From assembly GCA_001823605.1 (NCBI GenBank), contig MHUZ01000012.1, forward strand, positions 1 to 32,370: a stretch of 32,370 nucleotides of DNA, in the 5' to 3' direction. The first letter of the stretch is position 1, and each line of letters starts with the position of its first letter. Of this stretch, positions 1 through 32,370 are shown in pieces. Position numbers and translations under genes: made by a program. The notes beneath the pieces were generated by a model. It saw nothing but the letters and a program-made list of their open reading frames with translations, ran no database searches and was not told where the DNA came from. This DNA is from Candidatus Yonathbacteria bacterium RIFOXYD1_FULL_52_36. GTDB taxonomy: Bacteria > Patescibacteriota > Minisyncoccia > Phycocordibacterales > UBA1539_B.

Positions 1-1
1 C

Positions 2-76
2 GACGAAGACGGCTCAAACATGGAAAATGAGCCCTATCTGATCGACGCCGACGCCTTCACAAAGACGTATACATAA
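2..76 (+). CDS. 3' end of a CDS that starts upstream of the window (function unknown)
   Basis: Frame 2 is open from the window edge (..DEDGSNMENEPYLIDADAFTKTYT*) to TAA at 74-76. A hairpin plus T-run follows. Confidence 0.4.
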   Translation, partial: DEDGSNMENEPYLIDADAFTKTYT

Positions 77-91
77 GACCCTCGCCCACAA

Positions 92-125
92 AAACCGCCA
101 CGGCTAAAGCCGCGGTGGTTTTTAC
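92..125 (+). terminator. Intrinsic terminator-like hairpin
   Basis: aaaaccgccacggc-taaa-gccgcggtggttttt: about 11 bp GC-rich stem (one mismatch) followed by a T-run. Confidence 0.55.
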
Positions 126-319
126 TTTCTGCTCTTGATCACTCTCACTAATTCCCCGAACCCTCGTACGGCGTACGTATGATCGTGCGGAGATTCTTTG
201 TGTACTTTTGTGATTATTATCCGCACTTTGTTAGAATGTAACCACCATAGACAAATCGTCCACAAAAATAAAACATTCGCTCGTAACACCTTTACAAAGT
301 CGGTGCTGGTCTTGAAATT

Positions 320-1036
320 ATGTCTGTACGTAAAAATATCGTAAATAAATACTCTGGTTTTGTTTGGTTACTCTCTTCTGCTTCGCTCTTTACATACGGA
401 GCTCTAGCCTCTGTGCACAAAACGCTTCCTGGTGTGGAGGAACTAGTGGCATACATGTCTACCGTAAGTGGAGCATACGTTTACGGAGTGGCATTTTTAT
501 CTATTTTCATTGAGGGTCTTTATGTTGTGGGGAGTTTCTTCCCCGGCTCGTCCCTCGTTGTGATTCTGGCTGTTTTATCACAAGTAGGAGGAAGTGCCAT
601 ATTTTTCATGACCATTGCATCCATTTTTCTGGGTTGGTGCGCTGCCGGGATGATAAATATATTATTTGCAAAAATGTATCACCGAAAAATTCTCAACAGA
701 GTATCTGATCCTGGATATTTGGTTCTCGGACGCCCTTGGGCAACATGGTTTCCTTCTTTCCGGGCGAATTATGAAGTGGCTCAGATTGTTGAAGGGGGTG
801 ACGTGTACAAGGTTTTGATTTCATCAATTCAGGTAAAGTTTTTTGTGAGTTTGGTTATGATGGGAGTGACTGCTTTGCTGCCATTGTTTTTAGATATACA
901 TGAGATTAACAACGAGGAAGGTTTTATAGTTTTGTTTACTGTGGCATCGATCTCACTTACGGTTGGCCTTATGAAAATTCGCAATGCATATTTTCTCAAG
1001 ATAACTAACGGCTGCGAAGGTCCGACCTCCATATGA
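320..1036 (+). CDS. Multi-pass membrane protein, DedA/SNARE-associated-like
   Basis: 238-aa ORF with ATG start and several hydrophobic helices. FIEGLYVVGSFFPGSSLVV resembles the DedA-family F-x-E...P-G signature. Family call is by eye only. Confidence 0.6.
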   Translation: MSVRKNIVNKYSGFVWLLSSASLFTYGALASVHKTLPGVEELVAYMSTVSGAYVYGVAFLSIFIEGLYVVGSFFPGSSLVVILAVLSQVGGSAIFFMTIASIFLGWCAAGMINILFAKMYHRKILNRVSDPGYLVLGRPWATWFPSFRANYEVAQIVEGGDVYKVLISSIQVKFFVSLVMMGVTALLPLFLDIHEINNEEGFIVLFTVASISLTVGLMKIRNAYFLKITNGCEGPTSI

Positions 1037-1168
1037 ATTCGGGTCCTTTTTAGCATAGCTTATTAAGAAGCAAATTGTTTCATTCATCATAGAAGTTCGA
1101 GCGAGGGTTTGCTTTTTCTTGGAAATCCACTACATTGAAGAAAGTTCTTTCTGCCACGGAGATCGCTC

Positions 1169-1753
1169 GTGAAACCAAAATACCTTACCGTAGAAGAAAT
1201 GCTTGGGATGGTCGAAGAATCGAACCGTCACGCCTGCATACGCATCCTCAATGACAACCGTAAGCTGTTCCAAACGGTTCAAGGATCCACCAACAACCAT
1301 CAGAACTGGCCCGGCGGCTACTTCGACCATGTGCAAGAGATCATGAACATCGCGATCGTCTTGTATGAACGACTGGACTCTATTCGTCCTTTGCCGTTCT
1401 CGATCTCGGACTTGTTGCTCGTTGTGTACTTCCACGACATTGAAAAGCCGTGGAAGTACGAGCTTCGCGAAGATGGGCAACTTCATCACAAGGCGGCCAT
1501 GCAGAACAAGGAGGAACACCAGCGTTTCCGTATGGCGAAGCTCGCGGAATATGGTGTTGTGTTCACAACCGAGCAAGAAAACGGCATGCGGTACGCCGAG
1601 GGTGAATTGGGCGATTACACAAATCGTCATCGCGTCATGGGGCCGCTTGCGTGTGTTGCCCACATGTGCGATGTAGCGAGCGCACGCCTCTGGTTTGATC
1701 ATCCTTTAGAGACCGCCGACCCATGGACAGGCGCTGGGCGATTCCGCACCTAG
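1169..1753 (+). CDS. HD-domain metal-dependent phosphohydrolase
   Basis: 194-aa ORF with an H...HD pattern (GGYFDHVQEI ... VVYFHDIEKPWKY). Start is GTG at 1169 (GGAG 7 nt upstream) or ATG at 1199. The almost fully overlapping antisense ORF 1130..1702 has no protein-like features. Confidence 0.7.
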   Translation: MKPKYLTVEEMLGMVEESNRHACIRILNDNRKLFQTVQGSTNNHQNWPGGYFDHVQEIMNIAIVLYERLDSIRPLPFSISDLLLVVYFHDIEKPWKYELREDGQLHHKAAMQNKEEHQRFRMAKLAEYGVVFTTEQENGMRYAEGELGDYTNRHRVMGPLACVAHMCDVASARLWFDHPLETADPWTGAGRFRT

Positions 1754-1773
1754 GTTTATGAGCAGGCAAACAA

Positions 1774-1805
1774 ATAGCGAGGAAATCTCTCCTCGCTATT
1801 TTTCT
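1774..1805. terminator. Bidirectional terminator between convergent genes
   Basis: atagcgagga-aatctc-tcctcgctat: 10-bp perfect stem flanked by an A-run and a T-run, between the stops at 1753 (+) and 1824 (-). Confidence 0.65.
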
Positions 1806-1823
1806 TGCATCCGACAGTGTCCG

Positions 1824-2162
1824 CTACACCGTCGACATATCAACACGTTCAACAATGTCGATCCATGCGCCGGGGATGTCGAAGTGCGGCGAGTCGCGAA
1901 ATATTTCCGCCGCCGCATCTGCTGTCTCAGCTTGCACAATCGAGTACCCGCCTACATCATTCTTCGCATTCGCCACGCTGTTTTTCATGACCCGCTTCGT
2001 CGAGCCGAGCGCCATACCGGGATCAACGAAATGCTTCTTGTGGATCTCCATCCATTTGTTCCACTCATCCATGCCTTTTTCCATCTCCTCCCTATCCGTC
2101 GATGCCATCATTTTTTCGAATTCCGCGATCGGGGCCATGTAGAGCACTATGAATGTTTTCAT
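1824..2162 (-). CDS. Small YCII/dimeric alpha-beta-barrel-like protein
   Basis: 112-aa ORF. MKTFIVLYMAP...GGYSIVQAETADAAAEIF..PHF pattern resembles YCII-related proteins. A TAAATA box lies 5 nt upstream of the ATG (leaderless-type). Confidence 0.6.
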   Translation of the reverse strand: MKTFIVLYMAPIAEFEKMMASTDREEMEKGMDEWNKWMEIHKKHFVDPGMALGSTKRVMKNSVANAKNDVGGYSIVQAETADAAAEIFRDSPHFDIPGAWIDIVERVDMSTV

Positions 2163-2260
2163 ATTTTTATTTAGCTGATAACAATCTACATCACCCTTCT
2201 CACCAAAACCATTGCAATCGTGGGGATTTGATATCGTGCCTATTCAATTGCAGGGCGCTC

Positions 2261-3700
2261 TTAATCCTCTGGTGTCACCGTGATCGTTGCCGAGGCGCTG
2301 CGTCCGCTCCCTGCTCCGGTGAACGTGTACGTGTATGTTCCCGGGGTATTTGATACGGACATTGATCCCGTCGAGAAGTTGCCACCACCATCGGCGTGCA
2401 CGGTCTTAAGCGTCACACCGCCGCTCGCAACCGTTACATTTTCCTCACGGCCAAAGTTGTGGCCCAAGAAGTTGATGCTTCTCCCCGCCTCAACGGTCTC
2501 GCCATTTTGATCGATGGCTGCGGGTGATGTAGGAGTGTAGGGCGGATATACGGAGCCGCCGTTATTATTACCCCCTCCACCTCCTCCGCCATTTGCAATG
2601 AGTTGCTGGATGAGCACCATCAGTTCGGCAATCTTTTGCCACAACCGATTGATCTCTGCCTGAATCGCCGCAAGGTCAGGTGTCGTGGTTGCAGTACTTG
2701 TCGTCATGAATGTCTGATCGGTCGATGTCGCCATGTTCCCTGCCGCATCAGCGGACAGTACCTGAAAATGGTACGTCGTGTTTGATGCAAGACCCGAGAG
2801 TGCGGTCGAGTGACTGGTCATGAGCGTGCTGTCGAGCGTGCTTGATGCGGTGTATGTAGAGGTGGTGCCATACCGCACTTGCATCGTAGTCGGTTCATTG
2901 GTCATCCATGAGATCGTTGCTCCCGTCGTTGATGCCATTGCAGCGATCGACGAAATCGTTGGCGCTGTGGCGTCAGTACTCGTGCTCGTCGTGGTCATGA
3001 ACATTTGATCGGTTGACGTCGCCGTATTCCCTACTGCGTCAGCAGATCGTGCTTGGAAGTGGTACGTCGTGTTGGGCGACAGGCCCGAGAGCATGACCGT
3101 GTGACTGGTCATGAGCGTGCTGTCGAGCGTGCTCGATGCGGTGTATGCAGAGGTGGTGCCATACGAGACCTGCATCGTAGTTGGCTCATTGGTCATCCAC
3201 GAGATCGTCGCGCTGGTGGTCGTGGCACTTGCCGTAAGTGCTGAGATCACGGGCGCAGTGGTGTCGGTGGTGGTAGACGCCATGGTCGTAAAGGTCTGGT
3301 CTGCAGATGTCGTGGTCGCGGTTGATGTGCCGGCAGAACGCACCTGGAAGTGGTAGAGCGTGTTAGCAACAAGCCCCGAGAGCGTCGCCATATGGCTTGT
3401 GGTGGTCGCCGGATTATATGCAGACCACGTTCCATACGCCGTGGTCGTACCGTATGCCACTTGCGATGTCGCACCAATGTCCGTCATCCACGTAATGTTT
3501 GCCGTGGTCGGGGTCGTGCTTGTTGCAACGATACTCGACACGACCGGCGATGTTGTCGCTGTCTGCGCATTCGCTCGATCCGCCTGAACAAGTAATAGTC
3601 CGCCCAAAAACAAAGCCTCAAGAATTCCTACCGCGAGAATTCCCGCGGCGCGTGCCCGCAATGGAGTGCCCATTGTTGGGGTGTTCATTAGTGTATTCAT
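2261..3700 (-). CDS. N-terminally anchored surface protein with three Fn3/PAP-N-like repeats, a coiled segment, a poly-Gly/Asn linker and a C-terminal Ig-like domain
   Basis: 479-aa ORF. N-terminal TM/signal anchor (AAGILAVGILEALFLGGLLLV). Three repeats of the type ATISWMTNEPTTMQV.YGTTS.YTASSTLDSTLMTSH...LSGL..NTTYHFQ..SADA.GN.ATSTDQ.FMTT. Then LAAIQAEINRLWQKIAELMVLIQQLIANGGGGGGGNNNGG. Confidence 0.85.
   Translation of the reverse strand: MNTLMNTPTMGTPLRARAAGILAVGILEALFLGGLLLVQADRANAQTATTSPVVSSIVATSTTPTTANITWMTDIGATSQVAYGTTTAYGTWSAYNPATTTSHMATLSGLVANTLYHFQVRSAGTSTATTTSADQTFTTMASTTTDTTAPVISALTASATTTSATISWMTNEPTTMQVSYGTTSAYTASSTLDSTLMTSHTVMLSGLSPNTTYHFQARSADAVGNTATSTDQMFMTTTSTSTDATAPTISSIAAMASTTGATISWMTNEPTTMQVRYGTTSTYTASSTLDSTLMTSHSTALSGLASNTTYHFQVLSADAAGNMATSTDQTFMTTSTATTTPDLAAIQAEINRLWQKIAELMVLIQQLIANGGGGGGGNNNGGSVYPPYTPTSPAAIDQNGETVEAGRSINFLGHNFGREENVTVASGGVTLKTVHADGGGNFSTGSMSVSNTPGTYTYTFTGAGSGRSASATITVTPED
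2765..3540 (-). repeat. Tandem ~291-nt intragenic repeats (two near-identical copies plus one diverged copy)
   Basis: 2811-2870 and 3101-3160 are almost identical (gactggtcatgagcgtgctgtcgagcgtgct.gatgcggtgtatg.agaggtggtgccat). Shadow ORFs at 2820 and 3111 start with the same 12 residues. A third, diverged unit extends to about 3540. Confidence 0.8.
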
Positions 3701-3997
3701 ATGCTTTTAAATTATGTAATAAAGGTTCCTCGCAGCAAGCTGACGAGGTGTTGAACCTATAGTTCGTCTTCGCTCGGACGCTGTGTACGAGGGCACTCAT
3801 CCACGCGATCCTCGCTAGCCGAAATAAATTCTTATGCCCATATTTCTGTGTCCCTACCTAAACAAAAAACAGGTTCACGGGTCGCAGAAAAATGTAAGCG
3901 TTCACTATACTCCTTGAGTGGTGAACTGTCGGTGAATCACCCTGTGTAGAAATATCCGCAATTTTCATGAGACTTCTTGTGGTAGACTTTTCTTGCC

Positions 3998-4537
3998 ATG
4001 ATCACCCAAAGACGCATATTCTGGGCAGTGCTGTTCACGCTCGTACTACTGATGAACCTGCTCGGCGCCACCCCGGAAAAACTCCCCGCTGCGGAAGATC
4101 GAGGGAATGCTCTCGAACTCTCCCGTGAAACTGCCACCACAACCGAAGCGCTCGTGGTGCGCGTGATCGACGGCGATACGATCGAGATCGAGGGCGGTGA
4201 GCGCGTACGCTACATCGGCATCGACACACCAGAGCTTCACCACGGAAATCAGGATCTTGAATGCTTTGGAGAGGAAGCAAAAAATCAGAACGAGCAATTG
4301 GTGCTCGGGAAACGCGTCACCTTGGTGCGCGATGTGAGCAATCGCGACAAGTACGGTCGCCTACTTCGGTATGTATTCGTGGGCGACACCTTTGTGAACG
4401 GAGTACTTGTGCAAAATGGTTTTGCACACTCGGCGAGTTATCCGCCGGATATTTCTCGCCAAGAAGAATTGCGCGAGGCGGAACGCCAAGCACGCACCAA
4501 CGCACGCGGACTCTGGAGCGCCTGTTCCCAAACATAA
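3998..4537 (+). CDS. Exported/membrane-anchored thermonuclease (staphylococcal nuclease fold)
   Basis: 179-aa ORF. N-terminal hydrophobic anchor (IFWAVLFTLVLLMNLL). SNase motifs VIDGDTIEI, RVRYIGIDTPE, YGRLLRYVF, LVQNGFA. Confidence 0.85.
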   Translation: MITQRRIFWAVLFTLVLLMNLLGATPEKLPAAEDRGNALELSRETATTTEALVVRVIDGDTIEIEGGERVRYIGIDTPELHHGNQDLECFGEEAKNQNEQLVLGKRVTLVRDVSNRDKYGRLLRYVFVGDTFVNGVLVQNGFAHSASYPPDISRQEELREAERQARTNARGLWSACSQT

Positions 4538-4562
4538 TCGGTGCGCGTGCTACAATATCCTC

Positions 4563-5030
4563 ATGCAACCGAGAGACGTATTGATCGAATGGAAAACGCC
4601 GGCATACGAGTATCGACCCAAAACCGCCGATTGGTATTGGGCGCTCTGCATCATTGCCATTTCCGGCGCGATCGCAGCATTCTTTTTTGAAAACTACCTC
4701 TTTTCTGCACTCATTTTGATCGGCGCATTTACGCTGGCACTCTACGGATCAAAGCAACCGCCGATCGTTACCGTGGCGATCCGTGAACGCGGGATTAACA
4801 TAGACCACACACTCTATCCATTCCTCTCCCTCAAGTCATTCTGGGTGACCGATGGTCCACAGCCGAAGCTCATGCTCATCTCACGGCAAACACTGGTACC
4901 CTATATCATCACGCCGCTTTGCGATGAGGTGAATCCTGAATCGGTACGAGAGCTCCTGCTTGAATTTCTCGAAGAAGAGAAGATGGTCGAGCCATTTCCC
5001 CACCGGCTGATGGACCGCTTGGGATTCTAG
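4563..5030 (+). CDS. Hypothetical two-TM membrane protein
   Basis: Track ORF 4407..5030 overlaps the nuclease gene. The internal ATG at 4563 is preceded by TACAAT (4551-4556) plus 6 nt. Product MQPRDVLIEWKTPAYEYRPKTADWYW... has two adjacent hydrophobic helices, then a soluble domain. Confidence 0.65.
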   Translation: MQPRDVLIEWKTPAYEYRPKTADWYWALCIIAISGAIAAFFFENYLFSALILIGAFTLALYGSKQPPIVTVAIRERGINIDHTLYPFLSLKSFWVTDGPQPKLMLISRQTLVPYIITPLCDEVNPESVRELLLEFLEEEKMVEPFPHRLMDRLGF

Positions 5031-5093
5031 AAAATATGTGGTACAGTATCGCCACCGAAAGCGTCTGATATTTATGTCAGGCGCTTAAGAAAT

Positions 5094-5165
5094 GCCCTCG
5101 TCGTTCAATGGATAGGATGCTAGCTTGCGGAGCTTGCGATGCAGGTTCGATTCCTGCCGAGGGCA
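5094..5165 (+). tRNA. tRNA-Arg, anticodon read as GCG
   Basis: Hand-folded cloverleaf: acceptor GCCCTCG/CGAGGGC, D arm GTTC-AATGGATA-GGAT, anticodon arm CTAGC-TTGCGGA-GCTTG (one U-U mismatch), T arm GCAGG-TTCGATT-CCTGC, discriminator A. No encoded CCA. Confidence 0.75.
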
Positions 5166-5232
5166 CAAAAATAAGGAGGGTGATGCGGAGCATCGGGCGA
5201 CTATATTTTTGTCGCCCTCGGCAGGAATCGAA
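5146..5232 (+). repeat. Inverted copy of the tRNA-Arg 3' end that forms a ~27-bp hairpin with the tRNA T-arm/acceptor strand
   Basis: 5214-5232 (gccctcggcaggaatcgaa) is the exact reverse complement of 5146-5164. The flanking caaaaata (5166-5173) pairs with tatttttg (5204-5211). Confidence 0.8.
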
Positions 5233-5367
5233 GGCCGGAGGCGGTATACAAGACGAGTGAAGCGAGTGCTTGTCGCCGAGGCGGGGTCGCGAGTACTTAG
5301 TGCTCACAGTTCCGTAATCGGAATAAGAACACTTAGTAACTCGTGACCGATTCCTTTGTGTTCGTAT

Positions 5368-5439
5368 CCCCTCGTCGTTCAATGGATAGGATACCTCCCT
5401 CCGAAGGAGGTGATGCAGGTTCGATTCCTGCCGAGGGGA
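5368..5439 (+). tRNA. tRNA-Arg (CCG)
   Basis: Cloverleaf: acceptor CCCCTCG/CGAGGGG, D arm identical to the first tRNA, anticodon arm CCTCC-CTCCGAA-GGAGG, T arm GCAGG-TTCGATT-CCTGC, discriminator A. Confidence 0.85.
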
Positions 5440-5492
5440 CAGGCAAAAAGAAAACTCACGAATGTTCGTGAGTTTTCTTTTTGCCTGTCCCC
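5435..5492 (+). terminator. 28-bp perfect hairpin starting inside the tRNA-Arg(CCG) acceptor 3' strand
   Basis: ggggacaggcaaaaagaaaactcacgaa / ttcgtgagttttctttttgcctgtcccc. Followed by a second hairpin (5497-5518) and by gcaggaatcgaa (5521-5532), the reverse complement of the T-arm 5420-5431. A T-run lies at about 5544-5552. Confidence 0.6.
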
Positions 5493-5608
5493 GAGAGCAC
5501 CTGAACTGCTTCAGGTGCGTGCAGGAATCGAAAAGGTTCTCCCTTATTTTTTAGGATGTACTCATCCGAAAAAATGGGAAACCTGTACTGCTCCGGTACG
5601 GAGAGATT

Positions 5609-5679
5609 CCCTCCCCCACCCTCCCCAAAAAAGTTTTCCCCTCCCCATCTCCCCCATTTCCCAAATTCTTCTATATACT
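5609..5679 (+). promoter_or_regulatory. C-rich element plus TATACT -10 box upstream of nirK
   Basis: Runs of C (ccctcccccaccctccccaaaa..cccctccccatctcccccatttccc), then TATACT at 5674-5679, 34 nt before the nirK ATG. Shares ctccccaaaa and cccatttc with the ruvB upstream region. Confidence 0.4.
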
Positions 5680-5713
5680 AGAGTCATTACTCGCGCGTGT
5701 AGCAGATCTTTTT

Positions 5714-6943
5714 ATGGACGGATTCTTTTACCTCATCAAGTACGTACTCCTGCAGGGCTTCGGACTCTTTATCGCGCTCCTTGCCGGAGCAGTATTTACG
5801 TACATCGTCCTCCGCAAGCTTCATTCCAGAAAAACCGCGATCCTCTTGTTCGTTCTTTTCTTTGGCATCTTCTTGTTCCTCTACGCTCCGCGCGCCTTCC
5901 CCAACCAGCTCCAGTACCCCTTTGGGCTCACAACCTATGGTCCCGCAGACTCTCCTGCGCTTCCTCTCAAGAACGTCTACACTTTTTTCAGTAAGCTTGA
6001 TCAGTTCGAACGCATTCCCGACATCGCACGCGACCCTAACGACATTCCTCCGCCCATCACGCGCACCGAGAACGAAACCGTAGAGATCACCATGACTGCA
6101 AAAGAAGTCATTGCTGAAATGGCGCCGGGTGTCGTGATGAACTACTGGACCTACGATGGACGAGTTCCCGGACCGTTCGTCCGCATTCTTGAAGGCGATA
6201 CCGTACACTTCACACTCAAGAACGATCCGACAAGTATTCATCGCCACAATATTGACCTCCACGCCGTAACCGGTCCCGGTGGCGGTGCTGTTGCAACAAA
6301 CGTCGCACCGGGAGAATCAAAAACATTCACCTTCAAAGCCCTCAACCCCGGACTCTATGTTTATCACTGTGCGCACCCAAATGTCGGCAATCATATGGCA
6401 CACGGCATGTATGGGCTCATCCTCGTTCAGCCAAAAAATATCGCTGATCTTCCCGCCGTCGACAAAGAATTCTATGTGATGCAGGGGGAGTTCTACCCCA
6501 AGGGCACCATCGGCACAAAAGGACTTCAGGTAATGGACGCTCAGAAGTTCCTCGACGGAAAGCCGGAGTACATCGTCTTCAACGGCAAGATCGGTGGCGC
6601 TGTAGGTAAGATGGAAGCGAAAACTGGTGAGACGGTACGCGTGTATGTTGGCAATGGTGGCGTGAATCTCATCTCATCGTTCCACGCCATTGGCGAGATA
6701 TTCGATCGCGTCTTCCCCGAAGGAGCGATCGGCTCCGCACCGCACCAGAACGTGCAGACCACGCTCGTCCCAGCAGGAGGAGCGACGATCGTCGACTTTG
6801 CACTCCAGGTTCCCGGAACATTTATTTTCGTTGATCACGCACTCGCCCGCCTTGATCGTGGAGCATATGGAAATCTCAAAGTCACCGGCGATCCTGACCT
6901 TTCGGTATTCGACGGAGAGATCTCTTCAGGCGGCGGACATTAA
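5714..6943 (+). CDS. nirK: Copper-containing nitrite reductase (NirK) with a two-helix N-terminal membrane anchor
   Basis: 409-aa ORF. Cu-ligand motifs HRHNIDLHAVTGPGGG (T1/T2 His), YVYHCAHPNVGNHMAHGMYG (His-Cys...His...Met) and SSFHAIGEIFD. Residues about 10-60 form two hydrophobic helices separated by RKLHSRK. Confidence 0.9.
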   Translation: MDGFFYLIKYVLLQGFGLFIALLAGAVFTYIVLRKLHSRKTAILLFVLFFGIFLFLYAPRAFPNQLQYPFGLTTYGPADSPALPLKNVYTFFSKLDQFERIPDIARDPNDIPPPITRTENETVEITMTAKEVIAEMAPGVVMNYWTYDGRVPGPFVRILEGDTVHFTLKNDPTSIHRHNIDLHAVTGPGGGAVATNVAPGESKTFTFKALNPGLYVYHCAHPNVGNHMAHGMYGLILVQPKNIADLPAVDKEFYVMQGEFYPKGTIGTKGLQVMDAQKFLDGKPEYIVFNGKIGGAVGKMEAKTGETVRVYVGNGGVNLISSFHAIGEIFDRVFPEGAIGSAPHQNVQTTLVPAGGATIVDFALQVPGTFIFVDHALARLDRGAYGNLKVTGDPDLSVFDGEISSGGGH

Positions 6944-6956
6944 TTCTTAAACCTTT

Positions 6957-8354
6957 ATGCTTACCCAAGAACTCATCGAGTACATTCGCCAGGCACAAAA
7001 TGCCGGTATGACCCCGGAACAGATCCGCAAAGCGCTTGCCGAAAGCGGCTGGGCTGAGGCCGATATCACCCAAGCGCTCTCCGCGATGAACGCCGCGTTT
7101 GATTCCGGTCGTGCAGATCGCATTGCGGCAAGTGTCACCCCTGCTACCGCAACGACATCAAACAACCTCTCTCCGACAACAGAATCTTCCCCTCCTGCCG
7201 TACGTGAGCCCATCATTCAAAATGAAAACCCCATCGACGCTACGCCACCAGAAACTCGTGCCCCCCACAAGCGCACTGCACTCATTGTTACACTCCTTGT
7301 GCTCGGGCTCATCATACTCGGTGGTGCATACGTCGCCTATGCGATCTATGCACAAACACCAGGTGCAATGCTTTCGCGCGCCGAAGACAACGCCTCTTCA
7401 ACGCATACGTATGTAAGTGACATCTTTATGGGAGTATCCGCCAAAGAAACCGGGCAGTATTCATCGGCACAGCCAATGACCGCTTCATTCTCGCTTAACG
7501 CGCGCTCAGAGGAAGACCTTCGCGATACGGCAAATCCAAAAATGCACGCGACGGCAACACTTACAGGAAACTTCGGCGGCGTGAGTGCTTCAGGAGATCT
7601 CGAGGCTACACTCTTGGAGAAAACTTTTTTTATCCGCATAAAAGACCTTCCTGCATTCGTTGCCGCCATTGATGCCGACTTCGCTGCATATATCCGTGGC
7701 AGATGGTTCTCGATCGATGCGCAAAAATTTCCCGACGGCTTGCGCGCGCTTGGTGCATCAGAAGACGATGTCACTGAGACACGTGCATGGCTTACTGAAA
7801 CGCTCACGTTCAAAAACCGATACATGAGCCTATCGCAGACCCTTACGGATTTTCTTGCACTCACCAAACCCGAAAGCCCTATTGCCGGGTTCTCCCTCAA
7901 GGAAACCGGTGAAACGATCATTGGAGATGAGAGCACCCGCTCCTACTTCGTGAGCGGTACCAAGGAGGCATGGATCGCTCTCGCCGAAGAAGGCGCAAAA
8001 ACTCGGCCGGAGGTGGAGCGTACCGCCATTGAAAGATCTATCGCAGAACTGCGCAACAACACAACAGCTAAAGATCTTGCCTTGGCAGTAACATTCTGGG
8101 TGGGCAAAGAATCTCATATGCTCCGAAAATACGAGGTGGTGGTTTCCGGGATAGAACAAAGAGAAGCATCTAACGGACTCCGGCCTGAGAGCACTCCGTT
8201 ATCAGTTGAATTCACCTTCCGTTTTTCAGAGATCTTCAGTGCATTCAACGAACCTGTTACGGTCATTCGTCCCGACCCCGCAACGCCGCTCATCGAAGTT
8301 CTCGAGCAGGCACAGCGCACGGTACTTGATCAGTCAACGGGTGCACCGCGTTAA
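6957..8354 (+). CDS. Hypothetical single-pass membrane protein, probably co-transcribed with nirK
   Basis: 465-aa ORF starting 13 nt after the nirK stop. N-terminal helical module LIEYIRQAQNAGMTPEQIRKALAESGWAEADITQAL, a Pro/Thr/Ser linker, a TM helix (ALIVTLLVLGLIILGGAYVAYAIYA), then a roughly 330-aa extracytoplasmic domain with no motif I recognise. Confidence 0.75.
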   Translation: MLTQELIEYIRQAQNAGMTPEQIRKALAESGWAEADITQALSAMNAAFDSGRADRIAASVTPATATTSNNLSPTTESSPPAVREPIIQNENPIDATPPETRAPHKRTALIVTLLVLGLIILGGAYVAYAIYAQTPGAMLSRAEDNASSTHTYVSDIFMGVSAKETGQYSSAQPMTASFSLNARSEEDLRDTANPKMHATATLTGNFGGVSASGDLEATLLEKTFFIRIKDLPAFVAAIDADFAAYIRGRWFSIDAQKFPDGLRALGASEDDVTETRAWLTETLTFKNRYMSLSQTLTDFLALTKPESPIAGFSLKETGETIIGDESTRSYFVSGTKEAWIALAEEGAKTRPEVERTAIERSIAELRNNTTAKDLALAVTFWVGKESHMLRKYEVVVSGIEQREASNGLRPESTPLSVEFTFRFSEIFSAFNEPVTVIRPDPATPLIEVLEQAQRTVLDQSTGAPR

Positions 8355-8374
8355 AAATTGTGGTTAGCATTAAA

Positions 8375-8409
8375 CAAAAAAACCGCGCTCTATGGAGCGC
8401 GGTTTTTTT
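8375..8409. terminator. Bidirectional intrinsic terminator
   Basis: aaaaaaaccgcgctc-tatg-gagcgcggttttttt between convergent stops at 8354 (+) and 8415 (-). Confidence 0.8.
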
Positions 8410-8414
8410 GTTGG

Positions 8415-8735
8415 CTATGCGTTTTGTTCGATAGGAAGTCCTCCGCGGATCCAGCCGGAGATCCCGCCCATGAGATTGTAGACTGCGGTAAACTCACGTT
8501 GCTCCATTTCTGCCACTGCGCGTGCCGAGCGTCCGCCAGTCGCACAGTACACGACATACGGGTGACTCTTGTCGAGAGATTCGATCTTCTCGAGAAAATC
8601 CGGTGTCGAAATATCGATATTGATCGCGCGCTCCAAATGCGCTTCGCCATATTCTTCCGGAGTGCGTACGTCAATGATCGTTGTCGCAGCTTCCTCAATG
8701 AGCTTTCGTGCGTCTTCTAATGTAATGATATTCAT
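8415..8735 (-). CDS. Single-domain rhodanese-like sulfurtransferase
   Basis: IIDVRTPEEYGEAHLERAINIDI and active-site loop VVYCATGGRSARA. The ATG at 8735 is preferred over the track start at 8789, which is a GTG directly abutting the rpsT terminator T-run. Confidence 0.8.
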   Translation of the reverse strand: MNIITLEDARKLIEEAATTIIDVRTPEEYGEAHLERAINIDISTPDFLEKIESLDKSHPYVVYCATGGRSARAVAEMEQREFTAVYNLMGGISGWIRGGLPIEQNA

Positions 8736-8789
8736 AGGAATTGGTTGCCCCAACACCTCATGGGTGCTGGGGTATTTCAATGGTAGCAC

Positions 8790-8820
8790 AAAAAAATACC
8801 GAGGGCGACCCGGTATTTTC
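8790..8820 (-). terminator. rpsT terminator
   Basis: Minus strand reads ataccgggtcgccctcggtat followed by ttttttt, 20 nt after the rpsT stop. Confidence 0.65.
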
Positions 8821-8841
8821 TAGCGTATATCCAACAGGATC

Positions 8842-9105
8842 TTACGCAGTTTTTTTGATGAGGCGCACAAGACGTGACTTCTTGCGAGCAGCAGCATTCT
8901 TTTTGATAACACCGCGCTTTACGGCCTTATCGAGGGCTTTGTATGCAAGCGGGAGCAATTTTTCCGCTTCGGTTCTTGCTTTCGCGGAAACAGCTTTGCT
9001 TACATCTTTTACCGCTTCCTTCATTACCTTCTTGCGACGGTCGTTAAAGACCTTCTTTCGGGCAGAGGAGCGGAGCGCCTTTTTTGCTGATTTGATGATT
9101 GGCAT
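8842..9105 (-). CDS. rpsT: 30S ribosomal protein S20
   Basis: MPIIKSAKKALRSSARKKVFNDRRKKVMKEAVK...AYKALDKAVKRGVIKKNAAARKKSRL is a typical S20. The start at 9105 is set by the S20 N-terminus and the promoter geometry; the track ORF extends spuriously to 9231. Confidence 0.92.
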   Translation of the reverse strand: MPIIKSAKKALRSSARKKVFNDRRKKVMKEAVKDVSKAVSAKARTEAEKLLPLAYKALDKAVKRGVIKKNAAARKKSRLVRLIKKTA

Positions 9106-9169
9106 TGCCGTACTATACGGAATCCCGCCCCAAAATGCAAGAGTGGGGAGAGTGGTGTATGATGGAGCC
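9106..9169. promoter_or_regulatory. Mirror-symmetric divergent leaderless promoters for rpsT and ruvA
   Basis: Minus strand: TTGCAT (9140-9135), 17 nt, TATAGT (9117-9112), 6 nt, ATG (9105). Plus strand: ATGCAA (9135-9140), 17 nt, TATGAT (9158-9163), 6 nt, ATG (9170). Both use the same hexamer position as their -35. Confidence 0.55.
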
Positions 9170-9754
9170 ATGATCGGAAAAATCTCAGGTGCTGTATCGT
9201 TCAAAGGCGACCGTTTTGTCATTATCGACACCGGCGGAGTCGGCTACAAAGTCTTCATTACCTTGGAATGCTTGCGCACCCTCCCCCGCGAGGATGAAGG
9301 GTCGCTATCACTCTGGATACACACCGTCGTCCGCGAGGATGCGCTCGATCTCTACGGATTTGCGAACCGAAGCGAACTTGATCTCTTTGAACGCCTGATC
9401 AGTATCTCGGGCGTCGGCCCGAAGTCAGCACTCTCGATCATTGGCATGGCGCCCGTTGAGACACTTCGTAAGGCGATCGCCTCGGGCGACACCACCTACC
9501 TCACCAAAGTCTCCGGCATCGGAAGAAAAACCGCCGAGAAGATCGTGCTCGAACTCAAAGAGACGCTTGGGTATCGTCCTGGCGCCGAAGGCGACCTGAC
9601 CACCAAGCAAGAGCTCGACGCCATTGAGGCGCTTGAAGCACTGGGGTACTCCGCGCGTGAAGCCCGTGACACGCTCGCACAAGTACACCCCGAGATCAAA
9701 GACACGAACGCGCGACTGAAAGAGGCGCTCAAAATGCTCGGCGGTCGGTCATAA
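9170..9754 (+). CDS. ruvA: Holliday junction DNA helicase subunit RuvA
   Basis: MIGKISGAVSFKGDRFVIIDTGGVGYKVFI..., two helix-hairpin-helix motifs (ISGVGPKSALSI, VSGIGRKTAEKI) and C-terminal domain III. The track ORF start at 8741 is antisense to rpsT. Confidence 0.92.
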   Translation: MIGKISGAVSFKGDRFVIIDTGGVGYKVFITLECLRTLPREDEGSLSLWIHTVVREDALDLYGFANRSELDLFERLISISGVGPKSALSIIGMAPVETLRKAIASGDTTYLTKVSGIGRKTAEKIVLELKETLGYRPGAEGDLTTKQELDAIEALEALGYSAREARDTLAQVHPEIKDTNARLKEALKMLGGRS

Positions 9755-9767
9755 TCCACCATTCACT

Positions 9768-11039
9768 ATGTCTCTCGAATCAATCCTTCGCATCGGGCGC
9801 CGTATCATTCCTCGCACACTATTCACGGCGGCACAGCCGATCTACCACTACCTGCTCGCGCTCTCTGGAGCACTCGCGTACGGTTTCCCTTCCCGTAAAC
9901 TCTTCGTGGTACTCATAACAGGCACCAAAGGAAAGACCACGACTGCAGAACTCGTGAATGCCGTTCTTGAAGGATCCGGAAAGAAGACCGCCCTTGCGGG
10001 GACACTGCGTTTCAAGATCGGCGAAACATCAAAACCGAATCCCTACAAAATGACCATTCGGGGGCGTTGGTTCCTGCAACGGTTTCTTCGCGATGCGGTC
10101 CGTGCCGGTTGCACCCATGCCGTAATCGAGATGACATCTGAAGGCGCCAAACAGTTCCGCCAAAAATTTCTCTCTGTTGATGCGGTCGTATTTTTAAACA
10201 TCTCCCCCGAGCACATCGAGTCGCATGGTTCATTTGAAAACTACCTTGCCGCAAAACTTGCGATTGCGCGCACGCTTGCGCACTCAAAGAAACCCCATCG
10301 CATCATCGTCGCCAACAGCGATGACGCGCACGCACAGGATTTTTTCACCGTAGCGCGTGCGGAAAAAGTTCCCTTCTCGATCAAGCAAGCCGAGAATCTT
10401 TCTCTCACCGAACGCGGCAGTTCTTTTTCATTCGACAATACACCGATCACCCTTTCGATCCCCGGCGAGTTCAATGTACGCAATGCACTCGCTGCGCTCA
10501 ATCTTGGCAAAACACTCGCGATCCCCGGACCATTGATGGCTGAGTCGCTTGCACGTATCACTCTTGTCCGCGGACGTATGGAGTACGTGGATGCCGGGCA
10601 ACCGTTTTCAGTGATCGTTGATTACGCGCACACAGCCGACTCCCTAGAGAATGCCTACGGAGCACATCGCAATGCACGCAAGATCTGCGTCCTTGGATCA
10701 ACCGGCGGGGGTCGTGATCAATGGAAACGAAAAGAGATGGGGGCGGTTGCCGACAAGCACTGCGCCGAGATCATTCTCACTAACGAAGATCCCTACGACG
10801 AAGACCCTATGCAGATCGTGAATGCTGTAAAGGAAGGTGTCACTACAAAACCGTGCCACATTATCATGGACCGGCGCGAGGCAATTCGTGAAGCACTGAA
10901 GCGTGCACACACAGGAGATGCCGTGTACATCACCGGCAAAGGAACTGACCCGTACATCATGGAAGCAAACGGTGCGCGCACACCATGGGATGACGCAACT
11001 GTGGTGCGTGAAGAGCTCAAGAAACTTTTAGGGCATTAG
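9768..11039 (+). CDS. murE: Mur ligase, MurE-like (UDP-MurNAc-tripeptide synthetase) lacking the canonical N-terminal domain
   Basis: P-loop ITGTKGKTTT at residues about 50-59, DYAHTADSLENAY, TNEDPYDEDP, ITGKGTDPY. 423 aa. Confidence 0.75.
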   Translation: MSLESILRIGRRIIPRTLFTAAQPIYHYLLALSGALAYGFPSRKLFVVLITGTKGKTTTAELVNAVLEGSGKKTALAGTLRFKIGETSKPNPYKMTIRGRWFLQRFLRDAVRAGCTHAVIEMTSEGAKQFRQKFLSVDAVVFLNISPEHIESHGSFENYLAAKLAIARTLAHSKKPHRIIVANSDDAHAQDFFTVARAEKVPFSIKQAENLSLTERGSSFSFDNTPITLSIPGEFNVRNALAALNLGKTLAIPGPLMAESLARITLVRGRMEYVDAGQPFSVIVDYAHTADSLENAYGAHRNARKICVLGSTGGGRDQWKRKEMGAVADKHCAEIILTNEDPYDEDPMQIVNAVKEGVTTKPCHIIMDRREAIREALKRAHTGDAVYITGKGTDPYIMEANGARTPWDDATVVREELKKLLGH

Positions 11040-11533
11040 CATCCAAGCATCCGAAAGAGTGCGACGCCAGCAGCGACCGAAACATTGAGTGATTCTTTGC
11101 TCCCTTTCATGGGGATTTCCGCGATACCATCCACGAGCTTGAGTATCGATTTTGATATCCCCCCTGTCTCGTTCCCGAGGACAAACGCAACTTTTTTTGA
11201 AATGGTGACTTTTGTGTAGGGAACCGCTTTCGGATCCTGCTCGATCGCGATCACCTGATACCCATCCTTTTGTAATCGCCTGATGAGCGTGGGGGTATTC
11301 TTTCTTGTTTCCCAGGGAACCGTTTCCTCTGCCCCAAGTGCTGTTTTGCGAATATCGTTCTGAATTTTTCCGAACACATTTTTTGGTGCCGGAGTATATC
11401 CTGCACAAAATATCTTTGCTACTCCTGCGCCATCTGCCGTACGAAATATTGATCCGACATTATAAGCGCTTCTTATGTCGTGAAGGATGAGTACTACTTC
11501 ACGGGTCCTATTCTTTGCGGTATTGGTCGGCAT
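11036..11533 (-). CDS. SpoU/TrmH-family RNA 2'-O-methyltransferase
   Basis: ILHDIRSAYNVGSIFRTADGAG, VLGNETGGIS, IPMKGSKESLNVSVAAGVALF (SPOUT knot motifs). Its stop overlaps the murE stop (tta/tag at 11036-11039). Confidence 0.85.
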   Translation of the reverse strand: MPTNTAKNRTREVVLILHDIRSAYNVGSIFRTADGAGVAKIFCAGYTPAPKNVFGKIQNDIRKTALGAEETVPWETRKNTPTLIRRLQKDGYQVIAIEQDPKAVPYTKVTISKKVAFVLGNETGGISKSILKLVDGIAEIPMKGSKESLNVSVAAGVALFRMLGC

Positions 11534-11580
11534 GTGCGCGCATCATAGCGCAGAAGCGCTATCTTTGGTAGGATGTCTGT
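11534..11580. promoter_or_regulatory. 47-bp divergent promoter region (SpoU-family gene / DoxX-like gene)
   Basis: Plus strand: TAGGAT (11569-11574), 6 nt, ATG 11581. Minus strand: TATGAT (11547-11542), 8 nt, ATG 11533. The palindrome atagcgc-agaa-gcgctat (11545-11562) lies between them. Confidence 0.45.
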
Positions 11581-11958
11581 ATGGATATTGGAATAGTAAG
11601 CATCTTCCCTTCACTCTTCGACTACGAATTCCTCGCGGTCGGCATACTGCGTATTGGACTGGGACTTCTCGTTCTTTCTGTCGGTTCGCGCATGCTCACA
11701 TGGGCAAAAACCCCACAAAGCGACGCGCGTTTACTTGGGGGATCCGCAAGCATCGTCGGACTCGCACTCGCGGTGGGTATCTACACGCAAATCGCTGCGA
11801 TTCTTGCAGGGATCATTTGGGGTATCATTGCATTCCACGCCCCGCGCAAAACAGAGGCGCCCATAAATATTCGGGTGATGTATGCATTCCTCGCGCTTGT
11901 TTCACTTCTTCTTGTATTCTTTGGTCCTGGTGCCTTTGCCATTGACCTGCCGTTTTAA
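11581..11958 (+). CDS. DoxX-family small membrane protein
   Basis: 125 aa, four hydrophobic helices. LRIGLGLLVLSVG and C-terminal FFGPGAFAIDLPF resemble DoxX signatures. Confidence 0.65.
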   Translation: MDIGIVSIFPSLFDYEFLAVGILRIGLGLLVLSVGSRMLTWAKTPQSDARLLGGSASIVGLALAVGIYTQIAAILAGIIWGIIAFHAPRKTEAPINIRVMYAFLALVSLLLVFFGPGAFAIDLPF

Positions 11959-11970
11959 ATCTTTTCAAAC

Positions 11971-12000
11971 AAAACCCCGATGTTCTCACCTCGGGGTTTT
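11971..12000. terminator. Bidirectional terminator
   Basis: aaaaccccga-tgttctcacc-tcggggtttt, 12 nt after the DoxX-like stop and downstream of the minus-strand tRNA-Lys region. Confidence 0.7.
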
Positions 12001-12009
12001 GTTATTCAT

Positions 12010-12043
12010 GTCCGCCCGGTAGGACGCTGCGCTATCGAACTCC
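12010..12043 (-). repeat. Degenerate partial copy of the tRNA-Lys 3' end
   Basis: gtccgcccggtagga (12010-12024) is identical to 12149-12163, the tRNA-Lys acceptor 3' strand plus T-stem. atcgaac follows after a 9-nt insertion. Confidence 0.7.
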
Positions 12044-12149
12044 TGGGAAACCCACGGTTTTCCCAATCCTTCCTCCACGGGAAACTACCGTTTCCCGACC
12101 CCTTCCCGTTCGATTCCTACCGAACGGCTTATTTCGTTTCACTCAATAG

Positions 12150-12222
12150 TCCGCCCGGTAGGAATCGAACCTACGACCGTTTGCTTAAAAGGCAACTGCT
12201 CTACCGACTGAGCTACGGGCGG
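12150..12222 (-). tRNA. tRNA-Lys (UUU)
   Basis: Minus strand folds as CCGCCCG-TA-GCTC-AGTCGGTA-GAGC-A-GTTGC-CTTTTAA-GCAAA-CGGTC-GTAGG-TTCGATT-CCTAC-CGGGCGG-A. 73 nt, no encoded CCA. Confidence 0.88.
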
Positions 12223-12318
12223 ATATGCTTTCCATCTTTTTACCACACATTTTTACCACAAAACTGCGTATTTAACAATGGAGCGAGTTGGGCTCTGAAA
12301 GTTATCCACAGGATGGTG

Positions 12319-12346
12319 TTGCGTGCTTTTTAGAGAACGCTATAAT
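12319..12346 (+). promoter_or_regulatory. Orphan sigma70-like promoter
   Basis: TTGCGT (12319-12324), 16 nt, TATAAT (12341-12346). A perfect TTATCCACA lies at 12302-12310 just upstream. No protein-coding ORF follows. Confidence 0.5.
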
Positions 12347-12352
12347 GAACAC

Positions 12353-12501
12353 AGAACGATCGTGATGAAAGTTTTTCTGTCAGGCCTGTCCACCTAGATC
12401 GGACCTACTACTCACAAAAAAACCTTCATTCCACAATTGCTGTTTCATGGGCTTAGTGCCCTCCTCATATAAAAAGACCATCCTCGGGTGGTCTTTTTTT
12501 T
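12353..12501 (+). ncRNA. Candidate ~150-nt small RNA of unknown class
   Basis: The interval runs from the predicted start site of the orphan promoter to the terminator at 12471-12501. The only ORFs are a 10-codon ORF (12365) and a 28-codon ORF that runs through the terminator. Confidence 0.35.
12471..12501. terminator. Bidirectional terminator (candidate sRNA / holA-like gene)
   Basis: aaaaagaccatcc-tc-gggtggtctttttttt, 6 nt from the holA-like stop at 12507. Confidence 0.7.
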
Positions 12502-12506
12502 GCATG

Positions 12507-13229
12507 CTACTTTGCGAGCGCCGTGAGCACTAAACGTTCAAGGTCTGATTCAAGATCAGAGAGACCACGGTGCGCATCGTGATACATCGTCACTAATTGA
12601 TCGAGGATCGCCGAAAGCTCTTCTCCTGAAAACCGTCCGGCAAATCGCGTTGTCTTGGTGAGTACGAACGGCGAAAGCCCCGTATCCCCTGCTCCACCCA
12701 CCTGTTTTACGAGCGCCATATTCTTTACCATCCAAAAGATCGTCCCGTGTACTTCTTCCGCTGAGACGCCCTCCTTAAATGCCTCGGTCAACAGGATCCA
12801 TGCTTTCTTTTTGTCTCGTTCTCCGAACGCATCCGCCAATGCAAAAATGTTAAATCCCGATTGATTGCGCTTCTCAGGGAGGACGATCTCCCAAAACTTC
12901 CCCTCTGCTGTTTTAATGCTCTGCACAACATCTTTGTCTTTGGTAAGCTTTCCCGTTCGAAATACAAAGAGGTGCGGGGATGTGGCGAGCATGCGCGCAG
13001 TTTCAATGAATGCCTCTTTCCCTTCTGTTGACTCGAGTGCCTCTTCGAGCACGAACACGCGCGTGGTCCCAAAGAGTGAGTCTCCTGCCGCAAGATCCTC
13101 ATACTCACCCACTGTCCGCGCACCCTTCACTTCATGGAGATGCGCACCTCCTTCGAGCGCTCGTGTGACGACCGCTCGAGATTCTTGATAGATGCGCGAC
13201 GTATCATCACCGGAGAAAACATATAACAT
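12507..13229 (-). CDS. holA: DNA polymerase III delta subunit-like (HolA-like), short form
   Basis: 240 aa. N-terminal MLYVFSGDD..., mid-region VFVLEE (clamp-loader-like) and helical C-terminal part IFALADAFGERDKKKAWILLTEA typical of delta subunits. TACAAT (13241-13236) lies 6 nt before the ATG. Confidence 0.55.
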   Translation of the reverse strand: MLYVFSGDDTSRIYQESRAVVTRALEGGAHLHEVKGARTVGEYEDLAAGDSLFGTTRVFVLEEALESTEGKEAFIETARMLATSPHLFVFRTGKLTKDKDVVQSIKTAEGKFWEIVLPEKRNQSGFNIFALADAFGERDKKKAWILLTEAFKEGVSAEEVHGTIFWMVKNMALVKQVGGAGDTGLSPFVLTKTTRFAGRFSGEELSAILDQLVTMYHDAHRGLSDLESDLERLVLTALAK

Positions 13230-13320
13230 TCCCGTATTGTACGTGGCGATGGTGTGTTTGACAAAATATGATTTATGTTATACAAATAGTCTGGACCAAC
13301 AGAACAAAAGGAGTAATTCC

Positions 13321-13599
13321 GTGGAAGGTGTATCCCCCAATGCAATCATACATAGTGTGATCATATATGATCCACGTATAAGCAGTGACGAGTTGAGTAG
13401 AGTGGATCAATCACTCGAAAGACTCCAGAAAAAATTCCCCGAGACCATCTTCGAGAACCGCATTGAGCCCGACAATCGTCACAACCCCTACTTCTTCGAT
13501 GCATATCGCGATGGCGCACATATCGTAAGCCGTGGCGGTGATTCACCCGAAGAGGCCGAGTGTCGCATCTCTCGGGCACTCGAACAACACTTCTCATAA
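13321..13599 (+). CDS. Hypothetical small protein
   Basis: In-frame GTG at 13321 preceded by AAGGAG with 7-nt spacing. 92 aa. Terminator immediately downstream. No recognisable motif. Confidence 0.5.
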   Translation: MEGVSPNAIIHSVIIYDPRISSDELSRVDQSLERLQKKFPETIFENRIEPDNRHNPYFFDAYRDGAHIVSRGGDSPEEAECRISRALEQHFS

Positions 13600-13616
13600 T
13601 CCACCTTATGAGACCC

Positions 13617-13650
13617 CCCCGCTCCTCACACGAGCGGGGTTTCTTTTTTT
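13617..13650 (+). terminator. Intrinsic terminator
   Basis: ccccgctc-ctcacac-gagcgggg followed by tttctttttttt. Abuts the polA stop. Confidence 0.7.
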
Positions 13651-16034
13651 TACTCGACGCTCTTGAGATCACCCCACGTCGGTCCTGTTGATGCATTCAC
13701 TGAAAGCGGTATCGGAAATTCAACCGCAGACTCCATCGCCTCTTTAATGATCGGCAGTGCGACATGAAGCGTCGCGTCTTCGATCTCATACACAAGTTCG
13801 TCGTGGATCTGAAGGAGGAGGTGTGCACTGCCCAGAAGATCTTTTTTTGCGAGTGCCTCATGCGCCTTCTTCATAGCGATCTTGATGAGGTCTGCGGCAG
13901 TCCCCTGCACCGGAGCATTCATCGCCATGCGTTCTGCGCCGGCGCGGATATACGGAATGTTTGAGCGGATCTGCTCGAATGAGCGCCGACGGCCGAAGTA
14001 TGTCTCCGTGTATCCCTTCTTCTTCGCATCACGGATAACATGCTCAAAGTATTCTGCGATCGCCGGAAACTTTTTAAAATAGGTATCGTAAAACTGCTGC
14101 GCTTCTTCGCGCGTGCCACCGAGGTTCTCGCGGAGCGCATTCACGCCCATGCCGTAGATGATGCCGAAGTTGATGACCTTGGCTTTGCGTCGCATGTCTT
14201 TCGTCACCTCGGACTCCTCAATGCCGAACACGTGCGCAGCGACCGATGCATGCACGTCTTTCCCTTCGTTGAAAATGCGGATGAGCTCCGGGTCCTCCGC
14301 AAGCACTGCGAGCACGCGGATCTCGATCTGTGAGTAGTCGAACGCGGCGAACGTGTGTCCCGCTTCTGCGACAAATGCGCGCCTGATCTCCACTCCCATA
14401 TCGCCTCGTGCGGGGATGTTCTGCAAGTTCGGATTTGTTGATGACATGCGCCCGGTCGTGGTGCCGGTCTGATTGAGCGTCGTGCGCAACCTACCACCCT
14501 CCCCCAGCATGTTCGGGATCGTGTCGATGTACGTCGAGAGCAACTTTTGCAATTCGCGGTAGCTCAAGATCGCTTCAATGATCGGATGCGCGCCTTTAAG
14601 TTTTGCGAGTTCCGACTCGCGTGTTGACCGTGCACCACCGGCAGTCTTTTTGAGCCCCTTCGTAGAGATGTGCATCACATCAAAAAGAATTTCGCCCAGC
14701 TGTTTTGGAGAACTGATATTAAATTCTTGACCGGCAAGTTTCCAGATGGTGCGCTCGATCTCGGTGCGCTCTTGGTGGAGTTTTTTTGAGAGATCGCTTA
14801 ACTGTTGCACGTTAACTTTTATCCCCTGCGTATGTGCAGCAGCGAGGATCGGAATGAGCGGAAGCTCGATCTCTTTATACACGTTAGTGAGCCCCGTGCG
14901 AGTGATCTCTTTTTCCAAGGCCTCGATCGCATCCGGAAGTGTCGTTGTTTTGGTGAACGCGCGAATATCCTCTGCCGATACATTCGTCATGTCAGAGTTG
15001 AGCAACCAGAGTGCGATCTGTGCGCGATGGAGATCTTCCGGAGATACCACTTCTTCTGCCGGGGGCTCGGGCGCATCTTCTGTCGCTTCCGTGTTTGATG
15101 TCGTACTCCCTACCAGTGCGTGTACGCGCGCACGAAGTCCTTTGAACTCGAGCTCTGCAAAGAGTGTTTCGAGGTCCTCGGGGACGAATCGTTTTTGCCA
15201 TGTCCCTTCCGGCATGACGAACTCAATCGGCGCATCGCGGCGGATTGTCGCCAATGTTTTCGAGAAGAGTGCATCCTCTTCGTGGGTACGCAAGATCTCG
15301 ATCACGCGCGGGGTAATGCCCGCGGTTTTGAAACGCTCGTCACTTTTTTTGAGTGCCTGATACATCTTCTCGATCGTGCCAAATTCTTTGATCAGTATGG
15401 TTGCGGTCTTCTCTCCAATACCGGGGACGCCGATAATGTTGTCTGATGGATCACCACGAAGTCCTTTGTAGTCCGGAAGCTTGTCGGGTGAAAATCCAAA
15501 CCGTTCCATGACCGCCTTCTCGTTGTACTGAATGGTGTCATTGAGTCCCTTCTTGAGCGTGTACACAGTGACGCGATCGTCCCAAACGAGCTGGAGCGTA
15601 TCCATGTCGCCCGACGCAATGATGATCCGCACGTCGCGGCGACCTTTCATTTGTTCGACAATGGTCCCTAAAATATCGTCGGCCTCAAATCCGGGACTCT
15701 CGTACGCGGGGATGTGAAACGCCCTGAACAGGTCGCGGCTCCGCTTGATCTGGTGCACAAGAGAATCATCCGCCTTGGCACGGCCTTGTTTATACGCATC
15801 ATATGCCTCGTGCCGAAACGTTGGCCCGGGAAGGTCATAGCACGCGATGATCTGGTCGGGCTTCAATTCTGCAATGATGCGCATGAGCATCGTGGAGATG
15901 CCATAGAGTCCTCCCGTTGGCTCACCCTTGCTCGAAGAGAACTCCGGCAGGGCGTGGTACGCGCGATGAATGATCGCGTGTGCGTCGAGGAGCACCAGTG
16001 TTGTTATTTCTTTTTTGTTTTTTGTGGTGGCCAT
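13650..16034 (-). CDS. polA: DNA polymerase I
   Basis: 794 aa. 5'-nuclease N-terminal domain (LLDAHAIIHRAYHAL, GIGEKTA). Polymerase motif A DYSQIEIRVLA, motif B RRKAKVINFGIIYG, motif C LLQIHDELV. Confidence 0.95.
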   Translation of the reverse strand: MATTKNKKEITTLVLLDAHAIIHRAYHALPEFSSSKGEPTGGLYGISTMLMRIIAELKPDQIIACYDLPGPTFRHEAYDAYKQGRAKADDSLVHQIKRSRDLFRAFHIPAYESPGFEADDILGTIVEQMKGRRDVRIIIASGDMDTLQLVWDDRVTVYTLKKGLNDTIQYNEKAVMERFGFSPDKLPDYKGLRGDPSDNIIGVPGIGEKTATILIKEFGTIEKMYQALKKSDERFKTAGITPRVIEILRTHEEDALFSKTLATIRRDAPIEFVMPEGTWQKRFVPEDLETLFAELEFKGLRARVHALVGSTTSNTEATEDAPEPPAEEVVSPEDLHRAQIALWLLNSDMTNVSAEDIRAFTKTTTLPDAIEALEKEITRTGLTNVYKEIELPLIPILAAAHTQGIKVNVQQLSDLSKKLHQERTEIERTIWKLAGQEFNISSPKQLGEILFDVMHISTKGLKKTAGGARSTRESELAKLKGAHPIIEAILSYRELQKLLSTYIDTIPNMLGEGGRLRTTLNQTGTTTGRMSSTNPNLQNIPARGDMGVEIRRAFVAEAGHTFAAFDYSQIEIRVLAVLAEDPELIRIFNEGKDVHASVAAHVFGIEESEVTKDMRRKAKVINFGIIYGMGVNALRENLGGTREEAQQFYDTYFKKFPAIAEYFEHVIRDAKKKGYTETYFGRRRSFEQIRSNIPYIRAGAERMAMNAPVQGTAADLIKIAMKKAHEALAKKDLLGSAHLLLQIHDELVYEIEDATLHVALPIIKEAMESAVEFPIPLSVNASTGPTWGDLKSVE

Positions 16035-16492
16035 AGGCGTGATAATTTTGCGGGAATGGTGATCGTACGAGTGGTGTCATTAACGAACGCAAGGTCCACG
16101 GTGAACGCATGGCGCGGGAGACTTCCCGGCACCTGCTCAGGCCACTCGATCACGATGAGATTGTTGTGGTGTGCAAGCGCCTCGTCCCAGCCGATCGCTT
16201 CGAGCTCACGCTTCCCCTCGAGACGATACGCGTCGATGTGAATCAAATGTTCGAACGGGCTTCCCTTCGGCAGTTTGTAGATCTTCTCGATCACAAAGGT
16301 TGGGCTCGTGATCGCACGTTTCACGCCGAGCTGTTTACCGAGTGCTTTCGTGAGTGCAGTCTTCCCCGCACCCAAGTTGCCCCGAAGGGCGAGCACCGTG
16401 GCACGACCCGAGATGCCCGCGTGCCCGAGCGCAAAGAGAAGATCGCGAGCGACCGCTTCAGTCTCTTGAATACTTTTGGAGATGAGTTTCAT
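16004..16492 (-). CDS. tsaE: tRNA t6A37 biosynthesis ATPase TsaE
   Basis: LRGNLGAGKTALTKALG (P-loop), ITSPTFVIEKIY, HIDAYRL. The 3' end overlaps the polA start by 31 nt. Confidence 0.88.
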   Translation of the reverse strand: MKLISKSIQETEAVARDLLFALGHAGISGRATVLALRGNLGAGKTALTKALGKQLGVKRAITSPTFVIEKIYKLPKGSPFEHLIHIDAYRLEGKRELEAIGWDEALAHHNNLIVIEWPEQVPGSLPRHAFTVDLAFVNDTTRTITIPAKLSRLWPPQKTKKK

Positions 16493-16522
16493 ACGATCGG
16501 CTTACCCTGCATTTTACCACGA

Positions 16523-16551
16523 AAAACCCCCGCAATTATGCGGGGGTTTTT
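16523..16551. terminator. Palindromic terminator after the large surface-protein gene
   Basis: aaaaacccccgca-atta-tgcgggggttttt. Confidence 0.75.
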
Positions 16552-16578
16552 CGTGTTCAATCTATGAACAATTTTGAG

Positions 16579-19008
16579 TTACTGGATCGTCTGTGAGTGG
16601 CGACGCTCCTCATAGATCCTGCGTCGTGAATTCTGGATCGAGACGATCAAGAATACAATGATGAGGATGAGGATGAGCAAGATGAACCACTCGATCACGG
16701 TGTCCGGAAAGAATCCGAGCCCGATGAGACTTGCGCTGAGTGCGTTTGCGCGACCATCGGTCACGGTGTGGATCGCATAAGCGATCGCATCACCCTGCGT
16801 GTTCGTGCGCGTGTCGGTGTACACCAGGACCACGCTCGTCACCAACACTTTGCCAATCGCCGTGTCGGGAAGCACACATGCTTCCACGGTCACCTCGCCC
16901 GTTGCTCCCGGCAAAAGTTCGCCGAGCACCACGGTGAGGATATTTTCTTTCGTTGAGAAACTGCCGCGTGATGAACCAAGGTACTGCATTTCTTGCGGAA
17001 GCATTACGCGAAGCACTGAGTCAGTGAGACGTACGTTTCCTTTGTTCTCGTAGCGGATCACATACGTGATGCAATCATTTACGAATACCTGTTCGCGGAG
17101 TCCGATGATCGAGATCTCGATCGGTGATGTTACGCCCGTTCCTACGGTGCGTACAATGACCTGCGGCTCACGAATGGTGATGACGCGCGGTGGCTCTTGT
17201 ACAATAACCGGCGGCTGATAGATCACGGTCTGTCCTGATGTCGTGAACGAGAGTACTGATCCGCGACTCGTACCATACGAGTTCTGCGCAACAGCGCGGA
17301 AGTAGTACGTGGTGTTCGGAGCAAGACCGGTGATGGTTTCCGAGAACGCGATCGATGACTGCGTACCGATGTAGCGCGACGGCGTCGTGTTGCCGAGAAG
17401 TCCTGAGGTTACACCCCACTCGAACCATGCGTTCGTTGAAATGTTGCCGGTGATAAGTGCCAAGCCGTTGAGCTTGCCTGATGTCTGAGTGACGGTCGTC
17501 GCAAGGTTCGTTATCGCGGTCGGGGTAGTCCCCTGTCCATACCCGCTGCCCGTAGTGAAGGATAGTGTACTTCCGTATGCCGTACCGTACGAGTTCTGCG
17601 CGGCTGCGCGGAAGTAGTACGTAGTGTTCGGCTGAAGACCTGAGATCGTTTCACTGAAGTCTCCTGCGTACGATCCTTGCGTGATACGCGTTGTCTGGTT
17701 GCCCAAACTGTACGATGTACCCCACTCGAACCAACGCGTTGTGTTGTATGAGTATCCGCCGTATGAAACGTTCGGATTCACATAACCGTTCAACGTTGCA
17801 TAGTTCTCACTGATGTTTGTTGCTGGCTTCGTTGTTACTCCAGGCGCCTGGTTTGCACCTCCGCCTGTCGTCGTGAAACTAAGAACACTGCCATACACCG
17901 TGCCGGCCGAGTTTTGCGCGGCTGCGCGGAAGTAGTACGTGGTGTTCGGAGCCAACCCAGATACAGACGAACTGAATTCTCCGTCGTATGACTGATTGAA
18001 GCGTGTCGTCTGATTGCCGAGAGAGTATGACGTCCCCCACTCGAACCAGCGCGTTACATCGCTCGTGCTGTTGGTCGTAAGGTACCCGCGAAGCGTTGCG
18101 GAATTTTCAAGAATGTTCGTGGCTGGATTCGTGGTAACTGACGGAAGTTGATTGTATGAACCGCCCGTCGTAGTGAAGCTCATGATCGAGCCGTACGCCA
18201 TGGTACCGGCCGAGTTTTGCGCAACAGCGCGGTAGTGATATGTCGTGTTTGGCGCAAGACCCGAGAGGTATTTGCTGAAGGCTCCAGATGAGTACTGCGA
18301 GGTGTGGGTCGTCTCACTTCCCAGCGAAGACGATGTCCCCCACTCGAACCAACGCTGCGTATTGTTGGTGTCAGTCGTGAGGTGTCCATTGAGTGTCGCG
18401 GAGTAAGTGTCGATGTTCGTGGCAGCATTGGTCGTTACGGAAAGTGTTCCACCCGATGAAGCATTCCCTACCAAGAAGTGTACGACGAGCGAACCTTGCG
18501 TTGCCCATCCGCACTCGATGTTGCCGATATTGACCCCGGTTGTGAAAAGTTCTTCACCGGTCTGTCCCTGCGGAAGCGACGTAACGCTTCCCTGCTGGTT
18601 CGGATACCAATACACGCGTCCCGGAATAAAGGTGAGCGTCTGTGAGCTCGAGAGTGTCACAGATGCATTTCCGTGTACCGAAGATGCATTGTCCGCAGAA
18701 ACGGTCGCGGTGAATGAATGCGTGGTGCCGTTTCCGGTCGTGCGCGGCGAAAGTTTGATGCGCACGTTTTGTGCGGTCGGATCCGTGGTGTTGTGATAAT
18801 AGACACTGAGCGCAACCACCTGCCCTGCGCTTGCAGACGTCGAAGATGACCAGCTGGTGGTCGATCCCGGGTTCTGTGTGTAGTTCGCGGCACGAAGCGT
18901 GGCGAAGTCTTGCGGGTCGTTGTTGAGCGACGCAGCAAATGCACCCTGCGGGAAAAATACCGCAAGGGAAAGGAAGACCGCTCCGACTGATTTAATAATT
19001 TTTTTCAT
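16579..19008 (-). CDS. Large cell-surface protein: signal peptide, N-terminal beta-sandwich-like domain, four RWFEWG-type Fn3-like repeats, DUF11-like domain, C-terminal TM anchor
   Basis: 809 aa. Signal peptide ends AFA. Four repeats ..ATNI.E..ATLNGY.....RWFEWGTSYSLGN.TT......F...ISGLAPNTTYYFRA.AQNS.GT.YGS.LSFTT. C-terminal WFILLILILIIVFLIVSI followed by a basic tail. Confidence 0.88.
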   Translation of the reverse strand: MKKIIKSVGAVFLSLAVFFPQGAFAASLNNDPQDFATLRAANYTQNPGSTTSWSSSTSASAGQVVALSVYYHNTTDPTAQNVRIKLSPRTTGNGTTHSFTATVSADNASSVHGNASVTLSSSQTLTFIPGRVYWYPNQQGSVTSLPQGQTGEELFTTGVNIGNIECGWATQGSLVVHFLVGNASSGGTLSVTTNAATNIDTYSATLNGHLTTDTNNTQRWFEWGTSSSLGSETTHTSQYSSGAFSKYLSGLAPNTTYHYRAVAQNSAGTMAYGSIMSFTTTGGSYNQLPSVTTNPATNILENSATLRGYLTTNSTSDVTRWFEWGTSYSLGNQTTRFNQSYDGEFSSSVSGLAPNTTYYFRAAAQNSAGTVYGSVLSFTTTGGGANQAPGVTTKPATNISENYATLNGYVNPNVSYGGYSYNTTRWFEWGTSYSLGNQTTRITQGSYAGDFSETISGLQPNTTYYFRAAAQNSYGTAYGSTLSFTTGSGYGQGTTPTAITNLATTVTQTSGKLNGLALITGNISTNAWFEWGVTSGLLGNTTPSRYIGTQSSIAFSETITGLAPNTTYYFRAVAQNSYGTSRGSVLSFTTSGQTVIYQPPVIVQEPPRVITIREPQVIVRTVGTGVTSPIEISIIGLREQVFVNDCITYVIRYENKGNVRLTDSVLRVMLPQEMQYLGSSRGSFSTKENILTVVLGELLPGATGEVTVEACVLPDTAIGKVLVTSVVLVYTDTRTNTQGDAIAYAIHTVTDGRANALSASLIGLGFFPDTVIEWFILLILILIIVFLIVSIQNSRRRIYEERRHSQTIQ
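17239..18444 (-). repeat. Four tandem ~300-nt intragenic repeats encoding the Fn3-like units
   Basis: Protein residues about 189-590. Recurring strings on the plus strand include gcgcggaagtagtacgt.gtgttcgg and cccactcgaaccа-type motifs (ccactcgaacca). Confidence 0.75.
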
Positions 19009-19133
19009 ACGACAGTTCTAAAACTTAATAAATTGCCTACTCATCTTTAAACCTTCAACACGACGGGGTTGAAGACTTAAGAATGAGCACCGAGCGAACG
19101 AACGTGAAGTTCGTTGCTCGATGCCAAATGGTG

Positions 19134-20267
19134 CTACTGCCACCCAGTTGATATTTCGCGCGGATGGCCGAAGTAATCACACCCCGCACCGACGCATTCA
19201 CTACTACCTGTTGGTGGACTCCTCGGATACCCAGGATTGTTGCAGTTGTTACCCACACAATCATCAGGACCAGTCGGCGGATCTGCCGGTCTGCCACCGC
19301 CACCGCAATTACGGCACGGGGGTGGAGGAGACGGTGGTCGATGGCGAGGACGATTGTTCCATTGACGGTTGTCGACATTGATTCGATGATCGTCACGATA
19401 ACTGCGGTGATCATCATAAGATCGACGATTGTCGTAACGGCGGTTGTCCCGAGAGCTATAGTCATTAAAGCTCCCGTTAATGCTGTGATCGTCGGAATAA
19501 TAGCGATCGCCGCTAAAACCGACGCCCACACCATACGCAACACCGGCAACATCTAACCCGCCATAGTACTCGTCGTACACCGGCTCACTCTCGACATAGA
19601 CCGGACGGTCTATGTACACCGGTCTTTCCACAACCTGTACCTCTGTACGGTACTCAACGCGTGGAGCCGGTGCGGTTTCTCTCATTCCATCATCCCGACT
19701 ACGTAAGTCGGCAATAGGATTGAGACACCACAGCGATCCAATATACGCACCCTCAAACAGTAGTGCGTCCTCCGTGCTCCCACTAGTGTGGGTGTATGGA
19801 TGGCGGGTAATTTCCTTGAAGCCGCCATTTGGACACACGCCGTCGGTAGAGATCTCACCCTTGCGCCACGAAGCCTTTACGACCTGCGCGGCGTTAATCG
19901 CATCGATCACCATCGCATCGGTGACCTCGCGACCGAACGTGCGAGACATCGCATTCCGATAGCGCGCCATCTTTTCGGGGCTACCTTGCAGCAGAGCAAT
20001 GAGCTCCGCCTTCGAGTAGGGGTTCCCCATTTTATACGGCGCGAACGGCTGAGCCTTCGTTTTCGGACAATCGTCCTGCATGGTGTGTGTAATCGGAACC
20101 GGCTCCCGTACTTCGGGACTGATCGCAACAGCACGGTCATTCACAGGAGCAACAACGTTTGTGCTCCTGTAGACTACCGGCTCGCGAGCATGATACCCAT
20201 ACGGTGTTGCACACCCCGTGAGCACCAATGCCAGAAATCCTAGCGCTACTATCCTGTAAAAGAACAT
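19134..20267 (-). CDS. Lipoprotein with a globular middle domain and an Arg/Asp/Tyr/Asn/Pro-rich, Cys-pair-containing tail
   Basis: 377 aa. Lipobox LVLTGC. GGAGG lies 5 nt before the ATG. Tail reads ...SRDNRRYDNRRSYDDHRSYRDDHRINVDNRQWNNRPRHRPPSPPPPCRNCGGGGRPADPPTGPDDCVGNNCNNPGYPRSPPTGSSECVGAGC.... Confidence 0.8.
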   Translation of the reverse strand: MFFYRIVALGFLALVLTGCATPYGYHAREPVVYRSTNVVAPVNDRAVAISPEVREPVPITHTMQDDCPKTKAQPFAPYKMGNPYSKAELIALLQGSPEKMARYRNAMSRTFGREVTDAMVIDAINAAQVVKASWRKGEISTDGVCPNGGFKEITRHPYTHTSGSTEDALLFEGAYIGSLWCLNPIADLRSRDDGMRETAPAPRVEYRTEVQVVERPVYIDRPVYVESEPVYDEYYGGLDVAGVAYGVGVGFSGDRYYSDDHSINGSFNDYSSRDNRRYDNRRSYDDHRSYRDDHRINVDNRQWNNRPRHRPPSPPPPCRNCGGGGRPADPPTGPDDCVGNNCNNPGYPRSPPTGSSECVGAGCDYFGHPREISTGWQ

Positions 20268-20355
20268 GGGACCTCCTTCCGGCTCCTCGCCGGTCTATAA
20301 TCATGAAAACCTATTGAAAGGGAACAACTGATGAAGCAAGTCCTTATTTATTAGT

Positions 20356-20384
20356 ATTATATCACTTCCACAAAAAAAAGTCAA
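20356..20384 (-). promoter_or_regulatory. Consensus promoter for the 19134-20267 lipoprotein gene
   Basis: Minus strand: TTGACT, 17 nt, TATAAT. The -35 is embedded in the upstream gene's terminator. Predicted 5' UTR is about 80 nt. Confidence 0.6.
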
Positions 20385-20407
20385 CCCCTTGGGGCTGACT
20401 TTTTTTA
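20372..20407 (-). terminator. Terminator after the 20444-21172 gene
   Basis: aaaaaaaagtcaacccc-tt-ggggctgacttttttt (one A-C mismatch). Confidence 0.65.
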
Positions 20408-20443
20408 TACCTAAAAATTAGACTTTTACCTGCGCTGGTAACG

Positions 20444-21172
20444 CTATGCGATCACCATTCCGCCTTCTTCGCGCTTCCTTCGTGAAGCTTCATGTGCGGC
20501 GCTTATGTTCATGAACGCAGCGGCGATGGCAAGTGCGATTGCAACGAGGATCAGAAATATCGTAAGTCCTCCAACTCCACCGTCGCTCTGTGCGGCATTC
20601 GCCGTGAGTGCGCCGGCACTCACACTTGCGGTGGTTGTGGCGCAGTCATCGTCTTTGTCAGTCGAGACGGCGGTCGTCTTTGTGGTCGTAGTTTTTGATG
20701 ATGCGGTTGAAGATGTTTTTGCGGCAGTAGCAGTTTGCGTGCTTCCGACCGCTGAAGGAGTATTGCTGTTTTGGGTTGCGGTGCTTACTACCGGCGCACT
20801 CTTTGTCGTGAATGAGAGCGTTTCACCATAGCGGGTCTCACCCTTGCCGATCACCGCGATACGATAGTAGTACCGTGTGCCCTTCTTAAGGCCGGTGAGG
20901 TTTTTGCTCTCGTTGTATTCATCCCAATATGTTTCAGATTGAGTTTGCTCGCCGAACGCCAATGTCTCACCCCACTCAAACCAAACGGTGGTTTTTTCCC
21001 AAGGAGCAAGGGCTGCATACCCGTTCAATTGCGCCCCTGTTTCAGTGATGTTCGTTGCGGGCATGGTCGTTGCAGTAAGGGTAGCAGTTGTCTCTGCCAA
21101 CGATACATGCGGAATAAGCGCAGCAAAAAGCACTGCGGCGATCAATGATTTAAATGTAAGTGTGTAATTCAT
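20444..21172 (-). CDS. Type I membrane-anchored surface protein with one RWFEWG-type Fn3-like domain and a Ser/Thr-rich stalk
   Basis: Start chosen at MNYTLTFKSLIAAVLFAALIPHVSLA (signal peptide). Domain ATNITETGAQLNGY...VWFEWGETLAFGEQT...LTGLKKGTRYYYRIAV...YGETLSFTT. T/S/A-rich linker and C-terminal TM plus basic tail. Track ORF extends to 21280. Confidence 0.8.
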   Translation of the reverse strand: MNYTLTFKSLIAAVLFAALIPHVSLAETTATLTATTMPATNITETGAQLNGYAALAPWEKTTVWFEWGETLAFGEQTQSETYWDEYNESKNLTGLKKGTRYYYRIAVIGKGETRYGETLSFTTKSAPVVSTATQNSNTPSAVGSTQTATAAKTSSTASSKTTTTKTTAVSTDKDDDCATTTASVSAGALTANAAQSDGGVGGLTIFLILVAIALAIAAAFMNISAAHEASRRKREEGGMVIA

Positions 21173-21215
21173 ATAGAGGTTTTGGGCTGACCAAGCACTG
21201 ATCAATAATGTATAT

Positions 21216-21244
21216 ATAGTACCATATATATAATATTTTGTCAA
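21216..21244 (-). promoter_or_regulatory. Consensus promoter for the 20444-21172 gene
   Basis: Minus strand: TTGACA (21244-21239), 17 nt, TACTAT (21221-21216). Confidence 0.6.
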
Positions 21245-21249
21245 GCAAA

Positions 21250-21286
21250 TAAAAAGGGCGTGGAGGTTTGATCCTCTCACGCCCTT
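21250..21286 (-). terminator. Terminator after the 21302-21745 gene
   Basis: Minus strand: agggcgtgagagg-atcaaa-cctccacgccc followed by ttttt. Confidence 0.65.
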
Positions 21287-21301
21287 TGGACTGCTTTGGC
21301 C

Positions 21302-21745
21302 TTAATCGCGATAATACCGCGCCTCTGGCCGCCATGGGTCATACTTTGGACGATAGTAGCCCGGGGCGACCTCTTGGCAGTCAAAGTTACGAGTCTCCCG
21401 GCAACGGTAACCATCATCATAGTAGTCGCCGTTGTCGTCGTAGTAACGGTCATCACGATACTGCGGCCGACCTTGGTACTGTTGACCGCCACCGCCTCTT
21501 GCTACGCGACTGATTGACTGGGTGTTTTGAGTAACCCCATTCAGAGCCATCATCGCACCCGCGCCAATTCCCGCAGCGCGCCCACTATCGCCGATGAGCA
21601 AGCCGGATATTCCGCCCACAATTGCGGCATTGGTATACCCTTGGATACTTCCCCGGGGATCGCCACGATAGCCATTCGGAGTGGCACAACCACTAAGAAC
21701 TGCTGTCATCACGACTAAAAACATTAACCCTTTTAACGTTTTCAT
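21302..21745 (-). CDS. Glycine-zipper lipoprotein with an Arg/Tyr/Asp-rich tail
   Basis: Start at MKTLKG (GAGGAG 6 nt upstream). Lipobox VLSGC. Glycine-zipper segment AAIVGGISGLLIGDSGRAAGIGAGAMMALNG. Tail GGGGQQYQGRPQYRDDRYYDDNGDYYDDGYRCRETRNFDCQEVAPGYYRPKYDPWRPEARYYRD. Confidence 0.8.
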   Translation of the reverse strand: MKTLKGLMFLVVMTAVLSGCATPNGYRGDPRGSIQGYTNAAIVGGISGLLIGDSGRAAGIGAGAMMALNGVTQNTQSISRVARGGGGQQYQGRPQYRDDRYYDDNGDYYDDGYRCRETRNFDCQEVAPGYYRPKYDPWRPEARYYRD

Positions 21746-21838
21746 GCTACGCTCCTCGGCCATTTTGGCCAAAAACTGTAAAATATCTTTATCTTGCAAG
21801 GATTTTTTCAAATCATTCAAGAACCTTCATCTGTGTAC

Positions 21839-21867
21839 AGTGTATCACAAATCAATAGAAATGTCAA
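21839..21867 (-). promoter_or_regulatory. Consensus promoter for the 21302-21745 gene; the -35 lies inside a 9-bp palindrome
   Basis: Minus strand: TTGACA (21867-21862), 17 nt, TACACT (21844-21839). gtcaagtgc/gcacttgac inverted repeat at 21863-21889. Confidence 0.6.
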
Positions 21868-21902
21868 GTGCCCCATGCATGCACTTGACCTGATCGTCTT
21901 CC

Positions 21903-21938
21903 AAAAAAATAGGCGTGGGGACAAGATCCCCACGCCTT
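21903..21938 (-). terminator. Terminator after the 21986-22444 gene
   Basis: Minus strand: aaggcgtgggg-atcttg-tccccacgcct followed by attttttt. Confidence 0.7.
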
Positions 21939-21985
21939 ATGTACTGAAAATGATGTGCAATTATTATGTACTACGCGAGGCGTTG

Positions 21986-22444
21986 TTACCAGTACCATCC
22001 ACCATAGTGCTCTTGTCGTGGTGCCCATGGGTCATAGACTGGCCGGTATCGGCCGGGGGAGTATTCGTGGTAGTAGCCACTATTGGTTTCCCAATTGCCA
22101 CGCGGACGGTCACGGTCGTAACCACCATGATGACGGGGCCGATAATGATCATTCCCACCACCCCATCTGTCGTCATAACGAGGTGGTCGACCATAATCGC
22201 GTCCACCACCGCCGCCATGACCAGAACCGCCGCCGTAACCACCACCCGAAGGACCGTTAGGTGGATTCACCGGACCGCCGCCGTAGTTGCCACAATTTTG
22301 ACAACCGCCGCCGTATCCGCTGCCGCCTCGGTCATTACCGCGCCAGTCGTTACCGCCCCAACCTCGCCCTCCTGCTTGCGCAGAAAGTGGGCCGAGTGCA
22401 ATGACCAGTGCAGCAATTACTGCCGCTATTTTGTTGGTTTTCAT
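21986..22444 (-). CDS. Secreted Gly/Arg/Tyr-rich low-complexity protein
   Basis: Start at MKTNKIAAVIAALVIALGPLSAQA (signal peptide, AQA cleavage motif), with AAGGAAGG about 7 nt upstream. The mature 128 aa contain 40 Gly by hand count. Track ORF extends to 22651. Confidence 0.8.
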   Translation of the reverse strand: MKTNKIAAVIAALVIALGPLSAQAGGRGWGGNDWRGNDRGGSGYGGGCQNCGNYGGGPVNPPNGPSGGGYGGGSGHGGGGGRDYGRPPRYDDRWGGGNDHYRPRHHGGYDRDRPRGNWETNSGYYHEYSPGRYRPVYDPWAPRQEHYGGWYW

Positions 22445-22556
22445 ACCACACCTTCCTTTCCCGCCATGCGGGAAGTTTGTTTTGGGGGAATTCCCTAAAA
22501 AGATGTAGTAGATGATGCGCCCGAGGGCGCACTGCCTCTCCGGCAGATCTGACATA

Positions 22557-22585
22557 GTTGTATAACAGAAACGATGAGTTGTCAA
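22557..22585 (-). promoter_or_regulatory. Promoter for the Gly/Arg/Tyr-rich protein gene
   Basis: Minus strand: TTGACA (22585-22580), 17 nt, TACAAC (22562-22557). The predicted 5' UTR of about 105 nt contains three short GC hairpins. Confidence 0.5.
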
Positions 22586-22628
22586 TGAACTGCTCGTTCG
22601 CGTGCCATGATACAATTGCACATACGAT

Positions 22629-24317
22629 ATGCCGCAATTCGACGACCGCAAGCAAGATCAGGACCTCAAAGACATTCGCCTGCGCGAAGAAGAGAGTCTT
22701 GCCGAGCTTCTCTCACACAAGTACGGCATCCCCTATCTCAACACCTCGGGTGTCCCCATCGAAACAGAAGCGGTGGGTCTCATCAAGGAAGACGAAGCGC
22801 GTGCGGCACTTGTCGCTATCTTTTCAACCGGCGAGAACAAACAAGAAAAGGAACTGAATGTTGCCGTTGTTTCTCCTGAGGGCGCTGCCACCAAAGAACT
22901 TCTCGATCGTCTGCGTGAGCAGGGGTATCGCCTTTCCGTATCAATGGCATCGCACGCAAGTCTTGAGCGCGTGTGGGACCGCTACCATGATATTTCAAAC
23001 ACGTCCCGTACCGACGCAGGAGTGCTTGATGTTTCGAGCGAAGAACTCGCACGCCTTTCAGGAAACGTAAAGACAGCAGACGACATCAAGACGCTTTTGG
23101 AAGAGACACTCGCTCAAAAAAACGTGCACCACATCTCAAAAGTGCTCGAGGTGATGCTCGCCGGCGCAATTGCGATCAAGGCTTCCGATATTCACATTGA
23201 GCCGGAAGAAGTGAATGTACGTCTGCGCTATCGTCTTGACGGTGTTCTCCACGACATTGCGATGATCGACCACAAGACGTACAAGCTTGCGCTTTCCCGC
23301 CTAAAATTGCTCTCGGGGCTCAAGCTCAATGTTTCTGCCGACACCCAAGATGGTCGTTTCAGTATTAAATTGGGCGATGTCGACATCGAGATCCGTACCT
23401 CGATCCTTCCTTCTGCGTATGGCGAAGGCATCGTAATGCGTATCTTAAACCCTGAGTCCATCAAGGTGACGCTCGATCAACTGGGTATCGAGCCGACACT
23501 GCTTGAGATCTTGCTTCGCGAGATCACCAAACCGAACGGCATGATCCTCACCACGGGACCAACAGGATCCGGAAAAACCACGACACTCTATGCATTCTTG
23601 CGAAAGATCTACTCGCCTGAGATCAAGGTCGTTACCATCGAAGATCCGATCGAATACCACCTTGCCGGCATCTCGCAGACCCAAGTGAACGAAGGGAGCA
23701 ACTACACGTTCCTCTCAGGGCTCCGCGCAGCACTTCGCCAAGATCCGGACGTTATCATGGTTGGAGAAATTCGTGATAGTGAGACCGCGCAGATCGCGAT
23801 CAACGCATCACTCACGGGACACCTCGTGCTTTCAACACTTCACACCAACAACGCCGCCGGTACGATCCCACGTCTTATTGATCTCAAAGTGAACCCCAAA
23901 GTTATTGGCTCTGCACTTTCGGTCTCGATCGCACAGCGTCTTTTGCGCCGGCTCTGCTCCTCATGCAAAACCGAAAGCACGCCCACTGAAGAAGAGCGTG
24001 CCACGATCGGGCGCATCTTAAAGGGTGTCATGCAGAAAAAAGGAGCAGTGCCCGAAATTGGCAACCTCTCCATTGCAAAGGGGTGTGTGGTCTGTAACGG
24101 ATCAGGATACAAAGGCCGTGTAGGCATTTACGAAGCGATCCTTATTGATGAGGCCATTGAAAAATTGATCGCCGAAAACCCTAGCGAGCGTGAGATCAAA
24201 GAAGCCGCAATCCCCCAGGGTATCCTCGATATGCGCGAAGACGGTATCGTAAAGATCCTTGCGGGCATGACGTCGTTCGAGGAGTTGTCGCGAACAATCG
24301 ATCTGGACGAACGTTAA
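22629..24317 (+). CDS. pilB: Type IV pilus / type II secretion assembly ATPase (PilB/GspE family)
   Basis: 562 aa. Walker A TGPTGSGKTTT, Asp box/Walker B DPDVIMVGEIRD, His box GHLVLSTLHTN, tetracysteine CSSC...CVVC followed by GYKGRVGIYE. Confidence 0.92.
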   Translation: MPQFDDRKQDQDLKDIRLREEESLAELLSHKYGIPYLNTSGVPIETEAVGLIKEDEARAALVAIFSTGENKQEKELNVAVVSPEGAATKELLDRLREQGYRLSVSMASHASLERVWDRYHDISNTSRTDAGVLDVSSEELARLSGNVKTADDIKTLLEETLAQKNVHHISKVLEVMLAGAIAIKASDIHIEPEEVNVRLRYRLDGVLHDIAMIDHKTYKLALSRLKLLSGLKLNVSADTQDGRFSIKLGDVDIEIRTSILPSAYGEGIVMRILNPESIKVTLDQLGIEPTLLEILLREITKPNGMILTTGPTGSGKTTTLYAFLRKIYSPEIKVVTIEDPIEYHLAGISQTQVNEGSNYTFLSGLRAALRQDPDVIMVGEIRDSETAQIAINASLTGHLVLSTLHTNNAAGTIPRLIDLKVNPKVIGSALSVSIAQRLLRRLCSSCKTESTPTEEERATIGRILKGVMQKKGAVPEIGNLSIAKGCVVCNGSGYKGRVGIYEAILIDEAIEKLIAENPSEREIKEAAIPQGILDMREDGIVKILAGMTSFEELSRTIDLDER

Positions 24318-24329
24318 AAATAGAACAGA

Positions 24330-24383
24330 AAAAGGCGCTGAGTTGATGATACTGTGCACAGTATCATCAACTCAGCGCCTTTT
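24330..24383 (+). terminator. 54-nt perfect palindrome (27-nt arms) after pilB
   Basis: aaaaggcgctgagttgatgatactgtg / cacagtatcatcaactcagcgcctttt, starting 13 nt after the pilB stop. Confidence 0.6.
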
Positions 24384-24393
24384 GAATCGAGCA

Positions 24394-24544
24394 CATAAAC
24401 CTCTGAGCGATCCTTTTCATACAAGTACGAAAAGGTAGAGGCCTTTTTAAGGATAACCCCAGAATGATTCTTGCGAACCATCCAGAATGTCCTCAAAAAA
24501 CATCAGTAAGCCCGGGAGGACTTAATCGCTTAGAGGTTTATATG
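24394..24544 (+). ncRNA. Candidate structured RNA (~150 nt, nested hairpins), class unknown
   Basis: Closing stem cataaacctctgagcgat (24394-24411) / atcgcttagaggtttatatg (24525-24544); its one non-Watson-Crick pair is G-U only on the plus strand. Internal hairpins ccttttc/gaaaagg (24412-24435) and gtcctc/gaggac (24489-24521). No convincing ORF. Confidence 0.3.
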
Positions 24545-24706
24545 CTGGATTTCAATGTGCGTACTACCATAAGCAGTGCCGTGCTCCCCGAATTTTCGAA
24601 AAAAGAAACTGCCACCCTATGATGAGGGTGCATCTCTTTTTTTGAGAGGAGCTCCTGACCTACGCGCTTATATTGGTATCTTAGCATAAAAGAAAAATTA
24701 TGTCAA

Positions 24707-24774
24707 CCCCCTCCCCAAAAGGGGCGCGATACCCTCCCTCCACGGTCTCCCATTTCTAGCGTATACTAAGAATC
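24707..24774 (+). promoter_or_regulatory. C-rich element plus leaderless-type promoter of ruvB
   Basis: ccccctccccaaaaggggcgcgataccctccctccacggtctcccatttc, then TATACT (24762-24767), 7 nt, ATG 24775. Confidence 0.45.
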
Positions 24775-25803
24775 ATGCTCGATCCTCAACCGTCCCCAAA
24801 ACCATCCGAGATCCGCAAAGAAACGGCATTTTTGGACCAAACGCTTCGCCCCGAGGCGTGGCACGAATACATCGGCCAAGAAAAGATCAAGGAAAACTTG
24901 AAGATCCTCCTCACTGCCGCAAAAGAGCGCTCCCATCCGGCAGAACACCTTCTTTTTTATGGTCCCCCCGGGCTCGGCAAAACAACTATTTCACACTTGA
25001 TTGCACGCGAGATGGGTTCACAGATCCGCTCTACATCCGGTCCTGCAATTGAGAAGGTGGGCGACCTTGCGTCGATCCTTACCAACCTTTCGCCGGGCGA
25101 CGTACTTTTCATCGACGAGATCCACCGGCTCAATAAACTGATCGAGGAAGTCCTCTACCCCGCCATGGAGTCGGGGTCGCTCGATATTATCATCGGTAAG
25201 GGTCCTTCGGCGCGCACAATCCAGCTCGAGCTCCCGCCATTCACCCTTATTGCCGCCACCACGCGCATTGCGCTTCTTTCATCCCCACTCCGCTCGCGCT
25301 TTTCTGGTGGTGTCTTCCGTCTTGAGTTCTACACCGAGGAAGAGATCGAGCGGATCGTGAAACGTTCAGCAACGATCCTTGGTATTGAGATCGAGGATGC
25401 GGCGGCGCGCGAGATCGCACAGCGCAGCCGCTATACGCCCCGCACCGCAAACTATTTTCTAAAACGGTGCCGCGACTTTGCCCAGGTCACTCGTGGCACA
25501 CTGACGAGCGACGTGGTGTCAAAAGCGCTTGATCTCCTCGAGATCGATCAGGCAGGGCTCTCTGCGCTTGATCGCGCGATCCTCCGTACGATCATAAAGA
25601 ATTTCAACGGCGGCCCGGTAGGACTGGGGACGATCGCCGCCGCACTCTCTGAAGATGAGGCAACAGTTGAAGAAGTGAACGAGCCCTACCTGATGCAATT
25701 AGGGCTTCTTGAGCGCACACCACGCGGGCGCGTCGCCACCAAGCGCGCGTATGAACATTTGGGAATCCCCTTTCCTGAGAGTCGCACCGAAAAACTTCTG
25801 TAA
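24775..25803 (+). CDS. ruvB: Holliday junction DNA helicase RuvB
   Basis: 342 aa. Walker [10 protein letters not shown], Walker [15 protein letters not shown] sensor, C-terminal winged-helix region [17 protein letters not shown]. Confidence 0.95.
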
Positions 25804-25818
25804 CGCGCCAAAAACAAA

Positions 25819-25838
25819 CCCCCGCACATGTGCGGGGG
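25819..25838. terminator. GC-rich hairpin between convergent genes
   Basis: cccccgcaca-tgtgcggggg. The T-run is on the minus-strand side (tttgttttt), so it mainly serves the 25856-26383 gene. Confidence 0.6.
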
Positions 25839-25855
25839 GGGGTGATCGTACGTAT

Positions 25856-26383
25856 TTAGAAGTAGAGGTACGGCTCGATGACCGCGCGCTCTACGGTTGG
25901 CGTGTAGCAGAACAGCCAAAATACGGCGAACTGCACAAAGAACGGTACGGTCGCATCACCCAAAACAGGATTTTGCACCGCCATAACCCCAACAGCAATG
26001 AGTGTTACGGTGAGGAGCACTCTCCATAGTCGTGCGAGGAACGTTTCGCGATATGCCTGAGTGATCACGAGCGCTTGATTTGAGATTGTTGTTTTCCGTG
26101 CGTATGTCACATGCGCATCGGGACGATATGCGTACTCGCCCACAAACTCAGCAAATCCCGCCAAAACCACGCTTCCCACACCCCATAGCACAAACATCAC
26201 AAGGAGCTGCATAGATCCATCTTGCGCCGCCGCCCAAACACCCCACGGACACATGGTGACCACTGAGAGCAGTAGCAATCTGGCGCCAAATGAAAAATTG
26301 CTCATTCCCTTCCCCCACGCCGCCATGACCGCAAGCGGTGTAACCACAAAACGTGTAACGGCTCGATCGAGACAAGTAATCAC
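25856..26383 (-). CDS. Hypothetical multi-pass membrane protein
   Basis: GTG at 26383 preceded by AGGAGG with 6-nt spacing. About 175 aa with at least four hydrophobic helices. No recognisable motif. The track start at 26449 has no RBS. Confidence 0.6.
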   Translation of the reverse strand: MITCLDRAVTRFVVTPLAVMAAWGKGMSNFSFGARLLLLSVVTMCPWGVWAAAQDGSMQLLVMFVLWGVGSVVLAGFAEFVGEYAYRPDAHVTYARKTTISNQALVITQAYRETFLARLWRVLLTVTLIAVGVMAVQNPVLGDATVPFFVQFAVFWLFCYTPTVERAVIEPYLYF

Positions 26384-26453
26384 AGCGCACCTCCTTTTTG
26401 CATGGTTGAATCTGTCGCTATCCTGACACGTGCATATGTTCCATGTCAACGTG

Positions 26454-26489
26454 GCGCTTTAGATAAAAAAATACGCTATACTCCATGGT
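26454..26489 (+). promoter_or_regulatory. Leaderless-type promoter of yebC-ruvC
   Basis: TATACT (26477-26482), 7 nt, ATG 26490. Same geometry as ruvB. Confidence 0.45.
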
Positions 26490-27032
26490 ATGTCCGGACA
26501 CAATAAATGGTCACAGATCAAACGCCAAAAAGGCGCCACCGATGCAAAGAAGAGCAAGATCTTCGGCAAATACGCGCGCTTGATCACCCTTGAATCAAAG
26601 AAGTCGAATGGCAATGTGAGTGACCCCGCCCTTCGTTCAGTCATCGAAAAAGCAAAAGCGGCAAACATGCCTGCAGACAATATTGAGCGTGCCGTCAAAA
26701 AAGGCTTGGGGAGTGATGCGGGCAACATGGAACCCGTCCTCTACGAAGCATACGGACCAGGTGGATCAGCACTCGTGGTCGAGGGGCTCACCGACAACAA
26801 GAACCGCACTGCGCAAGATATCAAACACATCCTATCGAAGAATGGTTCCGCACTTGCCGCACCCGGCTCGGCAACATGGGCGTTTACCCACACGTCCGAT
26901 GGGTGGGAGCCGCAAAATGAGCTCGCGCTCTCCCCAGAAGATGCTTCCGCACTCGAAAACCTTATCGACGCACTCGAGGAGAACGACGACGTGCAGGACG
27001 TGTACACGAACGCAACCTTCCCTGACGTATGA
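26490..27032 (+). CDS. yebC: YebC/PmpR-family protein, short (180 aa) form
   Basis: MSGHNKWSQIKRQKGATDAKKSKIFGKYARLI..., YEAYGPGGSALVVEGLTDNKNRT, C-terminal LIDALEENDDVQDVYTN. About 60 residues of the usual middle domain are absent relative to E. coli YebC as I recall it. Confidence 0.88.
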   Translation: MSGHNKWSQIKRQKGATDAKKSKIFGKYARLITLESKKSNGNVSDPALRSVIEKAKAANMPADNIERAVKKGLGSDAGNMEPVLYEAYGPGGSALVVEGLTDNKNRTAQDIKHILSKNGSALAAPGSATWAFTHTSDGWEPQNELALSPEDASALENLIDALEENDDVQDVYTNATFPDV

Positions 27033-27523
27033 GGATCCTTGCTATAGATCCGGGATTCGAGCGCATGGGAGTTGCTATTGTGTCGCGTGAACAAGGGCGC
27101 GAGGAACTTGTATACTCGGCATGCGTGCAAACATCGGCAAAACTTCCTTTCCCTGAACGTCTCAAGCTTCTGGGTGATGCGATCGATGAGCTCGTTTTGA
27201 ATCATCACCCCGAAGCCGTCGCACTCGAAACACTTTTTTTTGGAAAGAACGAAAAGACCGCATCGAAGGTCGCTGAAGTCCGTGGGATGCTTCTCTACAA
27301 AGCAACGGTCTTGGGACTTCCTGTCCATGAATACACACCAATGCAGGTAAAGGTTGCTGTAGCGGGATATGGTAAAGCAGACAAGGTGCAGGTCGCGACC
27401 ATGGTGCGCTCAATTCTTAAAACAAGCTTGGAAAATAAGCTTGATGATGAGATGGACGCGATCGCGATCGGCCTCACCCACTTCGCCCACGCAGGGCTCG
27501 TTGGCCGAGTTTCCCACCACTAA
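27029..27523 (+). CDS. ruvC: Crossover junction endodeoxyribonuclease RuvC
   Basis: MRILAIDPGFERMGVAIV..., ALETLFFGKN, typical RuvC length (164 aa). ATGA overlap with yebC. Confidence 0.92.
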   Translation: MRILAIDPGFERMGVAIVSREQGREELVYSACVQTSAKLPFPERLKLLGDAIDELVLNHHPEAVALETLFFGKNEKTASKVAEVRGMLLYKATVLGLPVHEYTPMQVKVAVAGYGKADKVQVATMVRSILKTSLENKLDDEMDAIAIGLTHFAHAGLVGRVSHH

Positions 27524-27626
27524 TCCACGGTTTTTCCACAGGTTATACAGAGCTCTGTTGTTTTTTGAAAATGTTTCTGGTACAACTATGGAACCTTTAT
27601 CGGGATAATTTATTTTCTGCGATCGT

Positions 27627-27803
27627 ATGAGCTTTGATGAGGAAAAAGACCACGGAGAAGAAGAGTTCGAAATGACGGACGAAAGCCTTGATGAACTTGA
27701 TGAAGCGTTTGATGAAGATGACCTCGACGAAGATGAAGATGATCCTGCCGCGGAAGAAGAGGAGGAGGCAGACACGTTTGGATTCGGAGGGGACGAATCC
27801 TAG
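27627..27803 (+). CDS. Hyper-acidic 58-aa protein (below the ORF-track cutoff)
   Basis: MSFDEEKDHGEEEFEMTDESLDELDEAFDEDDLDEDEDDPAAEEEEEADTFGFGGDES*. 32 of 58 residues are D/E (hand count). GATAAT lies at 27603-27608. A plus-orientation terminator follows. The Ser-rich antisense ORF 27410..27775 would run into ruvC. Confidence 0.5.
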   Translation: MSFDEEKDHGEEEFEMTDESLDELDEAFDEDDLDEDEDDPAAEEEEEADTFGFGGDES

Positions 27804-27826
27804 TCGCTGCTCTTGGTAGTCGCAAA

Positions 27827-27864
27827 GAAAAGCCCTCAGGGATTTCCCTGAGGGCTTTTCTTTT
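27827..27864. terminator. Bidirectional terminator (acidic ORF / tyrS)
   Basis: aaaagccctcaggg-attt-ccctgagggctttt followed by cttttg. Confidence 0.75.
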
Positions 27865-27885
27865 GTGATGCTCTATTATGTATCG

Positions 27886-29070
27886 TTACACGATCTTGAT
27901 CCGCAAGAATCGGCGCTTGCCGACCTTGAGCACTCCTTCATGTGCGGTTTCTTGCGGGTCTGAAACACTCTCCCCTTCCATCCAAGAAACGGCATTACCG
28001 GAAACAAGCGTTCGCCACTCGGTCTTGGACTGAATCAGTCCTGCTTGAAGAACCGCATCCACAAGGAGTGTCTCTTGGGGAACAGCCGTCTCGGGCATAT
28101 CCTCCGGAACACCTCCTTTTTGAAATGTCTCTACGAACGACCCTTCGGCGGTGTGCGCCGCATCTTCTCCGTGATAGAGCGTAACGATCGCGCGTGCGAG
28201 ACGCATCTTTGCCTCCTTTGGGTTAGCACCGGAAGAAAGCGCGCTGGTCACTTCGTCAACTTCAGTGAGCGGCACCCGCGTAGCGCGGATAAAATACGGA
28301 ATGATGAGTTCGTCGCGGAGGCTCATCACTTTGCCGTACATATCAGCAGGTTCATCATCAAGATTGATCGTATTCCCCCAACTTGAGCTCATTTTGCGCC
28401 CATCAAGCCCCTCGAGGAGGTCGAGCATAATAATATCCTGCGGCTGTTGGCCGTAGTGCTCCTGGAGCGTCCGCCCTGCGAGCAAATTGAAGCGCTGGTC
28501 AGTTCCTCCGATCTCCACGTCAGCGCGCACTTGGACGCTGTCATACCCCTGCATGAGCGGGTAGAGCAGTTCACGGAGCGACACCCGTGTGCCCTTGGCA
28601 AGACGGCGCGCAATATTGTCCCGCGCAATGAAGTCCGATACAGAAAATTCATTTGCCTGAGCACATAGTTCGGTATATGAAACCTTGCTGAGCCATGAGC
28701 TGTTGTAGTGGATCTCTGCTTTTTCAATATCAATGAGTTTCCCCGCTTGACGCACGTAAGTTTCAAGGTTATGCTCGACCTCCTCTGAAGAAAGCATCGG
28801 GCGCTCGGCATCTTTATCCGAAGTATCGCCGATCACGGCGGTAAAATCCCCTACAATGAACACGATCTGGTGGCCAAGTGCCTCTAGGTCACGCAATTTA
28901 AGAAGTGCAGCTGCGCGCCCAATGTGAATAAACGGGCTGGTGGGATCGATCCCGTACTTGATCCGGAGTTTTTTACCGGAAGCGAGCTTTTCTTCGAGTG
29001 ATTCTTTGCGGATCGCCTCAGCAACCCCGCGGGTAAGAATATCTTCACTACTCTGCTTCAGCATACTCAT
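27886..29070 (-). CDS. tyrS: Tyrosyl-tRNA synthetase
   Basis: HIGH-region PFIHIGR, GDFTAVIGDTSD, LLYPLMQGYDS, GGTDQRFNLLAGR, KMSKS-like KMSSS, C-terminal S4-like domain. The track start at 29091 is a GTG; I prefer ATG at 29070 (or 29064). Confidence 0.88.
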   Translation of the reverse strand: MSMLKQSSEDILTRGVAEAIRKESLEEKLASGKKLRIKYGIDPTSPFIHIGRAAALLKLRDLEALGHQIVFIVGDFTAVIGDTSDKDAERPMLSSEEVEHNLETYVRQAGKLIDIEKAEIHYNSSWLSKVSYTELCAQANEFSVSDFIARDNIARRLAKGTRVSLRELLYPLMQGYDSVQVRADVEIGGTDQRFNLLAGRTLQEHYGQQPQDIIMLDLLEGLDGRKMSSSWGNTINLDDEPADMYGKVMSLRDELIIPYFIRATRVPLTEVDEVTSALSSGANPKEAKMRLARAIVTLYHGEDAAHTAEGSFVETFQKGGVPEDMPETAVPQETLLVDAVLQAGLIQSKTEWRTLVSGNAVSWMEGESVSDPQETAHEGVLKVGKRRFLRIKIV

Positions 29071-29131
29071 AATACTGTTACTGTACCACACGGTATGTGT
29101 TTTGTCGTGGTATGATGGGCCCTATACACTT

Positions 29132-31309
29132 ATGAATACACGAAATCGTTTTATGAAGCGTCTTTCTCGTTTTTTACGCCTTAAAGGGGCGCATCGCCGG
29201 AGCATGCTTCGGTCGGTCTTACTTTTTGGCATGGCAGGAATCTTCCTTTTCCTAGGAATGTTGATCGTGCTCGCAAGTACAGTGCGTATTCCTGACTTTT
29301 CGACCTTTAATGAGCGCAAAATGGCCGAATCCACCAAGATCTATGACACCACCGGCAAGATCCTCCTGTATGATGTCCATGAAAACATCCGCCGAACCTA
29401 CGTCCCCCTCTCGGAAATATCCCTCTCGGTGCGCAACGCGATCCTCGCGATCGAAGACGATCAATTTTACTCACACGAAGGCGTACGCCCCACCTCGATC
29501 ATCCGAGCATTCATTGCCAACCTCACCGGTGGTGGCTATCGCCAGGGAGGGTCAACAATCACTCAGCAAGTGGTGAAGAATACCCTCCTTACTCCTGAAA
29601 AAACCATATCTCGCAAAGTAAAAGAATTGATCCTTGCAGTAAAGATCGAGCGCTCACTCACGAAAGATGAGATCTTGTCTCTCTATTTGAACGAAACCCC
29701 ATGGGGCGGAAATTTGTACGGCGTTGAAGAGGCCAGTATTTCATTCTTTGGAAAGAGCGCTAACGAACTCTCCCTTGCTGAGAGCGCCTACCTTGCGGCA
29801 ATTCCCAAGGCACCCACCTACTACTCGCCTCACGGGAACCACCGCGTGGAACTCGATGCACGCAAAAACCTGGTGCTTCGCCGCATGCTTGAGGTTGGAT
29901 TCATTACACAAGCAGAGCATGACACAGCAAAAACCGAAGTGGTAACATTTTTGGTGCGAGAAAAATATGGGATCAAAGCACCGCACTTCGTTATTTGGGT
30001 AAAGGAGTACTTGGCGGAAAAGTATGGAGAGGAGGCGGTCGAAGAAGGGGGGCTCAAGGTCATTACGTCACTTAATTACGAGATCCAGTCGCTTGCCGAA
30101 GAAACCATTGCGGAGTACGCCGCAACGAACGAGACGAACTTCAATGCAAAAAATGCCGGCATGATCGCCATCGACCCAAACAACGGCCACATTCTCGCCA
30201 TGGTCGGGTCGCGAGACTACTTTGACATGGAGAACGAGGGAAACTTCAACATCACCCTCGCCCGCCGTCAGCCTGGATCCGCATTCAAGCCATTCGTGTA
30301 CGCAACAGGATTCACAAAAGGTTATGGTCCCGAGACGATTCTCTTCGACCTCCCCACGCAATTCGATACCGGTTGCGGATTCACGGGCGGTGGCTGTTAT
30401 ACACCGGAAAACTACGACGGAGAGTACCGCGGTCCTATGTCGCTCAGGAACGCTCTTGCACAGTCGATCAACGTTCCTGCGGTAAAGATGCTCTACCTTT
30501 CAGGCATTACGGATTCTCTTGAGACAGCGCGCAGAATGGGTATTACCACCTTGACCGACAAATCCCGCTACGGCCTCACCCTGGTGCTCGGCGGTGGCGA
30601 AGTCTCCCTTCTTGAACTCACGAGTGCGTATGGCGTATTCGCCAACGAGGGCGTGCGCAATCCGTATGTTTCTATTCTTCGTGTTGAAGATCGTGAGGGC
30701 AAGGTCCTCGAGGAGTTTGCTCCCCACGCGGAAGAAGTGCTCGATCAAAACGCTGCACTCCTTATTTCTGACATCCTTTCAGACAACGTTGCGCGCACCC
30801 CGCTCTACGGAGAGCGCTCGTCACTCTACTTTGAAGGACGCGACGTGGCGGCAAAGACCGGTACCACCAACGACTACCGCGACACCTGGATCGTGGGGTA
30901 CACCCCCAATCTTGTTTTGGGTGCATGGGCAGGAAACAATGACAACTCCCCCATGGAAAAGAAGGTCGCGGGCTTGATCGTTGCCCCGATGTGGCGCGCG
31001 GTGATGGAAAAGGCAATAGAGAAATTCCCTATCGAGGACTTTACGCCACCGATCCACGGCGCCGATGAGCGCATGCCTGCCATGGCGCGCGGAATCCTGG
31101 TTGATCCGCAAAACCCTCAGGTACACTCGCTCCTCTATTGGCTTAAAAAAGACGATCCATTTACCCGTCCCCAAAATCCGTACGACGATCCGCAGTTCCC
31201 CCTCTGGGAGATCCCTGTTCAGAATTGGATTGCAAAAAACGGCCAACCCCAGCCAACCATTCCGCAGTTCATCTCACAACCGCCAATAGAACAGCCGGAC
31301 AATCAGTAG
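29132..31309 (+). CDS. ponA: Class A penicillin-binding protein (glycosyltransferase + transpeptidase)
   Basis: N-terminal TM anchor. GT51 motifs AIEDDQFYSHEGV, GGSTITQQVVKN, RKVKEL. Transpeptidase motifs SAFKPF (SxxK), SIN (SxN), KTGTT. Start moved to ATG 29132 (alternative 29153) because the track start at 28940 overlaps tyrS. Confidence 0.9.
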   Translation: MNTRNRFMKRLSRFLRLKGAHRRSMLRSVLLFGMAGIFLFLGMLIVLASTVRIPDFSTFNERKMAESTKIYDTTGKILLYDVHENIRRTYVPLSEISLSVRNAILAIEDDQFYSHEGVRPTSIIRAFIANLTGGGYRQGGSTITQQVVKNTLLTPEKTISRKVKELILAVKIERSLTKDEILSLYLNETPWGGNLYGVEEASISFFGKSANELSLAESAYLAAIPKAPTYYSPHGNHRVELDARKNLVLRRMLEVGFITQAEHDTAKTEVVTFLVREKYGIKAPHFVIWVKEYLAEKYGEEAVEEGGLKVITSLNYEIQSLAEETIAEYAATNETNFNAKNAGMIAIDPNNGHILAMVGSRDYFDMENEGNFNITLARRQPGSAFKPFVYATGFTKGYGPETILFDLPTQFDTGCGFTGGGCYTPENYDGEYRGPMSLRNALAQSINVPAVKMLYLSGITDSLETARRMGITTLTDKSRYGLTLVLGGGEVSLLELTSAYGVFANEGVRNPYVSILRVEDREGKVLEEFAPHAEEVLDQNAALLISDILSDNVARTPLYGERSSLYFEGRDVAAKTGTTNDYRDTWIVGYTPNLVLGAWAGNNDNSPMEKKVAGLIVAPMWRAVMEKAIEKFPIEDFTPPIHGADERMPAMARGILVDPQNPQVHSLLYWLKKDDPFTRPQNPYDDPQFPLWEIPVQNWIAKNGQPQPTIPQFISQPPIEQPDNQ

Positions 31310-31338
31310 ACAGAAGACGACCGGATTAGAAATTAAAG

Positions 31339-31371
31339 ACAGCGGAGCCTAAGGGCTCCGCTGTTTATTTG
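31339..31371 (+). terminator. PBP gene terminator
   Basis: acagcggagcc-taag-ggctccgctgt followed by ttatttgg. Confidence 0.7.
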
Positions 31372-31392
31372 GCTTGTGTTTAGGGGTAAAAG

Positions 31393-31425
31393 AATCCCCC
31401 GCGCGGCTACGCCGCGCGGGGGATT
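31393..31425 (-). terminator. GC-rich hairpin after the 31432-32247 gene
   Basis: aatcccccgcgcggc-tac-gccgcgcgggggatt: 15-bp stem. Confidence 0.6.
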
Positions 31426-31431
31426 TGGGTG

Positions 31432-32247
31432 CTACTTCTTTTCCTTGGGGAAAACCTCCTCCATGCCATTAAGGAACGCGGTGACATCCAGAGAAAGTCC
31501 CGGCGTAGACGGCACATCAACCCGGTATCCCTTGTCCTTCACGCGCATCTCGTTGAGCCGGGCGAGTGTCCCTTGTATCACCGCAACGCACTCACGACTG
31601 TGTTGCTGCGGCTTGTATCTCGTCCAGTGTTCATAGAGAGACAAGACAAACTCCTCCATCTTGCGCTGATCGATATCTCGAAGCCGCTTGTGGAGTGGCT
31701 CAGGGAGATCGAGCATGCGCAGGGCTACCACATAGAAGTCGGTAATGCGCAGGTCTTCAGGGCGTCCCAATAAATATTCCTCGATTGCCTGCTGGCCGAC
31801 AAAGATCATGAACGGGTAAACGTCGCCCCTCTTCTCCGAAAATAATCCGGGTAAGAGATCGGGTGGTATTGGTTGATCAAGTGGCGTACATCGCAACGAC
31901 CGCCGCACCGTGATCGAGTTTCGTTCCACGGAAAGTTCGTGGTCGGAGACAAATACGTTCGTCTGGACAACAAGCGTACCCGAGAGAACGGACCCCGGAT
32001 TTAGGTGAACCAAGAGATTCTCTCCGTTGGCTCCGGCGATACCGAGATAGTTCTCGTTGACGATCACATCCTCGTGCTCGCTGTGGTTCATTCCCGAAAA
32101 CCGGAGTTGGTTATCAACGAGGTGTGTCGAAAAAAGGATCAGTGTACCGGGAGCAATCCCCTGCACCTTGCTCGCAAGGTGCGCTTTCACTGCTTCGGGT
32201 GAAATGTGCTGGGAAGCGATCTGACGATACGAACGGTGCGGCATCAT
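31432..32247 (-). CDS. Hypothetical protein (no recognisable domain)
   Basis: 271-aa ORF. AGGAGG lies 6-7 nt before the ATG. No signal peptide or TM. N-terminal half looks beta-rich, C-terminal half helical. Confidence 0.7.
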   Translation of the reverse strand: MMPHRSYRQIASQHISPEAVKAHLASKVQGIAPGTLILFSTHLVDNQLRFSGMNHSEHEDVIVNENYLGIAGANGENLLVHLNPGSVLSGTLVVQTNVFVSDHELSVERNSITVRRSLRCTPLDQPIPPDLLPGLFSEKRGDVYPFMIFVGQQAIEEYLLGRPEDLRITDFYVVALRMLDLPEPLHKRLRDIDQRKMEEFVLSLYEHWTRYKPQQHSRECVAVIQGTLARLNEMRVKDKGYRVDVPSTPGLSLDVTAFLNGMEEVFPKEKK

Positions 32248-32342
32248 GGCAAACCTCCTGTGGGTTTGAATTTCAAAGAGAACGGGATGAGAACGTATTC
32301 TGCCGAGAGCATAGCCCAGATAGCGCTTCTTGGCAACAAAGA

Positions 32343-32370
32343 AATCCCCCCGCGCGACGTAGTCGCGCGG
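32343..32370. terminator. Partial GC-rich hairpin cut by the window edge
   Basis: aatccccccgcgcgac-gta-gtcgcgcgg... Same stem family as 31393-31425. Confidence 0.4.

Follow-up and report, generated by a model that had tools for sequence, protein, structure and literature searches.

Small extracytoplasmic proteins that combine tyrosine with charged residues or glycine and are almost free of aliphatic residues are represented by the Bacillus subtilis spore-coat proteins CotC/CotU and by eukaryotic Gly/Tyr-rich structural proteins, which assemble into higher-order material. Eukaryotic RGG/FUS-like domains show a Gly/Tyr/Arg sticker-spacer composition and predicted disorder, and RcnB/YohN-like periplasmic proteins (PF11776) are exported with charged low-complexity stretches. 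SlyB/Pcp, YfgH and the Rickettsia 17-kDa antigen (PF05433, PF13441) are small outer-membrane lipoproteins with a GxxxG-rich hydrophobic segment just past the lipid anchor. We analysed three genes of an uncultivated ultra-small Paceibacterota-like (CPR) bacterium, here A, C and D, whose products resemble the first three groups and, in the case of C, also the last. They have no homology to CotC/CotU: arginine here replaces lysine, A, C and D have conserved linear motifs as well as signal peptides or lipoboxes, and no cross-linking enzyme is evident. Unlike RGG/FUS-like domains, they are exported rather than cytoplasmic, have a net charge of about zero and lose their arginine in orthologs, although in relatives they share with these domains a Gln/Asn/Tyr ‘prion-like’ composition. 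Neither the RcnB-like nor the glycine-zipper Pfam models that the preliminary description put forward gave a significant match: PF11776 was not matched at E<=10 by A, C, D or orthologs, and C had no significant profile match to glycine-zipper lipoproteins, which are without its long Tyr-rich disordered tail; moreover, its host probably has no outer membrane. No Pfam, NCBIfam or PDB family was found for A, C or D, and neither structural nor profile matches gave a functional handle. They are best read as new families of an ordinary kind.

The window (the whole stretch of 32,370 nucleotides analysed) carries the following features, where coordinates and translations of the four genes A to D are as first described.

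16579..19008, minus strand: large surface protein, 809 aa (Pfam and TM scan)
19134..20267, minus strand: gene A, 377-aa lipoprotein with lipobox L-T-G-C19
19266..19316, minus strand: A motif CRNCGGGGRPADPPTGP (aa 318-334), a degenerate version of CHNCGGGGGPVNPPTGP, the motif of the family
20372..20405, minus strand: putative hairpin and T-run terminator after B, -19.3 kcal/mol
20444..21172, minus strand: gene B, 242 aa, with signal peptide, one Fn3-like domain, Thr/Ser-rich linker, C-terminal TM and basic tail
21247..21286, minus strand: putative hairpin and T-run terminator after C, -22.3 kcal/mol
21302..21745, minus strand: gene C, 147-aa lipoprotein with lipobox L-S-G-C20
21326..21355, minus strand: C motif YRPKYDPWRP (aa 131-140)
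21903..21938, minus strand: intrinsic-terminator-like hairpin and T-run after D, -23.8 kcal/mol
21986..22444, minus strand: gene D, 152-aa secreted Gly/Tyr/Trp/Arg-rich protein (translation and motifs)
22019..22048, minus strand: D motif YRPVYDPWAP (aa 133-142), common to C
22250..22303, minus strand: D motif CQNCGNYGGGPVNPPNGP (aa 48-65), combining a CxxCG module with the GGPVNPP short linear motif
22629..24317, plus strand: pilB/gspE-type ATPase (Pfam T2SSE 4.6e-116), divergent from D, context only

As predicted from sequence, all five products from D to the 809-aa protein carry export or anchoring signals, and A, B, C and D each have a signal peptide or lipobox, in line with the initial view that A, C and D are exported. 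These three are Tyr/Gly-rich and probably mostly disordered proteins. In the 809-aa protein, the signal peptide and a conserved N-terminal domain precede Fn3 repeats and a CLIPPER/DUF11 domain, and the TM scan located a C-terminal TM at aa 761-796. In B, the TM scan placed the segment at aa 196-227 and the basic tail ends in GMVIA; its best Pfam match, Pur_ac_phosph_N at 6.3e-5, is below cutoff, and its orthologs are 60-89% identical. Elsewhere in the window are an SNase-type nuclease (3998-4537) and, as the sole multicopper protein, the nitrite reductase NirK (TIGR02376, 314 bits, above cutoff), 12 kb off behind housekeeping genes.

Selection was assessed by counting differences to relatives at codon positions 1/2/3. 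Comparison with L014 gave 14/12/61 for C (5/9/31 in the tail alone), 16/14/61 for B and 10/9/41 for the N-terminal part of A; that of L011 with L012 (primes denote orthologs) gave 3/4/33 for the A′ tail and 5/4/38 for the C′ tail. Codon changes in the A ortholog tails were synonymous in 31 cases and nonsynonymous in 6. The minus-strand frames of A, B and C, low-complexity tails included, are thus under strong purifying selection, and in agreement with the earlier proposal the tails are not random low complexity. D compared with D′ (40/44/75) displayed a weaker third-position excess.

It could be argued that the tails are low-complexity DNA that is either non-coding or read on the wrong strand, the real genes being long plus-strand ORFs such as 21794-22498. 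A 207-aa antisense ORF is indeed called in place of D in some assemblies (L001, L006), and the codon composition keeps antisense frames open. However, the third-position excess sits in the minus-strand frames, the antisense third positions are D first positions and hence show the fewest changes, and a stop breaks the antisense frame of D in L011. Protein-level motifs are conserved despite different codons. Signal peptides, ribosome-binding sites, promoters and terminators also all lie on the minus strand. The preliminary description had assigned each gene its own promoter and terminator; we located candidates for these as pattern matches only. The promoter-like sites are at 20384-20356 upstream of A (11/12 matches plus TG), 21244-21216 upstream of B, 21867-21839 upstream of C and, reading TTGACA-17-TATACA, 22585-22557 upstream of D; two hairpins lie downstream of A. 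We thus regard an artefact as extremely improbable: A, C and D are three real, selected genes.

The three motifs first noticed in the translations are all present: CATPxGY is at A19 and C20, C[RQ]NCG..P..PP.GP at A318 and D48, and YRPxYDPWxP at C131 and D133. The C-D tail motif (9/12 identities) and the mature N-terminus of A and C (6/7) were reached by none of 500 composition-preserving shuffles. The A-D motif (9/18) was reached by 25 of 500; it is borderline within the window but rescued by its conservation in relatives. Composition-adjusted BLASTP gave E=3e-6 for C against D and E=0.031 for A against D; for a relative’s C′ against D′, BLASTP gave E=6e-21. In these paralogous modules, different codons encode 23 of 35 identical residues, which indicates an old paralogy kept by selection and not a recent gene conversion. 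Of the 70 proteins compared, 23 carry GGPVNPP-type motifs, and all of these are A-family members or D. A regular-expression search of about 150 kb of compared loci again found the motif almost only there; the sole other match, GPIDPN in L024’s large protein, is looser. In all three proteins short conserved islands, common to the set, stand within otherwise fast-evolving tails. These results support the earlier proposal that A, C and D form a modular, paralogous, uncharacterised set marked by shared motifs.

Gene A encodes an orphan N-terminal domain (approximately aa 63-195) and PVY repeats (aa 199-234). These are followed by a Gly-rich segment of weak hydrophobicity (aa 235-251), the Arg/Tyr/Asp/Asn tail (aa 252-317) and, at the C-terminus, a Cys/Pro/Gly module (aa 318-377) with 6 Cys in pairs. 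The tail has pLDDT<50 in the AF2 model and is predicted to be disordered. A belongs with a Paceibacterota ortholog family (P0002-P0004; 64 representatives at E<1e-3), whose sole named member, HXF43976.1 from Candidatus Paceibacterota, is a ‘hypothetical protein’. A and the family are alike in their position directly upstream of a large Fn3/CLIPPER surface protein, in the N-region of the signal peptide and the middle region PRVEYR...PVY...EYYGGLD, and in the tail islands GDRYY.DDHS.NGSFNDYS and CxxCGGGG.P..PPxGP..C.G.NC; the pairs CxxC and CxGxNC do not vary between A and its orthologs. They differ in that the window’s A has a lipobox, reads GGRPADPP where the family has GGPVNPP, and carries an N-terminal domain without detectable homology to the family’s domain of about 115 aa (hmmsearch -1.5 bits; hhalign probability 0.5%). 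The family tails are hypervariable, being collagen-like, Cys-rich or Pro-rich. The lipoboxes of both A and C are missing from L011-lineage orthologs, and lipid tethering is therefore not a conserved feature.

In C, the lipobox is followed by a hydrophobic, GxxxG-rich segment that is conserved (aa 36-72), and the Tyr/Arg/Asp tail spans aa 82-147. The segment, GxxxGxxxG...GxGxG, is the most conserved part; L011 and L012 differ in it by 9 synonymous changes and no nonsynonymous one. This arrangement, together with faint matches to YiaD, CmpA and Gly-zipper models, would fit a glycine zipper of SlyB/YfgH type (bioRxiv 10.64898/2025.12.22.696046), in which C (and perhaps A, through its hydrophobic Gly-rich segment) stabilises lipid or protein nanodomains by membrane oligomerisation and the tails are accessory. 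We consider this unlikely, since C′ scores 7.8-8 bits on Pfam Gly-zipper models (cutoffs 24-29) and C none, no SlyB match was found among PDB sequences, the organism is probably monoderm, and D, the tails and the shared motifs are left unexplained.

D has a signal peptide (aa 1-24; signal-peptidase I site AQA|GG) and contains both shared motif types. Its counterpart D′ in L011 is syntenic, likewise has a signal peptide and shows its motifs in matching order. As composition-adjusted BLASTP gave no significant similarity between D and D′, orthology rests on these three features. The block recurs among related metagenomic lineages: D′-C′-B′-A′-Fn3′ is syntenic in L011 and partial in L012, L013, L014 and L019. 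The A-position gene lies upstream of a large surface protein in the window, L011-L013, L019, L020, L023 and L024, and in 7 of the 8 contexts examined it immediately precedes a large one that is anchored in the membrane; the 809-aa protein is this conserved downstream partner. The partners have their N-terminal domain in common, contain repeats of Fn3/CLIPPER or another kind and carry a C-terminal TM. The suspected link to Fn3 genes is thus borne out.

We propose tentatively, at slightly short of an even chance, that D, C, B, A and the 809-aa Fn3/CLIPPER protein constitute a cell-envelope module with lipid-tethered A and C and secreted D; we infer that A, C and D build or anchor a cell-surface layer. 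An N-terminal lipid would tether A and C to the cytoplasmic membrane on its outer side, where the GxxxG-rich hairpin-like segment would additionally hold C, and their aromatic/Gly-rich, aliphatic-free, net-neutral tails would project into the wall zone. Secreted D would contribute an A-type module (CxxCG...GGPVNPPxGP) and a C-type module (YRPxY[DY]xP) and so could link the partners of A-type and C-type modules. The conserved islands may act as docking motifs, to each other or to co-encoded surface proteins, and the Tyr/Trp-rich spacers as multivalent ‘stickers’; paired cysteines would probably form disulfide loops. Together A, C and D would form or anchor a cohesive protein layer that surrounds the Fn3 surface proteins or lies beneath them. 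In distant A-family members, however, the GGPVNPP motif comes after a true TM-like segment, which would place it in the cytoplasm there, in conflict with its extracytoplasmic location in D.

We compared composition. ILVM residues make up 11%, 4% and 1% of the C-terminal halves of A, C and D, whereas the window’s housekeeping proteins have 25%; R+Y+D+G amounts to 42%, 57% and 61% in A, C and D. Aromatic and Gly richness, scarce aliphatics (ILVM 2-7% in ortholog tails), paired Cys (always an even number) and near-zero net charge (-1 to +4) are conserved across orthologs; aromatics amount to 16-23% in C and D tails and 12-18% in A and A′ tails. By these traits (Tyr+Trp 16-23% with Gly richness, Cys always paired) the tails could be substrates of oxidative dityrosine (plus disulfide) cross-linking into an insoluble wall or coat layer, by analogy with plant glycine-rich wall proteins and with the Bacillus Tyr-rich outer-coat proteins CotC and CotU, which form high-mass assemblies; dityrosine links are known in spore coats (PMC7944565). 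Such cross-linking appears improbable: sequence homology to coat proteins is lacking, there is no peroxidase or laccase nearby and the window’s only multicopper protein is NirK, and the conserved linear motifs are left unexplained.

Richness in Arg, Asp and His is lineage-specific, and relatives use Gln/Asn instead: the C′ and D′ tails of L011 contain 4% R+K, 1-3% D+E and 16-26% Q+N. This bears on two functions raised in the preliminary description. Metal-binding or redox envelope proteins, modelled on RcnB-like or periplasmic metallochaperone proteins, would use CxxC and CxxxxC with Asp/His/Tyr to bind Cu, Zn or Ni or to shuttle electrons. The invariant Cys pairs of A and orthologs, the CQNC/CQGNC pair retained in D and D′, His and Asp in the window tails and the presence of NirK are in its favour. 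Yet the orthologs do not conserve Asp and His, no RcnB or metal-binding Pfam/NCBIfam match was obtained at E<=10, NirK is distant, and disulfides account more simply for paired Cys in exported proteins; we judge this reading quite unlikely.

The other function, capture of environmental DNA by RGG/Tyr-rich tails with the type IV pilus ATPase and a secreted nuclease for nucleotide scavenging, draws on the Arg/Gly/Tyr composition of the window lineage, on the divergent neighbour pilB, seen in L011, L019 and L025 as well as in the window, and on the SNase-type nuclease. It is very doubtful, as Arg is not conserved and is balanced by Asp to a net charge of about zero, D has only one RGG triplet, and no class III (pilin) signal peptide is found. 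The window holds no pilus gene other than pilB, and TsaE/PolA is retained on the other side in the three pilB-adjacent lineages, so that pilB adjacency reflects general synteny and has no greater specificity than the equally conserved adjacency of PolA/TsaE. Lack of conservation of Arg/Asp richness and this nonspecific adjacency weaken the nucleic-acid, metal and pilus-linked ideas alike. In L020 and L023 the A-like/Fn3 pair is found with no pilB.

The four consecutive minus-strand genes A-D, claimed in the preliminary description, were present exactly as described:

19134-20267, minus strand: A, 377 aa, signal peptide ending in the lipobox LTG↓C19 (...LVLTG↓C19)
20444-21172, minus strand: B, 242 aa, signal peptide, one Fn3-like domain, Thr/Ser linker and C-terminal TM anchor
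21302-21745, minus strand: C, 147 aa, signal peptide ending in the lipobox LSG↓C20 (...AVLSG↓C20)
21986-22444, minus strand: D, 152 aa, canonical Sec signal peptide (AQA↓GG)

The exported lipoproteins announced among them are borne out as a prediction: A and C fit the lipobox [LVI][ASTVI][GAS]C at the signal-peptide end and have the mature N-terminus CATPxGY in common. Genes for Lgt and LspA were found nowhere in the 32-kb window. The signal peptides of A, C and D are of the Sec or lipoprotein type, and neither a class III signal peptide (G↓[FM]xxxE, type IV pilin or pseudopilin) nor a G↓FTLxE motif was found in these three proteins. As pattern matches only, we observed promoter-like hexamers on the minus strand upstream of all four genes, the one upstream of D being picked out by eye, and hairpins with a T-run (-19 to -24 kcal/mol) as terminators after D, C and B.

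Three long stop-free ORFs run antisense over the low-complexity tails:

21794-22498, plus strand: stop-free antisense ORF
19164-19556, plus strand: stop-free antisense ORF
21296-21517, plus strand: stop-free antisense ORF

Which strand is coding was examined by counting differences at the first/second/third codon positions of the minus strand. Against the related locus L014 these amounted to 14/12/61 for C, 16/14/61 for B and 10/9/41 for A (N-terminal part). The tails alone gave 5/9/31 (C, against L014) and, between the related loci L011 and L012, 5/4/38 (C', the C counterpart in L011) and 3/4/33 (A', the A counterpart in L011, with 31 synonymous versus 6 nonsynonymous codon changes). For D, the sole comparison sequence was its distant L011 counterpart D', with 40/44/75; third positions of the rival plus-strand ORF correspond to first positions of D, the least variable in D, and a stop interrupts the antisense frame in L011. 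Third-position bias and this stop uphold the minus-strand genes against the opposite-strand ORFs, which result incidentally from GGN/CGN/TAY/GAY codon usage. In some public assemblies (L001 and L006, near-identical copies of the locus), a 207-aa antisense ORF was annotated by gene callers instead of D.

We then considered the motifs said to tie the proteins together. All three were found, at A19/C20, A318/D48 and C131/D133. In composition-preserving shuffles (n=500), the C-D similarity (9/12 identities) and the A-C similarity (6/7 identities) were never reached (0/500 for each), and the A-D match was borderline inside the window, being equalled by 25/500. Composition-adjusted BLASTP gave 3e-6 for C versus D and 0.031 for A versus D. 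D is a mosaic of an N-terminal module, CQNCG...GGPVNPPNGP, matching the Cys/Gly/Pro module of the A-family tail, and a C-terminal C-type module, YRPxYDPWxP. In L011 the D' and A' modules share a 23-nt stretch with 91% identity. GGPVNPP is exact in D and degenerate in A (GGRPADPPTGP); motifs of this type occurred in 23 of the 70 proteins compared, near the C-terminus in members of the wider A-related family.

A longer module, TYRPxYYNPQxY...PYYxNG[VI]HYN...CKFAxGQGPxGYxPCPW, is common to C' and D' (E=6e-21, 35/53 residues identical); 23 of these 35 identities are encoded by different codons. The A/C lipobox motif showed the same pattern of differing codons. This argues for old paralogy kept by selection. 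That the motifs arose by recent gene conversion was rejected, since identical residues mostly differ in codons and extended nucleotide identity is missing. Tandem-repeat expansion was likewise discarded as the origin of the tails, the sole repeat of the region being:

22323-22360: 15-nt, 2.5-copy tandem repeat inside D, encoding the pentapeptide repeat WGGND/WRGND

The Cys-bounded end PYYxNG[VI]HYN...CKFAxGQGPxGYxPCPW is present in both C' and D' (L011 322-789 and 1081-1584) and missing from both C and D; A and C each have a lipobox, which A' and C' lack. This matched presence and absence indicates that the paralogs gain and lose features in step. Regarding B (20444-21172) and the large protein (16579-19008, the Fn3/CLIPPER surface protein downstream of A), we noted that a Cys motif (DDDCATTT, or GCATST in the relative L019) is retained inside the B orthologs, some 45 aa ahead of the C-terminal TM, and echoes the CATPxGY of lipoproteins A and C. 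The cytoplasmic end of the B orthologs, GMV[IL]A, is invariant (window B; L011 1719-2474; L019 1529-2392).

Composition of the tails was examined across orthologs. In their C-terminal halves, A, C and D are 11%, 4% and 1% aliphatic, compared with 25% for housekeeping proteins of the window. Orthologs keep the aromatics (16-23% in C and D tails, 12-18% in A and A' tails), low ILVM (2-7%), a net charge of -1 to +4 and an even number of Cys. Metal or redox binding via the CxxC pairs seems a very unlikely role. Gly richness is kept in the C/D tails and in the Cys/Pro/Gly modules of A and A', and the Arg/Tyr/Asp stretch of A is not Gly-rich (3-4% Gly). Charged residues differ between lineages: Arg+Lys amount to 12-20% in window tails versus 4% in C'/D' of L011, and Asp+Glu to 9-20% versus 1-3%, Gln/Asn (16-26%) taking their place in the latter. 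The A tail is predicted to be disordered in the AF2 model. The likeness to nucleic-acid-binding RGG/RG regions evoked earlier did not hold: repeats are few (1 RGG triplet and 4 RG dipeptides in D), net charge is small (+3 over 128 aa in D, -1 in the C tail) and Arg is not kept (orthologs with 4% Arg+Lys).

Searches for known families gave little. Neither Pfam nor NCBIfam yielded a significant match for A, C, D, their orthologs or members of the A-related family, and this includes the RcnB, Gly-zipper, BA14K and PXPV models. Of the two families suggested for checking in the preliminary description, RcnB/YohN (PF11776) gave no match at E<=1 or E<=10, and C gave no Pfam match to the glycine zippers (PF05433, PF13441) at E<=10; C' scored 7.8 and 8.0 bits against these two models, for cutoffs of 24.2 and 28.9. 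Residues 40-63 of C, AIVGGISGLLIGDSGRAAGIGAGA, do carry a GxxxGxxxG pattern within a hydrophobic segment of about 30 aa, near-invariant in orthologs. In this segment C resembles glycine zipper 2TM and YMGG Gly-zipper proteins. A membrane-stabilising role for C like that of SlyB/YfgH would make use of this segment and appears quite unlikely; no SlyB match to C was found among PDB sequences.

Homology searches with C and D recovered only near-identical or 79%-identical copies. Profile scans of the genome collection gave nothing with A and only distant Fn3 matches with B, two of them in Paceibacterota MAGs. In metagenomes, the A1 profile gave nothing and A6 gave 3 loci, A5 being too divergent for use. 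Literature searches found no paper on the GGPVNPP motif and nothing relevant on CPR surface proteins. No described family includes A, C or D, and their relatives amount to a handful of metagenomic sequences.

A profile built from A and its orthologs P0002-P0004 found 64 representatives, the match lying in every case in a domain of some 115 aa, LP[MF]xKxP...CPxG...RxFxxGExC[LF]xDxN...SxxCGN. AlphaFold predicts its structure with very high confidence (pLDDT 95.9), and neither Pfam nor NCBIfam has a model for it. Foldseek with this structure model and with that of full-length A (pLDDT 56) gave no match at E<=0.001 in PDB or BFVD (viral), all TM-scores being <0.3, so that no fold match was obtained for the domain; at the sequence level, neither the domain profile nor the C profile retrieved anything from the PDB. 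Relatives carrying the domain, window A not being among them, are:

L011 2643-3614: domain relative
L012: domain relative
L013: domain relative
L019 2544-3413: domain relative
L020 5784-6569: domain relative
L023 4461-5186: domain relative
L024 609-1424: domain relative

In members, the domain is followed by hypervariable linkers, which may be collagen-like, rich in Cys or rich in Pro, and by a hydrophobic segment rich in Gly/Ala, with collagen-like GPP repeats in the tails of P0012, P0015, P0017, P0026, P0036 and P0043; they usually lie upstream of a large surface protein. Several have a beta-strand-like stretch, x[VI]x[VI]x[IV]R or FGLQLRF, as their C-terminus. In distant members (e.g. P0016, P0024, P0030) GGPVNPP follows a genuine TM-like segment and would be cytoplasmic, in conflict with D, where it follows a cleavable signal peptide and must be extracytoplasmic.

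The domain was not detected in window A itself: a profile of 51 family domains gave -1.5 bits (hmmsearch, E=0.15 with Z=1) and hhalign of the A head a probability of 0.5%, only scattered positions (CPxG, EITR, S..C.N) and the predicted helix/strand order agreeing. Membership of A in the 64-member domain family was withdrawn on these two results. Homologs align to the C-terminal 31-43% of A (E=6e-26 to 6e-15, 35-45% identity), sharing PRVEYR, PVY repeats, EYYGGLD, GDRYY.DDHS.NGSFNDYS and CxxCGGGG.P..PPxGP. Common ground with the family is limited to the N-region of the signal peptide, the PVY-repeat middle, the tail and the genomic position. With the rest shared and the head not detectably homologous, A would be a positional ortholog whose head domain was replaced or has diverged extremely.

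The locus lies in a housekeeping stretch (PolA, TsaE, RuvA/B/C, a Mur ligase, a class A PBP, TyrRS, tRNAs and NirK), from a Paceibacterota-like CPR bacterium judging by the only named relatives, 'Candidatus Paceibacterota' MAGs. The region 19001-22700 (3.7 kb) was 100% identical in contigs from at least 8 samples drawn from various studies and sources (ENA, JGI, Logan; L001-L010), with a single SNP in one contig. Such uniformity suggests a highly clonal population that has been sampled widely, and makes within-population variation uninformative. More distant copies have 85% DNA identity to the locus (L014) or 43-48% identity in protein A (L011, L012, L013).

The order pilB↔D-C-B-A-bigFn3-TsaE-PolA (pilB and D divergent) recurs in relatives in varied form. 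L011 carries counterparts of the whole block, D', C', B', A' and Fn3' (that of the large protein), with pilB divergent upstream. In L019 a different small Tyr/Arg-rich protein with a signal peptide replaces C and D, and in L025 pilB directly abuts the A-like gene. L020 and L023 carry an A-like gene and a big Fn3/CLIPPER protein with no pilB nearby. The downstream 643-aa protein of L024 has the N-terminal domain of the large protein and a C-terminal TM, with other repeats. In the window A (19134-20267) is followed by the co-oriented large protein (16579-19008), and in L011-L013, L019, L020, L023 and L024, not in L022, the A-position gene likewise lies directly upstream of a co-oriented, large, signal-peptide-bearing protein with a C-terminal TM anchor. 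The robust association is hence that of the A-position gene with a large TM-anchored surface protein (7/8 contexts), in agreement with the proposed Fn3 link. The proposed link to pilB fared less well, its adjacency being no more specific than that of TsaE/PolA. DNA capture linked to pilB, which would use this adjacency, is a most improbable function.

Taken together, the findings (exported products under selection, synteny with genes for surface proteins, linear motifs in common and a conserved aromatic/Gly composition) fit an envelope-matrix or anchoring role best; judged from sequence, this mechanism as a whole has a little less than an even chance of being right. A and C would be tethered to the membrane, D would act as a secreted bridge with both motif types, conserved tail islands may serve as docking sites and Tyr/Trp-rich spacers could provide multivalent cohesion. 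A bolder version, which we consider unlikely, is that the envelope of ultra-small Paceibacterota consists partly of exported, intrinsically disordered, aromatic-rich 'sticker-spacer' proteins wired by lineage-private motifs (GGPVNPPxGP, CxxCG, YRPxY[DY]xP). D would bridge A-type and C-type partners and Fn3/CLIPPER surface proteins into an extracellular matrix, condensate-like or cross-linked, as a prokaryotic, extracytoplasmic counterpart of eukaryotic low-complexity-domain assemblies. Covalent Tyr cross-linking of the tails, by analogy with CotC/CotU (PMC7944565), would be decidedly improbable: the likeness to these dityrosine-cross-linked coat/wall proteins is in composition only, and the only Cu-oxidase-fold protein nearby, a putative multicopper oxidase cross-linker, proved to be NirK. 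Each of these four rivals (cross-linking, SlyB-like, metal/redox and DNA capture) explains only part of the data or conflicts with comparative composition or profile tests.

Specialists will not be surprised that a CPR genome encodes low-complexity surface proteins and lipoproteins peculiar to its lineage. Less ordinary are disordered tails outside the cytoplasm that are demonstrably under purifying selection, the 'wiring' of three genes by private motifs and the associated domain family without a match. CPR/Patescibacteria are thought to depend on surface contacts and, to our knowledge, their envelopes are almost uncharacterised. The locus is a compact, syntenic surface-gene block whose selected disordered tails carry lineage-private docking-like motifs. 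Should the tails form a cohesive or cross-linked layer, this would be a new bacterial way to build extracytoplasmic material, and the motifs and the A-family domain, with its confident model and no fold match, would be handles for other uncultivated lineages. Should they merely be lineage-specific spacers on ordinary surface proteins, the result is a useful annotation and little more.

Other features of the window were also recorded:

2261-3700, minus strand: second surface protein, 479 aa, with N-terminal TM/signal segment, three Fn3 repeats, a coiled segment and a poly-Gly/Asn stretch
3998-4537, plus strand: staphylococcal-nuclease-type (SNase/thermonuclease-like) protein, plausibly a secreted nuclease for nucleotide scavenging
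5714-6943, plus strand: NirK, copper-containing nitrite reductase (TIGR02376, 314 bits, above cutoff), with N-terminal hydrophobic extension
6957-8354: 465-aa protein with a TM segment and no assigned role, after NirK
24318-24774: 457-nt gap from pilB to ruvB, with no long ORF and no Rfam match at the gathering threshold, in which some assemblies call a 52-aa gene
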